Virus record (IMG/VR): IMGVR_UViG_3300021185_002017
DNA length: 64,000 bases
Source of the DNA: a virus
Lineage: Duplodnaviria > Caudoviricetes
Direction: 5' to 3' (one strand)
This document shows positions 1 through 64,000 of the stretch, in pieces; positions within the stretch are counted from its first letter, which is position 1, and the number at the start of each line of letters is the position of its first letter. Both the position numbers and the translations under genes were made by a program. The notes under the pieces were generated by a model. The model was not told the DNA's origin, ran no database searches, and worked only from the letters and a program-made list of their open reading frames with translations.

Positions 1-88
1 TTGCGTTGTCACTTTGTTGTGACGATTGATTAGAACCTTTCGATTCCATTGCCGAGAGCTTCGCTCGGATTTCTGCTAATGAGGCCAT
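1..88 (-). CDS. 5' end of a probable ssDNA-binding protein (gp32-like), runs off the window
   Basis: Not in ORF track. ATG at 88 with AGGAGA RBS; translates MASLAEIRAKLSAMESKGSNQSSQQSDNA, resembling the N-terminus of gp32-like SSBs of large T4-like phages. Only 29 codons visible. Confidence 0.5.
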   Translation of the reverse strand, partial: MASLAEIRAKLSAMESKGSNQSSQQSDNA

Positions 89-157
89 GATATTTCTCCT
101 AAAATGTTTGCCATGTTTGCCATGTGTGTTATCTACAACATTGTGGATAACGGGTTT

Positions 158-186
158 ATTATAAATGCCTAGATAAACAAAGTCAA
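158..186 (-). promoter_or_regulatory. sigma70-type promoter
   Basis: Minus strand TTGACT-17 nt-TATAAT upstream of the ATG at 88. Confidence 0.6.
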
Positions 187-235
187 CCGTTTTTTTAAAA
201 ATGTTGACACATTTTTGTTTAACATGTTTATTTAT

Positions 236-260
236 GAAAAAACCCGCACTAGGCGGGTTT
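236..260 (-). terminator. Rho-independent terminator
   Basis: AAACCCGC-CTAGT-GCGGGTTT hairpin followed by a T-run on the minus strand, downstream of the 418 aa ORF. Confidence 0.7.
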
Positions 261-360
261 AAAATGGTATTCTACTCTATGAAACAAGTCAATTGCTTGT
301 TTATCACTAGTAGTGATGTGGACTTACTCTACACTAAGTGACGCTTCACAGCGGTTCTTA

Positions 361-1617
361 TTATAATATATCGTATTGCTCTAAGAAGTTTTCGTACTCA
401 TCACCTAAGTCTTTGCTTTCAACTGTAGGTGTATTTGTGTTTGCACCAAGTAAACAACTCTTAATTGTGCCGTACTCAAATTGGCTTAACTGACCACCTG
501 ATGTAATTTTCTTACTAACATTTTGTAAGTATTCAGATAGTTTAGTATCGTTTGCAGAAAAACTTAATTGGTTAACTTGATGTCCAAGTCTTGCTTCTGG
601 TGTAGCAAAGTCTACTAAGTCGTTTTCTTTTAGCAAGTCTGTTAGATTGGCAAATGATTCGTTTGCTACTGCTTTTGTAATATAACTTTCAAATGCTGTT
701 TTCTTAAGTGATAAAGACTTTAGTTGTCCTAATACATTACCAACTTTGTCATCAAAATGCGATACTGTAAACTTATCTCTTAATTCTGCATCATCATCTT
801 CAGATAACTCAACTGCTGTTGAAGTTAAGTTTTCAATTGTTGATTCGTATGTTTTAGCACCACTTAATTTCTTAAATGTATTTTTAATGCTTTCTATGTT
901 CTCTACTGCTAGTTGAACATACTCTGCATTATCTTCGTTCATGATTTTTGCTGTTTTAACATAGTGGACAAACTCTCTAAGTTTCTTAAGGTCTTGTGCC
1001 ATCTCAACAATGTTAGTAGCCTGTTCATCAAAAACTTCACCACCTTTTTGTACATGGCGAGCCATTGCTCTAGCCATTGCTAAATTATTTTCAGGTAGTT
1101 TAAATCTTTCGTCGCCTCTTTGTATAAAGATACTGTGAATGTTTCTGCTTCTTGAACCACGCACTTCTTCATTAACTGCTTTTTTATGTTTAACAACAAT
1201 CTTTACATTGTCCAAAGATTGGTAACTTGTTTTGCTAGACCCTGACATTGTGTCGAATCCTTCTTTAATATCTGCCATGTCTTTCTCCGCTTGTTTTGCG
1301 ATATCCTGTTTCTCTCCTACAGCCTTAATTTTTTTACCAAATATCTTGTAGTCGAATTTCATTAAATAGTCTTGAGCAAGATCCTTTAACATTGTTCTCA
1401 CTTTATGCTCACTTAAATCTTCGCTAGTATTCAGTACTAATGTTGATGTTGCTGAATCTAGTCTAACTAAAATATTAGGTTCACTTACAACAAATCGTGT
1501 AGCATCAGTTGGGTCTATAACTTGCTTGCCGTCAGCACTAAAACTGTCCACGCCAAAACCAAACCCTTTTAGTATGTTAAATGTTTTTTCTGATATAACT
1601 GGGATATTTACGCTCAT
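361..1617 (-). CDS. Hypothetical phage protein (late, probably virion-associated)
   Basis: 418 aa ORF directly after the terminase, preceded by GATAAATA (1623-1630); no recognisable catalytic motif. Confidence 0.8.
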   Translation of the reverse strand: MSVNIPVISEKTFNILKGFGFGVDSFSADGKQVIDPTDATRFVVSEPNILVRLDSATSTLVLNTSEDLSEHKVRTMLKDLAQDYLMKFDYKIFGKKIKAVGEKQDIAKQAEKDMADIKEGFDTMSGSSKTSYQSLDNVKIVVKHKKAVNEEVRGSRSRNIHSIFIQRGDERFKLPENNLAMARAMARHVQKGGEVFDEQATNIVEMAQDLKKLREFVHYVKTAKIMNEDNAEYVQLAVENIESIKNTFKKLSGAKTYESTIENLTSTAVELSEDDDAELRDKFTVSHFDDKVGNVLGQLKSLSLKKTAFESYITKAVANESFANLTDLLKENDLVDFATPEARLGHQVNQLSFSANDTKLSEYLQNVSKKITSGGQLSQFEYGTIKSCLLGANTNTPTVESKDLGDEYENFLEQYDIL

Positions 1618-1622
1618 AATAC

Positions 1623-1630
1623 TATTTATC
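1623..1630 (-). promoter_or_regulatory. T4-like late promoter (GATAAATA)
   Basis: Motif 5 nt upstream of the start at 1617; recurs before many structural genes. Confidence 0.65.
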
Positions 1631-1633
1631 TAA

Positions 1634-3211
1634 TTAGAGGAATCCGACTGGCAACGGTGCGTCACCATCATCATCATAATCGTTATCAACAATACCACTG
1701 TTAACAACACTATAAACAGCATCTTCAAATGTGCTAATATAATTAACCATACGAACTTGTAACATCATTGCCATAACTAAGTCGTCCATTTCGCCTGGTT
1801 TAGCCTTAAAACTATTGCCTCTAGAAACAAAATTCTTTAATTCACTAATAAGTACTTTACTTTTAACATGTATCCTATCCTGCTCTAGCAGTCGTTTAAA
1901 GTTTAAACATGCTTCCATTTTACTTCTATGTCCAGTATGAAAACCTTTGCGTCCACGCTTTCCTGCAACTTTTTTAGGATCATGTAAGAACTCTCCAGGG
2001 AAGTTTTCTTCACCTGTGTCTCTAATAACCACAAGTGCCGCTTCACCAATAGTATTGTTCTCTACTGTCCAGTATAAGTTTTTACATCCGCTGTTACTAA
2101 GGTACATTAACATTTCCATTAGTATTCGCATTTGTCCTTCTACTGGAGTTCTATTGTGTGCCCATTCTCCTACTTGCGTCATAGTAGATACATTCATAAC
2201 TTGTATGGCTGCATTATCGCCGCCTGTGCCTGAACTTGGGTCTAATGTTAAACTATATATGTGCTGTGGATTAGGTTTATCGTACCAACGAGCTTCACCC
2301 ATTTTACCAATCGGATCAACTCCTTCCATTTCTACTAATCGTAATGGACTAATAAGTGTTTCATCATATATGATAAATTCACATTCGTGTTCTCGTCTAA
2401 ATCTTTCTTCGCCGATTCTTGCTCGTTCTGCAGATGCCCATTCATCATCACGCTCGGGGTGTGAACTCCAAGTTGACAAGTAACCTTTAAATCCGTTGCG
2501 TCCTACCTCTTGTTCATTACCGTACTCGTCAAACAACTTGTTTGCTTCTGCCCAAATAAGTGCAAAAGTATCATCGTCACTGTTAGGCGTACTTGTTACA
2601 ATACAAGCACCACCTGTACTTAGTGTAGGAGATAGTGCTGTCCAAAACTCTTTAGCAATACGAGGAGGCACAAACGCAAACTCGTCTAAGTAGATAAGTG
2701 TTAAGGACATACCACGACCAGTATTTTCAGTTGTTGTAGTACTTACAATACGACTACCATTATCAAATGTTATACTGCCTTTGTTGTATTCTGTAACACC
2801 TGCTCTAATATGATCAGGGGCACACTCGTATGCATAACGAACTCGTTGCATAATTTCACTAGCACCACTTGCTTTGTGTGCCGCTACAAGTATTGTGCTG
2901 TCTGGTTTGAACATAGCAAACCAAAGTAAGTATCCTGCCGCTACAGTGGTTTTACCCATCTGTCTGCCTAGCATGTTAATACTAAATCTATTATTGTTGT
3001 AGTTTTCTATTAAGTCTAACTGATAATCAAATGGTTCAAAATCTATGCCACCCCTAGTAGGATGTTGTATACGCATATGATTAACCATAAAGTATAATGC
3101 ACCTGTCTCAGGGTCAGCACAATTTTTAAAGTCTCGTAAAGTCTCAGGTGTATATGCTACTTTGGCATAACCTTGTTTAACTAGACCAGTATCAACTGTA
3201 CCTCTAGCCAT
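1634..3211 (-). CDS. terL: Terminase large subunit (gp17-like)
   Basis: Walker A GRQMGKTT, Walker B LIYLDEFAF, VSTTTTENTGRG motif, RNase H-type nuclease domain (LTLDPSSG...DDLVMA). Confidence 0.95.
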   Translation of the reverse strand: MARGTVDTGLVKQGYAKVAYTPETLRDFKNCADPETGALYFMVNHMRIQHPTRGGIDFEPFDYQLDLIENYNNNRFSINMLGRQMGKTTVAAGYLLWFAMFKPDSTILVAAHKASGASEIMQRVRYAYECAPDHIRAGVTEYNKGSITFDNGSRIVSTTTTENTGRGMSLTLIYLDEFAFVPPRIAKEFWTALSPTLSTGGACIVTSTPNSDDDTFALIWAEANKLFDEYGNEQEVGRNGFKGYLSTWSSHPERDDEWASAERARIGEERFRREHECEFIIYDETLISPLRLVEMEGVDPIGKMGEARWYDKPNPQHIYSLTLDPSSGTGGDNAAIQVMNVSTMTQVGEWAHNRTPVEGQMRILMEMLMYLSNSGCKNLYWTVENNTIGEAALVVIRDTGEENFPGEFLHDPKKVAGKRGRKGFHTGHRSKMEACLNFKRLLEQDRIHVKSKVLISELKNFVSRGNSFKAKPGEMDDLVMAMMLQVRMVNYISTFEDAVYSVVNSGIVDNDYDDDGDAPLPVGFL

Positions 3212-4040
3212 TACCGAAACCTTCTATATTATTTTCTTTTGCGTATGTCATAATAGTGTTTGCAATTTGCATATGGCCTTCTCTACTAGGATGATGACGG
3301 TAGGTTTCTCCCGGGTCTGTGTGTACAAGATTCTGTCCACTAAGATGAGAGCATGGTATAAAGTTTTTACCAACATTTTGTGCTACCCTATCTAATATCA
3401 TTCTTCCTTGTTTATGTTTGCCAGGAACCCACCAGTATATGTAATTAATATTATTTTCTACAAAGTATTGTTTTCCACGATTAAAATGATCTGTTGCTTC
3501 AGCAATGTGTTTAAATACTTCTGATCTGTGATGATGTTTTCTAGGTGGATAATTTTGTGTTACTTCTTCGTAATACTTTTCCATTTCTTCATCAGGTATG
3601 TAATCAGGACTTACTTCTTCGCAATGCTGATCTAGGTTTTCATCTAAATGTCTTTTCAAAAACCAAAGTTTAAAGTTTTCAGGACTATCTAAGTCTTCTA
3701 ACTTAGCAAAAGATTCAACATACGATACTGGTTGTATTGTGTCGTTATTGATAGATGTTAGTGTTGACCACTGCTTGTATCTTACTGCTGTTAATTCAAT
3801 TACTACTGAAAGATTTTCTGTTGTGCCGTATTTTTCTTTGTACAGTTCACAGAAGTCTATGGTTTGATCGACACTTGATTGTGGTGGTTTACCTGTGTAA
3901 GAATGATTCCAAAACCGTTCTGGCTGGATATAATCCTTTAGATATGTTGCATAACTTGGTGAAACACCAGGGAAATGGGTTGTATTTTCTTTGCTATAAC
4001 CTGCGGCGAAACTTGCACCGTTAATATATAAATCTGACAT
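3204..4040 (-). CDS. SGNH/GDSL hydrolase-like protein
   Basis: N-terminal INGASF (G-x-S) block and C-terminal HHPSREGH block; GATAAATA at 4046-4053. Confidence 0.55.
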   Translation of the reverse strand: MSDLYINGASFAAGYSKENTTHFPGVSPSYATYLKDYIQPERFWNHSYTGKPPQSSVDQTIDFCELYKEKYGTTENLSVVIELTAVRYKQWSTLTSINNDTIQPVSYVESFAKLEDLDSPENFKLWFLKRHLDENLDQHCEEVSPDYIPDEEMEKYYEEVTQNYPPRKHHHRSEVFKHIAEATDHFNRGKQYFVENNINYIYWWVPGKHKQGRMILDRVAQNVGKNFIPCSHLSGQNLVHTDPGETYRHHPSREGHMQIANTIMTYAKENNIEGFGNG

Positions 4041-4051
4041 GCAGATATTTA

Positions 4052-4468
4052 TCAGCGGATCAGTTTGGCCTTAAGGGTATCTCGGAGTCTATCGATGATT
4101 GTTTGCTTATCAGTAGTATATGCAGGGTCTTCTTTGCTGTCATCTGCACATGCGTCACACTCTTCACCATCTTCATGATCGTGATCTGGGTGCATAATTA
4201 CTGCTGTTTCTGGCTCTTCGTCGCCTGATACTTCGCCTTCGGGCTCTTCTTGTTTAGGTAATGTAATACCTGCAAGTTTTAAAACATCGTGTAATTCTTG
4301 CATACTTGATGCATTAGCACTTACTGTTACAGAAGCATCACCTTTTCTTTTGGTTTTGCTGTAAGAAACATTTTCGCTGTCTTGATCTTGCCCGTCCATA
4401 CCAGGGTAGCCAGGCATCATGCCTTCCATTAAATTTAATAACTTTTTGTTCTCATCATGATTGTTCAT
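4052..4468 (-). CDS. Acidic hypothetical protein
   Basis: 138 aa ORF coupled to its neighbours; D/E-rich C-half. Confidence 0.7.
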   Translation of the reverse strand: MNNHDENKKLLNLMEGMMPGYPGMDGQDQDSENVSYSKTKRKGDASVTVSANASSMQELHDVLKLAGITLPKQEEPEGEVSGDEEPETAVIMHPDHDHEDGEECDACADDSKEDPAYTTDKQTIIDRLRDTLKAKLIR

Positions 4469-5166
4469 TATACTTTCCCGCCACCTGATTGACTAATAAC
4501 ATCAACTTCTTTACTTTGCTCGCCTGTGCGACCCATGTTAGGCTGATTCATCATGTCGTCGTGCATTTGTCTTAAATCATCGCCCATTAGTTGAGATTTT
4601 GTTGGATAGTTAGTAAAGTAGTCTGCACCTTTTTCTGCTTTAATTTTTTCTAATTCTGCTAAAAACTTAGTGTTGTATGCTTCACCAAATAAGTCAAAGT
4701 CTTCAATTTCTGCATTTTCGTTTTCGTAATGGTCGAAACTTTCTTGAGCTAATTCTGCTTCATCTTCGTTTACCACTCTTCCGTCATCTCTTACTTTACG
4801 CTCTGCAGCCATATCGCTTTCGATTCTTCTTGGGTCGTTAACACCGTAGCATAATACTCTACTGTGATCTAAACCTAAGTTAACTGCTAACCATACTTCT
4901 AAAATTCTTTCATTGACTGGGTACTTTAGGATAATATCTGAACTACAAACTTCACTAGTGCATTGTACGCCTTTGTAACGCACAAACTCTATTGGGTTTT
5001 CTTCTATAGGTGTTCTTTTAAAAGGAGTAGCACTAACTAAGTTATACTTTGCTAAACAACTTTCAACTTTAGCCATGTGTTCAGCACCGCAATCTGCAGC
5101 AAACTTAATTCTGTACCCGTATTCCTTGTTAAAGGATTCTGTTATATATTCGTTTAATAATTTCAT
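4468..5166 (-). CDS. Hypothetical phage protein (late)
   Basis: 232 aa ORF, RBS GAGAG, GATAAATA at 5199-5206. Confidence 0.75.
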   Translation of the reverse strand: MKLLNEYITESFNKEYGYRIKFAADCGAEHMAKVESCLAKYNLVSATPFKRTPIEENPIEFVRYKGVQCTSEVCSSDIILKYPVNERILEVWLAVNLGLDHSRVLCYGVNDPRRIESDMAAERKVRDDGRVVNEDEAELAQESFDHYENENAEIEDFDLFGEAYNTKFLAELEKIKAEKGADYFTNYPTKSQLMGDDLRQMHDDMMNQPNMGRTGEQSKEVDVISQSGGGKV

Positions 5167-5221
5167 ATTGTCTCTCTAAGTAATCCAATCGTTACAACTA
5201 TTTATCAATTTGAAGCAAAAA

Positions 5222-5698
5222 TTATTCGCCCTTCATAATTTTTAATAATTCGTTACGATCATATATTTGAGTAGGATTGCCGGAACCGTCGTCTGAAGCA
5301 TCGTTTTGATTCTTTGTTTTATCTAATCTTGCTTTTTTAAGCATCAAATCTAGTTGTTGTAACTTTGCTTTTGTTTTTGTATCTTTTGCTTCGAGTGCTA
5401 TTTTTAACATATTACTAGCCTCGGCAAATATTTTACCTGCGGCCATATCGCTTACATTCATACCTAATTGCATGAGCTGTGCATAACTGTCTAGTGCTTT
5501 AGTAGAGATGTCGTCCATCTCAGTTTCGTGTTCACCTAATCCTCTAATCTCTTTAAATGCATCATTAATTTTTTCTGCAACTGTTAAGCCGTTATTTACT
5601 ATCTCAATCTCTTGCTTAGTTTCTTGAGGAACTTTTTCACTTGCTAGTGCTTCGTCCATAGGTGGTAAATTAAATTCTTCTTCTAGTTTCTTTGTCAT
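5222..5698 (-). CDS. Probable terminase small subunit (gp16-like)
   Basis: Helical 158 aa protein ending DRNELLK, resembling gp16-like proteins; lies between gp4 and terL. Assignment from pattern and position only. Confidence 0.5.
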   Translation of the reverse strand: MTKKLEEEFNLPPMDEALASEKVPQETKQEIEIVNNGLTVAEKINDAFKEIRGLGEHETEMDDISTKALDSYAQLMQLGMNVSDMAAGKIFAEASNMLKIALEAKDTKTKAKLQQLDLMLKKARLDKTKNQNDASDDGSGNPTQIYDRNELLKIMKGE

Positions 5699-6417
5699 TG
5701 TTTAAATCCTAGTTTGATCAACTGTATTGTTCTACCGCCTATGTCTAGAGGATGAAACAATGTTTCTCTTTGCTTCTCATGATGTATTGTGTGGAAGCCT
5801 TCACCGAATGTAAGTAGTCCTACAACTAAATCATTGTGTGCTTCGCCGTTCCTGTGTGAATAAGAAAACACTAAACTGCCTATTAACTTAGCAAAACCTG
5901 CCGGTGCTAACCAAGCATATATTAGTGCAAACGGATCTATTAGTGACAATACTAGTGCATAAAATGCTATAAACTCCCAATAGTACTTAACCTGTGCCCT
6001 ATATAAGTTATCCCTTAATAAGTTACCTGCCCATTTAACATTGGGTTCTGTAAACACTTGCAAGAAGTGTGCGTAAAAGTATCCTTTGAATAAAGGACTA
6101 TGTGGGTCTTTTTCTGTATCAGTAAATTTATGATGTGCTCTATGAGTTGCTACCCAAAGTATTGCAGGGCCTACCATCATTATGTGTGCAAAGAATAACA
6201 TTACTAGCTCAAACCATTTAGGACATTTAAACATCTTGTGACTTAAATATCTATGGTAACCTAATGTTAATCCAAACAACATTATACCAGTGTACATAGT
6301 AGCACCAATAGCCCACTGTGTCGCTGTTGCATACATGAACATGGGCACAATGGCTAACATGCTGGCTACTTGTCCAGCAAAAAGACTATATTGCATTCCT
6401 GCTTTACCTAATTGCAT
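5695..6417 (-). CDS. Delta-9 fatty acid (acyl-CoA/acyl-lipid) desaturase
   Basis: Three His boxes HRYLSH, HRAHH (followed by DPHSP) and GEGFHTIHH, plus hydrophobic segments; GATAAATA at 6423-6430. Confidence 0.9.
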   Translation of the reverse strand: MQLGKAGMQYSLFAGQVASMLAIVPMFMYATATQWAIGATMYTGIMLFGLTLGYHRYLSHKMFKCPKWFELVMLFFAHIMMVGPAILWVATHRAHHKFTDTEKDPHSPLFKGYFYAHFLQVFTEPNVKWAGNLLRDNLYRAQVKYYWEFIAFYALVLSLIDPFALIYAWLAPAGFAKLIGSLVFSYSHRNGEAHNDLVVGLLTFGEGFHTIHHEKQRETLFHPLDIGGRTIQLIKLGFKQ

Positions 6418-6431
6418 AATGCTATTTATCG

Positions 6432-6887
6432 TTACTTTTTGCGTTTGCGGGGATTTCGAGGTTTGTTGTTACGAAATATTTGATCTTCGTTTATAACTTT
6501 GAACCTAATGCCTTTGCGTTTGCACCATTCTTGTGCAGCCGTCCATTTAGCGGCGTTTACAGCAACTTGCATCTGCTGTCCTTTGCCTCTAGCATTTTCC
6601 ATTGTGGTTTGATTTGCTGGTTTGATCTCTATAAGTTCAACATGTTCAGCACCACTTTTGTCTATGTACTGTATCATAAAGTCTGGTACATAGTTAGTGT
6701 ATTTGCCTGTTACTGGATTTTGATATGGTATCTTAACATTTTCACTAGCCCATTTTTTTATGTTAGGGTGTGCGTCACACATACGCATAAAGGCTAGTTC
6801 CCAACTACTTCTATAATATGGTTTTTTATTGCCGGCGTACTTAGGCGTGTTTACTACTTCGTAAACACCCTGAGCGAATTTACTCAT
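6432..6887 (-). CDS. gp4: Head completion nuclease (gp4-like, TnsA-type fold)
   Basis: YRSSWE...WASE..KIPY...YVPDF...IEIKP motifs. Confidence 0.85.
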   Translation of the reverse strand: MSKFAQGVYEVVNTPKYAGNKKPYYRSSWELAFMRMCDAHPNIKKWASENVKIPYQNPVTGKYTNYVPDFMIQYIDKSGAEHVELIEIKPANQTTMENARGKGQQMQVAVNAAKWTAAQEWCKRKGIRFKVINEDQIFRNNKPRNPRKRKK

Positions 6888-7318
6888 GGCTGAATTAGGC
6901 CTGCGACCCTGCTTTTACTGTTTACAGTTGGAACAGCAATACCAACACGACTTCCTATTGGTCGTAAACTATTCATTGCATTGTATGCATCAACTGTAAG
7001 GTTAAGTGAATTTTCATTAACATCAAAATATTCTAACGGGTCTATGCCTTGTGCATCAGCCACTGTTAACAATACTTCTGTCATTGCTTTTGCTGCTGGT
7101 TTTTTGAATCCTGCTTTTTGTAACTTGCTTTCAACCATACTAGTTTTTGCAGGATCAAATGTTTTGTTAGATGCCTGTGTTAATGTTGCAAGTAATTCTG
7201 AACTTGCTTCTGGTAATGGAAATTTTACAGTAGCAGAATCTAGAAATGCATGTAATGCTCCGTCGATTATATCATACTTAGTGGCATTACCAAATGTGTT
7301 ATATAATGAGGTGCTCAT
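6884..7318 (-). CDS. Hypothetical protein
   Basis: 144 aa ORF tightly packed between tail-tube-like gene and gp4. Confidence 0.7.
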   Translation of the reverse strand: MSTSLYNTFGNATKYDIIDGALHAFLDSATVKFPLPEASSELLATLTQASNKTFDPAKTSMVESKLQKAGFKKPAAKAMTEVLLTVADAQGIDPLEYFDVNENSLNLTVDAYNAMNSLRPIGSRVGIAVPTVNSKSRVAGLIQP

Positions 7319-8167
7319 TTATTTTCCTTGTTTACTTCTTGTTCTAGGACTCTCTGGACTACCTAAAAATTCATTGTTTCTAGTATATGAAGGAGTTTCT
7401 CTGTCTACTCCTTGAGTTAAAAATTTTGTTACAAGATCAAATACATCAACATTTTGCTCGAACCTATTTAGATCTTGCTGGTCTAAATCAAAGTTAAACT
7501 TCTGGTTAACTGTCATACTTTCTATTTCAAAGTCTATTGAAAATGTTCTAAAGCCAGAATCAGTATAATCTAGGTCATCGGGGGCAAATCCGGTTATTTG
7601 AGGTCTAAATAAAATATATTCAACTCCTCTACCACCATGGTATTGAATTATTCTGATACTATCAATAAAATGTGTTTCTTCGTGTATATCCATTCCTGCG
7701 TCATTGCTCTTCCATGCACTGGACATAAAAGAGGCTGGAGCAATAGTAGATGTAGCATTAGTGTCCCATTGCTTAGGATCGCCATCTCTTGTAGTGCCAT
7801 CGCCGGTGCCTGTTCTATTACGAGGATCGTTATATTGAAATGCAAAGTACTTCATAAACAAAGTAAGCCATTCGTTAGCCACAGTGTCAATGACTGTCAT
7901 ACTGCAAGGGCCGTAATCGACCCCTGTCTGTATAACTCTGCGATGATTGTATTGTCTTTTGATTGTTGTAGCAAAAGATATTTCTGGTATTTTACAAGTT
8001 TGAACCAGAGAACTAATCTGTGTTCTAAAAGACCCGGAATTATCCATTGCTTTTGCCAGTCTAGGGTTAAAGTGAAATTCCACAAACCCTTGAAACTTTT
8101 GTCTAGGTGGCGTAACATCAGGTTTAAACCTGTCTGCATTACGCCAATTCCTAAAGAAAGATGGCAT
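7319..8167 (-). CDS. Tail tube-like protein (gp19/gp54-like paralog)
   Basis: Tube-type pattern (CKIPEISF..TIKRQYN...DYGPCSMTVID...LDY); directly downstream of the tube gene. Confidence 0.6.
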   Translation of the reverse strand: MPSFFRNWRNADRFKPDVTPPRQKFQGFVEFHFNPRLAKAMDNSGSFRTQISSLVQTCKIPEISFATTIKRQYNHRRVIQTGVDYGPCSMTVIDTVANEWLTLFMKYFAFQYNDPRNRTGTGDGTTRDGDPKQWDTNATSTIAPASFMSSAWKSNDAGMDIHEETHFIDSIRIIQYHGGRGVEYILFRPQITGFAPDDLDYTDSGFRTFSIDFEIESMTVNQKFNFDLDQQDLNRFEQNVDVFDLVTKFLTQGVDRETPSYTRNNEFLGSPESPRTRSKQGK

Positions 8168-8181
8168 AGTTAGTTACCTTC

Positions 8182-8817
8182 TTAACCTGCTGGGCTAGTA
8201 GTCACTAAACCTGTTGCTGCGGCTGTGAATGGTGATTCATTACCAGCTCTACCGTTAACGTTATTTGTACCCGCTTCGTGTGTAGCATTATCAAATCTTA
8301 ATGTTAAAGTAACAATCTGTGACTCAGCTGCTGAATAGTCGTGATCACCGTAAGTAACGTTTTGGATGAAACATCCTTCTAAACGCCAAAACTCAGTTGG
8401 TTTGCTTATTTCAGTACCATCTAGTACTTCAATGTCAGTATCAAATTTAAAGTCGTTACTTGAAGCAGCAGTTGTTTGCTGATAGTGGTTGACTTGTCTT
8501 TGTACTTGAGCACCAACAAGTTTAGCAACACTGTTAGTAATATCATCACGAATAACAACATCTACTGTTTGCCATGTATGCTTGCCTTGTACATAAATTT
8601 TACTGTTAAAACTGTGTACTTCTACTTCGTCAACACTAACAGATGGTCTAGTTACACTTTGAACATTTTGTGTTAGTGATGTTGAATTTTGTGAACCTGC
8701 AAAAGGCGACAAAAAGTTTACACGGAAACGATACTTTAACTTAGGCATTAAAATGCCTGCTTTTTTATTAGCCTCGTCTATCGGTACTCCGAACTTATCT
8801 TTAGTTGGATTTGCCAT
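8182..8817 (-). CDS. gp19: Tail tube protein (gp19-like)
   Basis: VTRPSVSVDEVEV, GKHTWQTVDVVIRDD, WRLEGCFIQNVTYGDHDY, LTLRFD; follows the sheath gene; GATAAATA at 8861-8868. Confidence 0.85.
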   Translation of the reverse strand: MANPTKDKFGVPIDEANKKAGILMPKLKYRFRVNFLSPFAGSQNSTSLTQNVQSVTRPSVSVDEVEVHSFNSKIYVQGKHTWQTVDVVIRDDITNSVAKLVGAQVQRQVNHYQQTTAASSNDFKFDTDIEVLDGTEISKPTEFWRLEGCFIQNVTYGDHDYSAAESQIVTLTLRFDNATHEAGTNNVNGRAGNESPFTAAATGLVTTSPAG

Positions 8818-8909
8818 TTTTATATTCTCCTAAAAAATCTATAAATGTTTTATATGCTATTATTTATCAGATAATGACAAAAAACATAAACTCGAGTTTT
8901 AATTTAGTC

Positions 8910-8937
8910 AAAAAAAAGCACTCCGAAGAGTGCTTTT
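8910..8937 (-). terminator. Rho-independent terminator with C(UUCG)G tetraloop
   Basis: Minus strand AAAAGCACTC-TTCG-GAGTGCTTTTTTTT after the sheath gene. Confidence 0.85.
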
Positions 8938-8956
8938 AATTAGTTTAAGTATAAAC

Positions 8957-11770
8957 TTAACCAGTTGAACCCAAAGTATTTTGAATTCTAATCGGAATGT
9001 ATATAAACTCAACTGCTTTGACTGGCTGTATAGCAACGTCAATGTGCAATTCGTTTCTATCAATTCTCGCTGGTGTGTTATTTGATTCGTCACAAACTGT
9101 AACATAGTCAAATAAACCACGCTGTTGTATTAAACCACTAAGTAGTCTGTCAACAACTGCTTTTGCGTTATTTCTAGTAACACTGTCGTTTGGCTCAAAT
9201 AAGAACGGCTTAACTGCATCGTCAAGTTGCTCTCTGAGATAGATAACTAATCTTGAAACATTAACTCTATCCAACGCACTTGCTGATGGGTTTAATGTCT
9301 TTTGACCAAACACACTTATGCCTCTGCCTGGGAATGATGCAATTGGGTTTACCTTGTTTAAGTATAAACCGTCACGCTGTCCTTCGTTCAATGAAACTGG
9401 GACATATTCACCTTCTGCTGAGTCTAAGTATCCTACTGAAGTTGCATTACTAACTAAACCACGTTGGAAACCAGCCGGTGCAAACCAAGGGAAAGCAACC
9501 TGGTCATTGTATGCGAATGTACGCAATGCCATATGTGATGCTGGTACCATAATGTTAGTACCATCTGTGTTAGTAGTTAAACCATGTGGGTAATAAACAC
9601 CTGCTTGAGCACTTGCACTTACAAGACCGTTTTCACCGTTTTCTACTGCTGTATTAGCATTAGTTGCCCATGCTGCTGTGCTAGTATTATCGGCTTTTAG
9701 TCTAAGTGGAGCGTCAACGATTGCAAAGACTGTGTCTTTTCTGTCAACACTTAATGCTAACATTTCGTCAGTTAATTCAGGATATCCTGGAACTGCTACT
9801 AAGTTAAAGCGGTTTGTTTCGTTACGAATGTCATCGTTAGATGCAATTGCTGCTTGTAAAGATTTAGTTACTGCTTTACGCTGTGCCTTTCTTAACAATA
9901 AGCCTGTGCCATCTGCTGCGTTACCTGAGAATGATACCCAAACATCAGCAGTTGTACTTGAATCTAATGCATAGCCTTTACGCCATTGCTTAACATTACC
10001 ACCTGAAGCTCTGTAGTTCCAACCTAACATACCTTGTGGGTATAAAGATGCACTTGGAGCGTCTGCATCTAATGAAGATGCTGCTGATTGTCTAAAGTCA
10101 TCAAATAAGATACCGTCTGGTGTGCTTTGATCACCAAGATCAACTAGATTCCAACTTGAACCATCATACTTATAAAGTTTTAAGTTTTCAGTGTCTGAGC
10201 TGTCTAACCATACATCGCCACTTGCTAAAGAAGTAGTACCGTCACTTTGTAGTGTTGGTTCTGTTGCTTTAGTTTGGAAATCAGTTGTTAAACTTACCCA
10301 TGTAGTACCGTTGTGCTCTAGTAAGTCTACATTGTTAGTGCTGATGTCTGCATCATACCATAATGTAGCATTTGCTGTTTCGCCTACTGGCTCAGTTGCA
10401 CTTGGTGTATTAGCTGCTAAAGAAACTTTCCAGTTACTTGTAGTACCTGCGTTTAAGTTTAAGTCACTTAAACTAACACATGCTGAGTTTGAACCTTCAG
10501 TAAGTTTAATGTCATTACCTTTAGTACTTGTAAATGTTATAACACCTGCGTTATTCGATACTGTCACTTGGTCTGCAAATGTAGTTGTTACATTAGCGGA
10601 AGATAGTGCTGATTGAATATCAGTAACAACATCATCAACTGAAATATTACCACTTGTTGTACTTGTGATGAATACATCAATTTGTGTTGGTGAGTTGTTG
10701 ATGTTAATTTGGAATGCTTCGTCTACTGAATTAACTTTAGTATCAGGTATAGCAGTGTCGCTTACTGCGGAAGAACTTCCGAATGTAAAGCTGCTTTCAC
10801 CATTCCACATTTTTAATCTAAATGATGCAACTCTTGCGAAAGAGTCGTTAACTTGATCTAACCATAAAGCACCTGAGTTCAAAGAACCTGCTTTTGTATG
10901 ATAATCATATGCGTCTGATGCTTCACTAAGTAATGGAGCGTCCTTGCTTACGAACTGTCCTGAAACTGCATCGTACTGCTTAACTTGAACGTTTGCGCCA
11001 TTGTTAGGTGCTGTTGCTTGTAAGAATACATCACCTGCTGATAATGCACCACCTGAGAACTTAGTTGAAGGAATAGTTGTATGAGTTGCCCACTGATAGT
11101 CTGCACTTGATTTAGCACTTGACCATGCAGAAGAACCTACACTATACCAGTTACCTGCTAGTTTTTCATATATTGATATGAATGAAGCCTGAGCACCTGT
11201 GCTGTCAACTGTAACTGCTGCAAAAGAGCCGTTAGTTGAGAACGATGTTTTAGGTACAGTATTTGCATACACATCATTTTTACCTGCTAATAGAACTGTT
11301 TGTGTTACCCACTTGCTGCCGTCATATTCTTTAATACCGAATGTTGAACTGCCTGTGTCAACCCAAATAGCGTCTGCTGCTGGTTTAGCTGCTGGTGCAG
11401 TTGCACTTGCTTCTAATTGACCTAAGTCTACATCTGCTCTAAGTACATAAGCTCTGTTTGATAAGCCTAAGAAACTGTAAGCTGCTGCAAGACCGTATTC
11501 GTTTGTTTCGTCTCCGTGAACTGGTGTTCCGCCACTTGTTTTAAATGATGGGTTACCGTAGTTTTGTAGTAATTCACGCTGACTAGTTATATTATATAAC
11601 TTGTTTGCTGTTGCCTTTGTAGTATAAGCGGAAGTCGAAGTTCCATCTGGTGCTGTCTTATCTTGTGCTGTTGCAATTACGATAAGAGGAACAGTACCAG
11701 CACCTGCAGGTGCGTAGAAACTTTCGTCTGATACACTAATACTAACGCCTGGCGATACTAATGTTGCCAT
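8957..11770 (-). CDS. gp18: Tail sheath protein (gp18-like) with large internal insertion
   Basis: N-terminal LVSPGVSISVSDES; C-terminal PWFAPAGFQRG, KVNPI, GQKTL, RVNVSRL, AVEFIYI; GATAAATA at 11816-11823. Confidence 0.95.
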   Translation of the reverse strand: MATLVSPGVSISVSDESFYAPAGAGTVPLIVIATAQDKTAPDGTSTSAYTTKATANKLYNITSQRELLQNYGNPSFKTSGGTPVHGDETNEYGLAAAYSFLGLSNRAYVLRADVDLGQLEASATAPAAKPAADAIWVDTGSSTFGIKEYDGSKWVTQTVLLAGKNDVYANTVPKTSFSTNGSFAAVTVDSTGAQASFISIYEKLAGNWYSVGSSAWSSAKSSADYQWATHTTIPSTKFSGGALSAGDVFLQATAPNNGANVQVKQYDAVSGQFVSKDAPLLSEASDAYDYHTKAGSLNSGALWLDQVNDSFARVASFRLKMWNGESSFTFGSSSAVSDTAIPDTKVNSVDEAFQININNSPTQIDVFITSTTSGNISVDDVVTDIQSALSSANVTTTFADQVTVSNNAGVITFTSTKGNDIKLTEGSNSACVSLSDLNLNAGTTSNWKVSLAANTPSATEPVGETANATLWYDADISTNNVDLLEHNGTTWVSLTTDFQTKATEPTLQSDGTTSLASGDVWLDSSDTENLKLYKYDGSSWNLVDLGDQSTPDGILFDDFRQSAASSLDADAPSASLYPQGMLGWNYRASGGNVKQWRKGYALDSSTTADVWVSFSGNAADGTGLLLRKAQRKAVTKSLQAAIASNDDIRNETNRFNLVAVPGYPELTDEMLALSVDRKDTVFAIVDAPLRLKADNTSTAAWATNANTAVENGENGLVSASAQAGVYYPHGLTTNTDGTNIMVPASHMALRTFAYNDQVAFPWFAPAGFQRGLVSNATSVGYLDSAEGEYVPVSLNEGQRDGLYLNKVNPIASFPGRGISVFGQKTLNPSASALDRVNVSRLVIYLREQLDDAVKPFLFEPNDSVTRNNAKAVVDRLLSGLIQQRGLFDYVTVCDESNNTPARIDRNELHIDVAIQPVKAVEFIYIPIRIQNTLGSTG

Positions 11771-11874
11771 TTTGTTTTCTCCTAATATATTAAGATACGA
11801 ATGATCGTATGCACTTATTTATCAGAATTAAGGTATTATTGGGCTTTATGGAAATTGAAAGGTATTAGGGGATA

Positions 11875-12537
11875 TTATACTATTTTAAGTGTTTGTTTGA
11901 ATTCGCCTGTGTTCCAGTCTCGAATGTCTTCTACTTGTTTTTCTAGATCTTTAATTGTGCCGTTGTTTGTAATAATGTAGTCTACTGGATGACCTACCCA
12001 GTTCCATTCGCTTTCGTGTACATCTGCATATTTGGTTTTCATTATCTTGTGACTAACTGCATTAGTGTGTGCTGTTTTTGCTGTTTCGAACCATTCAGGT
12101 AAATCTCCGCGTTGTACCCAAATAACAACTCCACCCATTTCTTTGATAAGATCTAATTCGTTTTTAAATCTTGCATCGCTAATAACAGTACAAGGTGTAT
12201 CTACATGTTGCCTTCGTATGCGATATTCTAAACTGTGTAGCCAAATGTTAGAATCAAAGTGTGTGCGGAGTACATCTGTACCTATTAATTGCAAGGCTAA
12301 TCGAGGAGTGAAGTTTGGGATACCTAGTTTGCGACCCCAGTATAGGTCTGCTGTTTCACGGAAGTCTCTACTTTCAATAGTATCGCCTTCCATTAGTTCT
12401 CTGGGCCAACCAAATATTGATGCAGATAAGTCTTTTAATGGAGAAGCAAAACTATCTTCAACGCAACCACGCTCTACAAACATGTTTGCGACTGTGCCTT
12501 TGCCTGAACCTATTAGTCCAACTAATCCTATTATCAT
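11875..12537 (-). CDS. gp1: Deoxynucleoside monophosphate kinase (gp1-like)
   Basis: P-loop GLIGSGKGT, SFASPLKD, PRLALQLIGTD, ISDARF.NE, HESE motifs. Confidence 0.9.
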   Translation of the reverse strand: MIIGLVGLIGSGKGTVANMFVERGCVEDSFASPLKDLSASIFGWPRELMEGDTIESRDFRETADLYWGRKLGIPNFTPRLALQLIGTDVLRTHFDSNIWLHSLEYRIRRQHVDTPCTVISDARFKNELDLIKEMGGVVIWVQRGDLPEWFETAKTAHTNAVSHKIMKTKYADVHESEWNWVGHPVDYIITNNGTIKDLEKQVEDIRDWNTGEFKQTLKIV

Positions 12538-12540
12538 ATA

Positions 12541-13299
12541 TTAACCTATTACAAATCCTAGTGGGTCACTGCCTTCTTCCATCATGTGAACCGCTTCATT
12601 TAGTTTCTCTAACTCTGCTTGAGCTTCTGATTTCAGTGCATCACCGTTAAGAGTAATTGCACCACCTGCACCTGGTAAGCCTGAACTATATTTGCTTCTT
12701 GCTTCACCTAGCATAAACTTACTTTGTGCTAGTGCGTATGCACTTAACCAGTCACTTGCATAGACATCTTTTAACAGTATCATTTCTGGTATAAAGTTAT
12801 ATACACCTACTGCTACTTCTTCGTTATGTCTAACATTTCTTAAAATCTGTAATACTTTGCTGTTGCGATTCCAAATAAAGTTATATTCACTACCAAATAT
12901 ACGCCCTACTGTTTCTTTGTATTGTGAGAACGCATCATAAACTGCTAGGCCGCCTATTTGTCCTGCCTGCATCATGTACATGTTGTTGAATGCAACATCA
13001 AAAGGATCAAAGTTTACGCCGCCACTGTTAGTACCAATACCTCTACGATAAAGTCTTCTAACTTCCATTACTTCGTCTGGTAAAACATATTCAGTTACAT
13101 TTTCTTGAGTAGTAATAAAGATCATACTTTCTTCAACTGCACCAGAACTAAGTTGTCTATACTTAGCAAGTGCCTTGTTGATAGCAACATCGTAATGTTC
13201 TCTATCGAGTTCTACATCAACAATACCATCTGCTAAACGCAGTTTGATTTCGCTAATAAGTTGCTCTCTGTTTTCGTAACCTATTTTATTAATCGCCAT
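12541..13299 (-). CDS. gp13: Neck protein (gp13-like)
   Basis: LRLADGIVDVEL, K..LGEARSKY..LPG.GG.ITLNG pattern; GATAAATA at 13305-13312. Confidence 0.8.
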   Translation of the reverse strand: MAINKIGYENREQLISEIKLRLADGIVDVELDREHYDVAINKALAKYRQLSSGAVEESMIFITTQENVTEYVLPDEVMEVRRLYRRGIGTNSGGVNFDPFDVAFNNMYMMQAGQIGGLAVYDAFSQYKETVGRIFGSEYNFIWNRNSKVLQILRNVRHNEEVAVGVYNFIPEMILLKDVYASDWLSAYALAQSKFMLGEARSKYSSGLPGAGGAITLNGDALKSEAQAELEKLNEAVHMMEEGSDPLGFVIG

Positions 13300-13314
13300 A
13301 ACACTATTTATCTA

Positions 13315-14451
13315 CTAAAAGGCTTTTAATATGATAGTTGTGTCATTAAAACGCCCGTTCATCTTAGTATCCGTTGTCGTAAGGTCCTTAAACGCCTTAC
13401 TAAACTTAGTCTTTGCATTTCCAGTCCAGTTTTTAATTTGTTCTGCTGGTTTACGCAATGTTTTTTGTACACTCTTAGTAGGATGAAAATCTTGTAGTGT
13501 TGTTCCTTTAACAGTCATGCCGCCTTTTAGATCATCTACTACATACATGCCTACTTTACGAGTTTTTGTATTATACACCCAAATCTCTGTTGCGTCAATG
13601 ACTTCAGTTGGATTAATACTTGCAATACCTAATCCACTGTCATTAATCTGGAACTTCAATTTGCTTACAACTTTTTCTTTACTTACTGCTTTAGGCTTAC
13701 GAGTCTTTCTGTTTGCTTTGCCTGTTAAGATAAATGCATCACAAGCCGCATTAATTTTTTCATAAATGGCCAAGAAGTCTTTACGCATTTTCTTGTCCAT
13801 GAAGTTGTATGCTTCTTTAATGTCTTCGTCTTTCCATTCTACAACTTCTAATGCTTCTCGATATGCTGAATCAAAATCGTCTTTAATAATTTTTGCATGA
13901 TTAGGTTTTACAACGCCACCACCGTACACTTTCATTTCTGTAAACGGGTCAAACTTTTTAAGATCAAACTTACCAGTTACTAAATCATCAATGTGACCTT
14001 CCCAATTGCCTAATAGGCCTTGCACCTGCTCGAACATTCTTTGTTGTATACTAACTTTGGGTTTTGCATCAGCCGCCTTTGCTTCTTTCTCTTCTATGAT
14101 GTTTTCGGCTTTGTTTTCTAATGCAGGAATTTTATTTAATAGATGTTCCTTAACATCTGGGTTCATGTAGCCATTTGTTTTGTGCCAAATGTAAGTGTGT
14201 TTAGCAAACGAACTAAACCACACATCAGGAACCTTTCTTAACTTCTTGATTAGGTCTTTGTCTAAGCCGCTATCTTTTTCTAACCAAGTAAAGATTGTAG
14301 ATGCACATTTCTTGTCTGCTACTTCGTAATGTACAAAGTATTCAAACTTGCGATACAATTTAGTCTTCTCTTCGTCAGTTTTAAGGGTATGTATTTCCTG
14401 CCACTTAGGTTCTGGCATTAAATATATGTCTTTACTTTTGCGTCTGGCCAT
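13315..14451 (-). CDS. Conserved hypothetical protein of T4-like phages
   Basis: 378 aa basic protein; C-terminal WVYNTKTRK...TVKGTTL...SVQKTLRKP resembles proteins of T4-like phages; function unknown. Confidence 0.7.
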   Translation of the reverse strand: MARRKSKDIYLMPEPKWQEIHTLKTDEEKTKLYRKFEYFVHYEVADKKCASTIFTWLEKDSGLDKDLIKKLRKVPDVWFSSFAKHTYIWHKTNGYMNPDVKEHLLNKIPALENKAENIIEEKEAKAADAKPKVSIQQRMFEQVQGLLGNWEGHIDDLVTGKFDLKKFDPFTEMKVYGGGVVKPNHAKIIKDDFDSAYREALEVVEWKDEDIKEAYNFMDKKMRKDFLAIYEKINAACDAFILTGKANRKTRKPKAVSKEKVVSKLKFQINDSGLGIASINPTEVIDATEIWVYNTKTRKVGMYVVDDLKGGMTVKGTTLQDFHPTKSVQKTLRKPAEQIKNWTGNAKTKFSKAFKDLTTTDTKMNGRFNDTTIILKAF

Positions 14452-14684
14452 TAGTCACTCTCAATTTCATAAGGATTGTTATATACTTCTTTAACCAATG
14501 CTGGCCATTGATTAAATCCGATTATGCTATTTTTATCTTTCAACGCATTTTTATCCTTGAGAAATTGAACAATTTGTATGATCCCGCTGAACTTACCGTT
14601 TAGTTGTCCAGCTCTAAACGAAAAGTAACTGTTAAGAATTACAAATGCAAGTGCTAGTAGTATCTCATTAAATTCCATACCCAT
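14451..14684 (-). CDS. Small membrane-anchored protein
   Basis: 77 aa with N-terminal hydrophobic helix; coupled to the next ORF. Confidence 0.6.
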   Translation of the reverse strand: MGMEFNEILLALAFVILNSYFSFRAGQLNGKFSGIIQIVQFLKDKNALKDKNSIIGFNQWPALVKEVYNNPYEIESD

Positions 14685-14705
14685 GTCTCCGTGTCTAAAA
14701 ACGCT

Positions 14706-14734
14706 ATTTTAGCATTAGTTATCATCGATGTCAA
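14706..14734 (-). promoter_or_regulatory. sigma70-type promoter with extended -10
   Basis: Minus strand TTGACA-17 nt-TAAAAT with TGn directly before the -10. Confidence 0.7.
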
Positions 14735-14737
14735 GAA

Positions 14738-16606
14738 CTACTTATGATTGAGTGGAGAAATTAGGTTCGTTTGCCAGTTCCTACGGCGTCCAAAGAAGAG
14801 CCAATCGATGTGTTCGTCGGCTGTTTTTGCAAAATTATTGTAGCGATCACTGACTGTTACCGCTGAAGTTTGTAAAAGATCTGATGTTAATTCGACTGTT
14901 ACAGGTTCTGTAATGTACTGATCAAATTGTTTTGGCATTAGCAATGCTAATTTTTTGTAGTCGTTGATTACTTCATATGGCACATTAGCATATTGATCTG
15001 TAAAGTCTACTACTAGCTCTACTAAACGAGGCACATAATTATTTAACTGTGCAATAGGCATGAAACTGTTGATACCTTTCCATCCACCCTTGATAGTGTA
15101 GCCACCAATAGTATGCAAATTGTATCCTGTTTGTTTCCAAAGCGAGTATCCTTCTTTGTGTTGTTCGAACCATTTACTAATCTCTGGATCAGTTTGTACA
15201 TACTCCATTAGTGATGCATAGAATTCGCTGTATTGTATGTTTGCTTTACGATACATATAGTCTGCGATAAGTGTAGTTACACCGTAACTATGCATACCCA
15301 CAACAAACCAAGAGTACTTACTTAGATCGTACATTTCTTCTTTTGTTAATGTGCTAGAACTACTAATAATGTTAATTGACTCTGCTGTTCCGTTGTTAAT
15401 TTCTTGTTCTACATCACTAGTAGTTTCATAAAAATAATCGTATGCTCTAAATGTTTCCATTCCAAAAGTTTCTTTGTCTTCTACATTCATAGGGGCATTT
15501 TCAATCAACTGTAAATAAAAAATATCCATGTTAATAACATTGTTTTCAAACATTGTATCGATAACTTTTAACCAACTGCTGTATGTTTCGCCTGGCATAC
15601 CCATGATAAGTTCTGTCATAATTGGCAAATTATATTCTTTTGCTTTTTGTGTTACTACTGCAACACTGTTAATTTTCATGTTGTCTCGTTTAACATTCTT
15701 TAACACTTCGGGTGTTGTTGACTGAAAACTTGCAGCTGGTGCATTTTGAATATTAGCGTCTAATAACTTTCTACCAATTTGGTAAACTGCATCTATATTG
15801 TTTTTTGCATAACTAGCACTAAGAACTTCTGGGATACCTGTTCGTTGTTTTGCTTCTATCATGTAGTCTGCTATTTCTAAATCTCGTTTGAATGCACCAA
15901 AGTTACTTGCAGTAAAATTAAAATAAGGCATCTTGTTATCAGCACACCAGTTAATCTCATCATGTATTCGTTGCATGTGAAACTTATGCATTTTACTTGC
16001 TGTTGCACTACCCCAGTCACAGTAAGTACACTTGAATGGGCAACCTCTGTCTGTTTCTATCGTAGGCACCCATTCTATATCTGGGTTTGCTTCTATTAAA
16101 CTATCAAACACTCCTGTTAAATATGGACTTGGTAATTTGTCTAGTTCTTTTATTCTTTCAAACTGTAATGTTTTTGGCAAGTCTTCTCCAGCAATAATGT
16201 TTCGCATCACTGCAAGAGCGGCTTGTTCGCCTTCGTTAATTGCTATAGAATCTATATATGGGTGTTTGTCAAAGAAGTTTTTATCTCGCCATGGTATTTC
16301 AGGTCCACCTGCTACAATGATAATATCTGGGTTAACTCTTTTGAGTGTTCTTAACAGTTTGTAACAGTAATTAATATTCCACATATACATACTGCAAAAT
16401 ATTACATCACAATCAACAAGTTGTTCAACTGCATCGCCTATTAAAGGTCTTTGAAAAATCCAACTGTGTATTTTAAAGTTATCTTGTATATCTTTATATT
16501 GATTTACATAACTCCACAGGCATCCTAAAGTGTACGGCAAGTACCAACTGTTCAGATGTTTTGGTCCTGTCTGAAAATTAGGCTGTATTAGTCCTACGGT
16601 TTTCAT
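14738..16606 (-). CDS. B12-binding radical SAM protein
   Basis: N-terminal cobalamin-binding-like domain (SMYMWN..., IIVAGGPE) and CPFKCTYC in IETDRGCPFKCTYCDWG; ELIMGMPGET. Confidence 0.9.
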   Translation of the reverse strand: MKTVGLIQPNFQTGPKHLNSWYLPYTLGCLWSYVNQYKDIQDNFKIHSWIFQRPLIGDAVEQLVDCDVIFCSMYMWNINYCYKLLRTLKRVNPDIIIVAGGPEIPWRDKNFFDKHPYIDSIAINEGEQAALAVMRNIIAGEDLPKTLQFERIKELDKLPSPYLTGVFDSLIEANPDIEWVPTIETDRGCPFKCTYCDWGSATASKMHKFHMQRIHDEINWCADNKMPYFNFTASNFGAFKRDLEIADYMIEAKQRTGIPEVLSASYAKNNIDAVYQIGRKLLDANIQNAPAASFQSTTPEVLKNVKRDNMKINSVAVVTQKAKEYNLPIMTELIMGMPGETYSSWLKVIDTMFENNVINMDIFYLQLIENAPMNVEDKETFGMETFRAYDYFYETTSDVEQEINNGTAESINIISSSSTLTKEEMYDLSKYSWFVVGMHSYGVTTLIADYMYRKANIQYSEFYASLMEYVQTDPEISKWFEQHKEGYSLWKQTGYNLHTIGGYTIKGGWKGINSFMPIAQLNNYVPRLVELVVDFTDQYANVPYEVINDYKKLALLMPKQFDQYITEPVTVELTSDLLQTSAVTVSDRYNNFAKTADEHIDWLFFGRRRNWQTNLISPLNHK

Positions 16607-16607
16607 T

Positions 16608-17525
16608 TTACTTAGGATCTTGGTGTGTTACCCACCACTCGATTGTTCTTTCTAAGCCTTCGTGTAAATCTACTTTTGGTTCCCATCCTAGCATTTTTGT
16701 AATTTTACGATTAGTACTGTTAAGTAAAAATATTTCACCAGGTCTATGTGGCTTGTAATTCCATTCTATTTCGCCATTCCATCCTAACTTATGTGCAATC
16801 ATGTTTGCATAGTCCTTAATTTTAATTGCATTGTCTGGTCCTATGCAAAATATTTCTCCTGCACATTTGTCTGGGTTCTCAATAACACATTTCCATGCCT
16901 GAAGTAAATCATCAATGTAAATAAAGTTTCTGTAAGGCTCTGCATAACCTAATTGAATCTTTTCATGGTTATTAATCATTTGATTAATAATTTGTTCTGT
17001 TACAAAGAAGTCGTTATCTTTTCTACCATACGCATTAGTTTGCCTAATAGCAGTAAACGGTAAGCCATAACTTCTATGTGCATATTCTAAATACTTTTCA
17101 CAAGCATACTTGGCAACTGCATACGGAGCATTCGGATTTGGTTGTGTATCTTCGTCAAATGCTATCACATAGTTTTCTTGTCCAGCTCTGATTAAATCAC
17201 TAATAGGTTGCCAGCCATACACTTCCATTGTACTAGCAAACACAAAATTCTTTAAGTTTTTAAGTTCTCTACATGCTTCAATTAAATTTACTGTACCAAC
17301 ATAATTAATATCACTAAATTCTATTTGTTCTGTAAAACTTTTCTCTACTTCTGTTCTAGCGGCTAAGTGTACTATTATTTCTGGGTCAAATCTGCGTAAT
17401 TCTTCTTTTACATTTTCGTGTTCTCTGAGATCGCAACCTAACGCACAGATTTCGTGCTTATCTTGTAGCAATGGCACCATATGTGAGCCAATAAACCCAT
17501 CATGCCCTGTAATAAAAATTCTCAA
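16608..17525 (-). CDS. NAD-dependent NDP-sugar epimerase/dehydratase (extended SDR)
   Basis: ITGHDGFIG, VHLAA, ASTMEVYG, YAVAK (YxxxK), RQTNAYG; TTG start with GAGGA RBS. Confidence 0.9.
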   Translation of the reverse strand: MRIFITGHDGFIGSHMVPLLQDKHEICALGCDLREHENVKEELRRFDPEIIVHLAARTEVEKSFTEQIEFSDINYVGTVNLIEACRELKNLKNFVFASTMEVYGWQPISDLIRAGQENYVIAFDEDTQPNPNAPYAVAKYACEKYLEYAHRSYGLPFTAIRQTNAYGRKDNDFFVTEQIINQMINNHEKIQLGYAEPYRNFIYIDDLLQAWKCVIENPDKCAGEIFCIGPDNAIKIKDYANMIAHKLGWNGEIEWNYKPHRPGEIFLLNSTNRKITKMLGWEPKVDLHEGLERTIEWWVTHQDPK

Positions 17526-17577
17526 TTGTGTGTCCTCATTTGATAGTAACTATTTAGCAGATAGCGTTTTAGATCTT

Positions 17578-17585
17578 GATAAATA
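17578..17585 (+). promoter_or_regulatory. T4-like late promoter (GATAAATA)
   Basis: 5 nt before the ATG at 17591; back-to-back with a GCTAAATA variant on the minus strand (17551-17558). Confidence 0.65.
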
Positions 17586-17590
17586 GTGTT

Positions 17591-18652
17591 ATGCCAAGAT
17601 TGAGTTTATGGAATCCAACAAAGACAAACGATTTCGATTTTATTGATCGAGTCGTTGGTGAACACCTCCACGCGGGTGGGACCGGTGTGCATTTGCACAA
17701 ATATTTAGGTACACAGGCTATTGCAGACACAAAAGACCCTACAAGGCCTGGAACTGACGGCAGTAACACTGAAGTTTTTATACAAGACTTGCTATTCTTA
17801 GAAAATAGAGATAGACGATACGATAAAAACATATACGAGTTGCGTGGACAATACAACATAGGCGACAATGACGGATTTGATTTAACACAATTCGGAATGT
17901 TTTTGGCAAACGATACCCTGTTTATGAATTTCCATATAGAAAGTATGGTTGAAACAGTAGGTAGAAAATTAATGGCTGGTGATGTAATCGAATTACCTCA
18001 CTTACGAGACGACTTATTATTAGGTAGTGACGAAGCCATAAACAGATTTTATGTAGTAACGGATGCTAGTAGACCAGCAGAAGGTTTTGATCCTCGTTGG
18101 TGGCCTCATTTATGGAGAGTTAAACTAGGTCCTATTACAGACTCACAAGAATACAGAGATATTCTTGGTACCGGCGAGGAAGAAGGCGATCTTAGAAATC
18201 TTATTAGCACTTATGCTGACGAAATTGCAATTAGTGAAGCAATCACTGAAGCAGCTGAAAAAGATGTACCGTATAATCCTCAGCAGAACGATACAGCACA
18301 TTTATATGTAGATGAAAATGCAAAAGGCAAACCTAGAATTGACTTTGCTTCTGCAGATGGTACTCCACCAAACGGAGCATCTATAGTTGGTAGTGGGGAA
18401 TCATTCCCAACTAGTGGTACAACAGATGGTGATTACTTTTTGCGTACAGACTTTGTGCCTAATAGATTATTCGAAAAGCAAGGTTCTCGTTGGAAATTTA
18501 TTAAATCAAATAGCAGTGGGTCGTGGACGGCTGCAAATAGAATACTTACAGGCTTTATTAACAATGAAAATCTTGTTAGCAACGCAGACGGGACTATTAC
18601 AGGAGAAAAAGTCAATCTAAGCCAGGTAGTTAAGCCTAAGACGGATAACTAA
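17591..18652 (+). CDS. gp14: Neck/head-closure protein (gp14-like)
   Basis: QDLLFLENRDRRYD, LTQFGMFL.NDTLF, GRKLMAGDVIELPH. Start moved from 17576 to the ATG at 17591 because the longer start overlaps the promoter. Confidence 0.7.
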   Translation: MPRLSLWNPTKTNDFDFIDRVVGEHLHAGGTGVHLHKYLGTQAIADTKDPTRPGTDGSNTEVFIQDLLFLENRDRRYDKNIYELRGQYNIGDNDGFDLTQFGMFLANDTLFMNFHIESMVETVGRKLMAGDVIELPHLRDDLLLGSDEAINRFYVVTDASRPAEGFDPRWWPHLWRVKLGPITDSQEYRDILGTGEEEGDLRNLISTYADEIAISEAITEAAEKDVPYNPQQNDTAHLYVDENAKGKPRIDFASADGTPPNGASIVGSGESFPTSGTTDGDYFLRTDFVPNRLFEKQGSRWKFIKSNSSGSWTAANRILTGFINNENLVSNADGTITGEKVNLSQVVKPKTDN

Positions 18653-18681
18653 TGTTTAGTATTTTTAACAGAGGAAAGAAA

Positions 18682-19125
18682 ATGAACAGAGAATCAGTAT
18701 TTGAACAACTAAAAATTGACGAAGGAGTTGTTTATGAAATTTATAAAGACCATTTGGGCTACCCAACTTTCGGAGTTGGCCACCTGGTCCTCGAATCAGA
18801 TCCAGAGTTTGGACAAGAAGTCGGAACACCTGTCTCAGAAGACAGAGTTAGAGACTGCTTTGAACGTGACCTTGACACCTCAATTAGTGAGTGTGTTGCT
18901 TTATATGGAGAACAGTTCAATGAATGGCCAGGAGAAGTGCAAGAGATCTTAGTGAACATGATGTTCAATATGGGTCGTACTCGTTTAGGCAAGTTTCAAA
19001 ACTTCCGTAAAGCACTAGAAGCTCAGGATTGGAAACAAGCAGGAATAGAAGGCAGAGATAGCCGTTGGCACAAACAGGTAACTAACCGTGCTGAAAGACT
19101 AATGGTAAGATTAGAACAAGTATAA
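18682..19125 (+). CDS. Phage lysozyme (GH24, T4 lysozyme-like)
   Basis: LKIDEG...YKDHLGYPTFGVGHL (E...D...T catalytic arrangement), NMMFNMG, DSRWHKQVTNRAERL; ATG at 18682 after GAGGA RBS (track start 18652). Confidence 0.9.
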   Translation: MNRESVFEQLKIDEGVVYEIYKDHLGYPTFGVGHLVLESDPEFGQEVGTPVSEDRVRDCFERDLDTSISECVALYGEQFNEWPGEVQEILVNMMFNMGRTRLGKFQNFRKALEAQDWKQAGIEGRDSRWHKQVTNRAERLMVRLEQV

Positions 19126-19131
19126 GGCATT

Positions 19132-19575
19132 ATGGAAGAGATGAGAGAACTTAATGAGCAACGAGTTTGCGAATTATTAAATGAAATAGTAGAACTAGAA
19201 ATGGCTGGTGTTGTAAGATACGCACACAGTTCATTGATGATTACTGGACCATATAGATTACCTATTGTAACTTTTTTGCAAGAACAAGCAAATGAAAGTT
19301 TACAACATGCATTACAAGCAGGCGAATTTATAACAGGATTCGAAGGTCATCCAAGCCAAAAGATTTCTAAAATTGAAGAGAATCACGACCACAGTGTATT
19401 ACAAATACTCACCGAAAGTTTAGAACACGAAATGAATGCTGTCAGCAAGTACAAGGAACTATTAAATGAAGTTGCTGATGCGAGTATTATGTTAGAAGAA
19501 TATGCTAGAGGTCAAATTGGCATGGAAGAGCAACATGCTTTAGAAATCAAAAAGATGCTCAAGGACTTTGGATAA
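19132..19575 (+). CDS. Ferritin-like / bacterioferritin di-iron protein
   Basis: Four-helix pattern with E..E.AG..RY, E.NE..QH, LEHE..A..KY and EEQH ligands. Confidence 0.8.
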   Translation: MEEMRELNEQRVCELLNEIVELEMAGVVRYAHSSLMITGPYRLPIVTFLQEQANESLQHALQAGEFITGFEGHPSQKISKIEENHDHSVLQILTESLEHEMNAVSKYKELLNEVADASIMLEEYARGQIGMEEQHALEIKKMLKDFG

Positions 19576-19590
19576 CAAAGGTAACATATA

Positions 19591-20940
19591 ATGGCAAAGA
19601 AAAACTTAGATTACTGGTACGATGGCCAAGTTAAAAGATACTTGCAACAACTTATCAGAGTCTTTTCACATTTTCAAGTAGCAGAAAATACATCTAATGG
19701 TGTACACTACAATACTGTGCCTTGCCGTTATGCAGATCAAAGTAGAATGGTTGCACAAATACTACGCAATAACTCAGAGAATGTTGTTGCTAGTGCGCCT
19801 TTTATAGCATGTAGTATACAGAGTTTACAGGTTGCTAGAGATAGAATCATGGAGCCTAACTTTGTGAAAACTTCACAGGTTGCTGAACGAGAATTTAATA
19901 CTGCTACAGGACAATATGAATCAGGGCAAGGAAACTTGTACACTGTACAGCGATATATGCCTGTACCGTATAATTTAACATTACAAGTAGATATATGGAC
20001 AACCAACACTGATACTAAACTGCAAATATTAGAGCAGTTAATGATATTATTCAATCCTACTATACAGTTACAATCAAACAATAATCCATTAGATTGGACT
20101 AATATATTTGAACTTGAATTAACTGATGTGCAGTGGAGCAGTAGAAGTATACCGCAAGGCGTTGACGAATCAATTGATGTTGCAACAATGAGTTTTGCAA
20201 TACCTATTTGGCTTAGTCCACCTGCTAAAGTTAAGAAGCAAACTATTATACAACAAATAGTAACTGACTTACACGAAACAAACGATATAGATAGTTTAGG
20301 GTTTGATTCAGACTTAGCAGACTTTTTTGCACAGGTACCAGACACTGCTGAAATTGTTACAACACCAGGTGATTACAAATTACAAATTGACGGTGCTAGT
20401 GCGGTATTGTTAGATAGTGCATACAACGGAGTTCGTTGGGCTGACTTAATAGAGATGCAAGGCGAGTTAACAGCAACATCTAAACTTAAATTAAACTTAA
20501 CTAATGACAGCGATAATGATTTAGATGCTGTTATAGGAAGTGTATCATATAACACAATTGACCCAACAAAATTAATATTTAATATTGACCCAGAAACACT
20601 TCCAGCAGATACATTAGATAATGTAGATAAAATATTAGATCCTAGAACATCGTACCCAAGCGATGGCAGTTTAGCATCAGCAGAAACAGGACAAAGATAT
20701 TTAATAACAGAAACACTTACAAAGTCAGGATATCCTAATTGGGATATTGAGGCTAATGAAAATGATATCATAGAATATGATGGTACAAAATGGGTAGTAT
20801 CTTTTAATGCTAGTAACATTGATACTTTACAATATACAACAAACACATACACAAATAAGCAATATAAATGGTCCAATGGTTCTTGGACTAGCAGTCACGA
20901 AGGTGTTTACAATGCAACCTTTTGGCGTTTGTTGCTTTAA
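19591..20940 (+). CDS. gp15: Tail terminator / sheath stabiliser (gp15-like) with C-terminal extension
   Basis: YWYDGQVKRYL, PVPYNLTLQVDIWT.N.D.KLQILEQL..LFNP motif; extra ~200 aa C-terminal region. Confidence 0.85.
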   Translation: MAKKNLDYWYDGQVKRYLQQLIRVFSHFQVAENTSNGVHYNTVPCRYADQSRMVAQILRNNSENVVASAPFIACSIQSLQVARDRIMEPNFVKTSQVAEREFNTATGQYESGQGNLYTVQRYMPVPYNLTLQVDIWTTNTDTKLQILEQLMILFNPTIQLQSNNNPLDWTNIFELELTDVQWSSRSIPQGVDESIDVATMSFAIPIWLSPPAKVKKQTIIQQIVTDLHETNDIDSLGFDSDLADFFAQVPDTAEIVTTPGDYKLQIDGASAVLLDSAYNGVRWADLIEMQGELTATSKLKLNLTNDSDNDLDAVIGSVSYNTIDPTKLIFNIDPETLPADTLDNVDKILDPRTSYPSDGSLASAETGQRYLITETLTKSGYPNWDIEANENDIIEYDGTKWVVSFNASNIDTLQYTTNTYTNKQYKWSNGSWTSSHEGVYNATFWRLLL

Positions 20941-20951
20941 GAGGAAAATAA

Positions 20952-21374
20952 ATGACTACAGCAGCAGGAGTTTTATTTCTTGCTAAAGACACAGGAAGAT
21001 GTCTTTTTCAATTAAGAAAGGCTGAAAAGAGATTTAAAAACACATGGGGTTTCTGGGGAGGCACCATGCACAAAGCCGAAACGCCATATGCTTGTATCCA
21101 ACGAGAGTTAAAAGAAGAAATTGGGTTCGTTCCAGAACTTCAAAAATTAAATCCTATCGATGTATTCCAAAGTAAAGATAAAAAGTTTTTTTACTACAGT
21201 TTCATATATGTAGTAGACAAAGAATTTTCACCTATATTAAATAACGAGAGTGCAGGTTACTGCTGGGTTGATATTGATTGGTGGCCTTCTCCGTTGCACA
21301 CAGGAGCAAAGGTTACTCTTGTTAACAACAAAGGTGCAGAAAAAATTCACACAATCCTAGAAGTAAATTCCTGA
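20952..21374 (+). CDS. NUDIX hydrolase
   Basis: NUDIX box WGGTMHKAETPYACIQRELKEEIG. Confidence 0.9.
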   Translation: MTTAAGVLFLAKDTGRCLFQLRKAEKRFKNTWGFWGGTMHKAETPYACIQRELKEEIGFVPELQKLNPIDVFQSKDKKFFYYSFIYVVDKEFSPILNNESAGYCWVDIDWWPSPLHTGAKVTLVNNKGAEKIHTILEVNS

Positions 21375-21386
21375 TAAATATATAAC

Positions 21387-22013
21387 ATGAAAGGCGAGGT
21401 AATAAACTTCGAAGTTCTACGGATACAAAGCGAACTTGATAATTATAGTCGCACAGAAACCTTACCACACCTACTGTTGAACGGGGCATATGATTTAGAT
21501 GAAATATTTGATGCCTACTACGATAAACTAACACCCAAACACAAACTAATTGCAGATCACTTAAAGAGTAACTATGCTACTACTTTAACTAACTGTATAA
21601 CAAGTTTGCGTATGGCTTTGAAAAAAGAGTATGTGGCGGTGATGAAGGATTTATCAACGGAACATGAATCGTTTATATTTGACCATGTTATGAACAAATA
21701 TAGACCGGGCATAAATCCTGTTAGGGCATTGTATTACGAGATACGAGAAGTAAAAAGAAATTTTAGTAGTGAGAACGACTATCATGTCTGGCTGACTGAA
21801 TTACTTACAGACAAAGGCTTTAGAAATATTCTCGAAGATGCTCTAAGAAAAGATGTAACTCGATTAGAAAAAATTATTGCTAGATACTATTTGCCAATAG
21901 TTAAAAACTCTACTGATATACCGCTTGAACTGTTTCATGCTAAACAAACTATTAGTGACTTCCGTCACTATGCTGGTGTGTTTAGAGATATAGACGGTTC
22001 TATGTTTGAGTAA
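21387..22013 (+). CDS. Hypothetical protein
   Basis: 208 aa; GATAAATA at 21373-21380; its stop abuts the convergent cyclase stop with no gap. Confidence 0.75.
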   Translation: MKGEVINFEVLRIQSELDNYSRTETLPHLLLNGAYDLDEIFDAYYDKLTPKHKLIADHLKSNYATTLTNCITSLRMALKKEYVAVMKDLSTEHESFIFDHVMNKYRPGINPVRALYYEIREVKRNFSSENDYHVWLTELLTDKGFRNILEDALRKDVTRLEKIIARYYLPIVKNSTDIPLELFHAKQTISDFRHYAGVFRDIDGSMFE

Positions 22014-24071
22014 TTATTTAGAAGTAGCAATAAAAACACCGTCCCAATCTTTAGGCAGTGTTTGAGTCTTTTGAAATTCGCAACGCTCAATCCACATATC
22101 ATAATAACCTTTCATCTTACCTTCAAAGGCATCGTGTAGTTGCTCACATAATATAATTGCTTTATCAAAGTTTTGTTTACGATATTGCATGTGCATATCT
22201 TCGTGCATTTGTCTTGCTTTTGCATACTTGCCTACTTTAATATCAAGTACTGTGTATATTTCGATGCCCACAGTCTTTCCTTTTACTGCTAGGTCATCTA
22301 CTTTAAGATAAAAGAATTTATTATGTGTGTGCTTGTAAGTGTCTCCTCCCACTAACAACAAGCAACCATATTCCTTACACTTACTTTCTATTCTCGCGGC
22401 AGTACTAACTGCGTCTCCGAGTATGTCATATGAATGTCTGGCAGTGGAGCCCATCTCCCCAATATAACCGAGCCCAGTATTAATACCAGCACCCATACCA
22501 ACTGGCGGTCTACCTTCTTTAACAATTTTATCATTGAATTCCTCTACTGCTCTAAGCATTAGTAATCCTGTGTTCACAGCACTTGCAGGATGATCTGGGT
22601 CGTCCATTGGTGCATTGTGTATGTGCATACTTGCATCGCCAATATACTTAATAACCATTCCGTCTGCATCAAGTATAGGCTGTGTAATGGCATCCATGTA
22701 ACCATTCATTATTTTTGTTAGTCCTTGAACATCATCACCAAAACTTTCTCCTAGTGGGGTGAAGCCACGCAAATCTGAGAAGCATATACTAACTTCTTTT
22801 TTCATACCTTGTTTAATTAAGTCTGGATTTTCTTGCAACATTCTAACAACTGTAGGAGAGGCATATCCAGCAAATTGTTTCTGTATTTCTGCTCGTAGTT
22901 TAAACTGTATCCAAAAGTTATTAAAACTTGCCTGTGTAAAGATTAAGAATGCACTTATTGCAGGAAAAGTAGCATCAAATAAAACTAAGTTTGCTGTATA
23001 AGAATGTACACTATAATATACAATTCCGCCTATAATAGTGACTGTAGTTACTAATCCTGCCCATATAGGCAACTTATATATTGCTAAAGCAATTAATATC
23101 ATGCTCAACAACGCACACAGAAGCTCTGTAAGCAACGATAATTCAGATCTGGTAATGTTACTCCCGTCTATAAAATTCTGTAGCATAGACGCTTGTATTT
23201 GCTGTGGTAGTACGTTGCCTCTAGGTGTGGGTACCGGATTGGCAACGCCTTCTGCACTCACACCCACAATAACGAACTTTCCGCCTAAGTTAGGCAGTTC
23301 ACTCGCATCTACATATTCGTGTTCTTCAAAAGTGTTATTAAATCGTATATATGCTGTACCATTTGGTGTTGTTACTATTGGTTCAAAGGGTGGTACTGCA
23401 AACTCTTGTATTCCTATTTCACTAGTCTTTAAAATGTAACTAGGTTTTTGTGTATAAGTCCTTAACATCTCAATAGCAAAACTAGGATATATCTTTCCCT
23501 CTACTCCAATCGCTAGTGGGTAAGTTCTTGTTTGGTTATCAGGCTGAGGAGCACTTGCTACTACTCCAATACCTGCGGCTACACTTTCTAGTGGTTCAAT
23601 ATTCGTTACGAGATTCGGCCATGTCAGCAAGTAGTTGGTAGCGGGTACTGGGCCTATCGTTCCTGTACCAATGTGCGGACCTGTACTCTTTACTCCTCTG
23701 GAAGATGGGGTTTGGGATAAAACTATGCCGTTGTCTTTCATCCAACTGGAAAGTACTGGATCTCCTCCAAACCGGTCCGTCTCCGGAAACATCACTGTTA
23801 GCCCTATCATTCCTGCATTCTTGTTTCTCAGGTCTGATATTAGTTGTGCAAAATTCTGTCTTGGCCATGGCCATTGTCCCCACTGTTGTAGGCTTTTTTC
23901 GCCAATGTTTATTACTACAACTTCGTTACTTTGTTTAACTTCATCTAATTGTTGGTAGTAATCGAATGTCTGTGAACGCAGACTTTGAACTGGTGTTGGG
24001 TCAGCAACTTTGAGAGCTGTAAGTAATACTATAGATATTGCTACGGCCCAGCCGCTGTATAACCATTTCAT
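22014..24071 (-). CDS. CHASE2-domain class III adenylate/guanylate cyclase
   Basis: N-terminal TM, CHASE2 signature (GQWPWPRQNFAQL, FPETDR, PVPTP), three TM helices, cyclase core FSDLRGFT, KYIGDA, GINTG, YDILGDAVSTAARIE. Confidence 0.92.
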   Translation of the reverse strand: MKWLYSGWAVAISIVLLTALKVADPTPVQSLRSQTFDYYQQLDEVKQSNEVVVINIGEKSLQQWGQWPWPRQNFAQLISDLRNKNAGMIGLTVMFPETDRFGGDPVLSSWMKDNGIVLSQTPSSRGVKSTGPHIGTGTIGPVPATNYLLTWPNLVTNIEPLESVAAGIGVVASAPQPDNQTRTYPLAIGVEGKIYPSFAIEMLRTYTQKPSYILKTSEIGIQEFAVPPFEPIVTTPNGTAYIRFNNTFEEHEYVDASELPNLGGKFVIVGVSAEGVANPVPTPRGNVLPQQIQASMLQNFIDGSNITRSELSLLTELLCALLSMILIALAIYKLPIWAGLVTTVTIIGGIVYYSVHSYTANLVLFDATFPAISAFLIFTQASFNNFWIQFKLRAEIQKQFAGYASPTVVRMLQENPDLIKQGMKKEVSICFSDLRGFTPLGESFGDDVQGLTKIMNGYMDAITQPILDADGMVIKYIGDASMHIHNAPMDDPDHPASAVNTGLLMLRAVEEFNDKIVKEGRPPVGMGAGINTGLGYIGEMGSTARHSYDILGDAVSTAARIESKCKEYGCLLLVGGDTYKHTHNKFFYLKVDDLAVKGKTVGIEIYTVLDIKVGKYAKARQMHEDMHMQYRKQNFDKAIILCEQLHDAFEGKMKGYYDMWIERCEFQKTQTLPKDWDGVFIATSK

Positions 24072-24076
24072 ATCAA

Positions 24077-24084
24077 TATTTATC
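24077..24084 (-). promoter_or_regulatory. T4-like late promoter (GATAAATA) for the cyclase
   Basis: Exact motif 5 nt upstream of the cyclase start. Confidence 0.6.
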
Positions 24085-24589
24085 GTATTCTATTGCAGTT
24101 ATTTCTGGCTTCGGATAGCACATCATAGTTATTTGCAATCACATGAGCCATTATAAAATTTGGTGCGTATAAGTCGTTGTTTTGAATATCACGCCATTGT
24201 GAATATAATGCAGGACCTAGTAATATTAACTTTAGAAATATTATTTCTTCTGTTGAAGGTCGTTTGCCTAATAAGGGATTTAATTCTTCTACACAGTCAA
24301 ATTTTAATGCCTCTTTAGTTGTGTATACATCTAATAATTGTAATGTAAAAAATATTGTCCATTGCACATTATCAGCTCGTTCGAATGTAAAGTCTAAATC
24401 AAGTTTAGGGTGGGTGAGATGCTTAGGCATATCTTTGTACTGTTCTAATAGTACGCCGTTTATTGTTTCTTCACTGTAGCAACAATAATTACCTGCGTAT
24501 ATAAGTTGTTTTTGAGTTAATGTTAAACTGAGGGCATTTGTACTAAAAAATAAAAGCGACAACGATGCTATTATCATTGCCGCTTTCAC
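24080..24589 (-). CDS. Secreted/membrane hypothetical protein
   Basis: Signal-peptide-like N-terminus; LQLLDVYTT...ELNPLLG segment; GTG start. Confidence 0.65.
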   Translation of the reverse strand: MKAAMIIASLSLLFFSTNALSLTLTQKQLIYAGNYCCYSEETINGVLLEQYKDMPKHLTHPKLDLDFTFERADNVQWTIFFTLQLLDVYTTKEALKFDCVEELNPLLGKRPSTEEIIFLKLILLGPALYSQWRDIQNNDLYAPNFIMAHVIANNYDVLSEARNNCNRIR

Positions 24590-24590
24590 C

Positions 24591-24713
24591 TTACTCGCAC
24601 TCCTGAGGATTTTCAGAACAATATTTTTTGATTTGTTGAATTAACATTTTTATATCGCTCTCATTATCTGCCTTCTTCTCCTTTCGTGGAGACAAAAGGC
24701 TTAGTCCTTTTTT
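24591..24713 (-). other. Candidate programmed -1 frameshift site and 38 aa extension frame of the lipoprotein gene
   Basis: A_AAA_AAG (24713-24707) just before the TAA; hairpin 7 nt downstream (24699-24671); the -1 frame is open to TAA at 24593-24591. Confidence 0.65.
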
Positions 24714-25003
24714 GGTTCTTGCAATTCGTCAGTTTGTTTATCGACTTCCTGTTCTACAGTTTCTATAACACCACTAGCTGCTTCCGCTGCTGTAGTTGCT
24801 ATGCTAGAAGCATCTTTTAAAACCGCTTGACTTACAGTCGAAACGGCATTAACAGATCCATCTACTACGCCGGTTGTGAACTCTTTACCACCTTCAATAA
24901 CTGCACCAACTGATGCACATGACGGTAAAAATACCACCAAACTGAGACCTGCTAGAATAGTGAATAGTCTATTCATAAGGTTCTCCTTAGTTTGTTGTAA
25001 CAT
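24701..25003 (-). CDS. Small lipoprotein
   Basis: Signal peptide with lipobox-like FLPSC; probable start at MNRLF (after GGAGA RBS); GGTAAATA late-type motif at 25025-25032. Confidence 0.7.
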   Translation of the reverse strand: MLQQTKENLMNRLFTILAGLSLVVFLPSCASVGAVIEGGKEFTTGVVDGSVNAVSTVSQAVLKDASSIATTAAEAASGVIETVEQEVDKQTDELQEPKKD

Positions 25004-25052
25004 GCGGCATGCATATTACAATAGTATTTACCTTATATAAAGGCAAGTTATC

Positions 25053-25169
25053 TTAGATTAGAAGTAATCCTATTGCAAAGCCTATGTTTAAGCCTATAGA
25101 ACAAACTAATATAAAGTCCTTATTAAACGAATATGGTACTAGTTCTACTATTTCTTTGTTATGTGCCAT
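25053..25169 (-). CDS. 38 aa single-TM micro-protein (not in ORF track)
   Basis: AGGAATAGG RBS then MAHNKEIVELVPYSFNKDFILVCSIGLNIGFAIGLLLI*; fills the gap after the curlin gene. Confidence 0.55.
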   Translation of the reverse strand: MAHNKEIVELVPYSFNKDFILVCSIGLNIGFAIGLLLI

Positions 25170-25176
25170 CCTATTC

Positions 25177-26265
25177 CTAGTTGCTACCATTCACTGTTAT
25201 TGAACACCCTGCTGTGTTAAAACATATACCTGTGATGCTGTAAGTGCCTGCTGATGATGTCATGTTTTGTATTAAGTCAAGTGTGTAAGCACCAGTACCG
25301 TATGTTAAATCTATGGTTGCTGTTGCGTTATTGCTGCCTCGTTGGTTAACATCAACACTATGTCCATCACCATCTAACACAATGTCTGCCCATTTAACAC
25401 CACCGTTGCCTCGTTGATATAAGTCTACGGTGTTATTATCACCGCCTATTTCTATAAAGCCATCGTGTCCTGCTTTGCCCATTTGTGTATGCTCTACACT
25501 ATTACTATCGCCAGTAATAATATTTGCTAAATGATGTCCTGCTCCGCCGCCTGATCTGTTTGTATCTGTTTGATAACTTGCTAACGAATTATTATCTCCA
25601 GTCACAGTCCAGTATGCTTCGTGGTCTCCTACTTCGTCTGAATCTGTTGTGCCGTCGGCATGTTTGCCTTGCCATACTCTGAGATCGTTGTTATCTGATC
25701 CGGAACCCATAATAGCTCTAATATAATTGTCATCCTGCCCGTTACCCTGGAAAGCATCAATGCTATTATTGCTACCAGAAAATACTTCAAGGTAAGCATA
25801 ATGGTCATCGCCTTCTTGCCAAAGTTGTATTTCATTATCAGTGTTAGAATTACTAGTACCTGATTCTAACCAAGCATAATTGTTATCACCCATTACATCT
25901 ACTTTTAAATCAGTATAATTACCATGGGCATCTAATAATACTGCGTTGTAATCACCTTCTGTGTAGGCATCTAATGTTTGATTACTACCACTACTCCATA
26001 TACCTAAAACATTATTGTGGCCTCTTTGTTGTAGGCTTACTGTTTTTGTGGCGCCATTAAGAATGGCAGCTGAATTTGCGTTGTCTAATTTTCTAATTGT
26101 ATTGCCGGTCCCTGCTTGTAATATATCCATTGTTAGGTTATCACCTGTCTGATCTATATTTATTTCGTTGTCTTGGCCGTAGCATGCCTGTGCAGTAAAG
26201 AACATTAATATAACTAGTATACCTAAATGTGTTCCTGTTATTTTGTTTAATATATTTTTAATCAT
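25177..26265 (-). CDS. Curlin-repeat protein (CsgA/CsgB-like, long form)
   Basis: Signal peptide then many N-x-h-x-h-x-Q-x-G repeats (NEINIDQTG, NEIQLWQEG, NTVDLYQRG, HSVDVNQRG); probable start 26265 overlapping the FecR stop (track start 26295). Confidence 0.75.
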   Translation of the reverse strand: MIKNILNKITGTHLGILVILMFFTAQACYGQDNEINIDQTGDNLTMDILQAGTGNTIRKLDNANSAAILNGATKTVSLQQRGHNNVLGIWSSGSNQTLDAYTEGDYNAVLLDAHGNYTDLKVDVMGDNNYAWLESGTSNSNTDNEIQLWQEGDDHYAYLEVFSGSNNSIDAFQGNGQDDNYIRAIMGSGSDNNDLRVWQGKHADGTTDSDEVGDHEAYWTVTGDNNSLASYQTDTNRSGGGAGHHLANIITGDSNSVEHTQMGKAGHDGFIEIGGDNNTVDLYQRGNGGVKWADIVLDGDGHSVDVNQRGSNNATATIDLTYGTGAYTLDLIQNMTSSAGTYSITGICFNTAGCSITVNGSN

Positions 26266-27445
26266 TTTGTGTAATTTTAATGTATATGCCTTCACACTGG
26301 TTCAAGCAAAACACTGTTTCTCCCGTATCTGAATCGTTAATAATAATTTGAGCCATAGAGCCTTGTGCTAATTTTATTCCTATTTTATTATTAACTTCTC
26401 TTAGAAAAAATACCTTACCATCGTATTCTGGAAAATTATTAAACTGACTAGTAGGGTCTCGACCCCATTGTTGGCTTATTAATTTATCTCCAGAGCCACT
26501 TGACAGTTTTTCTTCTGCAAGTGCATCTATATCGTCACTTAAAACTTCAAGTAAATCGTTTAAAAACTCTACATTTAAATAATCTATATCTAACTCAGAA
26601 AATTCAAATTGTCGATCTGTATCTTCTTCTAATACTGCTTGGTCTAAAAAATCTTGGTCTAATCCATCAAAATCTAATAACCCAGCATCTCCTTTTAATT
26701 GTTCCTGTTGTTCTTCTTGTGCTACAGTAATCTCTTTTGGTTCTGATACAATGAACATGTTGTCTATCATATCTAAATTTAAGTTTACTAACTTAACTGG
26801 TGGAGTTGGTATAGTTTCAAATGTGCTTACCATTACTGCTTGGTATGCTTCATCTAATATTTGTGTACCACCATCATTAGTAACTGTTATACTTCCACTC
26901 GGAGCACAGCCTTCTTCTAATTTAACTTTGTCTGTACAATCTTCGTCTGGCAATAATATTACCAAACTTCTACCCAGTTCATCTACTGTGGTAGTAAAAT
27001 CTGTTCCCCTAATACCAATACTGGCTGTGGGGGTTTGTATTTGTATATTTTCTCTTGCTACAAGTCCTAATCCACCTGTGGCAAATCTTGCTGTTCCTGA
27101 CACAAAATTTAAAGCCATTTTACTTTTATTAGGGTCTGGATCAAATACATACTCGTTAATTTCCATGTATGTATTTTCTGTTAGACTAACTTGCGTATCG
27201 TCTACAAATTTAATCTTTAATCTACCGTTAGCAGTTTCTACTTCGTCCATGCTAACAATATTTGTTTCTAGTTCTGCTTGTAATGTTTCGCCTGTAGTTC
27301 TTGAAATCTTACCTACTGAACCAGATTGTTCAAATATGCCGCCAATATTCTCAGCGGCACTTATTGAACTTGTTGCAACGCAACTAAGTAGCAAAAGCCA
27401 CTTAATCTTGCTGAACAACGCTAACCGATGCATTTTCACTATCAA
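26258..27445 (-). CDS. FecR-domain periplasmic protein
   Basis: Signal peptide; DEVET.NGRLKIKFVDDTQVSL.EN...IQTPTASIGIRGTDF FecR signature; acidic C-half. True start is probably downstream of the track start. Confidence 0.85.
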   Translation of the reverse strand: MIVKMHRLALFSKIKWLLLLSCVATSSISAAENIGGIFEQSGSVGKISRTTGETLQAELETNIVSMDEVETANGRLKIKFVDDTQVSLTENTYMEINEYVFDPDPNKSKMALNFVSGTARFATGGLGLVARENIQIQTPTASIGIRGTDFTTTVDELGRSLVILLPDEDCTDKVKLEEGCAPSGSITVTNDGGTQILDEAYQAVMVSTFETIPTPPVKLVNLNLDMIDNMFIVSEPKEITVAQEEQQEQLKGDAGLLDFDGLDQDFLDQAVLEEDTDRQFEFSELDIDYLNVEFLNDLLEVLSDDIDALAEEKLSSGSGDKLISQQWGRDPTSQFNNFPEYDGKVFFLREVNNKIGIKLAQGSMAQIIINDSDTGETVFCLNQCEGIYIKITQND

Positions 27446-28196
27446 TTTCTAAATTGATAACTCCTGCACATGCTGGTGTGCATGTAGCAGTCATATTTTG
27501 TATCAGTTGGAAGTCTCCATCAGAGCCTTCGTATTCTACAATCATGCTGTTACCGTCATTACTAGCCTGCTTTGTTGCGAATGCATTGTCGTCACCTGTA
27601 ATATCAAAGTTCCAAACATTGTTACTTGAATCTATTACTATACCTGATAAAGTCTGTGTGCCGGTGGCATTATTGCCAGAACCTGCAGCCCATACTTTGC
27701 TGTTAGTAAAACTAGTTGAAAAGTCATTCCTGTCACCTAGTATAATTAGATCCATGTTGTTGCTTTCAGCAGCTGCGTTACCACCAATATCTATATCAAA
27801 TAAGTTCGTAGAACCTACTACGTTTGATAAGATATCGTTATAATCAGCACTACCTGAAGCACCCATGTTCATATCCCAAATATTACTATCGCCTTGGAAG
27901 TAAAAGTCAAGAACTGCTGTGCCGTCTCCGTCAGCAATCCATGAACCAAACATCTCGTTCAAGTTACCGTCTTGTATTAAGTCTACAATTAACGATGCAC
28001 CTGTAAGTGTTAAGTCCGCACTTTGACTTGTATTCCCGGATAAACTGTTACCGTAACCAGCCTGTAAGATAGTTAAGGTTAAGTTATCACCAACTTGTTC
28101 GATTAAAACTTCGTTATCTGCACTAGCTAAGTTCATTGATAAGAAGCAAATCGTAGCGAAGACACCTGCAATCATTTTGCGTGTAAAAGTCTTCAT
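27402..28196 (-). CDS. Curlin-repeat protein (CsgB/CsgA-like)
   Basis: Signal peptide ending ASA; DNEVLIEQVGDNLTLTILQAGYGN and further Q-x-G-x-x-N repeats; ATG at 28196 after GGAGA RBS (track start 28208). Confidence 0.7.
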   Translation of the reverse strand: MKTFTRKMIAGVFATICFLSMNLASADNEVLIEQVGDNLTLTILQAGYGNSLSGNTSQSADLTLTGASLIVDLIQDGNLNEMFGSWIADGDGTAVLDFYFQGDSNIWDMNMGASGSADYNDILSNVVGSTNLFDIDIGGNAAAESNNMDLIILGDRNDFSTSFTNSKVWAAGSGNNATGTQTLSGIVIDSSNNVWNFDITGDDNAFATKQASNDGNSMIVEYEGSDGDFQLIQNMTATCTPACAGVINLEIDSENASVSVVQQD

Positions 28197-28214
28197 TATA
28201 TTCTCCATATATGA

Positions 28215-29165
28215 TTAATCATTCTCATTATCCTCCGCTGACTTTTTGTCGTTAGAGGGGTTAGTTTTCAATTCTTCTGTGTCAGTACCGTCGACTGTAC
28301 CTAGTGTGATGTCATCCGATTCTAACGGATAATTTATTTTCCAGAAACCTCTTTCGTCTCCTTGTTCGATGAGAGCATACACTGCGGCTTCTATCGCTGA
28401 CCTGACCGCCCATGTTACACTTTCATTCTCTGTCATACCACTCTCAAGTTCGAGTAACTTTGTATCCATGTCAAGAAACTTGAATACATCACCACCCATG
28501 CCAACACTGAGAATAGTTTTGTATGTCTGTACATTTATGATCACTTCCCCAGTAAGTACACTAACTGCTCTAAGAGAAACTACAACGCTGTCTCTTCTAT
28601 ATTGATTAGTTGTGCCTATTCCTAGGTAACGAGCACCATTTCCACCGGTCTCAATATTAGAGTCGTAGCCTATGACGCCGCCTTCTAATATCACTCCCGC
28701 AAATAATAATGGTTGTACATCCTGTGGAGGAGTTTCAGCCGTAGCATAACTATCACGTGTGCTACGGATTATCTGTCTTTCTCTCACAAGATTATCTAGA
28801 CCCAACCCTCTTTCAACTACTCTGAACCAGGTTCCTTTAGGATCTGAATCAGCGCCTGCTGCTTTGAGTGCGTCTATTAATAAAGATTTTGCACCTTGGG
28901 TAACTGCGGTACTAAAACTAGCCGCCCCATCTGTACTCAATCTTTGTCCTGTTAAGTCGTCAAACTTGTATACTGCTACAATCGGTCTTGTTGCCGCTGG
29001 TGGCAGTTGTCGTAATTTTTTATATGTTGGTAGTTGTACTTCTCTAGGCTCTTCTATACATTCTAAAAAGCCAGTGTTACAGTTCGAATCGCCAGGCAGT
29101 GCCATACTTGCACAACCTGAGAACAAGCCTACACACATAAATGCAATTGCTATATTCTTAAACAT
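28215..29165 (-). CDS. csgG: Curli secretion channel lipoprotein CsgG
   Basis: Lipobox FSGC; VAVYKFDDLTGQ, FSTAVTQG, WFRVVER.GL.NL..ERQIIR, EGGVIGYDSN, ESVTWAVR.AIE.AV motifs. Confidence 0.93.
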   Translation of the reverse strand: MFKNIAIAFMCVGLFSGCASMALPGDSNCNTGFLECIEEPREVQLPTYKKLRQLPPAATRPIVAVYKFDDLTGQRLSTDGAASFSTAVTQGAKSLLIDALKAAGADSDPKGTWFRVVERGLGLDNLVRERQIIRSTRDSYATAETPPQDVQPLLFAGVILEGGVIGYDSNIETGGNGARYLGIGTTNQYRRDSVVVSLRAVSVLTGEVIINVQTYKTILSVGMGGDVFKFLDMDTKLLELESGMTENESVTWAVRSAIEAAVYALIEQGDERGFWKINYPLESDDITLGTVDGTDTEELKTNPSNDKKSAEDNEND

Positions 29166-29701
29166 TAGCCGCCTATACTTCCGATTCCGATCGGTATTTC
29201 AATTTCAGTGATACTGCCATCTGGAGCAACAATGGTAAGTCTAATTACTTCCATTCCATCTTCTGTATAAGTTCTTAAGTAAGACACTGAATTACCTTCA
29301 ATCGTAAATTCGCCTGCATCTGAGTTTGTACATGTAATAACTGTTGCTGGGTCACAGAACATACTGTCTACCAATCCTTTTGATATTTGTGCGTATATTC
29401 TAGACTCTAAATTTCTTATGAATTTGTTTATTGTGCTGTTAGCATCTTCTCGTTCTGCTTGTCTTAGTGCAGACTCGATGTCGTCTTTGATTTTATCTCT
29501 ACGACTTTTTTCTTGGTTTTCAATAGTTAGGTAATGTGCTCCAGTACCTATACCATTAAAACTTGGTGATTTAAATTTGTGAACCAATTGGTCAGCGGTT
29601 GCTGTACTTGGTAGTAATAATAGCATGCCTAATAAAATGTAGCCTAGTACTAATAAAGGCGTATCCTTTGGTCTCATTTCGTTAAGTTTCTTGTCTATCA
29701 T
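29165..29701 (-). CDS. csgF: Curli assembly component CsgF
   Basis: Signal peptide followed by LVHKFKSPSFNG, matching the CsgF N-terminal FxxPxFxG motif; coupled to csgG. Confidence 0.85.
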   Translation of the reverse strand: MIDKKLNEMRPKDTPLLVLGYILLGMLLLLPSTATADQLVHKFKSPSFNGIGTGAHYLTIENQEKSRRDKIKDDIESALRQAEREDANSTINKFIRNLESRIYAQISKGLVDSMFCDPATVITCTNSDAGEFTIEGNSVSYLRTYTEDGMEVIRLTIVAPDGSITEIEIPIGIGSIGG

Positions 29702-29704
29702 AGT

Positions 29705-29995
29705 CTATTCCTTCCTGTTTGTCTTTAACTGTTCTTCTGTTTGTGCATCCTTTATAATTTGTTCTTTGGCTTTATATTCTAAAACAACATTTACTTTTTG
29801 CTGTAATCTAATTAAATCTTGATCAAGCATACGAGTTTTGTCAATAACTTTAATTAAAGCCATGTGCATTTCTTCTAGAGCAGGATCAATTTCTTCTCCT
29901 ATGAACTTCCAGATAAAATACACAAAATATCCGAGGCCAACTGCCATCACTACAGGAAACCCGTAATCGTTAATAGCGTTGACTATTTCTTCCAT
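29705..29995 (-). CDS. Single-TM coiled-coil membrane protein (paralog of 30199-30495)
   Basis: INDYGFP + TM + heptad-rich tail. Confidence 0.7.
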   Translation of the reverse strand: MEEIVNAINDYGFPVVMAVGLGYFVYFIWKFIGEEIDPALEEMHMALIKVIDKTRMLDQDLIRLQQKVNVVLEYKAKEQIIKDAQTEEQLKTNRKE

Positions 29996-29996
29996 T

Positions 29997-30197
29997 TTAT
30001 TCTTCTTCTTCTACTAGTGTTGCCTCAATGTGTTCAAATCTGTCTATATCAAATTTCTTAAACACAATTGTGCCGTGTTTGTCTTCTGTTACAATAAATG
30101 TATCACCTGCTTTAAATCCTATTTGCTCTAATGATAATTCCTTGTCTAATTTCAATCCTTCCTCTGTAGTTTCTAGCTCATATTCTAGATATCGCAA
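29997..30197 (-). CDS. Small hypothetical protein (possibly AbrB/SpoVT-like fold)
   Basis: 66 aa, L..IGFKAGDTF.V pattern; TTG start; fold call is weak. Confidence 0.45.
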   Translation of the reverse strand: MRYLEYELETTEEGLKLDKELSLEQIGFKAGDTFIVTEDKHGTIVFKKFDIDRFEHIEATLVEEEE

Positions 30198-30198
30198 A

Positions 30199-30495
30199 CT
30201 AGTCTCTCCTTACATCAATTTTGCCTTCTTCAATGAAGTTTTCAGCTCTAGCAATACGTTCTATATCTGGTCTTAACTCTAAGGCACTACTAACTAACAT
30301 ATCAATCTTAATCATTTCGTTTGACATTGTTGTAGCTCTATTTTCTAAACTTTTACAAAAAATAGTTAAAGTTTTAACTTGCTCAACAACACCTTGGAGT
30401 ATTTGTTTTATAACTAAAAATATAAAGAAACCCATTACAATACTTCCAGCAATCGGTGCGCCAACATCGCCTATTAATTGAAAAATCTCGGTCAT
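30199..30495 (-). CDS. Single-TM coiled-coil membrane protein (paralog of 29705-29995)
   Basis: IGDVGAP + TM + heptad-rich tail; GGAG RBS; first gene of the curli cassette. Confidence 0.7.
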   Translation of the reverse strand: MTEIFQLIGDVGAPIAGSIVMGFFIFLVIKQILQGVVEQVKTLTIFCKSLENRATTMSNEMIKIDMLVSSALELRPDIERIARAENFIEEGKIDVRRD

Positions 30496-30585
30496 TGATT
30501 ACTCCGCCGTTTTATAATGTGTTCTTTACGGTGTTTACTGTATATGTGTATCACTCGTTATAGGAAGCCTACCTACCTATAACAG

Positions 30586-30593
30586 TATTTATG
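30586..30593 (-). promoter_or_regulatory. Late-type promoter (CATAAATA) heading the curli cassette
   Basis: Sits just after a strong terminator and is followed by an 8 bp hairpin (30557-30583). Confidence 0.55.
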
Positions 30594-30606
30594 ACTTTGG
30601 AGCCAT

Positions 30607-30634
30607 AAAAAAAGCACTCCGAAGAGTGCTTTTT
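30607..30634 (-). terminator. Rho-independent terminator with C(UUCG)G loop
   Basis: Same AAAAGCACTC-TTCG-GAGTGCTTTT stem-loop as 8910-8937, after the tail fibre gene. Confidence 0.85.
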
Positions 30635-30653
30635 ATAATACCTAAGTATTGGT

Positions 30654-33600
30654 TTACATCATGTTAACTAGTACTTCGATAACGCCTTCGCCGTCTTCGT
30701 TTGCACTAATTGCTTTACCAATGATATGTCCTGCTTGTGCTGCATTGTCTGCTTTAGCCATGCCGCCTTGTGCTGAAACAAGTAAGTCACCTTTAGCAAC
30801 TGGACCGCTTACCTTACAAGGTACTCGTCCTGCTAATGCTACTGGTAATGCTATACCTGGGCAGTCTGCATTCATTAAGTGAGCTGGGTCTGTTGAGATA
30901 ACACCAACTACAGCACTGTCGCTTTCGCTGTCTGTTGCTGTAATTTCTTTCTCGCCACCAAACTTAACAACTGTGCCTGCTTCGTATTCTGCATCTGCTT
31001 CATAGTTCTCAGCCAAGTCAGCGTATCTTGCTGAAGTTGCTGTTGCACTAATTGTACCAGCACTAAAGTTACCTGAGCTGTCTCTTGCTACAACTTTACT
31101 TGCTGTGTTAGCACTTGTTGCATCAACTGATACTGTATCTGCTGCTACTACAATGTAAGATCCTGCACCAACATTTAGTGTTGCGCCACCGCTTGTAGCA
31201 CCACCTGTTAAACCAGATCCTGCTGTAACTGCTGTAATGTCACCAACTGTTGTTGAATAACCGTAACTTAAAATCTTGTCTTCAATAGCTGCTGAAGTCA
31301 TTAACGATGTATCGTTGTTTGCAAAACTCTCTGTACTTATTTGTAGTGTACTACCTGCAAAGTGAGAAGTTGTTAAACCACTTACATTTAATGTTGCTGT
31401 ACCACTTGAAGCACCGCCACTTAAACCAGATCCTGCTGTAACACCAGTGATGTAACCTGTATCTGTTAAACTAATAGCACCTGTGCTATCATCATATGTA
31501 ATACCAGTTCCGCCACTAAACAATCCTCTGATTGTAGCATCACTTCTATCTGAGTCTGTGAAACTAATTACACCAGTTGTGCTGTTGTATGAAATGTCAC
31601 CACTTGCACTAATTGCTGCTCTAGCTCTTGCAGTTGTATGGTAAAGGTTAGTTGAACCTTCACTAACACCGTCTGTATCACTCTGTGTATAACTAATAAC
31701 ACCTGTTCCTGAGTTATAAGAAAGTGAACCAGTTGCACTAATTGCTGCTCTAGCTCTTGCTGTTGTATGATATAAGTTACTTGAACCTTCTGAAACATCG
31801 TCAGTGTCGCCACTTAGTTCGCTTAAAGCATCTTTTGTATCAACTTGTGCATCAACATAAGTTTTTACTGCTAACTGTGATGGTGCTAAACTATCTGAAG
31901 CACTTGCAAAAGAGTCATCATCGTCAATTGCTGCTTGTACTCTAGCATCTGCTAATGTATTAACATATGAATCAGTAATCGAAACGCTGTCTGCTGCTAC
32001 AGTAATACCATTTCCGCCTACAACATTCAATGTAACTGCACCACTAGTGCCGCCACCTGTTAAACCATTACCTGCTGTTACTGCTTCAATGTCACCTGCA
32101 TCGTTAGTGAAACTAATTACACCAGTTGTACTGTTGTATGAAATGTCACCACTTGCACTAATTAAAGCTCTAACTTCGCCATCTGTTCTTTCAGTAAAAC
32201 TCATTACACCAGTTGAACTGTTGTATGCTAAGTCACCACTTCCACTAATTGCTGCTCTTGCATCACCGTCTGCGTATTGAGTAATAGTTGTTGCAATAGC
32301 ACCGTCTGTTACAGTAATACCTGTACTAGCACTAAAGTGAGCTCTTACTTCTGAAGCACTTGGACCTGTGTAAGTAATAACACCTGTTCCTGAGTTGTAT
32401 GCTAAACTTCCGTCTCCACCAGCATCTGTTACACTGATATGAGCTCTTGCTTCACTTGCACTTGGACCTGTGTAAGTAATTACACCAGTTGTGCCGTTAT
32501 ATGCTAAACTTCCGTCTCCGCCTGCGTCTGATACTGAAACAGCACCTCTTGCTCTTGCATTTGTGAAGTATAAGTTACTTGAACCTTCAACTAAGTCGTC
32601 AGTTTCAGTAGCAATCTTAAAGTTTGTAGAACCATCATTTGTAAACTGCCATTGGCCTTCACTTTCGTCCCATATAAGACTTACATCTGCACTTGAACCT
32701 CTGTTTACAGTTAAACCTGCATCTTCACTTGGAGCACCACTTGCGTCTCTGTTTAATTCAATAACGCTATCTGCTAATGCAGTAATTTGTGAATTAACAA
32801 TAGTTTGTGTACCACTAATTGTAACGTTACCGTTAAACACTGCATCGTCACTGTATGTCTTAGCACCTGCTACTGTTTGAGCACCACTTGTTCTTACTAC
32901 TGTTGTATCAACATCTACTGTTCCTGCACTGTAATCAATACCATCGCCGCCTACTAAGTGAGCGTCAATTCTTGCTTCAGTTTCTGCTGCACTAACACCT
33001 GTAAATGTAAGTACACCTGTGCTGTTGTTATATGCTAATGAACCATCACCACCTGCGTCAGTTACACTAAGGTGAGCTCTTACTTCAGTAGCACTTGGCC
33101 CTGTAAATGTAAGTACACCAGTTGAACTGTTATATGCTAATGAACCATCACCACCTGAGTCTGTTACGCTGACAGCTGCTCTAGCTCTTGCATCTGTATA
33201 ATACTGATTTGAACTACCTTCTGCTACTGCGTCACTATCAACTGCATCAACGTATGCTTTAGTAGCTGCGTCTTGTGCTTCAACTGGATCATCAACATTA
33301 TTAATGTTGCTACTGTTCATGTTAATGTTTGAACCAAACTTAACACCGCCTGTTGAACTGATTGTTTTAGCTGCTGTAAGTACAACATCTGACTTGAGCT
33401 GGATTGAACCACCTGATGTCATTTCCAAGTCACCGGAGCCAGTAGTTAAAATACTAATGTTCTGGTTATTGTCTGCACTAAATTGAATTGTTCCTGAATT
33501 ATCTTCAAGTACTTTTTGTCCGTTAACGTAAAGTGATCCTGGACCAACATATACATCTTTCCATACTTTGGAAGCACTACCTAATGAGTATGTATTGCTG

Positions 33601-33887
33601 ACACTAGGTATCAAATTACCTTCTAAGTCTTCGTAGTCTATTGCAAGTGTTGCTGCACCATCTGCTGCTCCACCTGTTAAACCTGAGCCTGCTACAACCG
33701 ATGTAATATCACCTGTTGCCGCAGCTACTACCTCATCGTACTTTGCTAATCGTGTGCCACCAGCAGTAGACCCGTCGTGGACACGAATTGTATCCAAATC
33801 GGTATCGACCGTGATTTCACCTACTAAGCCTGTAAATGAGCTGTGTTGTGCGGTCGTACCGCGTCTAAACTGAATAGCTGTTGCCAT
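30654..33887 (-). CDS. Tail fibre/spike protein with Mtd_N-like N-terminus, internal repeats and C-terminal autoproteolytic chaperone (peptidase G2-like)
   Basis: IQFRRGTT...GEITVDTD...VHDG.TAGG; repeats EGSSNLY.T.ARAR and D.GGDGSLAYN; C-terminus ARYADLAENY...GVIST.PA.LMN...VALAGRVPCKV; GATAAATA at 33935-33942. Confidence 0.85.
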   Translation of the reverse strand: MATAIQFRRGTTAQHSSFTGLVGEITVDTDLDTIRVHDGSTAGGTRLAKYDEVVAAATGDITSVVAGSGLTGGAADGAATLAIDYEDLEGNLIPSVSNTYSLGSASKVWKDVYVGPGSLYVNGQKVLEDNSGTIQFSADNNQNISILTTGSGDLEMTSGGSIQLKSDVVLTAAKTISSTGGVKFGSNINMNSSNINNVDDPVEAQDAATKAYVDAVDSDAVAEGSSNQYYTDARARAAVSVTDSGGDGSLAYNSSTGVLTFTGPSATEVRAHLSVTDAGGDGSLAYNNSTGVLTFTGVSAAETEARIDAHLVGGDGIDYSAGTVDVDTTVVRTSGAQTVAGAKTYSDDAVFNGNVTISGTQTIVNSQITALADSVIELNRDASGAPSEDAGLTVNRGSSADVSLIWDESEGQWQFTNDGSTNFKIATETDDLVEGSSNLYFTNARARGAVSVSDAGGDGSLAYNGTTGVITYTGPSASEARAHISVTDAGGDGSLAYNSGTGVITYTGPSASEVRAHFSASTGITVTDGAIATTITQYADGDARAAISGSGDLAYNSSTGVMSFTERTDGEVRALISASGDISYNSTTGVISFTNDAGDIEAVTAGNGLTGGGTSGAVTLNVVGGNGITVAADSVSITDSYVNTLADARVQAAIDDDDSFASASDSLAPSQLAVKTYVDAQVDTKDALSELSGDTDDVSEGSSNLYHTTARARAAISATGSLSYNSGTGVISYTQSDTDGVSEGSTNLYHTTARARAAISASGDISYNSTTGVISFTDSDRSDATIRGLFSGGTGITYDDSTGAISLTDTGYITGVTAGSGLSGGASSGTATLNVSGLTTSHFAGSTLQISTESFANNDTSLMTSAAIEDKILSYGYSTTVGDITAVTAGSGLTGGATSGGATLNVGAGSYIVVAADTVSVDATSANTASKVVARDSSGNFSAGTISATATSARYADLAENYEADAEYEAGTVVKFGGEKEITATDSESDSAVVGVISTDPAHLMNADCPGIALPVALAGRVPCKVSGPVAKGDLLVSAQGGMAKADNAAQAGHIIGKAISANEDGEGVIEVLVNMM

Positions 33888-33946
33888 TTTATATTCCCCT
33901 AAATCTTTGTTAGAAAATGATTTTTATTTAACACTATTTATCATTA

Positions 33947-35341
33947 TTACTTAATTAGCCACCTTTCTAAGTCATCTGAGATATCAGCCAACTTGATCCA
34001 TGACTCGCCTGTTACTTGTCCCTTACACACAATTGCACATCCGTGTGTTATCACTGGTGCCCACTCGTTGCGTACTGTCCTACTTTTATATTCCTGTTGT
34101 CTTTCGAATTCTGGCGTTTCGTGTCCTGTGTACATATCTTCGCCGTTTGTGTGAGTTTCATACACTACTGTATTTTCTGGTTGCAGAAAATTTCTAGGTA
34201 GTGTAGAGTTGAAATGACTCTCAATAGTATGGTCTCTGTTTTCCCATTCCATTATGTGTACTCCAAGCTCTTTTTTATTCCCACGCTCATCAGCGTAATA
34301 TTTGTCTTGCCAGTAATTCCAGCCTGCTCCGCCGATCACTGCTGGGTTTTTAGAAACCACCCCAACAATGTCGTCACCTTCACCTGCAGTTACTAATTTG
34401 CCTTTAGGGCTAAGTGCAACTACAAATCCGGTTCTATCTTCTCTGCGAGGATTACCGTCTCCCCACTCAAACATTTCTGCATAACCTGAATTGTTACTGT
34501 GTACTGCACCGTCGCTAAATACTGCTCCTGTGCCGTCTACTGTAAATACTTTTTGTGCATAAGGATCGCCGTTTTCCATACTTTGATTCTTTGCTTCAAT
34601 AAAATTGTATGATTTATTATTGGTTGCCTGCGTTTCGATATCTATCATGTTACCATGAAAGAATCTACTAGGTGCATAACCGTGGAATACATTTCTGTTA
34701 TTATTAGGCTGATACACATTCAATCTACTTTGTGTATCGTCGTGCATAAGTCCTAATGACAAATCGCCTGCTCCAGTTAAATTTATTCCCTGTCTATTTT
34801 TTCTACTAACGCCTCTAAATAAAAATGCATTGCTATCATCAGCATCACTTTCAATTAGCAAACCTCTTACAGTTCCTTTACCGTCAACTGGCAAAGATGC
34901 TTCACTGTTATAATTAGATCTAATATGAACACTACCTGGCCCAATTGCTTTTGGTGACTGTGTTCCTATTCCAAGTGCTCCGCCTTTGTTAAAGCTCTGC
35001 ATTACAAGTTCACCTTTAGTAACATTAAGGCCATCTTTAGTGCCACTGAATCTAAATGTTTCAGGCCCTGCAAGTACTAATTCCGTTTTGCTTAGTGTTG
35101 CTTCCACTTTGTCCTTTGTTTTTTCAATGTGATCAAGTCTTTTGTTTTCTGCAATTACTTGTTCTCTAATTTCTTTATATAACTCTTTCTTTAATTCTGC
35201 TTTAAATTCTGCTAACGCATCTGCTGTAGTAGGTTCCTTCTTTTTTCTTGCGGTTCCTATTGGCTGCGTTTCTTGTTTTTTCTCTACCTTTTCTACCTTT
35301 TTCTTTACTACTGGTTGTGTGTCTTTTTTAACTCTTGGCAT
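33947..35341 (-). CDS. Virion appendage protein with C-terminal peptidase G2-like domain
   Basis: GYAEMFEWGDGNP..EDR.G.VV...DIVGVVS..P pattern, like phi29 appendage chaperones; highly charged N-terminus. Confidence 0.65.
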   Translation of the reverse strand: MPRVKKDTQPVVKKKVEKVEKKQETQPIGTARKKKEPTTADALAEFKAELKKELYKEIREQVIAENKRLDHIEKTKDKVEATLSKTELVLAGPETFRFSGTKDGLNVTKGELVMQSFNKGGALGIGTQSPKAIGPGSVHIRSNYNSEASLPVDGKGTVRGLLIESDADDSNAFLFRGVSRKNRQGINLTGAGDLSLGLMHDDTQSRLNVYQPNNNRNVFHGYAPSRFFHGNMIDIETQATNNKSYNFIEAKNQSMENGDPYAQKVFTVDGTGAVFSDGAVHSNNSGYAEMFEWGDGNPRREDRTGFVVALSPKGKLVTAGEGDDIVGVVSKNPAVIGGAGWNYWQDKYYADERGNKKELGVHIMEWENRDHTIESHFNSTLPRNFLQPENTVVYETHTNGEDMYTGHETPEFERQQEYKSRTVRNEWAPVITHGCAIVCKGQVTGESWIKLADISDDLERWLIK

Positions 35342-35365
35342 GTGTGTGTCCTATTGCTATTATGT

Positions 35366-36340
35366 TTAACTTACTATTGCTCTGTCTGTGATTCTTCTCC
35401 AGTTACTGCCATCGCTAAATGCCATAACTGCTCCACCAGTCTCATCGCTTACATAAATCATTTGACCTGCTACCGATGCGTCTGGTAAATTTGCTACTAC
35501 ATAAGAATCACTTGTTGGACCAAATGTATCCTTGATGTACTCAAAGTCGCCAACTGTTGCTGACTCCTCTACTGTACCAAAACTGATTATCATATTTGCT
35601 GTATCTGCTACAGAGCCGTAATCTGAAATAGGTTCAAATAATACGCCTTGTACGACACCAGTTTTTAATGTACTTGAACTTTTATCGTATGTTAATGCAT
35701 CGTTGCCTCCGAAAGAACCACTGTCGTTAAACTGTATATCAGTGTTTCCACCTTCTGGGTTTGCACTAACTGTTGTGAACGAAAGTGCTCCACTTCCATC
35801 TGTAACAACTACTTGACCTGCTGAGCCATCTGCTGTTGGAAGTGAGTATGCATTATTGATTGTGGTTGCACTACCTTGTACCTTAAAGACTTCGTTAGTG
35901 TTGTCTGCGTCATATACTTTAAATATAGGATCACTACTACTGCTGTTATCTCTTATGCGTACTTGAGTTGCTGTACCGTTTGAATGTCTTAAATCTAGTG
36001 CTGAACCAGAGAACTGAAGGCTTGGATTTGTTCCTAATCTTAAATTACCGTTAACAAATAATCTTTCATTAGATGCTGTTGAACCTATGCTAACTGTATC
36101 GTTTGTGCTGTCAACAAATAAAGTACCGTCATCAACATTTAATTCAGTTAAAGTTTCACCTATATTCTTCCAACTTGTTTCGTAGATATCTAACGTTGCG
36201 TTAGCAGAGTCAAAGAATAAGTCACCGTTTGATATATCAGCAGACGGTCTTGTACCTGTTGATATTTTGCTACCACTGTCTTTCTTTCCGATCTTGAATT
36301 CAGATGTAGTGGTACCTTTGAAATTTCCAAAAATTGCCAT
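35366..36340 (-). CDS. Tail fibre-associated structural protein
   Basis: G/S/T-rich beta-type sequence (LPTADGSAGQVVVTDGSG.LSF; C-terminal GQMIYVSDETGG...FSDG.NWRR); GATAAATA at 36414-36421. Confidence 0.7.
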   Translation of the reverse strand: MAIFGNFKGTTTSEFKIGKKDSGSKISTGTRPSADISNGDLFFDSANATLDIYETSWKNIGETLTELNVDDGTLFVDSTNDTVSIGSTASNERLFVNGNLRLGTNPSLQFSGSALDLRHSNGTATQVRIRDNSSSSDPIFKVYDADNTNEVFKVQGSATTINNAYSLPTADGSAGQVVVTDGSGALSFTTVSANPEGGNTDIQFNDSGSFGGNDALTYDKSSSTLKTGVVQGVLFEPISDYGSVADTANMIISFGTVEESATVGDFEYIKDTFGPTSDSYVVANLPDASVAGQMIYVSDETGGAVMAFSDGSNWRRITDRAIVS

Positions 36341-36443
36341 TTATTTCCCCGGTTAGTTCAGAGTGTGTAAATACACACTGTCAGTGCAATTGCACTGTCT
36401 AGTCCGTTGTATGTATTTATCTTTTTGGAAAGTATCTTAGGGT

Positions 36444-39400
36444 TTATACTAATATTTCGATAACACCAGGTTGTGCATCAGTTTTTGTTTCTAATGCTCT
36501 ACCGATTATCTGTAAAGGACTTAGTGTTTGAGGATTAGCTGCAACCATTGCATGTCCTGGTAAGTTACTTGTAATTAACACATCACCTTTGTTTACATTA
36601 CCTGTAACTTTACAAGGTATTCTTCCACGCAATGCTACTGCAACTACATGTTCGCCTTCGCAATGTGAATTCATTAAATGTGCTGGGTTTGTACTTACAA
36701 CGCCAACTGCTTTGTAACTACCTGGGTCTTCTGTAGTACTTACTTCGTGTTCACCGCCAATTATTAATACAGTACCTGGATCATAATTTGCATCTGCTAC
36801 ATAATTCTCAGCCAAGTCAGCGTATCTTGCTGAAGTTGCTGTTGCTGTAATAACACCTGCACTAAAGTTACCCGAGCTATCTCTAGCAACTACTTTACTT
36901 CCTGTATTGGCCGATGTAGCATCAACTGAAACAGTATCTGCCGCTACAGTTATATATGAACCTGCGCCTACATTTAATGTTGCGCCTCCACTAGTAGCAC
37001 CACCTGTTAGACCTGAGCCTGCTGTTACGGCTGTAATATCACCAACTGTTGTTGAATAACCATAACTTAAAATTTTATCTTCAATGGCCGCTGAGGTCAT
37101 TAATGATGTATCGTTGTTTGCAAAACTTTCTGAGCTTAGTTGTAATGTACTTCCTGCAAAATGAGAAGTTGTTAATCCGCTAACTGCTAGTGAAACTGTA
37201 CCTGATGTACCGCCTCCACTTAAACCAGTGCCTGCTGTAACACCTGTTACATAACCAGTATCTGTTAAACTAATAGCACCTGTGCTATTGTCGTATGTAA
37301 TACCAGTTCCACCACTTAAAGCACTTCTGGCTCTTGCGTTTGTAAAGTATAAGTTACTTGAACCTTCTGATAAATCATCTGTATCAGCTGCCGCTATCCT
37401 GGCATCTGCTCTAGCATTTGTATAATAAAGGTTACTTGAACCTTCTGATAAATCATCTGTGTCGGCTGCTGTTATTCTAGCGTCTACTCTTGCATCTGTA
37501 TAATAAAGGTTACTGCCTTCTGAAATATGTGCTGTGGTACTTGGTATGCTAAACACACCTGTGCTTTCAGTATAACCTGCTGTACCGAGTGTTGCACTTA
37601 CTGCCTCTCTTGCTCTTTGATCTGTATAATACTGATTTGAACTACCTTCTGATAAATCGTCTGTATCTTTAGAACTTAAATCTAGTGAACCGCCTATAAC
37701 ACCGAGAACAGATGAATCAACGTATGCTTTAATACTTTGTTGTGTTGCTAAGTGTGTTGCACTAGCAGACACCATGTTGTCTTCGTCTTTAATAGCACTA
37801 CCACTTACTCCAGTGTCTAGAACAGCACTTGTAAGTGTTTTATTTGTAAATGTTTGCGTACCTGTTAATGTAGCAACTGTTGAATCAATAGAGATATCAT
37901 TTGCACTAGCAGTAATACCTGTGCCTCCAACAACATTTAATGTAACTGCACCTGCTGTGCCACCACCTGTTAAGCCGTCACCTGCACCAACTGCTGTAAT
38001 GTCAGCTGCATTTGTGTTAGCAATTGAAATTGTTGTACCTGAGTTACTAATTGCAATACCTGCACCTGCAGCAAATGTTACCAAGTCACCACTTTCGACA
38101 ACTACATTTCCTGTTGTAGGTGTTACAAATTTCCAAGCATTATAATTATCTGCTGTAGATGTAAATGCACCAGTACTGCTGTTATAACTTAGTTCAGTAC
38201 CACTTGCACTAAACTCTGATCTAATTTGACTTTGCGATACGCCTGAGTAACTAAACTGCCCTGTTGAACTATTGTAACTAAATGTTCCGTCACCTGCATT
38301 ATCTATAGCACTAAATGCTCCACGGATTGCACTAATGTCACCATCTATTGTGATTACATTTCCTGATTCCGTTGCATTAGTATATGTGCCACCGTCTATA
38401 CTTCTAATACCTGCGTATGTTGTTGCACCGTCAACTCTGTCACCTGCGTAAATGTTTGTACCTGTATTACCTACATCTTCTAATGCTCCAACATCAACTG
38501 CTGGAGTAATTTCTCTTGCTTGTCCGTCTACATAAATGTATGCTTTAGCAAGAGTACTATCATGATATATTGCACCCGATACTGTTGATGAACTGCTTGG
38601 TGTTACTAATTCTCCAGTAAATGATGTTCTATCGGAAATGTTTTGATCGCCCGATGTTCTTACAACTGTGTTATCGACTTCTATGTCATTTGCATTAGCA
38701 GTAATACCGTCACCGCCAACAACATTAAATGTTCTACTAGCGGTAATATCTCCGCCGCCGGTTAAACCAGCACCTGCTGTTAGTGTTACACCTGAGTGAG
38801 CAACATGTTCATCTGCTACAAATCCACTTAAATTGTCGTGTACTATATCTGAATCTGTTGTAGTAATCACTCCAGCATTAATTCCGATACCTGTTCCGCC
38901 ACTAAAGTGAGCTCTAACATTATCTGCTGAATTATCTATCCTTGCTTGTACTTCTGACAGGCTTGGTCCGTTGTATGTAAATACTCCATTGCTATAAGCA
39001 AATGATCCATCGCCACCGATGTCTGATGCACTAAACAAGTTTTTAATGTAAGTATCATCAGTTGAGAATGTTCTATCAGCAGTTAAGTTGCCGCCTCCGT
39101 TGAGACCTGTTCCTGCTGTTAATGTTCTGCCTTGTAGTGTTGATATGTTGGCAGTATTGTTTGTTACTACTGCACCAACATTGTCTGCATTACCTAATGC
39201 TGTTGCTAATTCGTTTAATGTATCAAGTGAGCCATCTGCTCCGTCTACTAAACTTGTAATTGCTGCTTCTACATATTCTGTAGTAGCCGCTATGTTGTTG
39301 CCACCTGTACCAGCAACATAACTTCCGCCACTGTTAGTAGGCTTAATACTTGTTTGACTAGGAAGTGTTACAGCACTACTAAATGTTTTTGCACCTGCAA

Positions 39401-40616
39401 TAGTTTGTGTGCCACTTGTTCTAACAACTGTGTTATCAACTTGTATATCATTTGCATTTGCAGTAATACCATCGCCACCGATAACATTAAATGTTCTACT
39501 AGTAGTAATGTCACCACCACCTGTTAAACCTGATCCTGCTGTTAGTGTAACTCCACTGTGAGCAATATGTTCGTCTGCAACAAAGCCGTCTAAACTATCG
39601 TGCTGTATTTGACTTTCGACTGCTTCGTAAACACCAGTACTGCTGTTGTAAGTAACACCGTTACCTGCACTAAAGTGAGCTCTTACTTCACTTGCACTTG
39701 GACCGGTGTATGTAAATGTACCAAGTCCGCTGTTATAAACTAATGAACCATCACCACCTGCATCTACTACACTAAAGTGGGCTCTTACTTCTACTGCACT
39801 TGGTCCTGTGTAAGTAAATACGCCATTGCTATATGATAGGCTTCCGTCGCCTCCTGTATCAGTTACACTTAAATAATTTTCTATATCCGATTCTACTGCA
39901 CTTTGGAAATCATTAACTTGTGAGTGCGGTATTGATATGTTTTGATTTGCTGCTGTTGTTATTTGTCCTTGAGCATTTACAGTAAATGTAGGTATTGCTG
40001 TAGCACTACCATAACTGTTTGCACTAACACCACTGTTAGTAATGCTTATTGCACCACTGCTTAAAGTAATTCCTGTGCTACCACTGAAATGAGCTCTAAC
40101 ATTATCTGCTGAATTATCTATTCTTGCTTGTACTTCTGCTAAACTAGGACCGGTGTATGTAATTACACCATTTGCATAACTTAAACTTCCGTCACCGCCT
40201 GTATCAGTTACACTAATTGCCGCTCTTGCTCTAGCATCAGTGTAGTATAAATTTGAACCTTCTGATAAATTTGTTGTACTATGATTACTAATACTACTAA
40301 CGGTACCTGTAACATCACCAGTTACATCACCCACGATGTCTGTTGTTAAGGAAGGACTTGCTCCAGTGAAAAGAATATCTTTGTCGATTGAGATTTTACC
40401 ACTGCTGTGATCGTACTGTATAGATGCTTCCGTTGTGTTACTTTTTAAAATAAGTTTTGATGCTACATCGTCGCCGTCAGCATTTACAACAAGTTCGTCT
40501 GATTCTAACCTGTTAACTAATTGTGTTGATTCTACTTGGGTAACATTACCTGTAACGGTAAGTTTACCTAGAACCAGTAACTCTTCATCTGCTGCTATAA
40601 CTGTGCGTTTTGACAT
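36444..40616 (-). CDS. Long tail fibre protein with internal repeats and C-terminal peptidase G2-like chaperone
   Basis: Same repeat families and ARYADLAENY C-terminus as 30654-33887; start moved to MSKRT at 40616 because the track start (40661) overlaps GATAAATA at 40652-40659. Confidence 0.85.
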   Translation of the reverse strand: MSKRTVIAADEELLVLGKLTVTGNVTQVESTQLVNRLESDELVVNADGDDVASKLILKSNTTEASIQYDHSSGKISIDKDILFTGASPSLTTDIVGDVTGDVTGTVSSISNHSTTNLSEGSNLYYTDARARAAISVTDTGGDGSLSYANGVITYTGPSLAEVQARIDNSADNVRAHFSGSTGITLSSGAISITNSGVSANSYGSATAIPTFTVNAQGQITTAANQNISIPHSQVNDFQSAVESDIENYLSVTDTGGDGSLSYSNGVFTYTGPSAVEVRAHFSVVDAGGDGSLVYNSGLGTFTYTGPSASEVRAHFSAGNGVTYNSSTGVYEAVESQIQHDSLDGFVADEHIAHSGVTLTAGSGLTGGGDITTSRTFNVIGGDGITANANDIQVDNTVVRTSGTQTIAGAKTFSSAVTLPSQTSIKPTNSGGSYVAGTGGNNIAATTEYVEAAITSLVDGADGSLDTLNELATALGNADNVGAVVTNNTANISTLQGRTLTAGTGLNGGGNLTADRTFSTDDTYIKNLFSASDIGGDGSFAYSNGVFTYNGPSLSEVQARIDNSADNVRAHFSGGTGIGINAGVITTTDSDIVHDNLSGFVADEHVAHSGVTLTAGAGLTGGGDITASRTFNVVGGDGITANANDIEVDNTVVRTSGDQNISDRTSFTGELVTPSSSSTVSGAIYHDSTLAKAYIYVDGQAREITPAVDVGALEDVGNTGTNIYAGDRVDGATTYAGIRSIDGGTYTNATESGNVITIDGDISAIRGAFSAIDNAGDGTFSYNSSTGQFSYSGVSQSQIRSEFSASGTELSYNSSTGAFTSTADNYNAWKFVTPTTGNVVVESGDLVTFAAGAGIAISNSGTTISIANTNAADITAVGAGDGLTGGGTAGAVTLNVVGGTGITASANDISIDSTVATLTGTQTFTNKTLTSAVLDTGVSGSAIKDEDNMVSASATHLATQQSIKAYVDSSVLGVIGGSLDLSSKDTDDLSEGSSNQYYTDQRAREAVSATLGTAGYTESTGVFSIPSTTAHISEGSNLYYTDARVDARITAADTDDLSEGSSNLYYTNARADARIAAADTDDLSEGSSNLYFTNARARSALSGGTGITYDNSTGAISLTDTGYVTGVTAGTGLSGGGTSGTVSLAVSGLTTSHFAGSTLQLSSESFANNDTSLMTSAAIEDKILSYGYSTTVGDITAVTAGSGLTGGATSGGATLNVGAGSYITVAADTVSVDATSANTGSKVVARDSSGNFSAGVITATATSARYADLAENYVADANYDPGTVLIIGGEHEVSTTEDPGSYKAVGVVSTNPAHLMNSHCEGEHVVAVALRGRIPCKVTGNVNKGDVLITSNLPGHAMVAANPQTLSPLQIIGRALETKTDAQPGVIEILV

Positions 40617-40693
40617 TTTTAAATAATCCCTACTGTAAACAATATAATAACTATTTATCAAGAAAGATAAAATATGTTATTATGAACGCATAG

Positions 40694-40729
40694 CCAAAAA
40701 AATACCCCTCTGCTTTCGCTTTGGGGTAT
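40694..40729 (-). terminator. Rho-independent terminator
   Basis: Minus strand ATACCCC-AAA-GC-GAAA-GC-AGA-GGGGTAT followed by T-run, after the porin gene. Confidence 0.65.
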
Positions 40730-40748
40730 ATTTCAAAGTATTTCTACT

Positions 40749-41396
40749 TTATAGTGTTTTCCACACTGAGAAGATAAAAGAATCCTCATCAGAGAGTAAA
40801 CTGCCATCATCAGCAGTAAAGTCAACATAAGAAACTTTACCTGTTAATCCACCAACTGGTAGATCAAAAGTTTTACTTATTTCTATGTTGTCTCCAACAC
40901 CATCACTCATGCCGTAAGCGATGTCTACAACTTCTAAACCAGAATATCCTATTCTAGTATAGTCATTATAGTTATCGTTGCCCATTACATGTGCAAAACT
41001 AAAGTCTTTCACATCAAGGCTTACAAACGTTTCAGATCCATTTAGACTTGAATCGCCTGCGTATGTATAATCAGCAAAGCCTACTTTAACAGACACAGAG
41101 TCACTAAGGTCTCTTCCGTATGCTAAGTATGAGTAAACTTCAGCATCAGCATCACTGCCTGCAAAGTCTACTTGGCCAACCCAAACACCTGCTTCAACTC
41201 CGTTTTCAAGATCTAAACCAATAGATCCAAAAGCAGAACTTCCGCCGTCAGTTTGAGAGATTCCACGAAACACATAGTCACTTCCGTAACCAACAGTTCC
41301 GTCCCATTTTGCCGCATTGGCATTGAACGCAATCATTGACAATAGTATAATTACTAATGCTTTGAATCCGTTCTCTATATTGAATAAAGTTTTCAT
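40749..41396 (-). CDS. TorF-like (Gcw_chp / TIGR02001-type) outer membrane protein
   Basis: Signal peptide ANA, then SDYVFRGISQTDG..A..G..D signature and alternating beta-strand pattern; GGAGGA RBS. Confidence 0.85.
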   Translation of the reverse strand: MKTLFNIENGFKALVIILLSMIAFNANAAKWDGTVGYGSDYVFRGISQTDGGSSAFGSIGLDLENGVEAGVWVGQVDFAGSDADAEVYSYLAYGRDLSDSVSVKVGFADYTYAGDSSLNGSETFVSLDVKDFSFAHVMGNDNYNDYTRIGYSGLEVVDIAYGMSDGVGDNIEISKTFDLPVGGLTGKVSYVDFTADDGSLLSDEDSFIFSVWKTL

Positions 41397-41472
41397 TTAT
41401 TCCTCCTTTTTTCTACCGGGGCTTCTAAGTAGAGACAGAATTGTCCTACCTTTTGTCCACGGCATAGTTACT

Positions 41473-41501
41473 ATTATACAGAAAAACCTGCATGATGTCA
41501 A
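41473..41501 (-). promoter_or_regulatory. Consensus sigma70 promoter for the porin gene
   Basis: Minus strand TTGACA-17 nt-TATAAT, a perfect consensus. Confidence 0.8.
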
Positions 41502-41598
41502 GTGTTTGTAGGTATTATTTAATTCGGTTTTTTAGGGTAAAAAAGTGCCTGTTAAGTTCTCGCCGTGTTTAATCACAGCAATAACATAGATACTCAAA

Positions 41599-42309
41599 CT
41601 ATTGTAAAATAGACGAAATCCTGTCGTAAAGGTCTTTGTGTGCTTCTGCACCTGGGTGGCAACCATCTGGAAATAAGTTGCTAGATTGCATATTAGAAAT
41701 AACTGCTTCTGCTAGAGTAATATGTTTGGAAAGATTATCGGCTCTAACATCTAAATCTAGTAGAGAAGGCACAGCACTGCTAAGATGATCTGTGGCTTTC
41801 ATTGCTAATAATTCTGCTCTCCAATCTGGTACACAATAATGTACCTGTAGATATGAGTTCAACGCAAATGGATCTAACGGTGCTGCACCGCCAATTGCAA
41901 TTAGTTTAGCATTAGGAATTTTTTGTAGTATATTGTTTATACCATTGTATGTGAGATGTCTCAATTCACTTAATTGACTATAGAGTAATGTAGCATCAAC
42001 TTTATCTCTGTCTCTAAGTAAACTTGTACACATCCAAATAATATAATCTATGTTAGTGTCTTGTTGTAATGTTAATTCTGTGTACTCTTCTGATGCTAGT
42101 TGTAAGTCGCATACAGTGTTTCCATCTAAAAGACTTTCAGCACGATCAATTGCTTGTAAGTTACTACTGCCATTTACAGAAACATTGTATACATTGTGCC
42201 CTGCATTTGCTAACAATCTCGATAAATGATGATTACCATTTGCTGTACCTTCTGCTACCATAGGCCAATCTGGTACACCGTAACTATCACCTAACATTAA
42301 TATATTCAT
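41599..42309 (-). CDS. SGNH/GDSL hydrolase-like protein
   Basis: LGDSYG (S), SVNGSSN, C-terminal DGCHP (DxxH); AATAAATA late-type motif at 42315-42322. Confidence 0.7.
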   Translation of the reverse strand: MNILMLGDSYGVPDWPMVAEGTANGNHHLSRLLANAGHNVYNVSVNGSSNLQAIDRAESLLDGNTVCDLQLASEEYTELTLQQDTNIDYIIWMCTSLLRDRDKVDATLLYSQLSELRHLTYNGINNILQKIPNAKLIAIGGAAPLDPFALNSYLQVHYCVPDWRAELLAMKATDHLSSAVPSLLDLDVRADNLSKHITLAEAVISNMQSSNLFPDGCHPGAEAHKDLYDRISSILQ

Positions 42310-42328
42310 AACTGTATTTATTTAAGTC

Positions 42329-42357
42329 AAAAAAAAGCACACTAAAAAGTGTGCTTT
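42329..42357 (-). terminator. Rho-independent terminator after the capsid gene
   Basis: AAAGCACACT/AGTGTGCTTT stem with T-run on the minus strand. Confidence 0.8.
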
Positions 42358-42384
42358 CTCTTATTCTTATAAGTCTGTTAAGGC

Positions 42385-43524
42385 TTACTGGAATGCTACG
42401 TTTGACAATGAAATTGCATCAACGTAGTCTGCTGCGTTACCCAAAGATGAAGCAGTGTTTGTTAGTTCTTTATAACCATAACGTGTCATAAAGCTAACTA
42501 CTGGTTCAAATGTGCTTGGATCCATAACTGGACCTGTGCTCATTAATGGGATATATGGGCAGTAGAATGCTGGAGCATCTGATTCGCTTGAACCTTTGTA
42601 ACCAACAAGTACTTTAGTACCGTCAGCTGCGTAGTTGTCTACGAATACTTTGATTGTTCCGTTTAATGTTCCAACAAACTTAGTGTTTGTAGGAGCGTCA
42701 AAAGAACCTTCAGTTGTTCTTGCGAACGTTGAAGTTGATGCACTTTGCAAGATTGTTAACGCTTCTGGAGATACTACAATGTAGTTACCTGCACCACGTC
42801 TTGTTCTTGCTGCGATTCTGTTAGCTGCTCTATTGATTTCAATAGCCAATGCTGCGTGTCTGTCACCAACGTATACTGATTGTCCACTTAAAGAACTAAA
42901 GTCTAAAGTAGTACCAGCACCTGCTAATGAACGTAATGAACCGATAATTTCTTGGTCGATTTCAACTACGATTTCTTGTGCTAAAGCCTGCATAATTTCA
43001 GCTTCAACATCAACACCGTGCATTGATTCTGCATCTTGAGCTGCCTCAAAAGTCCAACGAGCTGATAAACGTCTAGTTTTAGCTTCTACTGTTTCTTTTA
43101 AGATCTGAATGCTCATTTTCTTACCTGGGTTTCCTTCAGCTGCTGCTGTAGCATCTGGAGAACCTGCGTAAGTTGAAGCAAGTTTGAAAGGACTTAAAGC
43201 CTCATCACCTGCTGTTGCCCCACCTGCAGTTTCCGCATAACGGACTCTTAGTGTGTGGATTTGGCCAACTGGACCAGTCATTGGTTGAACACCGACTAGC
43301 TCGTTAGCTATTACTGAAGGCATAACCCTTCTGATTAAAGGTAACATTACCTTGTTTAAAGTTGCGACTGAACCTGCACCTGTAGCACCTGTAGTTGCGG
43401 CCTCTGACAAATAGCGTTTTGTATTTTCGAGGACCACATCCAATGAAGATTTTCTGTTTCCAGAAACACCTTCGAGCAATGCTTCTTTGGTTGCGGACCA
43501 GTTGCTTTCAAATAAATTTGCCAT
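42385..43524 (-). CDS. gp23: Major capsid protein (gp23-like)
   Basis: PLIRRVMP..IA.ELVGVQPMTGPVGQI..LR, TVEAKTRRL.A.WT.EAAQD, E..IDQEII, FYCPYIPL, F.TRYG motifs. Confidence 0.95.
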   Translation of the reverse strand: MANLFESNWSATKEALLEGVSGNRKSSLDVVLENTKRYLSEAATTGATGAGSVATLNKVMLPLIRRVMPSVIANELVGVQPMTGPVGQIHTLRVRYAETAGGATAGDEALSPFKLASTYAGSPDATAAAEGNPGKKMSIQILKETVEAKTRRLSARWTFEAAQDAESMHGVDVEAEIMQALAQEIVVEIDQEIIGSLRSLAGAGTTLDFSSLSGQSVYVGDRHAALAIEINRAANRIAARTRRGAGNYIVVSPEALTILQSASTSTFARTTEGSFDAPTNTKFVGTLNGTIKVFVDNYAADGTKVLVGYKGSSESDAPAFYCPYIPLMSTGPVMDPSTFEPVVSFMTRYGYKELTNTASSLGNAADYVDAISLSNVAFQ

Positions 43525-43539
43525 TATTAATTACTCCTG

Positions 43540-44649
43540 TTATTTTGAAAGTCCGGCTAGTTTTTTAATGTAATCTAATTCAACTACATTATCTGTTTCG
43601 TCATCAGAAGCTGCTTTCACAGTTTCTTTGTTACCAGTGTGTTCTTTAATCACTGATTCAGACAATGTCTTCTTAACTCTAGGTGTTTCGCCATCTAAAA
43701 CGCTAGGTAAGTACTTGTTAAAAGCACTTTCTAGTTTTTCAGTGGTAACACTTTCAAGTAGATCTGACATAATTTCTTTCTTCTCTTTGCCAAGTGGCGC
43801 CATTAGTTCGTTAAGTGTCTCTTTACGAGTATAACGATCTTCTGCTATTTTTAACTTGCTTTCAGTAAGTTTAGATGCTTCTTGCGATGCTTCTATAGTT
43901 GCTGTTGCTTCGTTAATCTTAGTTTCCATCTCAGCGAGTGTTCTCTGTAATGTCTTAATTTCTTTGCTTTCGTTTAAGTACGATGTGTTGTACTCGTTAG
44001 CGAAAGATTCAAAAATTCGACGTCCAAAGTCATTTTCACGAGCTTTAGTGATGTCATTACGGAAAGATTTAACTTCTTCAGTGATAACTGTGTTGATTTT
44101 ATTCTCAACCAAGTCAGCTGCTTTAGAAATGAAAGCCTTCTTAGCATTCGCTAATTGTGCTTTACCTTCTCTTACCATTTTAACTTTTTGCTCTACTAAT
44201 GATTTCTTATCTTCGTGGAACTCAGCAATTTCAGTTGCTAAAGATTCTGTAATAAACTCATCAAGTTTAGTAACATGTTCTGCTACTCTTGATTTGTCTG
44301 CTCTTAGTTCTTTAACTTCTTTTGCTAAGTTTTCAGTTACGAAAGAATTTAATAGTTTAGCGTGTTCACTAATGGCTTTGTGATATTTGACTCTGTCTTC
44401 CGCCAATGCACCTTTTTCTTCTGCAATTTCTGCCACTTCTGCTGTAACCTTATCAGTGATAAAGTTATCAACTGCTTCAACGATCTTGCTCTTATCGTGC
44501 TCGTATCGTTGTGCAAACTCCTCACGAAGTTCTGCAGTAAGTGATTCTCTTGCTTCAAGTACTTTGGCTTCCCATGCTTCTTGTAGAGATTCTTTAACTT
44601 CAGAAGTTAAATCTGTCCCTTCAATTAGGTCTTTAAATGTCACTGCCAT
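43540..44649 (-). CDS. gp22: Prohead core scaffolding protein (gp22-like)
   Basis: Long coiled-coil E/K-rich protein between protease and capsid genes. Confidence 0.75.
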   Translation of the reverse strand: MAVTFKDLIEGTDLTSEVKESLQEAWEAKVLEARESLTAELREEFAQRYEHDKSKIVEAVDNFITDKVTAEVAEIAEEKGALAEDRVKYHKAISEHAKLLNSFVTENLAKEVKELRADKSRVAEHVTKLDEFITESLATEIAEFHEDKKSLVEQKVKMVREGKAQLANAKKAFISKAADLVENKINTVITEEVKSFRNDITKARENDFGRRIFESFANEYNTSYLNESKEIKTLQRTLAEMETKINEATATIEASQEASKLTESKLKIAEDRYTRKETLNELMAPLGKEKKEIMSDLLESVTTEKLESAFNKYLPSVLDGETPRVKKTLSESVIKEHTGNKETVKAASDDETDNVVELDYIKKLAGLSK

Positions 44650-44668
44650 AGTAGTCTCCTACTTCCTG

Positions 44669-45295
44669 TTATATTTTTAATTCTTTGATAAGTTTGTGAA
44701 TCTCACCTACCAAATGTTTTTCTGCACTCATGTCGTGTGTAACTTGTCCGGCTAATTCGTGCAACATTGCACCGCCTTTCATGTTAAATAGACTCTCATA
44801 GATAGTCTTAGGATAAGCATCCGGTGCACTAGGCTGGGCCACAATGTCGACTGTTATAATATCAAAGTCAGATACTTTACCTGACTCATTTACATTACCA
44901 CTGCCTCTACTGCTCACGCCTAGCTTCGCACCTGCTTTTAACAATGCTTTCGCTATGTTACCCATCGGTGTATCTATGATTTTTAATTTGCCTAGTCCAT
45001 TAGCGTCATCACAATGCATTTCTGTAATGATATGACTTACTCTATCTAAGTTAATTTGTAACTCTTCTGGGTGATCTAACTCGCCCATTACAGTTTCACC
45101 TTCACCTAAACGGTTACGAACACTCTCTACAGCACGTTGGATCTCATCTTTAGGATATACTCTTCCATTTTGATTTTTTACATCGCCTTGAATGAATAAT
45201 CCTTGCATGAAAAGGTCTTTACCGTCTTGTGACTCCATAATCTGCACATTAGCAGCACTTGGACTCAAATATTCGTATAGCTTTCTGGATTGCAT
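44669..45295 (-). CDS. gp21: Prohead core protease (gp21-like)
   Basis: G.FIQGDVKNQNGRVYP, GELDHP, LGVSSRG.G, D.VAQPSAP.AY motifs. Confidence 0.95.
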   Translation of the reverse strand: MQSRKLYEYLSPSAANVQIMESQDGKDLFMQGLFIQGDVKNQNGRVYPKDEIQRAVESVRNRLGEGETVMGELDHPEELQINLDRVSHIITEMHCDDANGLGKLKIIDTPMGNIAKALLKAGAKLGVSSRGSGNVNESGKVSDFDIITVDIVAQPSAPDAYPKTIYESLFNMKGGAMLHELAGQVTHDMSAEKHLVGEIHKLIKELKI

Positions 45296-45313
45296 CTTAA
45301 TTTATTCTCCTAC

Positions 45314-46075
45314 TTACGCCTTTTTAGGCTCAACTTTAATGTTGTCTGTAGGTGTGTGATCTTTTGCACTTTCGCCTTTAACACCTTCGCTACCGTCTTT
45401 TGCTTTTACTGGTGAACCAGCGCCTGCTACTTTAGTTGCTTTTGGTGCTTTAGTTAAAGGTGACTCGGATGAATCTGCTTCGCCTGCTTTAGGTGCTGCA
45501 ACATTATCAGATAACTTAGTTGCTTCTTCAACAACTTCGTCTTCTTCTTCAATTGCTTCTTCTTCAGATTCTTCAACTGCTTCTTCGTCATCTTCAGTTG
45601 CTTCATCTAAATCATACTCAACACTTTCAAGATCAAGTTCTGCTTCTTCTTCGTCGCCTAACTCAGCTTCTGGCTCATCACCAGCTGCCATTAATGCGTC
45701 AAATTCTGCTTTTAATGATTCTAATTCGTCTGCGATATCTTCGACTTTGTCTTCTAGGTCTTCTTCACCTTCTGACTCATCTTCACCTTCTTCGTCTGAC
45801 TCTTCGTCACCGAAAGGCATTTCTTCGCTTTCTTCGTCGTCGTCTTCGCCGATTTCATCTGCTTGGACTTCGTCTTCGTCTGAAGTAATATCATCTTCAA
45901 AGTCATTACTTTGATCGATAACTTCAGTCACTTCTTCTTCCTCTACCTCTTCATCAAGAAGGCTTTCATATTGCTCACGGGCTTTGTCTACGACATACTC
46001 GTGTAACAACTCTTCGGCTTTCTCATTTTCTTCAGCAAGGAGAAGTTCTAATATTGATTCTAACTTCTTAGACAT
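45314..46075 (-). CDS. Highly acidic prohead core/internal protein
   Basis: D/E-rich 253 aa protein between portal and protease (the T4 gp67/gp68 position). Confidence 0.6.
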   Translation of the reverse strand: MSKKLESILELLLAEENEKAEELLHEYVVDKAREQYESLLDEEVEEEEVTEVIDQSNDFEDDITSDEDEVQADEIGEDDDEESEEMPFGDEESDEEGEDESEGEEDLEDKVEDIADELESLKAEFDALMAAGDEPEAELGDEEEAELDLESVEYDLDEATEDDEEAVEESEEEAIEEEDEVVEEATKLSDNVAAPKAGEADSSESPLTKAPKATKVAGAGSPVKAKDGSEGVKGESAKDHTPTDNIKVEPKKA

Positions 46076-46231
46076 TGTGGCCTCCTTAATTGTTTATAAT
46101 GCAAACTTACGCCAATAAGAATTGCATGATTACCATTTACTTATAGCAATCTATTAAATTTGTGTTATAATGGTGTTTTTTTGGTACCAAAACAGTCATA
46201 TAATGACTTTTCTGGTCAAATGTGGGTGTGA

Positions 46232-46432
46232 TTACAACGTTGGCTCTTCGCCACCTGCTTTGTACATAACTTTTACAAACTTTGTATGTTCTATGTCTTC
46301 TGCTCTGCTGATTTCTCTAACTTTTCTTAACTTGTTTAATTCTTTAAGTGTTAGTTTAGATTTTCTAGTATCCTCTTCGGCTCGTAAAGTTTCTTGGTCT
46401 CTACTAGGTTCGTAAAATTCATTAATTTTCAT
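46232..46432 (-). CDS. Small hypothetical head-region protein
   Basis: 66 aa coupled to the portal stop (TAATG); DTRK.KLTL..LNKLRK motif. Confidence 0.7.
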   Translation of the reverse strand: MKINEFYEPSRDQETLRAEEDTRKSKLTLKELNKLRKVREISRAEDIEHTKFVKVMYKAGGEEPTL

Positions 46433-48153
46433 TATATTAATTGCTCGCCTTCTGCCGGTGGAACCGTATTATCTGTAGTTGTATTTATGCCATCTGCCCC
46501 TAAAGCAGGATCTTCAAGCCCAGAAAGGTCCGGTTCTGCATTAATATCAACTGCTGCATCAGGTTCTGGTCTAACACCTATGTTTTTAAGTGCGGCTGCT
46601 TTCTCATTATCTTGATATTTTTGATAATCGTTCTCTTCACGCCACATCTCTTCGTTGCTCTTCATTTCGTTGTCGCTTAGACCCATATACTTTTGTAAAG
46701 CAAATCGCTTACTCATATAAGGTAACTGTGCAACCTGATTAAACATTTGAGCTCTTTCTGTATTAAGTTGTAGTTCTCTATAACTACTAAAGTTCATTGG
46801 CTTATTAAACAACATTCTAAATGTGCCGTTATCAATGTCAATGCCTTTGAACTTTAAGAAAAGTTTAAATTCTCTGTCTAAATCTTCTTGTACTTGTTTT
46901 TGTAGTCTTTCAACATATTTTGCAAATCTATATTCCTGAATGTATGCAACACCTACTTTACCATCGTTGTAAGTAGCACTTCCATCGTCTGGTCCTGTTG
47001 GCAAATAACTAGCAGGAATACGCAAACCTCTTAATAGTTTGTTATTAAAGTATCTTAAGTCGTCTATTTGTCCTAAGTTCTCACCACCTGGTAGTGTATC
47101 AACTTTGGAACCTCTGCCGTCTGCTGTTTGTGCAAAGAAGTAGTCTTCTAACATGCTCATTGGATTGTATGCACTGTCTGTTACACTGCTACCGTCGCCT
47201 TTGCTGTTAGGTACTCGTTTTTGTTGTACTTCGTATTTTACTCGTTCTAAGTATTGCTGTGCTTTGTGTGCAGGCATGTTACCTACATCAATAAAGAATA
47301 CTCTTCTTTCAGGTGCTCTATGCACTCTGTAAATAATAATTGAATCTTCTAATAGTTCTTTTTGCTTGAACACTTTAAAGATAGGTTCAAGTATGCTAAC
47401 ACCAAATGGCCATGCATGGTCCATTCCTTCTGTTAAACTAACATGCACAACATGTTTTGCATCAACTGGAACACCTTCGCCGGCACCCTCAACTGAGCCT
47501 GTCATGTAGTTGTTGCTTACAGTGTTAGTAGGACTCATTATGCCTGTTAAGCCTTGTCCACTACCATATGGTCTAGCATGTAATGCTGCTGGGTCTGTTG
47601 CAACTTGTTCTGCAAAGTTTGCTTCTAGGTTTTTAATAAAGTATTGCTCTATCTTCTTACCTTCACTTTCGTTAACAACAACCTTTTCAATGTTTGCAGG
47701 ATCTACCCAGTACAATTCATATGTTTCTGGATCTCTGATAAAGAACTGGTCTCCGTACTTACATGTGCTACGGAACATTCTAAATGCACGTTTATGCATT
47801 TTATTTAATCTTACCCAATTATGTAATGTCTTATCTATAATTTTTGCTTCTGTATCACTCGGAGAGGACAAAAAGTCAATAGTAAAAGGTAATCCGGAAT
47901 AATCGTTTTCTTGTGTGCCAAATTCAGCAATAGTATCTAACGCCGCATTTACTTCTAAGTCTGAATCCATTTGATCGTACTGAACATAACGCATAAGCCT
48001 ATTAGGGCTACCTGCATATACTTCTGGCAACCAACTATTAAACCTGCTTGTTGCCGCCGCACCAAATGTGCCGTCTGCCTTATCTGCACCCGTTTGGATG
48101 TTTAAAGGTAAACCTGAGTTATCAAAGGGTGTAAAATGCTTTCGCCAGCTCAT
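46432..48153 (-). CDS. gp20: Portal protein (gp20-like)
   Basis: EDSIIIYR..RAPERRVFFIDVGNMP..KA.QY, SMLEDYF...R...V.TLPGG.NLG...D..YF..KL.R.L.IP.S; GATAAATA at 48184-48191. Confidence 0.95.
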   Translation of the reverse strand: MSWRKHFTPFDNSGLPLNIQTGADKADGTFGAAATSRFNSWLPEVYAGSPNRLMRYVQYDQMDSDLEVNAALDTIAEFGTQENDYSGLPFTIDFLSSPSDTEAKIIDKTLHNWVRLNKMHKRAFRMFRSTCKYGDQFFIRDPETYELYWVDPANIEKVVVNESEGKKIEQYFIKNLEANFAEQVATDPAALHARPYGSGQGLTGIMSPTNTVSNNYMTGSVEGAGEGVPVDAKHVVHVSLTEGMDHAWPFGVSILEPIFKVFKQKELLEDSIIIYRVHRAPERRVFFIDVGNMPAHKAQQYLERVKYEVQQKRVPNSKGDGSSVTDSAYNPMSMLEDYFFAQTADGRGSKVDTLPGGENLGQIDDLRYFNNKLLRGLRIPASYLPTGPDDGSATYNDGKVGVAYIQEYRFAKYVERLQKQVQEDLDREFKLFLKFKGIDIDNGTFRMLFNKPMNFSSYRELQLNTERAQMFNQVAQLPYMSKRFALQKYMGLSDNEMKSNEEMWREENDYQKYQDNEKAAALKNIGVRPEPDAAVDINAEPDLSGLEDPALGADGINTTTDNTVPPAEGEQLI

Positions 48154-48228
48154 AAATCTAATAGTCCTGTCTTATTATAATACTATTTATCAACTATTTT
48201 AAAGTATAAAATTTAATATTGGCTGTGG

Positions 48229-51200
48229 TTAGAAACTGTCTGAAAGATTTCCAGTAAGTTTGTTACCTGATCTAAGTAGTTTATTTGTTTGTTCTTGGTT
48301 TTTAACCATTTGCTCAAATAACTCTTTGTTTGATGTTCCTGGTATTTCTGCTGCTTTGCCGCCTGTGTCTGCTTCTGCTTGTGCTGTTTTTAGTTCTGGT
48401 TGCTGTGTTTGTACTGTTTCGCCTACAGGATTCATTGCTTTAGCAACACTAGGCGCCTGTGCTCTAGCTCTGGCTGCATCTTCTGGAGATACAGTAGAAG
48501 CCATGCCGCCTTGTTTCATTGTATCTCGTCTGCCTGCTCCTCTTGCTTTAGCACGTTCGAACGGAGTCATTTCTGCACGAGTTTTAGTTACTGCTCCTGT
48601 GTCTACTTCTGCTCGTTTAGCATTATCGAGATCCATTTGTGCTAATGCTACTTCGCCGTCTAATGCTGTCTGCTCAGTGATATCTGCAAAATCATTTATA
48701 CCTTTTGCCTGTGCTGCAACTGCTGCATCTAATGCTTTCTGTGCTTCTTCTACAGATGGTGTATCTGGCGATACCATAAGATCATCGCCGTACTCTGCAC
48801 TAAACGATGCACCTGTGTAGCCTTCTTGTTTGCTAGGAGTTGTTGTATCAGTAGGTGTTGGTTGCTCTTGTTGTATCGGACCAAATGTTTTCATAGCAGC
48901 CATCTTCATCAAGTCCATCATGTTGATGTTGTCCATGGACTCGTTTAATGTGTCTATGCCTTCTGCTAAATGTGCAAACTGTTTTCCTGCTGCTTTGCCG
49001 TCTAACTGCTCCATTGCTGTATTAAAGTTTTCAACTGTTTGGCCCATGTTGTTCATGTTCTCTGTCATTGAAACTATTGCCGGTGCTGCCGCTCCAATCT
49101 TAGCAAGTTTATCAAACGGTGATTCAGAACCAAACAAACTACCTAGTCCATCAAGTACTCCGCTAATTAATCCACCTGCACTAAATGCTGCCATACCAGC
49201 CGCTAGTGATACTAAACCAGGTCCTAGTAATAATACATTTTTAGGGTCTACATCGTTAAGCAGTTTGAAACTGCCCATTAGTTCAACCATTGCTGGGGCA
49301 GCAATTTTAACTGCAACTGCAAATGGAACAAGTGCTAAGCCTAATGCACCAATTGCTAATGCACCTACGCCTATTACTGGTGCTATAGGTGCTAACAAGA
49401 ATGCTGCCGCTCCTAATACACCTAATGCTACTGCACCTGCGGCTACGCCTGCCCAGTTAATGTCTGCAAACTGTTGGAATGCTTTTCCTGCAACAAACAT
49501 TGCTCCGCCTAATGCACCTAATACAACTGTACCTAGTAATGCTTTAGGATCTCCTAAAACTTTTAAACCTTGTCCTAAACCTGTTAATGTTCCTTTTAAT
49601 AAGCCGCCTATACCTGCACCAATACCTTTACCTGCATCGCCTATGCCTTTGGCTAATGAACTTATGCTTTTTTGTATGCCTTTAGCAATATTGCTTACAG
49701 AGTTGCTAATACCTTTGCTTAAATTTGTTAGCACATCAGATATACCTTTGGATATATCTTTCATGCCTGTTGCTAATGACTTTGTAAAGCTCTTAGATTT
49801 TTTACTTGCAGTGTCCATGGCTTTTGAACCCATGTCCATTTCTTTTGCTTTGCCTGTGATCTTGTCTTTGGCTTTACCAAACAAGCCATCAAGTTTGCCG
49901 CCTGTTGCTTTGCTTATACCGCCTGTGACTTTGCCCATCATGTTCTTAGCACCATCCATCAAAGACTTGCCCATGTTAGCAAACATCGATGGCATTGTTT
50001 TACCAAAGAGGCCTAACGCACCGCTTAATACTTTAAAGCCTACTACGCCCAGTGTTACTACACCTAGCAGTTTACCTAGCATATTACTAAGTCTTAGTCC
50101 GCTACTTTCTCCGTCACCGAAGATATTTGCTAATGCAGAAACTTTTTCTCCTAAGTAAGAGAAGACGGAAGTAATTGGACTTAACACTGCCATAACAGTA
50201 TCTAATGCTGATGCAAGTACTTTAAATGCAAATACAACTGGGCCAATGAAAACACCTAGCACTTTCATAACACTCATAAAGCCTTTACCGAACGACATGA
50301 TACCTGAACCAATATCTTTTGCTGTTTGTATCATATCCGGTATTTTTTTAATAAAGTCTGCAATATATTCTGCGGCAGTTCCTATCATAGGTATTAATCG
50401 TTCGCCGAACGATTTACCTAAACTTTTAGCACCTTTTGTTAAATCAGTAACACCTTCGAGATTTTTCATACCAAAGATTTCGCCAATTACTGGCATCAAT
50501 GCTTCGCTGATTGTTTTTTGTGCTGATTCAAATGCTTTAGTTAGTTTGCCTGTCTTGCCGCCAAGTTTACCTAAGTCGCCTACAGCATTACCTAGCCCAC
50601 CTAAGAAGCCTAATTTTAAACTTTCAAAGATACCAGTAATCTCTTTCATTATCTTAGATAATGTATTAGTACCGGTTTGTACGCCGTCCATGGTTAAACC
50701 TGCACCCATGTCTTTAATCTTTTTAGCAGATGCTTCAAATTGTATAATGGCTTTTGCCATACTAGCGGCCTGTGCGTCACCTGCTCTGTCTAGTAAGAAT
50801 ACTCTTTGTTTTTCTGCATCGGACAAATTACCAAGTTGCTGAGTCATGTCTAACGCCATTTGTTCAGCGTCTTCTTGACTTAGTGTACCGTTTTTAATTT
50901 GCTTAATGTAATCATTCATTGGGCCTGCTAAACTAGGCAGTGTTCTAATGTACCCAGTCATGCTTTCACTGAAGCCCATTGCGCCACTTGCCGCTGCTTC
51001 TGTCATTGCGGCTGCAATTGCTCCGCCTTCTTCTCCGCCCATAGCTCTCATAGTACTACCAAAATCAGTAATACCTGAGATAACTTTACCTCTTAATTCT
51101 TTGTCAAACTTTAACAAACTAGATGTAAGTACTGGAGTTTGCTGTATTAAACTGTCTGTAAACGCAACTATGTTATCAACACTTTCACCAAGTACTGATG

Positions 51201-52059
51201 CATATTTTTGTTGTGTTTTAATAGTTCTAGTAACTTGCTGAGTCATTCTAGTTTGATTCATTCCGTCTAGAATACCCATTGCTCTTCGTTTTTGCAACTC
51301 AGCACCCATACGCTCAACACTGTCATCTAGACTCATGCCTAATTCTACACCACTGTTTGTTGCATCCATAAATGCACCAGTGAGTTCAGTAAATGCTTTT
51401 TTGCTCATTGTTTGAACAACACCAGAGAAGTTACCAAGTGTTGCCGCGGCATCTATACCCATTGTGCTTAGGTCTGCCATTGCATCAGCGGCACTCATGC
51501 CACCTTGCCCTACACTGTCAGTAAATCCTGCACCTACTTTAGTAAGTTCGTTTAGTGTTCCGCCTAATCCCATAAAGGAATCTACAAGCATTGTGCCGTA
51601 TATAGTAATTGCTGCTATAGTACCTGTGATTGCTGTAGACGCTGTTTCGTACATTTTAACAAAAGCAGTTTCGCCTATTGCGGCACCTTTGTTAAATTTA
51701 TCTAGTGATGCTGCTGCACCATCGGCTGCGGCTGAAATTTTACCAGGACTACCACCACCGTTAGTAACTGTAGGAGGTCCTGCAGGTGCACCTGGTGCTG
51801 GTTTGTTTTTAGCAAATTCTTTACCTAATCCTTCAGTTACCTTGTGTAAGAGGTCTCCATCTTTAATTAGTTCTTTATGACGCTTTTCTGCATCTTTAGA
51901 ATCGGATTTTGCTTGTTCGAGTAATGCTTTAAGGCCTTCTTTGTTTTCTTTTGTTAAAGTCGTCAACATTGTCAGCATTGAATCTGCTGTACTTTCTAAA
52001 CTCCAATCAGGTACAATTGCCTGCGACCCATCTGGTAAATCTATTCTCAACGATGCCAT
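48229..52059 (-). CDS. Tape-measure-like protein
   Basis: 1276 aa, A/G/M/K-rich helical protein with hydrophobic patches; GATAAATA at 52083-52090; adjacent to gp26/gp51-like genes. Confidence 0.75.
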   Translation of the reverse strand: MASLRIDLPDGSQAIVPDWSLESTADSMLTMLTTLTKENKEGLKALLEQAKSDSKDAEKRHKELIKDGDLLHKVTEGLGKEFAKNKPAPGAPAGPPTVTNGGGSPGKISAAADGAAASLDKFNKGAAIGETAFVKMYETASTAITGTIAAITIYGTMLVDSFMGLGGTLNELTKVGAGFTDSVGQGGMSAADAMADLSTMGIDAAATLGNFSGVVQTMSKKAFTELTGAFMDATNSGVELGMSLDDSVERMGAELQKRRAMGILDGMNQTRMTQQVTRTIKTQQKYASVLGESVDNIVAFTDSLIQQTPVLTSSLLKFDKELRGKVISGITDFGSTMRAMGGEEGGAIAAAMTEAAASGAMGFSESMTGYIRTLPSLAGPMNDYIKQIKNGTLSQEDAEQMALDMTQQLGNLSDAEKQRVFLLDRAGDAQAASMAKAIIQFEASAKKIKDMGAGLTMDGVQTGTNTLSKIMKEITGIFESLKLGFLGGLGNAVGDLGKLGGKTGKLTKAFESAQKTISEALMPVIGEIFGMKNLEGVTDLTKGAKSLGKSFGERLIPMIGTAAEYIADFIKKIPDMIQTAKDIGSGIMSFGKGFMSVMKVLGVFIGPVVFAFKVLASALDTVMAVLSPITSVFSYLGEKVSALANIFGDGESSGLRLSNMLGKLLGVVTLGVVGFKVLSGALGLFGKTMPSMFANMGKSLMDGAKNMMGKVTGGISKATGGKLDGLFGKAKDKITGKAKEMDMGSKAMDTASKKSKSFTKSLATGMKDISKGISDVLTNLSKGISNSVSNIAKGIQKSISSLAKGIGDAGKGIGAGIGGLLKGTLTGLGQGLKVLGDPKALLGTVVLGALGGAMFVAGKAFQQFADINWAGVAAGAVALGVLGAAAFLLAPIAPVIGVGALAIGALGLALVPFAVAVKIAAPAMVELMGSFKLLNDVDPKNVLLLGPGLVSLAAGMAAFSAGGLISGVLDGLGSLFGSESPFDKLAKIGAAAPAIVSMTENMNNMGQTVENFNTAMEQLDGKAAGKQFAHLAEGIDTLNESMDNINMMDLMKMAAMKTFGPIQQEQPTPTDTTTPSKQEGYTGASFSAEYGDDLMVSPDTPSVEEAQKALDAAVAAQAKGINDFADITEQTALDGEVALAQMDLDNAKRAEVDTGAVTKTRAEMTPFERAKARGAGRRDTMKQGGMASTVSPEDAARARAQAPSVAKAMNPVGETVQTQQPELKTAQAEADTGGKAAEIPGTSNKELFEQMVKNQEQTNKLLRSGNKLTGNLSDSF

Positions 52060-52219
52060 TAAGTTTCCTCTTTAACTGCAAGTATTTATCTGAAAAATTA
52101 AAACTAGGTTTAATACTGAATTACCTATAATTTAAAACCCTGTTTAACAGAACCGATAAATATGTAGTTAAAGAAGTAATAGTACATAATGTGCTAGTAC
52201 AAATTTAGGATGATAACAT

Positions 52220-53089
52220 ATGACAAACAAACACAATCCATTAAGTTCGCATTTTAGAGCACCTAAACTTTTTGCACCTATTCCAAGTGCTGGAAAGTTT
52301 TACGACACTTCTGTGTTGGAAATGCCTGAAACGCTAGAACTACCTATATTTGCTATGACAGCAAAAGACGAAATGATTATGAAGAATCCTGATGCACTAC
52401 TAAACGGCGAGGCAGTTGCACAGGTTGTACACAGTTGTGTACCTAATGTCAAGAATGCTAGAGCAATGTTAAGCAGTGATATTGATGTATTACTAGTTGC
52501 TATACAAGGTGCCACATACGGCGATGAAGTAGAAGTAACTGCAGAATGCCCAAATTGTAATGAAGACCAAACCGGTGTTGCAAGTGTTGAAGAAGCAATT
52601 AGTAGCATGGGTACTCTAGAAGAAGAGTATGTTGTAGAGCATGACGGGTTAAAAATTCAAATACGACCTTTTACTTATGCCAGCACAATACAAGCAGGTA
52701 TTACAAATTTCCAAAGCACTAGAAGTTTACAAGCATTAGCAGATGTTCCAGATGAAATGGAAAGACTAAGTTTGTTTAACAACAACTTCAAGCAGATTGC
52801 TGCATTAAACTTTAGTTTAATAGTAGACAGTGTTTCAAGTGTTAGTTTCACAGACGAAGAAGGCGAGGAACAAATTGTTACTGACAGAAATCATATCACA
52901 GAATTTTTAGACAATGCAGACAGCAAGATTGGTAAATCAATCGAAGACAAAATTGCAGAGCTAAACAGCATTGGTATTAATCATGAAATGAAAATGCAAT
53001 GCGAAAAATGTCAGGAAGATAACGGTGAACCAGTAGTGTTCGAAAGCCGTGTAAACTTTGACCCAGTAAATTTTTTCACAGCTTCCTAG
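52220..53089 (+). CDS. gp26: Baseplate hub / tail assembly chaperone (gp26-like)
   Basis: PSAGKFY, MTAKDE, D.D.LLVAI..ATYG, CPNC and CEKC motifs; GATAAATA at 52155-52162. Confidence 0.8.
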   Translation: MTNKHNPLSSHFRAPKLFAPIPSAGKFYDTSVLEMPETLELPIFAMTAKDEMIMKNPDALLNGEAVAQVVHSCVPNVKNARAMLSSDIDVLLVAIQGATYGDEVEVTAECPNCNEDQTGVASVEEAISSMGTLEEEYVVEHDGLKIQIRPFTYASTIQAGITNFQSTRSLQALADVPDEMERLSLFNNNFKQIAALNFSLIVDSVSSVSFTDEEGEEQIVTDRNHITEFLDNADSKIGKSIEDKIAELNSIGINHEMKMQCEKCQEDNGEPVVFESRVNFDPVNFFTAS

Positions 53090-53132
53090 CAACCTCCGAA
53101 CCAGAGGACATAGTGGCGTACCTAGGTAAGCT
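53068..53132 (+). other. Candidate programmed -1 frameshift (gp26 to gp51 fusion)
   Basis: Overlapping slippery heptamers A_AAT_TTT and T_TTT_TTC, downstream 10 bp stem, and an open -1 frame continuous with 53113-53307. Confidence 0.65.
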
Positions 53133-53307
53133 CAAAGACGATCAAACTGCCCTAAGCAAAAACATTGCTGAATTAGTAATATACAGTGAAGGTGCAGTTT
53201 CCTGGTCAGAGGCTTGGCATATCCCACCCTTAGATAGAGACCTGCTAATTAAAACACTTAATAAATTCAATAACGCCAAAGCAGGCAACAATAACGAAAT
53301 GCTCTAA
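53113..53307 (+). CDS. gp51-like baseplate assembly protein / C-terminal frameshift extension of gp26
   Basis: V..SE...SWSEAW.IP..DR.LLI pattern resembles gp51 and T-type chaperone tails; GTG start with GAGGA RBS. Confidence 0.6.
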   Translation: MAYLGKLKDDQTALSKNIAELVIYSEGAVSWSEAWHIPPLDRDLLIKTLNKFNNAKAGNNNEML

Positions 53308-53335
53308 GCGGAACGCTGGTTACTTCCGTCCGCGC

Positions 53336-53452
53336 CTAAATTTTTTCAATACCGTTAAATGCTTCATGCCCCTCGAAGTACATTTGTATCATAACGTGGA
53401 TAGCAACATCTACAACCACTAACACAAAACACATTGTTAAGAAGACTGGCAT
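53336..53452 (-). CDS. 38 aa membrane micro-protein (not in ORF track)
   Basis: MPVFLTMCFVLVVVDVAIHVMIQMYFEGHEAFNGIEKI*; TAATG-coupled to the upstream lipoprotein. Confidence 0.55.
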   Translation of the reverse strand: MPVFLTMCFVLVVVDVAIHVMIQMYFEGHEAFNGIEKI

Positions 53453-53625
53453 TATGTTCTTTTAAATAGATCAGCTGCGTTACACTGTGGCTGGCTTCTG
53501 CAATCTCTAATATTATTTTGCCACATCACTGGGTCAGGCATCCAATCAAATTGGGGAGCTGGAGTTGTATATGTGGTTGAGTTGCATCCAGTCAGAATGA
53601 TTCCTAGCAATAGTAATCTTTTCAT
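53452..53625 (-). CDS. 57 aa Pro-rich lipoprotein (not in ORF track)
   Basis: AGAGGA RBS; MKRLLLLGIILTGC lipobox then NSTTYTTPAPQFDWMPDPVMWQNNIRDCRSQPQCNAADLFKRT*; CGTAAATA late-type motif at 53647-53654. Confidence 0.7.
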   Translation of the reverse strand: MKRLLLLGIILTGCNSTTYTTPAPQFDWMPDPVMWQNNIRDCRSQPQCNAADLFKRT

Positions 53626-53699
53626 GTTCTATTCCTCTTAGACTATTATTTACGCTCTAGCACACACAATAGTTTACAATGTTACAATTTATAACACTT

Positions 53700-54200
53700 T
53701 ATAGACACTTCGTGTCTTACCTTACGCATTCATTTGTTTCATTTCATGAAACGCATTCATTTGTAAGATATTTTTTTTAATTAAGAAGTTATCAAGAAAG
53801 TGGAGCCATAATTCACCTGTTGCCAGGTGAATAAAAAAATGGATGTCATCAAGATGAGCATCGCCATTTATATCTCGGGTGCTGTTAGGAACCGGTGAGC
53901 CTTCTGTCCCCATACACTACCGTCACTGTCTTTCGACCTCACGGAAATTTGTAAAACCTAGAATAATTTAGTTGAACAAATTTGCAGGTTGCTTTTTCTC
54001 ATTGCCTGCATCATTTTAAAGCCATAACGTTGTTTGCTTCTTACCGACTACAGTCCAGAATCTCGCACCGTGTTTAACGGATTGTCAAGGACGACAGTTT
54101 TATAGGCCCTGTCGGGGCGGTGTAGTTCCTTATGTAAGGGTTCTGTGAATTTGCCTGAATTTAGTTTGACTTGGTGTCTGTGTGTGCCTTGTTCGATATA
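53700..54200 (-). ncRNA. Candidate long structured non-coding RNA (unassigned)
   Basis: ~500 nt with no convincing gene, many nested stems and two GNRA-capped hairpins on the minus strand; no family recognised. Confidence 0.4.
53724..53764. repeat. 14 bp direct repeat ACGCATTCATTTGT x2
   Basis: Copies at 53724-53737 and 53751-53764. Confidence 0.85.
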
Positions 54201-54203
54201 TAG

Positions 54204-54629
54204 TTATATCTTTTTCATCGCTTCACGGAGGATTTGTGAACCTCCTACTCTGACATTTATTATACCATTATAATACTCGTCTGTCAAGAGAACTTTGCGA
54301 TTAAATTGTTCTTCTGCTTCTAAATAACTTGCAACGCCTCTACTTGGGCATATATGCAGTATCTCTCTTGTAAATTTATCCTCGCCTAGTTCTAAAACGT
54401 CTGCTTGGAGATGATCCGAGCTACCCCAATAGGTACGCCAGTCACTTTCTTTTGTGCCTCGGCGTTTGTTCTTTTTTCCTTTTAGTGGTGGCTTGGTTGT
54501 TTTAAATTTTGCTAATTTTTTGCCTATGTACTTTTTGTCGTTAGTTGTGTTTGTGATTAAGTATACAAATGCTTCACAACCTTCTGGAAGTGTGTCTATA
54601 GTTTTGTTTTTATAAGTCCATTGCGACAT
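54204..54629 (-). CDS. GIY-YIG family endonuclease-like protein
   Basis: FVYLITN...KKYIGKK, ESDWRTYWGSS, F.REIL..C motifs typical of stand-alone T4-like GIY-YIG proteins. Confidence 0.85.
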   Translation of the reverse strand: MSQWTYKNKTIDTLPEGCEAFVYLITNTTNDKKYIGKKLAKFKTTKPPLKGKKNKRRGTKESDWRTYWGSSDHLQADVLELGEDKFTREILHICPSRGVASYLEAEEQFNRKVLLTDEYYNGIINVRVGGSQILREAMKKI

Positions 54630-54638
54630 AGTACATAG

Positions 54639-55424
54639 TTATCTACTGCCAATGCTATGCACGAACTTATATCGGCTAATCTGTTCTAAGTCGGGTTTGT
54701 GTGTAAGTTTACCTAACTCAATATATCCTATTGCTAATTTTGGGTCGTCAATTGGGTGTGGCAGTTTGTGTGCAATTTGCATACACCAACGCTTTACATG
54801 TTTTGTAACTGCTTTTGCATCAACACACTGATCTGGTGCAAACCATGCAAGTAAATCGCTTTTAACTATGCTAGTGGGAATTATATGTTCTGGTGGAACA
54901 TCTACATCATTGTCGTAGCATATTTCCATTATGTGCTTACCTACATGTGGATAGTTCATGTACAAATAATTATCTAGTCTAGTAGGCGAAAACAATTCGT
55001 AATCACTGTCCTCTAATGGTTGAGGTGAAGGCTCGCCTGTTGCTGTACTAATTAAGAAGCGTCTATTTTTATTGCTTGTTATATCTTCTAAATGATGTAA
55101 GTGATAGTTAAACATACTAAGCCACTCTCGTAACTCTCCTGTTTCATTGTGTACATGGTCCGGGAAGTTTTCGTGTAGTCTATTTAGATCATCACTGCCT
55201 GTGAATATTTCAGGCTTGATGCGTTTGATGTTTTCTATACTGTGATCTAAGTTTGCTTGTACTTCTGCTATTGTTTCGCCCCAGTTATAAAACTGAGTAC
55301 GACTTACAAACTCGTAATTGTTATCTTTGTAGTTGTTCCAAATTACTTCAGCAATACGGTTGTCAAATAGTTCGTATGTGAGTGTGTACTCTGCATTACG
55401 GCCTAAGTGTATATCAATCCACAT
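54639..55424 (-). CDS. Hypothetical protein
   Basis: 261 aa ORF overlapping the gp46 stop; LNRLH.NF...FNYHLHHLE segment. Confidence 0.7.
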   Translation of the reverse strand: MWIDIHLGRNAEYTLTYELFDNRIAEVIWNNYKDNNYEFVSRTQFYNWGETIAEVQANLDHSIENIKRIKPEIFTGSDDLNRLHENFPDHVHNETGELREWLSMFNYHLHHLEDITSNKNRRFLISTATGEPSPQPLEDSDYELFSPTRLDNYLYMNYPHVGKHIMEICYDNDVDVPPEHIIPTSIVKSDLLAWFAPDQCVDAKAVTKHVKRWCMQIAHKLPHPIDDPKLAIGYIELGKLTHKPDLEQISRYKFVHSIGSR

Positions 55425-57177
55425 ATTCGGTGTCAGTGTTGTACATAGTGAATCCTCCTTCCTTGACCACTGTTAGTACATTATTCACTCTACCTACTAG
55501 TTCTTCTTTGTGCGAAATAAGGAAAATATTTTTACCTTGCTCTCTATTCATCTTCTTAAGGATACTTAAGGCGTTCTCTACACCCATTGTATCCATACCT
55601 GAGTCGATTAATTCGTCAATACACATTAGGTTCATCGGCGCATTTAAGCTCTCATACATGTCTCTAAATGCCCAAGATAAGCCCAAAATAAGTCGATTGC
55701 GTTCGCCTCTACTTAGATTATCAAAGTCTAAGTCGCGTCCATATTCTGTTATTTCGACATTTAAATCGTTCGCAAATTTTACATCATGCGGCAATCCTAA
55801 CTTATCTAAGTACCATGCTAACCTGTGATTTAGGTATGCAATGTTCTGATCAATAATCTTTTTACGGATAAAACTATCCTTGCTTGTTAACAGTTTGTAC
55901 AAGAACTCTTGATGATCTTTTAAGAATGTTAATTCATTTATTAAGTCAAAACTAACTTCTTGTAAGCCTGTTTCTTTGAGCATCTCTATTTGTTCAACAT
56001 AAGGATTCTCTTCCTCTTGCTTAGTTTGGTACTGTTGAGCAAGAGATTCTAAATTGTGTTTGTGTTCGTATGCTTCTTCTACTGTAGCATAAAATGTACT
56101 TACTGTTTCAGGCACATCAATAATTTCCATTGCCTTTGTGATTTCATCAACCTTTTGCTCACTGGCAGCATTTAGCTCTGTTTCAGATGCAATCTTTTCT
56201 TTTAGTTCATTTATATAATCGCTGTGTGTATCCAAGTGTGATGTAGTTTGTTTACATGCATGGCATACACCTGCTTCAGCGTCTACTAAGTTTCCTTCAA
56301 GCTCTGTTAGTCTTTTTATGTTGCGTGTATTACTTGCTTGAATTGTTTTTAATTCTTTAGACAATGTGTTATAATTGTCTTGCTGTTCTTTGGCACTAAC
56401 ATTTTGTTTGTGCGATTCAATCTCCTTGTTGACATCTAGTTCGCCTAGTGTAGTTATTGCTACTTCTAGATCTTTTACTTTCTGATTGTGTGTGGCTTCC
56501 CATGCTTTTTTACGGCTTTCTATTTCTTGTATGTTTTTATCTATACGACCGTTTGCATCTTTAACAGCACTGATACGCAACTCTTCTTCTTTGATGTTGT
56601 CACGAGTAAATTTAGTTTTTTCTTTTAGCAACTCTGCTTTTGCACTTAGATCAGTAATACCTAGCAACTGCTCGATCATATCTTTTTGATCGTTGTTCTT
56701 CATACTGAGGAAAGGTTCGCTGTATGTGTTTAATGCAACCAAATGCTTAAACATGTTATGCGGAAAGCCGATAATCTTTTCAATTGCTTTTTGTGTTTCT
56801 CTACTATCGCCTTGCTGTTCTTCGCTTATAGTATCTTCACCGTTTACTATAAACTTTAACACATTAGGTCTACGACCACGCTCAATACGATAGTCAACAC
56901 CCTTAGACTCAAACTCAACAGTGGTCATCATGCCTTTACTGTTTGTTTTGTTAATTAAGTTATCGCGGCGAATGTTAGTAAGTGCCTCACCATACAATGC
57001 ATAACTGAGTGCATTAATAATAGTTGTCTTACCTGTACCGTTTCTACTACCATCTCCACCCATGTCTAAGTTATGACCTAGCACTAGGGTTAGTTGACAG
57101 TTGTCAAAGTTTACTGCTTGAGTATTGTTGCCCACACTCATAAAGTTACGGGCTGATACATTTTTAATCTTTAGCAT
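55414..57177 (-). CDS. gp46: Recombination endonuclease ATPase subunit (gp46, Rad50/SbcC-like)
   Basis: RNFMSVGN, Walker A NGTGKTT, CHAC zinc hook, LSRGE signature, IDELID, LISHK. Confidence 0.95.
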   Translation of the reverse strand: MLKIKNVSARNFMSVGNNTQAVNFDNCQLTLVLGHNLDMGGDGSRNGTGKTTIINALSYALYGEALTNIRRDNLINKTNSKGMMTTVEFESKGVDYRIERGRRPNVLKFIVNGEDTISEEQQGDSRETQKAIEKIIGFPHNMFKHLVALNTYSEPFLSMKNNDQKDMIEQLLGITDLSAKAELLKEKTKFTRDNIKEEELRISAVKDANGRIDKNIQEIESRKKAWEATHNQKVKDLEVAITTLGELDVNKEIESHKQNVSAKEQQDNYNTLSKELKTIQASNTRNIKRLTELEGNLVDAEAGVCHACKQTTSHLDTHSDYINELKEKIASETELNAASEQKVDEITKAMEIIDVPETVSTFYATVEEAYEHKHNLESLAQQYQTKQEEENPYVEQIEMLKETGLQEVSFDLINELTFLKDHQEFLYKLLTSKDSFIRKKIIDQNIAYLNHRLAWYLDKLGLPHDVKFANDLNVEITEYGRDLDFDNLSRGERNRLILGLSWAFRDMYESLNAPMNLMCIDELIDSGMDTMGVENALSILKKMNREQGKNIFLISHKEELVGRVNNVLTVVKEGGFTMYNTDTEYVD

Positions 57178-57178
57178 A

Positions 57179-58198
57179 TTAAATTTCTAACTCGTTATAG
57201 ATATCGATTAACTTATCTCGTTCGATTGTGGTAGAATCAATTGTGTCTAATTGTTGTAGCACTATTTGATCTACACTTTCAAATTTTATCTCACTGCCTT
57301 CAAATTGCTCTTCTTCTTCTTTGATAGGAATAAGTTGCAATTCCCTAACATTATATTGTTCAGCAAACTTCTCTTTAATGAAAGTTGCCTCTTCATATGA
57401 AATACTGATATCTAATTTTACACGAGCATAGGTATACTTGTCAAGTAAATTCTCATGGTTGTCCAGCAATTGTTTAAGACTAAACACTCTGTACTTAGGA
57501 CATTCGCTCCAATTTACATAGATAGGTTCCTCTCCCCATGTTAAGAACATAGCACCACGCTCGTCATCATCTACATCTGCATAGTTGTGAGGGAAAGCAT
57601 TACCTAAGTAATGTATATTGTTTTTAAACTGACGCTTATGGAAGTGTCCTGAGAATACATATTCTGGGCCTGATAACATTTTATCATTAATGCCTCCGCC
57701 ATGGTCTGGCATCTCTACCATTGCATTCATTTTAAAATACGGAAGTTCAAAATGACCAAACATGTACTTGACTTGCATCTTGGCAACTTTTTTGTATTCG
57801 TCGCCAACTAGCCATGGAATGATAGCAACATCATCTTGCTGGAAGTGTTCGTCTACCATTACAAAGTTAGAAAGTTCTCTAGCATATTCAATACTGTTCA
57901 TATCTCGTTTGTCTCTATAATAGAGATCGTGATTACCAGTTATAAAATATACTGTTTCAAAATTGTCATTTAGTTTTTTAAGATCTTTAATTGTTGCATT
58001 CATTGTTGCAACATTAATACTTGATCGGTGATGCATCCAGTCACCAAGGAAAATACATGTTTCAGCATTCCTTGCTTTTGCTTCTGCAATAAACCAATCT
58101 ATGTATCTGTGGCAATCATCTAAGTGTAGACGACTGTTTTGTTTTAGCCCGTAATGTATATCCGTAAAACAGGCCGCTGTTTTAAACAACTGACTCAT
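57179..58198 (-). CDS. gp47: Recombination endonuclease nuclease subunit (gp47, Mre11/SbcD-like)
   Basis: DIHYG, LGDW.H.R, GNHD, GHFE, SGHFH metallophosphoesterase motifs. Confidence 0.95.
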   Translation of the reverse strand: MSQLFKTAACFTDIHYGLKQNSRLHLDDCHRYIDWFIAEAKARNAETCIFLGDWMHHRSSINVATMNATIKDLKKLNDNFETVYFITGNHDLYYRDKRDMNSIEYARELSNFVMVDEHFQQDDVAIIPWLVGDEYKKVAKMQVKYMFGHFELPYFKMNAMVEMPDHGGGINDKMLSGPEYVFSGHFHKRQFKNNIHYLGNAFPHNYADVDDDERGAMFLTWGEEPIYVNWSECPKYRVFSLKQLLDNHENLLDKYTYARVKLDISISYEEATFIKEKFAEQYNVRELQLIPIKEEEEQFEGSEIKFESVDQIVLQQLDTIDSTTIERDKLIDIYNELEI

Positions 58199-58204
58199 AT
58201 AAAA

Positions 58205-59080
58205 CTACTCTGGGTTATTTTCTTGCTCTGCAGCCGATTCAGCAGCATCTCTTAAACTACGAATTTCTTCTTCGTGTTTAATCTGTCTACTGAAACTAGG
58301 CATGTGTCCTTGATCAATAAGAATATCATCTCTGATAGTTTGGTTGCGTTTCTCAATGTTTAATACTCTTGTGAAACTGTTATTGACAACTGCTGTGTAA
58401 TATGCAAATGGATTGTCCGACTTAGACTCGTCAAACTGTAAACCAATTTGAGATAACTGCACTAATGCTTGTCCTCTCATTTCGTCTACATAAGTATAAC
58501 CACGCCAGTTAGCTCTGTGTGAATAACGCTCTACTAGTTTTAAGAACATAGTTCCTAACTTGTTTGTTATTCTTCCGTGATTAACATTAAACTGTCCATT
58601 ACTTAAACTTCCTTCCCAATGACTACGAACAACTTCTTTTAACTCTGTGCCTTGATAAGCATAATGCTTAAATGCCGGGAAGTTTACTTTTGCTCTTTCG
58701 TCTGCAGGTGTTTTAGGATTCTTCTTCCTGCCTGGCTCTAGTGGAATGTGGTCCATGTTCATTACACGGAATACTAATTCTTCTAAGTCAAACGAATCTG
58801 GGTCTACAGCAAACTCTTTTTGCTTAGGCTTGTTTTTGTAATCTGCCCTGTCATGCGTAGACATTGCTACAGCATACGCTTCGCTTTGTAGTTTATTTGC
58901 TTTGTTTAATCTTGCTTCTGCAATAGTTGCATCGTTTATATCTTTGATATCACGGACTATGATGTCATAATTACTGTACTTCTCATCTGAAATCTGGCAG
59001 TAAGTTAGTTTACTTTTGTTGATTTCTTTTAGGATATCCTTGTTGTTTAGATAATTTACTGGTGCTGGTTTCTTTATCAT
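58205..59080 (-). CDS. gp55: Late-transcription sigma factor (gp55-like) with insertion
   Basis: YLNNKD.L N-terminus; RYSHRANWRGYTY.DEM, FDESKSDNPFAYYT...N.F.R....EK. Confidence 0.85.
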   Translation of the reverse strand: MIKKPAPVNYLNNKDILKEINKSKLTYCQISDEKYSNYDIIVRDIKDINDATIAEARLNKANKLQSEAYAVAMSTHDRADYKNKPKQKEFAVDPDSFDLEELVFRVMNMDHIPLEPGRKKNPKTPADERAKVNFPAFKHYAYQGTELKEVVRSHWEGSLSNGQFNVNHGRITNKLGTMFLKLVERYSHRANWRGYTYVDEMRGQALVQLSQIGLQFDESKSDNPFAYYTAVVNNSFTRVLNIEKRNQTIRDDILIDQGHMPSFSRQIKHEEEIRSLRDAAESAAEQENNPE

Positions 59081-59108
59081 ATGTGTTTATACCTCTAGGT
59101 TTATATCT

Positions 59109-59136
59109 ATTATACAGTCATTATTAGTAAAGTCAA
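59109..59136 (-). promoter_or_regulatory. sigma70-type promoter for the gp55-gp47-gp46 operon
   Basis: Minus strand TTGACT-16 nt-TATAAT. Confidence 0.55.
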
Positions 59137-59209
59137 GTATTATTTACCCAGTTTCAGCAATTATAATGGTATATATTGAATCTGGTAAATAGTACTATAG
59201 GAGAAGATT

Positions 59210-59992
59210 ATGGCAAACAGCGGAACCGGCGGCAGCTTTTTAAAAGGACTCTCAAGAGCATCTTACTTAACAAGCCTAGCAACAGACTTAAATCAAATTG
59301 CTCAAGCGGGTACATCGCTTGGAGACCAACCTGGCATAACTACTGATGTAGACTGGAGAGCAAGACTTCGTCCAAAAAACGGCGGAAGAGACTTATTCTG
59401 GAAAGGTGCAGACGATAGTTTAACAGGCGATACTGATTATTTGCTAAAACCATTAAAAGAAGCCGGTGGCCTAATTTGGCAGTACACACCTGATATTTTG
59501 GTGAGTGCTCAAGTAAACTATAACCAAACAGACTTCCATGGGCAAAACTATCCTGTAATGACTTACAAAAACACTATACCACCTGCTATTCCTATAACAG
59601 CAGATTTTAGTGCTAACACAGTTCCAGAAGCAAGATACTTATTAGCAGTACAGCATTTCTGTAAAGTTGCAACTAAGTCGTTCGGTGGCGATGCCGCAGT
59701 AGCAAGTGGCTTCTATGGAACACCTCCTCCGGTACTATTGTTTGAATACTTAGGTCATCATGGCTTTAACAAAGTGCCAGTTGTACTAACATCATACAGT
59801 ATGAACTTACCAGCAGATGTAGACTATGTACCTGTGCGTACTGGTGTAAGAGGTGAAGAAACAACTTATGTACCAACGCTGATTAACTTCCAGCTCAACT
59901 TGCAACCAACATATACACCACACAAATTGCGTAAGAGATTTGACTTACAAGCATTTACTACAGGTAAAAATTACAAGGATGGATTTGTATAA
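59210..59992 (+). CDS. Baseplate-tail tube junction protein (gp48/gp54-like)
   Basis: LIWQYTP.I, Y..T.PP.I.ITADF.A, G.PPPVL.F...G, VPVV.TSY pattern; GGTAAATA at 59184-59191. Confidence 0.65.
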   Translation: MANSGTGGSFLKGLSRASYLTSLATDLNQIAQAGTSLGDQPGITTDVDWRARLRPKNGGRDLFWKGADDSLTGDTDYLLKPLKEAGGLIWQYTPDILVSAQVNYNQTDFHGQNYPVMTYKNTIPPAIPITADFSANTVPEARYLLAVQHFCKVATKSFGGDAAVASGFYGTPPPVLLFEYLGHHGFNKVPVVLTSYSMNLPADVDYVPVRTGVRGEETTYVPTLINFQLNLQPTYTPHKLRKRFDLQAFTTGKNYKDGFV

Positions 59993-60291
59993 TGGCTAAA
60001 TTTCACAGAGCAGATAGTTTCTTAAAACCAACAGGCGTGTATGACATCTTTTTAGATGTTAACAAATTACCTTCTGTGCCTAAGTTACCATCTGACGATA
60101 CATATATTATTGAAGCAAAATATGTTAACAGGTTAGACTTATTAGCATTTGACCAATATGGTTCCACTAGACTTTGGTGGATAATTGCTTTGAGAAACAT
60201 TGATATAATTAAAGATCCAACAAGAGATGTAACAGCAGGATTAGAAATATACTTACCTAGTAAAAACACAGCAGAAAGACTAGCAGGCTAA
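59992..60291 (+). CDS. Baseplate wedge protein (gp53-like, LysM-type)
   Basis: RLDLLAFDQYGSTRLWWIIA.RN...DP.......G.EI.LP. Confidence 0.8.
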   Translation: MAKFHRADSFLKPTGVYDIFLDVNKLPSVPKLPSDDTYIIEAKYVNRLDLLAFDQYGSTRLWWIIALRNIDIIKDPTRDVTAGLEIYLPSKNTAERLAG

Positions 60292-60292
60292 T

Positions 60293-62749
60293 ATGGCGAT
60301 TGAACCAGCAGAACAGTACGATCCGTTTTTAAAGAAAAATGTATTCGGAAACATTCTAGATCAAGTTGACAATTATCAGTACAACTTAAAGTTATACATG
60401 ATACCTCCAGTTGGCCAACCAGTTGGCACACAGGCGTCAGCAGACGACCAAGGCGGCTCAACTGATGCTAGAGCAGACAAGCCTAGCAATGCAAAAAATA
60501 GTAGCGGACAAGGAGGCTACTTACAAAATTCATTAACAGCAAGTCCAGCAGAAACAATCATACTTGCCCAAACGGGTGTTACAGGAACTCAAATAGATAA
60601 CTTAGAAATTGAATCTGTAGTAGGCCCAGGTGGCGGAGTAGAGAATGCTAGAGTAAATTTTGATATTATTCAACCTGGTGCTGCAGACTTCCTAGATCAA
60701 ATGGTTGCTGCCAAGGCGTACTTAGGTGACCAAATTACTGCACAAGATGTTCCTATATTTTTAGAAATAAATTTTAAAGGTTATGCCGGCGATATCGATG
60801 ATGAGGATAACGGAGGTGAACCAATATTAGTAGCAGGCCCGTATAGGTACATGTTAAAAATCTCTAATGTGACTTTGGAGATTGACGAAGCAGGTAGCAC
60901 ATATCAATTTAGTACTGTACCAGTTGACCAGTTAGCATACATTGATACTAATTTTAGAATGCCAAAAAAACTAGAGTCAATAGGCACAACTATTGAAGAG
61001 CATGTTGAAGACTTAGTAGCAAAAATTAGAGAGCATAACGAAACAAACAATGACAAGTATTCAATACAAGATGAGATTACAATTGACTTGTCTGGATTAA
61101 CTGAAGGTGAAAGAGGTTTAAAAGATACCAAACTTACTAACACAGAAGATTCACGAGCGGAAGAAATTAACAGAATTATGAACCCTGAGCTAGAGGGTAA
61201 AACAGAAGACGAGTATGAAGACATTCTAAAAGATGCTACAAAGGATGAAGGTACACTTGATATTGTTGTGTCTGAAAACAAAGTAACAGTTAGAGAAGGT
61301 GTGTCTTTTGAAAGATACATTGCTACATTGCTTTCTATGAATGATGAGTTCTTTGCTAGATGCACAAGATCTATAAAAGCAGATGATCCTGCTAACAACG
61401 AAGTTAGAAAAGATCAAGCATTTATTGAATGGTTTAAATTAAATGCTTATGTAAAATACGCCGCATTTGATTACAAAAGAAATGCTTATGCAATGGAAAC
61501 AGTATTTAAACCAACACTGTTTAAAACAGCAAAGAATACAGTACAAGCAGACCCGGCAGAAAATTCAGGACTAACTGGCGATGATGTAAGAGCAAGAGTT
61601 GATGGCTTGCCTATATTTAAAGCATACCATTACTTGTACACAGGATTGAATGATCAAATTAAACAATGTCGTATCGATTATAAATCCGGTATTGCAATTC
61701 TCACAGCACCTGCAGGAGGTGTGTCAGGAGACTTTAGTACTGTTTTAGCAAAAACACTTAGTAATAGTGCTACACCTGATGAAGACTTATCAGGTAATGA
61801 CTTAGCAACTGCGGCTGTTAAAGCAGCCAATGAAGAAGATAGATCTAAAGCAATAGACAGTATGTTTAGCAAAAAGAACAGTAGCCCAGATCGTGAGAAA
61901 GATATTGCAGGTGTCGGTAGGATATTAAAACTATCTGATGCAGAAATAAAAGATGCTATAGAAAATAGAAACGGTGCCAATGCTAATAGAATCAAAGAAA
62001 CATTAAAAAACAAAGGTGCAGCCCAAGCAATAAGAAACGCACAGATTAATGCCGCAAGAACACCAGACGATCGTAAAAACCCTGATACAACAAACTATAC
62101 GCCTTCACTTAGCGGGTACACATATTCTGCAGACATCATTGGCAGTGTAAGCGACAGACTAGATCAAGCCGCGGCACTAACAGCCTCACAAGAACTTGCA
62201 GAGTCCTTAAAGCCAAAAGAGGAAGAAGATGCAAACGCTGATGCAAGTGGACCACAGGAATCAATTGTTGTTGCTTCTGTGCCAAACCCAGCAGAAGATG
62301 CAACTTATAATGGCACACCGAGAAACACAGTTTTTGGATATTTAATGCAACAACATGCTATTGATGATTTCCTTGTAACCCTTGATATGGAAATAAAAGG
62401 TGACCCATGGTGGTTAGGTCCTGCTTCTGCAGATAACCAGCCAGAGAAAAAAGGAAGCGAATTTGTTGAAGATAAAACTGATGAAAAAAGTATAAGAACT
62501 GCTGGTGATGAAAACTATGTATTATTTGATTTGCAAACACCGAGACTATACGACTTTGATGTAGACGACGAGGACAGTGATAGCAATAGCGGGTACTGGA
62601 GTAAAATGGGTACATCATATTTTATAACAGGCGTTTACCAAGTTAGAGGTGTTAACCATATGTTCTCAGGTGGAGAATTTTCACAGGAAGTTAGTATGAT
62701 TAGACAAACAGCAATAGACTTGAAGAAAACAGAGAAAGGTGCGGAGTAA
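60293..62749 (+). CDS. Baseplate hub protein (gp27-like)
   Basis: 818 aa between gp53- and gp5-like genes; C-terminal MEIKGDPWWL and G.Y.V..V.H.F..GEF.Q hub motifs. Confidence 0.65.
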   Translation: MAIEPAEQYDPFLKKNVFGNILDQVDNYQYNLKLYMIPPVGQPVGTQASADDQGGSTDARADKPSNAKNSSGQGGYLQNSLTASPAETIILAQTGVTGTQIDNLEIESVVGPGGGVENARVNFDIIQPGAADFLDQMVAAKAYLGDQITAQDVPIFLEINFKGYAGDIDDEDNGGEPILVAGPYRYMLKISNVTLEIDEAGSTYQFSTVPVDQLAYIDTNFRMPKKLESIGTTIEEHVEDLVAKIREHNETNNDKYSIQDEITIDLSGLTEGERGLKDTKLTNTEDSRAEEINRIMNPELEGKTEDEYEDILKDATKDEGTLDIVVSENKVTVREGVSFERYIATLLSMNDEFFARCTRSIKADDPANNEVRKDQAFIEWFKLNAYVKYAAFDYKRNAYAMETVFKPTLFKTAKNTVQADPAENSGLTGDDVRARVDGLPIFKAYHYLYTGLNDQIKQCRIDYKSGIAILTAPAGGVSGDFSTVLAKTLSNSATPDEDLSGNDLATAAVKAANEEDRSKAIDSMFSKKNSSPDREKDIAGVGRILKLSDAEIKDAIENRNGANANRIKETLKNKGAAQAIRNAQINAARTPDDRKNPDTTNYTPSLSGYTYSADIIGSVSDRLDQAAALTASQELAESLKPKEEEDANADASGPQESIVVASVPNPAEDATYNGTPRNTVFGYLMQQHAIDDFLVTLDMEIKGDPWWLGPASADNQPEKKGSEFVEDKTDEKSIRTAGDENYVLFDLQTPRLYDFDVDDEDSDSNSGYWSKMGTSYFITGVYQVRGVNHMFSGGEFSQEVSMIRQTAIDLKKTEKGAE

Positions 62750-64000
62750 TGAGTATGAGCCGCAGAGATAGAGCAAGTAAGAAAAATCCTGTACTTAAAA
62801 AGAATATTAGTAAAGATGCAGTATTTGGAATATACCTTGCAGAAATAGTCTCAACAAAAGACATTAGCAGAACAGGCCGTGTGCGTGTGTTTGTTCCTGC
62901 AATCAGTAAAGATAAAAATTCCCCTGCAGGATATTTTGATGCAGTGTGGACTAGTCCGTTTGCTGGTAGCACAGACCCAAGGCAAGTAGGAACGAATGTA
63001 AAAGTACCAGAAGAAACAATGAGCAGTTACGGTTTATGGACAACAGTTCCAGATAACGGTAACTTAGTATTAATTGCATTTGGCGACGGTAATACAAAGT
63101 ACCCAATGGTAATGACTTGCTTGTTTGCTGACAAACTAAATTACAGTCTCCCTGGTAATGCAGGAGGCAAAACTTATCAAGCCGCAGGTCTAAAACTACC
63201 TACACTAGAAAAAAATAAGCGAACAGAAGATATCAACCACAACGATACTTTTAGACCAATACAGCATACATTAGCAGAACAAATTGTTAAGCAAGGATTA
63301 GCACACGACCCAATCAGAGGAGCCGGCTCTTCGAGTGCAAGAAGAGAATCGCCAAGCGAAGTATTTGGTTTACTAACACCTGGTCCTAGAGATGCAACTA
63401 ATTACAACCATAGACTTGGTGGTCACAGTATTACACTAGATGATAATTTAAATTCTAGACAAATAAGAATCCGTTCAGCACAAGGTAATCAACTATTATT
63501 AGATGATACAAGCGGAATGGTTTACTTGATTAATAAAGATGGTAATGTGTGGATGGAGTTTGCTTCATCAGGACATGTATTTTTGTACGCAGAAAACGAT
63601 ATTAGTATGCGAACAAAACGCAACTTTAATATACGAGCCGACAGTGATGTAAACATTGAAGCAGGACAGAATGTTAATATTAAAGCCGCAAAGGATACTA
63701 CCGGAGAAGAATATCAAAACGAAGGTAAAGGCACAGGCGGTGTAGTAAATATTGAGGCTTTAGCAGATATGAATTTACTTGCTGACTCTAATATTTTTGA
63801 AACAGCAGTTAAAGGCGAGATGCATCTTAATTCTGCAGGTTCAATAAAAGCAACAACTGGAGACAGTTTGCATTATAATGCTGCAAATGATGTAGCAACT
63901 ACAGCAGGTGGTAAAGTTACAACTGGCTCAGGCGGCGTGATAGTACTAGAAGCAGGTGGTAACATTGTAGAGAAAGCATCTAAAGTATTAATGAACAGCG
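62749..64000 (+). CDS. gp5: Baseplate central spike (gp5/VgrG-like), 3' truncated (not in ORF track)
   Basis: ATG overlaps the previous stop (TAATG); D.SRTGRVRVFVP, SPFAG, SYGLW..VPDNGNLVLIAF.DG OB-fold motifs, then GHS..LDD and repeated beta-helix segments; appears open to the window end. Confidence 0.8.
   Translation, partial: MSMSRRDRASKKNPVLKKNISKDAVFGIYLAEIVSTKDISRTGRVRVFVPAISKDKNSPAGYFDAVWTSPFAGSTDPRQVGTNVKVPEETMSSYGLWTTVPDNGNLVLIAFGDGNTKYPMVMTCLFADKLNYSLPGNAGGKTYQAAGLKLPTLEKNKRTEDINHNDTFRPIQHTLAEQIVKQGLAHDPIRGAGSSSARRESPSEVFGLLTPGPRDATNYNHRLGGHSITLDDNLNSRQIRIRSAQGNQLLLDDTSGMVYLINKDGNVWMEFASSGHVFLYAENDISMRTKRNFNIRADSDVNIEAGQNVNIKAAKDTTGEEYQNEGKGTGGVVNIEALADMNLLADSNIFETAVKGEMHLNSAGSIKATTGDSLHYNAANDVATTAGGKVTTGSGGVIVLEAGGNIVEKASKVLMNS

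Follow-up and report, generated by a model that had tools for sequence, protein, structure and literature searches.

A third phage lineage, of marine jumbo myophages, carries the viral type VIII (curli) secretion module

The window analyzed here, a 64,000 nt stretch of viral DNA (IMG/VR record IMGVR_UViG_3300021185_002017), contains 12 co-oriented and tightly packed ORFs on the minus strand, from position 30495 to 22014, separated by gaps or overlaps of -44 to +111 nt. A preliminary description of this DNA had counted thirteen co-oriented and tightly coupled genes; orientation and coupling were as described, whereas the number of genes is 12, which is also the sum of its own list. The block of about 8.5 kb was correctly placed inside the virion region, since its flanks encode tail sheath, portal and tail fibre, and the cassette lies between the tail-fibre gene and sheath-like genes. 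The features of the locus are as follows.

30633-30606 (within 30585..30633), minus strand: terminator hairpin after the tail-fibre gene, read from the sequence
30593-30586, minus strand: late-promoter-like motif CATAAATA, 91 nt upstream of the first cassette gene
30199..30495, minus strand: small membrane protein A, 98 aa, with an acidic N-terminal tail, one transmembrane (TM) helix and a predicted helical, coiled-coil-like tail
29997..30197, minus strand: acidic ORF of 66 aa without export signal
29705..29995, minus strand: small membrane protein B, 96 aa, paralogue of A (phrog_18771, 4.4e-27)
29165..29701, minus strand: CsgF homologue, 178 aa, with signal peptide (Pfam CsgF, 8.7e-10, above cut-off)
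28215..29165, minus strand: CsgG outer-membrane lipoprotein channel, 316 aa, lipobox Cys18 (Pfam CsgG, 1.4e-46)
27402..28208, minus strand: curlin-like protein A, 268 aa, divergent, with signal peptide and C-terminal Cys pair
26258..27445, minus strand: secreted FecR-domain protein, 395 aa, with signal peptide (Pfam FecR, 3.8e-11)
25177..26295, minus strand: curlin-like protein B, 372 aa, with signal peptide (Curlin_rpt, 9e-14)
25053..25190, minus strand: membrane micro-protein, 45 aa, variable island, present in some relatives only
24701..25003, minus strand: lipoprotein, 91-100 aa, lipobox LPSC, variable island
24080..24589, minus strand: exported protein, 169 aa, variable island (weak DUF5658, Pfam 2.1e-4, below cut-off)
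22014..24071, minus strand: fusion of a CHASE2 sensor and a class III nucleotide cyclase, 685 aa (CHASE2, 2.8e-36; Guanylate_cyc, 1.5e-15)

The window comes from an uncultured jumbo myophage of marine origin, whose tail sheath shares 42% identity with that of PA5oct. Related contigs reach 340 kb (one of them has 339,794 bp), and the right flank of the window is common to all 80 IMG/VR contigs fetched out of 171 matches. Comparison with related phages revealed that the cassette is syntenic in jumbo and T4-like relatives: the gene order is identical in four T4-like and 21 jumbo contigs, every jumbo contig that is long enough keeps it, and the eight-gene order is also kept in the T4-like contigs L083, L085, L086, and L091 as well as, with 25-51% identity (tblastn), in the T4-like phages HTVC008M and Melnitz. 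At least 96% of the sampled words of the 8.5 kb are present in each of 14 marine DNA runs from 14 studies, although 11 of these runs are marked as possible sources of the same DNA. Dozens of viral contigs, independent of one another, repeat both this gene order and these flanks, which indicates that the cassette is not an assembly chimera and rules against a chimeric host insert, which had been raised as a concern. CsgG from the jumbo lineage forms a separate clade (SH-aLRT 96).

As anticipated from the letters alone, Pfam searches retrieved matches for CsgG, CsgF, FecR, CHASE2, and Guanylate_cyc. Residues 44-283 of CsgG, about 240 in all, match solved structures of the E. coli protein (2.6e-47). 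In published CsgG:CsgF structures, the N-terminal segment of CsgF inserts into the CsgG barrel; the FxxPxFxG motif from the N-terminus of mature E. coli CsgF is retained in the phage protein, with F43, P46, F48, and G50 invariant in an alignment with CsgF from E. coli and Granulosicoccaceae, and the phage CsgF has an additional helical insert relative to that of E. coli. N-terminal export signals are present on CsgF, CsgG, both curlins and the FecR protein. No CsgE or CsgC/CsgH was recognized with Pfam among the cassette ORFs, which does not disqualify the cassette for type VIII secretion because CsgC, CsgD, and CsgE are also missing from alphaproteobacterial and viral modules (PMC9599517).

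The assignment of two curlin-repeat proteins was confirmed directly for curlin B, whereas curlin A is below the Pfam cut-off but homologous to B. Curlin B contains about 15 strand-turn-strand repeats, with C358 and C364 invariant, and its AF2 model (pLDDT 76) is a CsgA-like beta-solenoid, whose best PDB match is CsgA from Pontibacter korlensis (8C50, Z 29.4; next match, 18.2). Curlin A reaches only 14.4 bits for Curlin_rpt, against a cut-off of 20.7, but it is homologous to the curlin B family (hhalign 99.7%, E 1e-25) and 11 of 16 orthologues match Curlin_rpt at E ≤ 0.1 (best 6.5e-5). Compared with E. coli csgBAC/csgDEFG, the phage module is alike in the CsgG channel, the N-terminal motif of CsgF and the secreted curlin-repeat beta-solenoid subunits; however, it is virus-encoded, lacks CsgE, CsgC, and CsgD, and adds the FecR protein, the CHASE2-cyclase and the small membrane proteins. 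The phage curlins, with 268 and 372 aa and about 15 repeats, far exceed those of E. coli in length, end in a Cys pair, and have an architecture nearer to Bacteroidota CsgA (8C50) than to that from E. coli.

The gene for the FecR protein lies between the two curlin genes, and its product comprises FecR beta domains (residues ~31-235), an acidic linker modeled with low confidence (~253-318) and a small C-terminal beta domain. Residues 64-229 of its AF2 model match the C-terminal signaling domain of PupR (6OVK, Z 15.8); the model also matches the anti-sigma protein 4M0N (Z 13.8) and, through residues 31-128, the anchoring domain of MpIBP (5IX9, Z 9.3). The phage protein thus shares the periplasmic fold of FecR/PupR anti-sigma regulators, but differs from them in being soluble in the periplasm and in its acidic linker and extra C-terminal domain; the FecR domain is preceded by a signal peptide alone, with neither a TM segment nor a cytoplasmic anti-sigma domain, and Pfam revealed no ECF sigma factor or TonB-dependent transducer in the cassette. 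Its identity as a FecR-type anti-sigma factor was therefore rejected. Among the cellular relatives found for the FecR protein and the cyclase, the best are encoded in alphaproteobacterial genomes of small size, next to genes for type I secretion and cNMP binding. In the two or three bacterial loci inspected, the FecR homologues are the N-termini of 830-918-aa proteins from type I secretion loci; a full-length homologue of the CHASE2 cyclase and a cNMP_binding-HlyD fusion are encoded 6-8 kb away.

In the cyclase, CHASE2 spans residues 15-325 and hydrophobic segments occur at residues 4-23 and ~309-378, which predicts a periplasmic CHASE2 between TM helices. The protein matches adenylate cyclases in the PDB down to 1.6e-21, and none of D433, K475, D479, and R560 varies among 86 homologues; both metal-binding Asp, the Lys/Asp adenine pair and the transition-state Arg are retained, and D549 is present in the clade. 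The transition-state Asn is replaced by Ser556, as in 48 of the 86 homologues (the other 38 have Asn), a change that may reduce or alter cyclase activity. A 91%-complete relative genome of 340 kb contains no recognizable cNMP-binding protein, so that, for the suggested rewiring of host CRP, any reader of the signal would have to be encoded by the host. Bacterial pairs of genes for FecR and CHASE2 proteins have been described (Burkholderia BiofilmReg operon, PA4035/PA4036; PMC5192318), and we found the pairing also in the alphaproteobacterial genome L113. In the BiofilmReg pairs, a secreted FecR-domain protein is likewise encoded beside a membrane sensor with a periplasmic CHASE2, although a histidine kinase or a PP2C phosphatase, instead of a cyclase, provides their output; the phage module has no LysM domain, and the bacterial examples have no link to CsgG/CsgF.

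The cassette starts, as previously described, with two paralogous membrane proteins (about 97 aa) separated by a small ORF, and both match phrog_18771 (8e-24 for A). The ORFs that precede csgF in HTVC008M and Melnitz are 47-49% identical to protein A, protein B is 43-45% identical to the Melnitz and HTVC008M counterparts, and the homologues of A in the ESM Atlas occur in virus-only clusters. The small upstream proteins were labeled histidine kinases ("HK") in PMC9599517; we rejected this label for these 96-98-aa proteins, which show no kinase features: their alignment contains no conserved His, with only G12 and P14 invariant, there were no Pfam matches at E ≤ 0.1, and comparison of their profile with the PDB gave only coiled-coil noise (E ≥ 0.1). 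The intervening 66-aa ORF is absent from the T4-like loci compared and its sole match among the fetched loci is in L060 (36%).

Sequence variation concentrates at the other end of the cassette, where a variable island prone to swapping extends from mature curlin B to the cyclase. Identity to the nearest relative, L060, drops to 37% in curlin B, whereas it is 91-97% in the neighboring genes; in the jumbo lineage, three to six extra exported genes occur between the second curlin and the cyclase, and many jumbo relatives contain homologues of the 169-aa protein. The lipoprotein gene probably starts at ATG 24975, after an AAGGAG. Metatranscriptome contigs from two runs stop at 25006, followed by adapter sequence, and this gene may be transcribed on its own.

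The window has 18 copies of ATAAATA on its minus strand, against three on its plus strand. Of the minus-strand copies, 15 are intergenic, and nearly all are located 6-91 nt upstream of a gene start, including GATAAATA, 6 nt upstream of the cyclase ATG. This late-type motif precedes the first cassette gene in all of the 17 related loci checked, and the cassette appears to be expressed together with late genes. The module is present in metatranscriptomes, in which contigs cover the cassette genes unevenly relative to the adjacent fibre gene, fitting RNA rather than DNA carry-over; coverage of the cyclase gene was very low.

The preliminary description gave csgF and csgG alone as reported from some marine myophages, a view that is out of date: the full module, including curlins, FecR and adenylate cyclase, was described in 2022 for podo- and myoviruses among the pelagiphages, the phages of SAR11, together with its expression and ocean-wide abundance (PMC9599517). 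Additionally, the eight-gene core is annotated in identical order in Pelagibacter phage HTVC008M (KC465899) and OM43 phage Melnitz (MZ577097), and the novelty that had been implied is thus largely gone. The pelagiphage modules, from HTVC023P-type podoviruses and pelagimyophages, likewise contain one or two small membrane proteins, CsgF, CsgG, curlin, FecR, curlin and adenylate cyclase, and also lack CsgE, CsgC, and CsgD. Conversely, the carrier described here is not an HTVC023P-type podovirus or a T4-like pelagimyophage but a jumbo myophage lineage. Its module is inside the virion gene region and has a variable island before the cyclase, whereas in the T4-like loci fetched the module is surrounded by genes for replication and metabolism, away from the virion module, and it has been reported between the replication and structural modules (PMC7029224). 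The clade of the window's cyclase is also set apart by two active-site positions, which are Asp and Ser here but Ser or Thr and Asn in the other clade.

The block is a jumbo-phage version of this pelagiphage module. In the mechanism that we consider, on balance, probable, lipoprotein CsgG would be the outer-membrane channel, capped by CsgF, and two Sec-exported curlin-repeat beta-solenoid proteins would exit through it and build amyloid-like fibres at the infected cell's surface. The soluble periplasmic FecR-fold protein would partner with the periplasmic CHASE2 of the inner-membrane class III cyclase, so that an envelope or fibre-related cue could be converted into cAMP and read by host cNMP-binding proteins; the small membrane proteins may have a part in this. 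This interpretation is favored by the presence of all the secretion parts with export signals, the alignment of CsgG along its length with the solved E. coli channel, the conserved N-terminal residues of CsgF, the CsgA-like model of curlin B and the homology of curlin A. It is also consistent with the confirmed FecR fold, the mostly conserved catalytic residues of the cyclase, the conserved eight-gene order, the existence of bacterial FecR and CHASE2 neighborhoods, the late-type motif in 17/17 loci, the RNA-like cover and the module described in PMC9599517. Counted against it are the lack of CsgE and CsgC, the change of Asn to Ser and the very low RNA of the cyclase, the lack of a cNMP-binding protein in the relative, and that clumping was not seen in Melnitz-infected cultures (PMC9004378). 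This last observation agrees with the hypothesis from the same work that CsgG, with or without CsgF, is a gated envelope pore timing lysis, in a pinholin- or secretin-like manner, which would imply that the curlins are not fibre subunits. The extra helical insert in CsgF, the lack of a CsgE gate among the cassette ORFs and a late promoter motif, which fits a late function, would also agree; nevertheless, the lipobox and signal peptide direct CsgG to the outer membrane, whereas pinholins act at the inner membrane, CsgF retains the residues that correspond to the N-terminus of its E. coli counterpart, and the conservation of two exported curlins across three phage lineages is hard to explain without secretion, making a lysis pore quite unlikely.

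The absence of CsgE could also suit an ungated CsgG pore admitting nutrients or cofactors (iron or siderophores, from the FecR name), with the cyclase tuning host metabolism, an idea raised in PMC7029224 and PMC9599517. We regard this as very unlikely: it leaves CsgF and two conserved curlins unexplained, neither a TonB-dependent transducer nor an ECF sigma factor is encoded close by, and the FecR protein lacks an anti-sigma domain and TM, such that the link to iron comes from a name, with only the periplasmic fold in common. By analogy with the retention module of type I secreted adhesins, the FecR-fold protein might instead replace CsgE at CsgG, or be threaded through it, with its N-terminal domain staying periplasmic and signaling to CHASE2 the status of the fibre or of secretion, or an external contact; cAMP would then control host cNMP-dependent secretion or the end of infection. 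Its similarities to the MpIBP anchoring domain and to a PupR domain solved with an outer-membrane transducer, the acidic linker of ~65 residues between its beta domains, the flanking curlin genes and the type I secretion loci of its best cellular homologues, near a CHASE2 cyclase and cNMP_binding-HlyD, would fit such a reporter, which we consider unlikely because the proposal is purely by analogy, with two or three bacterial loci inspected. Lastly, the position of the jumbo block between tail-fibre and sheath-like genes and its late-type motif could suggest an amyloid-like appendage of the virion, as had been proposed, but Sec signal peptides and lipoboxes direct the products to the host envelope and the module is outside the virion module in the T4-like loci fetched, so that this possibility is highly improbable.

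Together, HMM matches, structure models and conserved synteny back the earlier proposal that this phage carries the channel along with a putative amyloid cargo and a periplasm-facing cyclase. The cassette is real and conserved, and the jumbo-phage lineage, added by this analysis, is the third carrier of a known module and not a new system. As a curli secretion module, its likely benefit to the phage would be a changed cell surface, leading to aggregation or "sibling capture", or to shielding against superinfection.

The ORF listing for the minus strand from 30495 to 22014 contains 12 head-to-tail ORFs, with gaps or overlaps of -44 to +111 nt; the preliminary description had spoken of thirteen genes, its own list summing likewise to 12. 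The products recognized by Pfam, together with curlin A, are the following:

Domain-bearing products of the cassette and their Pfam matches
Minus strand, CsgF: CsgF, 8.7e-10
Minus strand, CsgG: CsgG, 1.4e-46
27402-28208, minus strand, curlin A, 268 aa: Curlin_rpt, 14.4 bits, below the cut-off of 20.7
26258-27445, minus strand, FecR protein: FecR, 3.8e-11
25177-26295, minus strand, curlin B, 372 aa: Curlin_rpt, 9e-14
22014-24071, minus strand, cyclase, 685 aa: CHASE2, 2.8e-36, and Guanylate_cyc, 1.5e-15

Export signals occur at the N-termini of CsgF, CsgG (with a lipobox, Cys18), both curlins, the FecR protein, a 100-aa lipoprotein and a 169-aa protein. The Pfam matches, the structure models and the conserved order bear out the gene composition originally claimed for the cassette.

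The neighbours of the block on both sides encode phage virion proteins (tail fibre, sheath, portal and a sheath-like protein), and the tail sheath shares 42% identity with its counterpart in the jumbo phage PA5oct. When IMG/VR was scanned with the cyclase, 171 viral contigs matched, 80 of which were fetched; the cassette order is the same in every sufficiently long contig among these 80, and all of them have the right flank of the window, consisting of a 208-aa ORF (in 78 of 80), a NUDIX gene and the sheath-like gene on the opposite strand. One of the relatives is a contig of 339,794 bp, 91% complete. The 8.5-kb stretch recurs nearly verbatim in 14 marine DNA runs from 14 studies, 11 of them marked as possible sources of the window DNA, and over 5,900 relatives of the FecR protein are present in a protein collection clustered at 90% identity. 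A chimeric insert or an assembly artefact was rejected on the recurrence of the same order and right flank across the fetched contigs; the cassette is neither a chance arrangement nor an artefact of assembly.

Megablast of the block found no match among cultured phages, and tblastn with CsgG retrieved from them only HTVC008M (a Pelagibacter phage), Melnitz (OM43) phages and a 1.5-kb fragment filed as a Salmonella phage. The GenBank order in HTVC008M and Melnitz is csgF, csgG, curlin, FecR (Melnitz), a second curlin (Melnitz) and adenylate cyclase, and counterparts of eight window proteins occur in these phages with the order preserved and 25-51% identity, among them the pair of small membrane proteins encoded ahead of csgF. 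Two papers treat the cluster as an incomplete curli operon without csgA/B, leaving FecR and the cyclase unmentioned (PMC7029224; PMC9004378). The full module, with one or two small "HK" genes, CsgF, CsgG, CsgA/B, FecR, a second CsgA/B and adenylate cyclase, was reported in 2022 in mSystems from HTVC023P-type podoviruses and pelagimyophages, as having moved between viral families, with alphaproteobacterial affinity, as expressed in metatranscriptomes, and with viral curli proteins making up about 0.1% of assembled viral proteins in ocean viromes (PMC9599517). The statement in the preliminary description that csgF and csgG alone had been reported is thus out of date: the module itself is already published, and the window contributes a fresh carrier lineage and an added variable island. 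Unlike the podovirus and T4-like carriers of the pelagiphage module, the carrier here is a jumbo myophage, of a lineage with no cultured member in the phage collection, and its cassette differs from the pelagiphage one by the island between curlin B and the cyclase. The fragment filed as 'Salmonella phage S.Kent 1-2-1' (OR851715.1, 1,499 bp) encodes a CsgG-like protein with 42% identity and is probably a fragment of host DNA, not a curli gene of a phage.

In a CsgG tree the 17 jumbo sequences formed one clade (SH-aLRT 96) and the T4-like sequences split into at least two; this topology would be compatible with a single transfer between lineages, in either direction, followed by long vertical retention. 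Scanning genome contigs with the CsgG alignment yielded four further full cassettes, all in bacterial MAGs. Since they are flanked by phage genes of clamp loader, DnaB helicase and CobS/CobT type, we rejected a bacterial origin and consider them T4-like phage contigs binned with bacteria. True bacterial CsgG matches in the same scan lacked FecR, the cyclase and the small membrane proteins, and no cellular locus among those searched carried the full module.

Residues 44-283 of the window CsgG align with the solved E. coli CsgG (E 2.6e-47), and the E. coli segment ASNFSTAV, the constriction loop of that protein, reads AASFSTAV in the window protein. A phmmer search with the window CsgF against PDB missed E. 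coli CsgF, and direct alignment with the E. coli and Granulosicoccaceae proteins was used in its place: F43, P46, F48 and G50 (window numbering), at the start of the mature protein, are invariant. In published CsgG:CsgF structures this N-terminal segment sits within the CsgG barrel. The phage CsgFs also have an extra helical insert, and phage CsgF has been proposed to have possibly lost CsgG binding (PMC9004378).

Alignment of the curlin A family to the curlin B family gave 99.7% probability (E 1e-25), and 11 of 16 curlin A orthologues matched Curlin_rpt at E <= 0.1. Both families share an N-terminal DNxIxIxQxGDxL segment and an invariant C-terminal cysteine pair. The AF2 model built for curlin B (pLDDT 76) shows about 30 short strands in succession. 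Because Foldseek against PDB and AFDB/Swiss-Prot gave only weak beta-helix rows, an exhaustive structural search was needed; its first match was Pontibacter korlensis CsgA (8C50; Z 29.4, 295 aligned residues, rmsd 8.9 Å), with generic beta-helices far below, at Z 18 or less. The preliminary description would have been refuted by curlins without the HMM match or the solenoid fold; the HMM match and the 8C50 fold therefore go against that refutation, and the two proteins are putative fibre subunits. The virion appendage also entertained there was judged an unlikely role for the cassette and was rejected, since Sec signal peptides and lipoboxes would direct the products to the host envelope and, in the T4-like loci fetched, the module is found with replication and metabolic genes and not with those of the virion.

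The two small membrane proteins (96-98 aa) match phrog_18771, and each consists of a single TM helix and, after it, a tail predicted to be helical and coiled-coil-like. They have been named histidine kinases (PMC9599517). In an alignment of 20 family members only one Gly and one Pro are invariant, with no conserved His; Pfam gave no match, the PDB profile search returned only coiled-coil noise, and the ESM Atlas neighbours are virus-only clusters. We thus consider the kinase label unsupported.

Divergence within the cassette is uneven. Identities between the window and its nearest relative, L060, are given below:

Protein identity between L060 and the window
Cyclase: 97%
FecR: 94%
CsgG: 94%
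Curlin A: 91%
Curlin B: 37% (309 aa vs 372 aa)

The curlin B signal peptides of the two are nearly identical, and the curlin B proteins of the window and Melnitz share 45% identity. The interval that separates curlin B from the cyclase, 0.7 to about 5 kb long, varies in gene content among contigs; its products include lipoproteins and DUF5658-like proteins, as well as a weak cytochrome c-like protein and an FNR-like reductase. Set against the high identity of CsgG, FecR and cyclase, these differences indicate, at the sequence level, that the exposed subunit, curlin B, and its neighbours are exchanged while the channel, FecR and cyclase are kept. Islands in two relatives (L024:6753-9321 and L009:9264-9980) include the weak cytochrome c-like protein of 456 aa, a hypothetical 408-aa protein and the FNR-like NAD/FAD reductase. 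Additionally, the long signal peptide of the window CsgF (MIDKKLNEMRPKDTPLLVLGY..., 29599-29701) begins curlin B in six related phages, which suggests recombination at signal-peptide boundaries:

Curlin B genes with a CsgF-type signal peptide
L009:6617-7720
L021:5805-6896
L016:7346-8455
L027:7932-8930
L029:6883-7794
L023:4483-5343

The motif ATAAATA, which resembles the late promoter of T4, TATAAATA, has 18 copies on the minus strand of the window and three on the plus strand; of the 18 minus-strand copies, 15 fall between genes, and nearly all are 6-91 nt ahead of a gene start. One copy, following a terminator, is 91 nt upstream of the first cassette gene; the motif precedes that gene in 17 of 17 related loci, jumbo and T4-like. 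Another copy precedes the cyclase ATG by 6 nt. For at least six minus-strand genes (e.g., at 13311, 6429, 4052, 1629, 42321 and 24083) the distance from [G/A]ATAAATA to the ATG is exactly 6 nt, and for others it is 24-91 nt; should the motif be a late promoter of the T4 type, several late transcripts would have little or no leader.

Six metatranscriptome runs contained 27-50% of the sampled words of the 8.5-kb stretch. Contigs from four runs extend over the genes for the small membrane proteins through csgF, over the CsgG/curlin A junction and over the lipoprotein gene, and reach little of the cyclase; depth on the adjacent fibre gene exceeds that on the cassette many times, these contigs giving neither strand nor level. 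The unevenness of the cover favours RNA over DNA carry-over. The lipoprotein gene appears to have its own transcription start (within 24975-25052). Contigs from two runs end at 25006, followed by adapter sequence, with a TTGCCT ... TAATAT-like pair upstream; the better start codon is the ATG at 24975, after AAGGAG, and in run X17 no other cassette gene is covered as deeply. In the fibre genes (31444-35684), contig joints skip about 1.3-1.4 kb (31795 to 33184; 32528 to 33871) and there are many loose ends; these are probably strain variants or shared repeat modules.

The metal-binding D433 and D479 of the cyclase, together with K475 and R560, are invariant in 86 homologues. In the clade of the window D549 forms a Lys/Asp adenine pair and position 556 is Ser; this is the position of the transition-state Asn normal in class III cyclases. 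In the other 38 of the 86, Ser or Thr replaces D549 and Asn replaces Ser556. The product is likely cAMP, with a caveat on the rate. The 340-kb relative, 91% complete, encodes no cNMP-binding protein, and any reader of the signal must therefore belong to the host.

The FecR model (pLDDT 72) has a confident N-terminal beta region, followed by an acidic low-confidence linker (about 253-318) and a small C-terminal beta domain. The N-terminal region resembles the C-terminal cell-surface signalling domain of PupR (6OVK, Z 15.8) and an anti-sigma protein (4M0N, Z 13.8), and its residues 31-128 the anchoring domain of the MpIBP adhesin (5IX9, Z 9.3). Neither an anti-sigma domain nor a TM helix was found in the protein, and we therefore rejected its identity as a FecR-type anti-sigma factor; the link to iron is in the name only. 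FecR-domain genes adjoining CHASE2 sensors are a known bacterial pairing (PMC5192318). Complex prediction with the periplasmic domain of CHASE2 (24-322) and FecR (31-240) scored 0.01, the mark being 0.32, which speaks neither for nor against a partnership.

A FecR profile search of 1.84 billion representatives did not reach cellular ancestors: the best 150 rows all had E < 1e-39, and the two inspected among them came from phage-like contigs. FecR-profile matches at E <= 1e-18 occurred in 78 of 401 sampled alphaproteobacterial genomes, mostly as N-termini of very large proteins. Three small genomes (1.3-1.6 Mb; fetched loci of 32-36% G+C) were examined closely. One has a CHASE2-PP2C sensor two genes from a 903-aa protein with a FecR N-terminus; the other two have a TolC-like gene, an 830-918-aa protein of that type, an ABC transporter and an HlyD gene, and, 6-8 kb beyond this type I secretion set, two small cNMP-binding proteins and a full-length CHASE2 cyclase. 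Over residues 12-685 these cyclases share 28-29% identity with the enzyme of the phage (E 1e-87 to 1e-93). By Pfam, the next two genes in genome G329 (locus L118) are a cNMP_binding-HlyD fusion and a C39-ABC exporter, with ORFs matching in size and order in genome G013. Secretion set and cyclase fall within about 18-22 kb in both (G329:C3:1-22000, L116 and L118; G013:C4:616000-642000, L114 and L119). The arrangement is possibly one of cyclic-nucleotide-gated secretion. With these FecR and cyclase types lying beside secretion genes and cyclic-nucleotide readers in cells, at two or three loci, a phage pair that controls or reports secretion would fit.

A more elaborate proposal, which we hold to be improbable, is that the module is a trans-envelope signalling device built by the phage. 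The FecR-fold protein would dock on or thread the CsgG channel in place of CsgE, and would signal to the CHASE2 cyclase the state of secretion or of the fibre, or else contact from outside, for instance with a superinfecting phage or a neighbouring cell. The cAMP would then act on cNMP-binding secretion components or regulators of the host, timing the end of infection, and the swap-prone curlin B would be an exposed, diversifying tip.

These results sharpen what can be asked of the culturable carriers HTVC008M and Melnitz, in that the kinase label lacks support, the N-terminal motif shared with E. coli CsgF is kept, curlin B is variable and exchangeable, and cellular relatives of FecR and the cyclase lie next to genes for type I secretion and cNMP binding. 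That the module occupies one fixed place in the genome across a third phage lineage, unrelated to the others, lends weight to the view that selection acts on the eight genes as a unit, and argues that this unit is not specific to SAR11 biology.

What the first reader, a model, noticed from the sequence alone, without database searches (positions are those of the whole stretch)
24591..24713. dnaX-type -1 frameshift extends the curli-cassette lipoprotein with a two-Cys tail
Seen on the minus strand: the lipoprotein ends CCA AAA AAG GAC TAA, containing in-frame A_AAA_AAG (24713-24707). Seven nt downstream is the stem-loop CCTT-TTG-TCTCC-ACGAAA-GGAGA-AG-AAGG (24699-24671). The -1 frame reads GLSLLSPRKEKKADNESDIKMLIQQIKKYCSENPQECE* and stops at 24591, one base before the next gene's GTG, exactly filling the gap. 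Known: A_AAA_AAG plus a 3' hairpin is the classic bacterial -1 signal (dnaX, IS3 family). Inference: two lipoprotein isoforms are made at a fixed ratio, the longer with a CxxxxxxC tail.
Basis: partly seen in the sequence, partly recalled or inferred. Interest (0 to 1): 0.72.

Follow-up and report, generated by a model that had tools for sequence, protein, structure and literature searches.

The report
Frameshift-extended lipoprotein of marine phages
A small late lipoprotein gene of an uncultured marine T4-like phage ends in a ribosome slip site that is kept in nearly every relative examined, so it very probably makes a short protein and a 37-residue-longer one with a cysteine-looped tail, a classical mechanism that I found no report of in this kind of gene.

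Summary

**In the window**
- The window is an uncultured marine T4-like myovirus of the pelagimyophage/Melnitz kind, not a bacterium.
- Its 91-aa lipoprotein gene (24976-24701, minus strand) ends CCA AAA AAG GAC TAA.
- A -17 kcal/mol hairpin starts 6 nt after the heptamer, and the -1 frame stays open for 38 codons.
- These features alone are weak. The heptamer is not rare in the window, and 4.5% of shuffles keep the frame open.

**In relatives**
- About 95 distinct homologous gene ends came from 170 phage and metagenome loci. They were retrieved with peptide patterns that do not include the slip site.
- Every end with a tail has an in-frame slippery heptamer, either A_AAA_AAG or G_GGA_AAG. The switch between them happened at least three times.
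- Synonymous sites are frozen: AAG 84/84 and CCA 41/41.
- A hairpin follows 5-9 nt downstream, with compensatory changes.
- The -1-frame tail evolves as protein and carries Y-C-x3-P-x2-C. It stays in the -1 frame across ten linker lengths.
- Eleven variants have no start codon in the tail frame.
- The two lineages without a heptamer also lack the tail.

**Limits and novelty**
- The function of the tail is unknown.
- I found no paper describing this frameshift.
- This scan had already noted the same phenomenon on other phage genomes.

The parts
25025..25032 (-). T4-type late-promoter-like motif GGTAAATA, 48 nt upstream of the ATG
   Evidence: Read. An NATAAATA-like motif lies 14-75 nt upstream of the start in 84 of 84 homologous loci.
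24983..24988 (-). Shine-Dalgarno AAGGAG of the lipoprotein gene
   Evidence: Read. Similar GGAG motifs were seen in the 12 homologs printed.
24701..24976 (-). 0-frame lipoprotein ORF of 91 aa. The signal peptide is residues 1-19, the lipobox Cys is residue 20, and the mature short form is 72 aa.
   Evidence: There are 147 homologs, nearly all 88-97 aa, with invariant Cys20. The AF2 model is one long helix at low confidence.
24707..24713 (-). Slippery heptamer A_AAA_AAG in the 0 frame (CC[A AAA AAG])
   Evidence: It is kept in frame in 84 of 86 distinct ends, 76 as A_AAA_AAG and 8 as G_GGA_AAG, with frozen synonymous sites. More divergent loci show the same.
24701..24706 (-). 6-nt spacer GACTAA, which contains the 0-frame stop TAA (24703-24701)
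   Evidence: The stop lies 0 or 1 codon after the heptamer in all 84 ends.
24670..24700 (-). Stimulatory hairpin of 12 base pairs with one bulge and a 6-nt loop
   Evidence: -17 kcal/mol, z -3.7. A hairpin starts 5-7 nt after the heptamer in all 47 distinct type-1 sequences, with at least five unrelated stem sequences. In alignment A3, 5 of 11 pairs show compensatory change and 93% of cells are paired against 41-53% when the partner is slid.
24591..24707 (-). -1 frame extension of 38 codons plus TAA, entered by re-reading G24707. The long mature form would be 109 aa.
   Evidence: The tail is conserved as protein in 78 complete tails. Entropy by codon position is 0.80/0.44/1.20. The synonymous share of codon differences is highest in this frame.
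24594..24656 (-). Conserved tail module: an amphipathic helix followed by the loop Y-C-x3-P-x2-C (Cys30, Pro34 and Cys37 invariant)
   Evidence: Alignment A4. AF2 gives pLDDT 94-97 over the last 18 residues, with a helix at 15-32 and then a turn.
24080..24589 (-). Next gene, an exported 169-aa protein. Its GTG lies one base after the tail's stop, so translational coupling to frameshifted ribosomes is possible.
   Evidence: The same stop-N-start layout occurs in 10 distinct relatives, whereas 36 have a terminator there instead.

Best explanation
**What it is.** This is a genuine programmed -1 ribosomal frameshift site at the 3' end of a late-expressed phage lipoprotein gene.

**How it works.**
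- Most ribosomes read CCA AAA AAG GAC and stop, giving a 72-aa mature, mostly helical lipoprotein.
- A fraction pause on the hairpin that begins 6 nt downstream. Their tRNAs slip back one base on A_AAA_AAG, and they continue in the -1 frame for 38 codons.
- This gives a 109-aa mature form whose extra tail is a flexible linker, an amphipathic helix and a Cys-x6-Cys loop. After export that loop is probably closed by a disulfide.

**Shown and inferred.**
- Shown by comparison: the signal (heptamer, spacing, hairpin) and the coding nature of the tail are under selection across a large family of marine T4-like phages.
- Inferred: that the shift is ribosomal, its efficiency, the disulfide, and the role of the tail.
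- My best guess for the role is a docking or oligomerisation module that gives a fixed minority of the envelope-anchored protein an extra binding end.
For: **1. Unbiased retrieval.** Loci were fetched with peptide patterns from the N-terminal and core parts of the protein, not from the slip site.

**2. Heptamer.** It is in frame in 84 of 86 distinct ends, with the 0-frame stop 0 or 1 codon later. The same holds in divergent homologs of 47-60% identity.

**3. Frozen synonymous sites.**
- Lys codons elsewhere in the gene are AAA 216 against AAG 44, yet the second heptamer codon is AAG 84/84.
- The Pro codon that supplies the first A is CCA 41/41, against 7 of 36 elsewhere.

**4. Heptamer swaps.** A_AAA_AAG was replaced by G_GGA_AAG at least 3 times on the tree. 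That heptamer has no homopolymer run.

**5. Coupled loss.** The only lineages without a heptamer (L035/L036 and L180) have no tail. In L035/L036 a terminator follows the stop directly. L035 is otherwise nearly identical to the tail-bearing L018.

**6. The tail is coding.**
- Of 78 complete tails, 77 carry YCxxxPxxC and one carries FCxxxPxxC.
- Entropy is highest at the third position of -1-frame codons.
- Synonymous to nonsynonymous codon differences are 6620:11720 in the -1 frame, against 2661:16244 and 903:17529 in the other two frames.

**7. Frame linkage.** Ten different linker lengths (16-43 codons) all keep the motif in the -1 frame of the lipoprotein.

**8. No start codon.** Eleven distinct tails have no ATG, GTG or TTG before the motif.

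**9. Hairpin.** It keeps its spacing and shows covariation.

**10. Transcript end.** A terminator follows the tail's stop, not the 0-frame stop, in 36 of 77 distinct sequences.

**11. Not an assembly error.** The sequence is identical in nine further independent assemblies (a tenth, L005, has a scaffold gap over the hairpin and early tail). No in-frame fused form appears among the 120 listed homologs.
Against: - No experimental datum exists: no peptide, no ribosome footprint, no reporter assay. The host and its tRNA-Lys set are unknown.
- In this window alone the features are only marginally beyond chance.
- The hairpin region is also coding in the -1 frame, and its 5' end overlaps the 0-frame stop, so part of its conservation has other causes.
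- Covariation is clear only in type-1 sequences. It is weak in type 2 and absent within the small type-3 set.
- The upstream Shine-Dalgarno-like enhancer of dnaX is absent in the window.
Confidence: 0.88

Rival explanations
1. Transcriptional slippage. RNA polymerase adds one A in the A6-A7 run, and ordinary translation of the edited mRNA gives the same long protein.
For: The heptamer contains a run of 6 A (7 in GAA AAA AAG relatives). An inserted A would give the same frame.
Against: - At least three lineages replaced the run by G_GGA_AAG, which has no homopolymer.
- The final G is kept 84/84 although AAA is the preferred Lys codon.
- A hairpin at the 5-7 nt spacing typical of ribosomal stimulators is conserved with covariation.
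- From established knowledge, efficient slippage usually needs runs of about 9 or more.
Confidence: 0.05
2. The tail is a separate small gene, translated from its own start (TTG 24695 or ATG 24647) or by re-initiation after the 0-frame stop.
For: The window has TTG 24695 (34 codons) and ATG 24647 (18 codons). Of 77 distinct tails, 62 have an ATG somewhere before the motif.
Against: - Eleven distinct tails have no ATG, GTG or TTG.
- The Met position is replaced by I, L, V, T or F in relatives.
- No Shine-Dalgarno motif lies at a proper distance from ATG 24647.
- Ten linker lengths all preserve the -1 frame relative to the lipoprotein, which an independent gene would not need.
- Loss of the heptamer coincides with loss of the tail.
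Confidence: 0.03
3. There is no recoding. The region after the stop is an untranslated spacer with a stabilising or regulatory hairpin, and the open -1 frame is incidental.
For: In the window alone an open 38-codon frame arises in 4.5% of shuffles. The heptamer is common in this AT-rich genome.
Against: - The region shows a protein-like substitution pattern with invariant Cys, Pro and Cys.
- AF2 models the module confidently.
- The same module occurs as tandem repeats in secreted bacterial proteins.
- The hairpin has no U-run, and the true terminator follows the tail.
Confidence: 0.02
4. Sequencing or assembly error in the A-run. The true gene is one continuous 128-codon ORF.
For: Two database proteins (P0098, P0125) read through the site in one frame.
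Against: - Both come from pilon-polished long-read contigs whose neighbouring genes are shattered into small ORFs. P0098 is in the +1 frame, and P0125 has a second frame break.
- Nine further independent assemblies match the window base for base across the site (a tenth, L005, has a scaffold gap after the stop).
- About 95 distinct relatives all have the 0-frame stop.
Confidence: 0.01

Closest known systems
E. coli dnaX tau/gamma -1 frameshift and the IS3/IS911 orfA-orfAB sites (established knowledge)
   Same: The heptamer A_AAA_AAG is identical, and a stem-loop lies about 6 nt downstream. Two products arise from one gene.
   Different: Here the shift lengthens the protein, whereas in dnaX it truncates it. 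There is no upstream Shine-Dalgarno-like enhancer. The gene is a phage late lipoprotein. The 0-frame stop sits inside the spacer or directly after the heptamer.
Phage lambda G/GT tail assembly chaperone frameshift and its analogues in tailed phages (established knowledge: G_GGA_AAG)
   Same: It is a phage late gene with a slip site near the end of the short ORF, giving a C-terminally extended minor form. Relatives of this gene use exactly G_GGA_AAG.
   Different: The gene is not a tail gene. Its product has a signal peptide and a lipobox. The extension is only 31-53 residues, and a conserved hairpin accompanies the site.
Phage T7 capsid gene 10A/10B -1 frameshift (established knowledge)
   Same: The shift occurs just before the stop of a late gene and adds a short C-terminal extension to a minority of molecules.
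   Different: The slippery sequence, the protein class and the cellular compartment are all different.
Curli (CsgG/CsgF) operon of pelagimyophages and Methylophilales phage Melnitz (PMC7029224, PMC9004378)
   Same: The phage group and the gene cassette around the window's copy are the same. CsgG is 45.6% identical to HTVC008M and 43.5% to Melnitz.
   Different: Neither paper contains the words lipoprotein or frameshift. The HTVC008M cassette has no lipoprotein gene and no 169-aa gene. No record among 50,697 phage records holds a homolog.
Braun's lipoprotein Lpp (resemblance only, from established knowledge)
   Same: Both are small outer-membrane-type lipoproteins predicted as one long helix. 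The basic C-terminus ends in Lys in types 2 and 3.
   Different: No sequence similarity was detected (no Pfam family). Oligomeric state and peptidoglycan linkage were not tested. The AF2 model has low confidence.

Membership tests
Canonical -1 programmed ribosomal frameshift cassette (X_XXY_YYZ plus a 3' stimulator) | Slippery heptamer X_XXY_YYZ positioned in the 0 frame | tested here: met
   A_AAA_AAG at 24713-24707 in frame. It is in frame in 84 of 86 distinct relatives and in divergent ones.
Canonical -1 programmed ribosomal frameshift cassette (X_XXY_YYZ plus a 3' stimulator) | Stable RNA structure 5-9 nt downstream, supported by covariation | tested here: met
   Hairpin of -17 kcal/mol after a 6-nt spacer. 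All 47 type-1 sequences have one. Five of 11 pairs are compensatory. Support is weaker for types 2 and 3.
Canonical -1 programmed ribosomal frameshift cassette (X_XXY_YYZ plus a 3' stimulator) | The -1 ORF is under protein-coding selection and linked in frame to the upstream ORF, with no start of its own | tested here: met
   codon-position entropy, synonymous excess, 10 linker lengths all in the -1 frame, and 11 tails without a start codon.
Canonical -1 programmed ribosomal frameshift cassette (X_XXY_YYZ plus a 3' stimulator) | Selection on synonymous sites of the heptamer | tested here: met
   AAG 84/84 against 17% elsewhere, and CCA 41/41 against 19% elsewhere. The heptamer has decayed where the tail is lost (L035).
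Canonical -1 programmed ribosomal frameshift cassette (X_XXY_YYZ plus a 3' stimulator) | Two protein products demonstrated | not testable with these tools
dnaX-type tripartite signal specifically | Shine-Dalgarno-like enhancer about 10 nt upstream of the heptamer | tested here: not met
   The upstream sequence GACGAATTGCAAGAACC has no GGAG- or AGGA-like element.
Bacterial lipoprotein (Lgt/LspA substrate) | Signal peptide ending in a lipobox with an invariant Cys | tested here: met
   The sequence reads MNRLFTILAGLSLVVFLPS|C. Cys20 is invariant in 36 aligned homologs. This was judged by pattern only, since no dedicated predictor was available.
Two-component spanin, o-spanin subunit | Lipoprotein gene embedded in, overlapping or adjacent to an i-spanin gene, with a proline-rich unstructured mature part | tested here: not met
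   Neighbours are curlin-repeat, CHASE2-cyclase or capsid and tail-tube genes. The mature part has a single Pro, near the C-terminus, and is modelled as a helix.
CP12 / HdeA-HdeB (Cys-loop motif resemblance of the tail) | Match to the family profile above its threshold | tested here: not met
   - HdeA matches 5 of 51 tails, best E 0.009, below the cut-off.
- HdeB in the PDB matches at E 0.75 over 11 residues.
- CP12 matches only at E 0.16, and only on the repeat protein P0128.

The most novel reading that the evidence does not exclude
The frameshift sets the stoichiometry of a periplasm-spanning, Lpp-like helical lipoprotein assembly. In it a fixed minority of chains carry a disulfide-stapled docking module that ties the outer membrane to an inner partner. 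In cassette-type phages such as this one that partner could be the exported 169-aa protein or the CHASE2 cyclase sensor. Because the tail's stop lies one base from the next gene's GTG, frameshifted ribosomes would also gate translation of that gene, making the slip site a translational control point for an envelope-signalling module.
Probability: 0.1. Interest if true: 0.82.

Novelty: new member of a known kind. Interest (0 to 1): 0.7.

Why it matters
- **A new class of frameshifted phage gene.** Conserved -1 frameshift sites in tailed phages are known chiefly from tail assembly chaperones and a few capsid genes. This one sits in an exported lipoprotein gene.
- **Abundance.** The family is widespread in abundant marine T4-like phages. 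Relatives include the phages of SAR11 and OM43.
- **Annotation.** Gene callers systematically miss the long isoform, or call its tail as a spurious 35-49 aa ORF.
- **Comparative proof.** The family shows heptamer swaps, coupled loss and hairpin covariation in one data set, and so offers natural variants for studying stimulator strength.
- **A small fold to characterise.** The tail defines a short Cys-loop module that also occurs as tandem repeats in secreted bacterial proteins.
- **Second site in the genome.** I did not check it.

Tried and rejected
- **Whole-genome relatives.** No genome is held for this window.
- **Genome-contig scan with the lipoprotein alignment.** 100 pattern matches, none confirmed.
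- **tblastn of the lipoprotein against 50,697 phage records.** No hit at 1e-4, and only noise at E up to 10.
- **Family libraries.** Pfam, PHROGs and NCBIfam gave no family for the lipoprotein or the tail.
- **PDB search with the tail.** The profile search gave only HdeB at E 0.75. Foldseek of the tail model against the PDB found nothing.
- **AF2 of the lipoprotein.** One long helix, but mean pLDDT is 59.5, so I made no fold claim.
- **ESM Atlas look-up of the repeat protein P0128.** Only unnamed clusters, all scoring below 0.9.
- **Apparent in-frame fusions P0098 and P0125.** Rejected as indel artefacts of pilon-polished long-read contigs.
- **tRNA genes.** None in the window.
- **Literature.** Five searches found no report of this frameshift.

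Full report
**What is in the window**

On the minus strand, an ORF runs from ATG 24976 to TAA 24703-24701.
- It encodes 91 residues with a typical signal peptide and a lipobox (…FLPS|C, Cys20).
- It is preceded by AAGGAG (24988-24983) and by a T4-late-promoter-like GGTAAATA (25032-25025).
- Its last codons are CCA AAA AAG GAC TAA, so A_AAA_AAG (24713-24707) lies in the X_XXY_YYZ register.
- After the 6-nt spacer GACTAA, a hairpin (24700-24670) folds at -17 kcal/mol. Shuffles give -7.9 +/- 2.4, z is -3.7, and 1 of 200 shuffles does as well.
- Re-reading G24707 opens a 38-codon -1 frame that ends at TAA 24593-24591. That is one base before GTG 24589 of the next gene, an exported 169-aa protein.

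By themselves these features prove little:
- AAAAAAG occurs 26 times in the window against 29.6 expected.
- 4.5% of shuffles of the tail keep the frame open.

**What the genome is**

The window is not bacterial.
- It carries a T4-type large terminase, a tail sheath, a gp15 sheath stabiliser and baseplate or fibre domains.
- Its CsgG is closest to those of Pelagibacter phage HTVC008M (45.6%) and Methylophilales phage Melnitz (43.5%) among 50,697 phage records.
- The curli-like CsgF/CsgG operon of these phages is published (PMC7029224, PMC9004378). Neither paper contains the words lipoprotein or frameshift.
- The HTVC008M cassette goes straight from the second curlin-like gene to the cyclase, with no lipoprotein gene and no 169-aa gene.
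- No record in that phage collection holds a homolog of the lipoprotein. Pfam, PHROGs and NCBIfam have no family for it.

**Relatives**

- A protein search found 147 homologs, nearly all 88-97 aa. All come from marine metagenomes, and none is an in-frame fusion. The longer ones are N-terminal over-calls.
- I fetched DNA for 170 homologous loci: 10 identical-protein contigs, 10 from exact look-ups, 80 from IMG/VR and 80 from metagenomes.
- Retrieval used peptide patterns in the N-terminal and core regions, so it was blind to the slip site.
- Contexts differ. About half of the loci sit in the curlin/169-aa/CHASE2 context of the window. Thirteen directly follow the major capsid gene gp23 and precede the tail tube gene. 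The rest lie elsewhere. The gene is thus a self-contained unit and not a fixed part of the curli cassette.
- An NATAAATA-like late promoter motif lies 14-75 nt upstream of the ATG in 84 of 84 loci.
- In 36 of 77 distinct sequences a rho-independent terminator follows the stop of the tail, not the 0-frame stop.

**The slip site is conserved**

Of 86 usable distinct gene ends, 84 have an in-frame slippery heptamer 0 or 1 codon before the stop: 76 A_AAA_AAG and 8 G_GGA_AAG. Ten loci that my first anchor missed (47-60% identity) were examined separately.
- Seven show the same layout, with A_AAA_AAG or G_GGA_AAG followed by a tail.
- One (L099) is cut by the contig end and a second (L176) is a partial copy. 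Both still show the AAA AAG end.
- One (L180) has neither a heptamer nor a tail.

Synonymous sites are frozen:
- Lys codons elsewhere in these genes are AAA 216 against AAG 44, yet the second heptamer codon is AAG in 84 of 84.
- The Pro codon that supplies the first A is CCA in 41 of 41, while Pro codons elsewhere are CCA in only 7 of 36.
- When Pro is one codon further upstream it is mostly CCT or CCG.
- The flanking codons (GAC/GAT, TAA/TAG/TGA, Leu, Gln and Glu codons) vary freely.

On a tree of 76 distinct core proteins, well-supported branches force at least three switches between the two heptamers. G_GGA_AAG is the heptamer of the lambda G/GT site (established knowledge). It has no homopolymer run, which argues for tandem tRNA slippage and against RNA polymerase stuttering.

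**Coupled loss**

- The only lineages without a heptamer are L035/L036 (CCT AAA CAG GAC TGA) and L180 (CCA AAA GAT AAG TAA).
- Both also lack the tail. In L035/L036 a terminator follows the stop at once.
- L035 is nearly identical in its core to the tail-bearing L018. Once the tail was lost, the synonymous CCA and the AAG were no longer held.

**The tail is a protein**

- Of 78 complete -1 extensions, 77 contain Y-C-x3-P-x2-C and one contains F-C-x3-P-x2-C.
- In the alignment of 51 distinct tails, Cys30, Pro34 and Cys37 are invariant, and Ile19, Leu22 and Tyr29 are nearly so.
- Over a 57-nt ungapped block, mean entropy by -1-frame codon position is 0.80, 0.44 and 1.20.
- Synonymous to nonsynonymous codon differences are 6620:11720 in the -1 frame, against 2661:16244 and 903:17529 in the other two registers.
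- The linker between slip site and motif takes ten different lengths (16 to 43 codons), yet the motif is always in the -1 frame of the lipoprotein.
- Eleven distinct tails, among them the gp23-adjacent L018 type, have no ATG, GTG or TTG before the motif. They can only be reached from the upstream ORF.
- The Met at ATG 24647 is I, L, V, T or F in relatives.

**The hairpin**

- In all 47 distinct type-1 sequences the MFE structure has a hairpin that starts 5-7 nt after the heptamer. At least five unrelated stem sequences occur, for example GCCT…AGGC with an inner TCTC/GAGA stem, GCCATTC/GAATGGC, GCCAGCC/GGTTGGC, CCTTTTC/GAAAAGG and GTCT…AGGAC.
- In a 22-sequence subgroup of equal length, 5 of 11 pairs show compensatory double changes. 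There 93% of cells pair, against 41-53% when the 3' partner is slid. No shuffle out of 500 reaches the observed covariation.
- Type 2 has its stop directly after the heptamer. It shows a two-tier hairpin 8-9 nt downstream with two covarying inner pairs.
- The main type-3 group has an invariant 7-bp stem 6 nt downstream. Other G_GGA_AAG lineages have different stems at the same place.
- No U-run follows the hairpin, so it is not a terminator.
- Caveat: the stem also encodes the tail's first residues.

**Rivals**

- *Transcriptional slippage* is disfavoured by the G_GGA_AAG swaps, the strict final G and the conserved stimulator spacing.
- *A separate small ORF or re-initiation* is excluded by the start-less tails and by the frame linkage.
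- *Assembly error* is excluded by base-for-base agreement with nine further independent assemblies across the slip site, hairpin and tail (a tenth, L005, has a scaffold gap there). The two database proteins that read through the site (P0098 and P0125) both come from pilon-polished long-read contigs with shattered neighbouring genes.

**What the products may do (inference)**

- The +2 residue after the lipid-bearing Cys is Ala. By the enterobacterial rule this suggests outer-membrane sorting (established knowledge, not tested here).
- AF2 models the lipoprotein as one long helix at low confidence (mean pLDDT 59.5). That is compatible with an elongated, possibly oligomeric, Lpp-like protein, but I make no fold claim.
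- The tail is modelled confidently at its C-terminal end (pLDDT 94-97). It has a helix at residues 15-32, then a Pro turn that brings Cys37 back towards Cys30. In the periplasm this would probably be a disulfide-stapled cap.
- A profile of the tails searched against 1.84 billion proteins found only small ORFs mis-called in the -1 frame and a few others. Among the others are two secreted bacterial proteins (P0128, P0130) with three or four tandem repeats of helix plus [YF]CxxNPxxCE. The module therefore exists independently in exported proteins.
- Similarities to HdeA/HdeB and to the CP12 C-terminal loop are below threshold.
- My working model is that the frameshift gives a fixed minority of the envelope-anchored protein an extra docking or oligomerisation end.
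- In the window and nine other distinct relatives, the tail's stop lies within 5 nt of the start codon of the next gene. In the window and the two relatives whose sequence I read directly (L011, L013) the gap is a single base. Coupling of that gene to frameshifted ribosomes is therefore possible, but it is not general.

**Comparison and novelty**

- Mechanistically this is the classical bacterial -1 cassette (dnaX, IS3/IS911, lambda G/GT, T7 10A/10B), without the upstream Shine-Dalgarno enhancer of dnaX.
- What is new is the gene: an exported lipoprotein of a large family of uncultured marine T4-like phages.
- Five literature searches found no report of it.
- This scan had already noted the same family-level phenomenon on other phage genomes (e1-5341351, e1-5338574, e1-5338565). 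It had also noted a second -1 site in this same genome (e1-5362624), which I did not check.
- I class the finding as a new member of a known kind. It is well supported by comparison and still lacks any experimental test.

Noticed in passing
window 25025-25032 (minus strand), and 84 homologous loci: Every homolog has an NATAAATA-like T4 late-promoter motif 14-75 nt upstream of the lipoprotein ATG (GATAAATA 36, CATAAATA 24, TATAAATA 12). Many have their own terminator after the tail. The gene therefore looks like an autonomous late transcription unit that has moved between genome positions.
   Followed up: partly
P0128 and P0130: Two secreted bacterial proteins of 144 and 136 aa consist of 3-4 tandem repeats of a helix followed by [YF]CxxNPxxCE. 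This is the same module as the phage tail. No Pfam or NCBIfam family matches.
   Followed up: partly
window 24587-24593, and 9 other distinct relatives: In the window the tail's stop and the GTG of the next gene (exported 169-aa protein, weak DUF5658 match) are separated by one base (TAA G GTG). A GGAG lies inside the last tail codons. This layout would allow termination-reinitiation coupling to frameshifted ribosomes.
   Followed up: no
L018-L020, L034 (phage contigs): In one clade the lipoprotein gene sits directly between the major capsid gene gp23 and the tail tube gene, far from any curli genes.
   Followed up: partly
L181 (HTVC008M 7562-13807): The cultured pelagimyophage HTVC008M has the same order CsgF, CsgG, curlin-like, FecR-sized, curlin-like, cyclase. 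It lacks the lipoprotein gene and the 169-aa gene, so these two are additions in the uncultured clade.
   Followed up: partly
L017 and L182 (pilon-polished long-read contigs): In these contigs homopolymer indels shatter most genes. This creates database proteins (P0098, P0125) that mimic read-through or fusion of the lipoprotein and its tail.
   Followed up: yes
I did not examine it.
   Followed up: no
window 24080-25200: Six marine metatranscriptome runs hold 37-52% of the sampled words of this stretch.
   Followed up: no
L021 / L101 (IMG/VR UViG_3300021378_002043 = Ga0213861_10005651): A 9996-bp public contig classed as viral encodes a lipoprotein and tail identical to the window's, so the phage or a very close strain is already present in IMG/VR.
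   Followed up: no

Follow-up and report, generated by a model that had tools for sequence, protein, structure and literature searches.

Comparative evidence for a probable -1 frameshift yielding gp26-like and gp51-like forms of one phage hub gene

The window analysed here, a stretch of 64,000 nucleotides from a giant, T4-related tailed virus (Caudoviricetes; IMG/VR record IMGVR_UViG_3300021185_002017), contains a baseplate hub-assembly gene that very likely gives rise to two products by programmed -1 ribosomal frameshifting, a gp26-like form of 289 aa and a gp51-like form of 362 aa; this reading is inferred from sequence alone. In the proposed mechanism, most ribosomes would halt at the TAG at 53087 and release the 289-aa short form. 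A fraction would slip back by one base at the conserved AAATTTTTTC run, A_AAT_TTT_TTC (53068-53077), and continue in the -1 frame as far as 53304, producing a 362-aa long form in which residues 1-286 are followed by a 76-aa helical tail. The short form would be the counterpart of T4 gp26, and the long form, combining the same domain with a related tail, the counterpart of T4 gp51. One gene would thereby provide two hub-assembly chaperones at a fixed ratio, whereas T4 encodes them separately. Comparison with relatives shows the slip signal, the open reading frame, the existence of natural in-frame long forms and selection acting on the -1 frame 5' of any start codon. It is inferred that the ribosome slips rather than RNA polymerase and that both forms act as chaperones, a function drawn from T4 genetics; how efficient the slip is and what part the downstream stem plays are likewise matters of inference. 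The evidence is comparative only, and no proteomics, ribosome profiling or reporter data stand behind the frameshift reading.

The hub-assembly gene occupies positions 52220..53089 on the plus strand (frame 0) and was recognised from the open reading frame list, its translation and its matches to PF12322 and phrog_150. In Pfam, residues 49-268 of the 289-aa protein match PF12322 (T4_baseplate; E 7e-18) with 65.6 bits, passing the curated cut-off of 24.5 bits, and in PHROGs the protein matches phrog_150, 'baseplate hub' (E 2.5e-18). The 3' end of the gene reads GAC CCA GTA AAT TTT TTC ACA GCT TCC TAG in frame 0, and the stop codon (53087-53089) ends 12 nt past the slippery heptamers. These are A_AAT_TTT (53068-53074) and T_TTT_TTC (53071-53077), both in frame and overlapping in a tandem run (53068..53077, +) that was defined by sequence and conservation; the same protein is predicted whichever of the two slips. 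The -1 frame is shut by a TGA at 53059-53061 and open from 53062 to the TAA at 53305-53307; the open stretch reads PSKFFHSFLATSEPEDIVAYLGK... and runs unbroken into a GTG-started ORF at 53113-53307. The predicted C-terminal tail of the long product consists of 76 codons (53077-53304) followed by the TAA (feature 53077..53307, +), and its assignment rests on translation, the alignment of relatives, wobble periodicity, an AF2 model and likeness to the gp51 tail. The predicted fusion of 362 aa joins hub residues 1-286 to these 76 aa, running ...VNFF and then HSFLATSEPEDI... across the junction, with VNFDPVNFFHSFLATSEPEDIVAYLGK as the junction peptide. In the AF2 model the 76-aa tail forms a helical domain of three to four helices (pLDDT 82). 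A preliminary description of the locus had reported the gp26 3' end, the in-frame heptamers and an open -1 frame continuous with ORF 53113-53307, all of which held when the sequence was re-read; the fusion of about 360 aa that it expected has a predicted size of 362 aa, known from translation only. Upstream, 58 nt 5' of the hub ATG, the sequence contains an ATAAATA resembling a T4 late promoter (52156..52162, +), which remains a candidate only. Most structural genes have the same motif just 5' of them in the window, although its total count does not exceed that of shuffles.

The neighbouring gene, a 1276-aa ORF divergent from the hub gene (48229..52059, -), encodes a putative tape-measure protein with weak matches to 'tail length tape measure protein' (phrog_4070, E 1.7e-5; phrog_305, E 8.6e-5). 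This protein is a possible client of the hub chaperone. It is adjoined by the portal gene (46432..48153; phrog_213, E 6.5e-118), and the gene order around the hub gene is the same in 121Q, CBB and XbC2. The tube gene is located at 8182-8817, and the tube, tube-like and sheath genes all lie 44 kb from the hub gene. Related contigs of 74-111 kb are rated only 20-27% complete, which puts the probable size of the complete genome at about 400 kb; five related contigs at this level of completeness contain one PF12322 copy each.

Conservation of the slip signal was assessed in 37 usable IMG/VR metagenome loci, with hub proteins 55-84% identical, and in 10 isolated jumbo myophages (24-37% identical), which include PA5oct, Phosso, Atu_ph07, 121Q, CBB, XbC2, fHe-Yen9-04, SCTP-2 and a Vibrio phage; the clade is defined as 38 loci with hub identities of 55-100%. 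In 47/47 relatives, the hub stop is preceded at 9-39 nt by an in-frame heptamer, and a -1 ORF of 73-90 codons extends across it, while no open +1 frame was found across the heptamer in the 38 clade loci and the 10 jumbo phages. A_AAT_TTT is retained in 38/38 clade loci. T_TTT_TTC is retained in 27/38 clade loci, in 10/10 isolated jumbo relatives, in cyanophages and in KVP40, and distant phages carry this heptamer only. Eleven clade loci read AAT TTT TCC, a T-to-C change that replaces F by S in frame 0 and is synonymous in frame -1; it destroys T_TTT_TTC but leaves A_AAT_TTT intact. Since these variants spare A_AAT_TTT, and since the spacer to the stem described below is 5-6 nt, A_AAT_TTT is the more likely working site in the clade. 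Within the clade, nucleotides -21 to +12 around the slip site are near-invariant, even at synonymous sites. The background frequency of in-frame X_XXY_YYZ heptamers in hub genes is 0.0054 per codon, so that about 0.05 would be expected per 9-codon overlap, against a heptamer at the homologous place in all 47 relatives and in 77/77 cyanophage-type loci. Position 7 of the heptamer is C with few exceptions, even though Phe is preferentially encoded by TTT (71%). Both the heptamer and the -1 coding capacity are conserved beyond protein-coding needs. At the protein level, the FF encoded at this place is itself a motif conserved in the family, as in T4 gp26 with its C-terminal ...KEFFELL, and part of the TTT TTC conservation is therefore protein-driven.

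The same element occurs across T4-related phages. In P-SSM2, S-PM2 and KVP40, the gp26 gene ends xxT TTT TTC GNN TAA and is followed by a -1 ORF of ~60 codons, and in HTVC008M the slip site is T_TTT_TTT; no canonical heptamer was found in ViI. T_TTT_TTC is kept in all of the 77 cyanophage-type IMG/VR loci despite synonymous variation in the flanking codons. A natural control is provided by the T4-type gene 26, which has the non-slippery end GAG TTC TTT GAG and precedes gene 25. T4 contains two PF12322 genes, and 121Q, PA5oct, Atu_ph07, CBB, S-PM2, P-SSM2, HTVC008M, ViI and KVP40 contain one each. Existing records describe the -1 region in different ways: PSSM2_015 of P-SSM2 is annotated as a separate 'gp51 baseplate hub assembly catalyst', the KVP40.0327 record states 'similar to a 40 amino acid stretch at the C-terminus of T4 gp51', and in ViI and PA5oct the region is unannotated. 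None of these four sets of database records contains a slippage annotation. The full text that was searched holds no report of a frameshift in gp26/gp51 genes, but most subscription journals lie outside it and this absence is not proof.

A gene caller would report the downstream reading frame as a 64-aa ORF starting at GTG (53113..53307, +; ORF list), which is likely not the real expression unit. In 37 unique sequences, the post-slip -1 peptide aligns from its first residue, end to end and without register shifts. The GTG at codon 12 of the -1 ORF is restricted to the window and its six nearest relatives (7/38 clade loci); in the other clade members the first ATG, GTG or TTG appears at codon 13-48, mostly 29-48, and the 78-codon -1 ORF of PA5oct contains no ATG, GTG or TTG anywhere. 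Because the peptide aligns from its first residue and because start codons come late or, in PA5oct, are absent, the -1 ORF is very likely not a separate gene. Wobble variability follows frame 0 within the hub gene and frame -1 from the hub stop on, and the 24 nt 5' of the window GTG already display -1-frame periodicity (1.45 versus 0.85 and 0.66 bits), as is seen deeper in the ORF. Across 43 unique sequences of the cyanophage type, the final codon of frame 0 can be one for G, V, A, R, P or K, whereas the -1 codon overlapping it is CGN, and thus Arg, in 39. The retention of Arg reveals selection on the -1 frame 5' of the hub stop, which reinitiation does not explain. In the window, a GAGG is located 5 nt 5' of GTG 53113, where a separate 64-aa product could start; this GAGG is not retained even in the nearest relatives. 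In 72/77 cyanophage-type loci an ATG lies 5 nt past the hub stop, and it is therefore possible that independent or coupled initiation coexists in these loci.

A candidate stem-loop follows the slippery run (53080..53132, +; MFE fold). Its stem pairs 53080-53089 with 53122-53132, contains one bulge, encloses a small CCUC/GAGG hairpin and begins 5 nt past A_AAT_TTT and 2 nt past T_TTT_TTC. In the window this stem is the MFE fold (-13.4 kcal/mol), but with a z of -0.6 it is no better than shuffles, and it is kept at 9-10/10 pairs in only 8/26 unique clade sequences. It represents the consensus of an eight-sequence subgroup around the window, without compensatory changes. In 14 other clade sequences, the 5' arm GCUUCY pairs with GGAAGC or AGAAGC ~55 nt downstream, and one pair of this distal-pairing subgroup covaries (UA in nine, CG in four, one mismatch). 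Atu_ph07 and Phosso possess long and strong stems right after the heptamer (z of -6.7 and -3.9, respectively). Most clade members have a stem that starts 5-6 nt past A_AAT_TTT, with a 3' partner that differs between subgroups, and RNAalifold returned no consensus structure for the whole clade. The downstream stem is recurrent, differs between lineages and lies in constrained coding sequence, and its stimulatory role is inferred. Thus, the stem at 53080-53089 / 53122-53132 that had been described from the window exists, but it holds only in the nearest relatives and does not exceed shuffles. The additional claim that the CCTC/GAGG hairpin hides the ribosome binding site of the downstream ORF failed: the hairpin is present, but RBS-hiding is unsupported, as both the GAGG and the GTG start lack conservation.

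T4 gp26 and gp51 are listed as hub assembly chaperones; gp51, an essential protein that the virion does not contain, has no known function (PMC3004832). T4 gp51 (249 aa) comprises PF12322 over residues 1-201 (E 4e-52) and a tail of ~48 aa, whereas T4 gp26 (208 aa) consists of PF12322 only, which makes the two proteins paralogues distinguished by a tail. The tail consensus of the gp51 family has KLLLNPDE right after FF and ends Y...SIM.M.P.ER.IALSLVEK, while the consensus of the extension family has, directly behind FF, ..[FL]L...PEEI ... YS.GSIS...A..MS..ER...VK.INK. Profiles of the fusion family and the gp51 family are colinear through the junction (global hhalign, E 3.7e-6), and the tail-versus-tail score of 21.1 compares with 10.4 +/- 2.5 in column shuffles, none of 200 reaching it (maximum 20.0). 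Local hhalign of the tail against gp51 is weak when taken alone (probability 2-17%), and BLASTP of the tail against T4 gp51 gave no significant match (E 2.6), so the link is visible only by profile methods and in the colinear fusion alignment. Homology between the 76-aa extension and the T4 gp51 tail is thus probable, but not proven. The local Pfam and PHROGs libraries, which did not include PF28602, contained no family for the tail; precomputed Pfam data place this newer PF28602 on gp51 proteins. Foldseek searches with the tail model against PDB and BFVD recovered its own family only, and a PDB sequence search with the gp51 profile found no solved relative. The CBB homologue of the hub protein is annotated as 'structural protein', and the short form may therefore possibly be present in the virions of some phages.

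Long forms that do not depend on a slip also exist in nature. An exhaustive profile search with the tail returned 200 representative clusters, nearly all of them short ORFs cut at assorted starts. Three proteins of uncultured phages, 336-346 aa long (P0249, P0288 and P0299), contain PF12322 and the C-terminal tail in one frame, without a slippery run. Their contigs were found in several samples, and on each of them another PF12322 gene, without the tail and 22-27% identical, immediately precedes the long one. These data, again from sequence alone, suggest that the pair of short and long proteins occurs in three genomic forms, namely frameshift, tandem paralogues and the divergent paralogues of T4. 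Among the indirect evidence, the existence of these three forms argues most strongly for a need for both products and for the hub domain as the place where the tail belongs.

Three other explanations were weighed against a programmed ribosomal frameshift. The arrangement could consist of two separate genes, with the 64-aa ORF translated from GTG 53113 or by coupling, and with the slippery run as mere Phe-Phe coding. In favour of this view are the GAGG 5 nt before the GTG, the separate small 'gp51' in the P-SSM2 and KVP40 records, the ATG 5 nt past the stop in 72/77 cyanophage-type loci and the conservation of FF also in T4 gp26. We nevertheless regard two separate genes as very unlikely. The GTG occurs in 7/38 clade loci only, with later starts elsewhere and none in PA5oct, and the residues 5' of those starts are conserved and show -1-frame periodicity. 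Furthermore, not even the nearest relatives keep the GAGG, the -1 codon overlapping the final hub codon is under selection, and both the natural in-frame fusions and T4 gp51 place the tail on the PF12322 domain.

Transcriptional slippage, in which RNA polymerase would add one U within the T6 run so that some mRNAs encode the fusion in frame, is favoured by the homopolymer at the site (T6 in the window, T8 in HTVC008M), and comparative data alone cannot tell RNA-level from ribosome-level slips, which are separated here only by argument. Bacterial RNA polymerase usually needs runs of about 8-9 nucleotides for slippage. The T6 of the window is shorter than this, and 11 clade members have only T5 and keep a codon-phased A_AAT_TTT. 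Moreover, the run is always in the X_XXY_YYZ phase with mostly C at position 7, which fits tRNA re-pairing better, and a stem lies 5-6 nt downstream in most relatives. Slippage of the polymerase appears highly improbable. That the locus is a chance arrangement or a decaying remnant without a second product is supported only by the lack of direct expression evidence. As far as sequences can show, this possibility is practically ruled out by the conservation of the heptamer, the frame and a 70-78-aa peptide across lineages whose hubs are only 24-37% identical, and by the presence of the tail domain in 200 representative clusters.

The programmed -1 frameshift would account for the pair of paralogous hub chaperones in T4, gp26 and gp51, and for the orphan ORFs of 55-80 codons that follow gp26 in cyanophages, KVP40 and jumbo phages under the names 'gp51' or 'hypothetical'. 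The annotation of hundreds of genomes would be corrected. The frameshift, tandem paralogues and divergent paralogues would provide a natural series for the transition from frameshift to gene duplication, and an experimental handle is at hand, as recoding one heptamer in a cultivable relative would change the short-to-long ratio. In a bolder reading, the -1 frameshift in the PF12322 gene is ancestral and still dominant across the T4-related superfamily (jumbo phages, cyanophages, pelagiphages and the KVP40 type), and the T-evens and a few uncultured lineages have swapped in short and long paralogues. The gp26/gp51 pair would then be the counterpart of G/GT, both proteins would coat the tape-measure protein gp29, and the tail of the long form would recruit a hub or tube component. 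Taken jointly, we lean slightly against all of these statements being right, and no binding data bear on them. If they were true, every long-tailed phage group, T4 included, would use a two-form chaperone set at a fixed ratio, and there would be a concrete model for the 50-year-old puzzle of the 'catalytic' gp51.

The central claim of the preliminary description, that gp26 and gp51 are here a -1 frameshifted pair, is supported by comparison with relatives, without expression data. Absence of the heptamer and of the open -1 frame in relatives would have refuted it; the 3' ends of their gp26 genes have a slippery site and an open -1 frame in 47/47 cases, so that this absence was not seen. Other parts of the description held only partly. 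The downstream ORF had been equated with gp51, but it matches the gp51 tail only, and the counterpart of gp51 is the whole 362-aa fusion. The genes had been placed next to the tape-measure gene; the neighbour has weak PHROG matches only, and it is divergent. Of the link to the lambda G/GT system only the logic held, without a Pfam or fold match, and the proposed structural comparison with gpG/gpGT yielded nothing, as the hub model is too poor and the fold searches were empty.

Among known systems, the small gp51 ORFs of P-SSM2 and KVP40 represent the same element, with 55-60 codons that lie in the -1 frame and directly follow a gp26-type gene ending in T_TTT_TTC. Their records treat the ORF as an independent gene, a reading practically excluded in the window clade and in PA5oct, where a usable start codon is lacking. 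The window protein shares the PF12322 family with T4 gp26 and gp51, and the gp51-tail motifs LL..P[DE]E.. and YS..SI....M.P.ER...L.L.EK match the -1 extension, in equal order and directly after the FF motif. T4 differs by having two diverged and divergently transcribed genes without a slippery run, whereas one gene would serve for both forms in the window, and the two forms would, unlike those of T4, share an identical N-terminal region of 286 aa. The sizes differ as well, with a domain protein of 289 aa versus 208 in T4 and a tail of 76 aa versus ~48; in addition, T4 gene 26 gives rise to a product, 26', from an internal start.

A -1 frameshift in the tail assembly chaperone genes is a hallmark of long-tailed phages, as in lambda gpG/gpGT and P2 E/E+E', and to our knowledge no such tail-chaperone frameshift has been known in T4 and its relatives before. 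Homology with the lambda proteins is not shown: the window proteins have no Pfam match at E <= 1 to the TAC or T domains (lambda G is PF06894 and T is PF06223), and Foldseek of the hub AF2 model against PDB was empty, which is a weak test with a poor model (pLDDT 62.7) that makes a comparison with the gpG fold impossible. In contrast to lambda, the window gene does not lie between the genes for the tube and the tape measure: it is transcribed divergently from the putative tape-measure gene, and 44 kb separate it from the tube gene. Its short form has twice the size of G and its tail half that of T. Any likeness to lambda G/GT is therefore one of logic only and is drawn by analogy. In both systems, a -1 slip within a few codons of the stop, on an X_XXY_YYZ heptamer, would yield a short and a C-terminally extended tail-assembly factor, the gene adjoins that of the (putative) tape-measure protein, and the product is expected, by analogy with T4 gp51, to remain outside the virion.

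Homologous -1 open reading frames lacking a start codon also follow the hub gene in two isolated phages. In Pseudomonas phage PA5oct (NC_071039), a 78-codon -1 ORF lies after the hub gene, downstream of PQE65_gp336; it contains no ATG, GTG or TTG at any position and was left unannotated in the public record. PA5oct is a suitable cultured system in which the frameshift could be tested. In Salmonella phage ViI (NC_015296, around 47,500-47,700), the homologous -1 ORF comprises 57 codons, opens just 10 nt ahead of the gp26 stop codon, lacks a start codon and is likewise unannotated. The gp26 gene of ViI ends with GAA ATT TTC ATT TAA and no canonical heptamer is present at this end; a P-site slip on U_UUC could possibly occur here.

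Two JGI metagenome contigs carry tandem PF12322 paralogues (L229, 51-2051; L232, 196-2114), in which an upstream gene without the tail (297-329 aa) is immediately followed by a gene of 336-342 aa that contains the gp51-like tail in frame. This arrangement is an independent "two-gene" counterpart of the frameshift pair. A T_TTT_TTA sequence persists near the end of the upstream, tail-less gene in L229.

Public records of the gp26-type hub gene contain evident annotation errors: g243c of Yersinia phage fHe-Yen9-04 is labelled "Lead, cadmium, zinc and mercury transporting ATPase", and its counterpart in Escherichia phage WPEC5 "portal protein".

Within the window, a 141-aa ORF (54204-54629, minus strand), which matches the homing-endonuclease PHROGs phrog_7363 and phrog_314 and also phrog_447, has the hub locus on one side and the SbcC/SbcD-like (gp46/47) genes (55414-58198) on the other. 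Two tube-fold genes lie side by side at 7319-8167 and 8182-8817 (both minus strand); one product, which matches phrog_4542 at E 7e-56, is the major tube protein, and the other is a weaker paralogue of 282 aa, possibly a tube initiator of the gp48/gp54 type.

The T4-late-promoter-like motif ATAAATA occurs at 21 sites in the window, for example at 1623-1629, 8861-8867, 11816-11822, 48184-48190 and 52083-52089 (all minus strand) and at 52156-52162 (plus strand). This total is no higher than in shuffled sequences, and only the placement of the sites, not their number, is striking: most structural genes have the motif closely upstream on the coding strand, and it precedes both the divergent putative tape-measure and hub genes.

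In T4 itself, gene 26' (2303-2590 of the compared T4 sequence, L049) is additionally annotated as an internal-start product comprising the C-terminal 95 aa of gene 26, and therefore T4 may produce three PF12322-derived forms.
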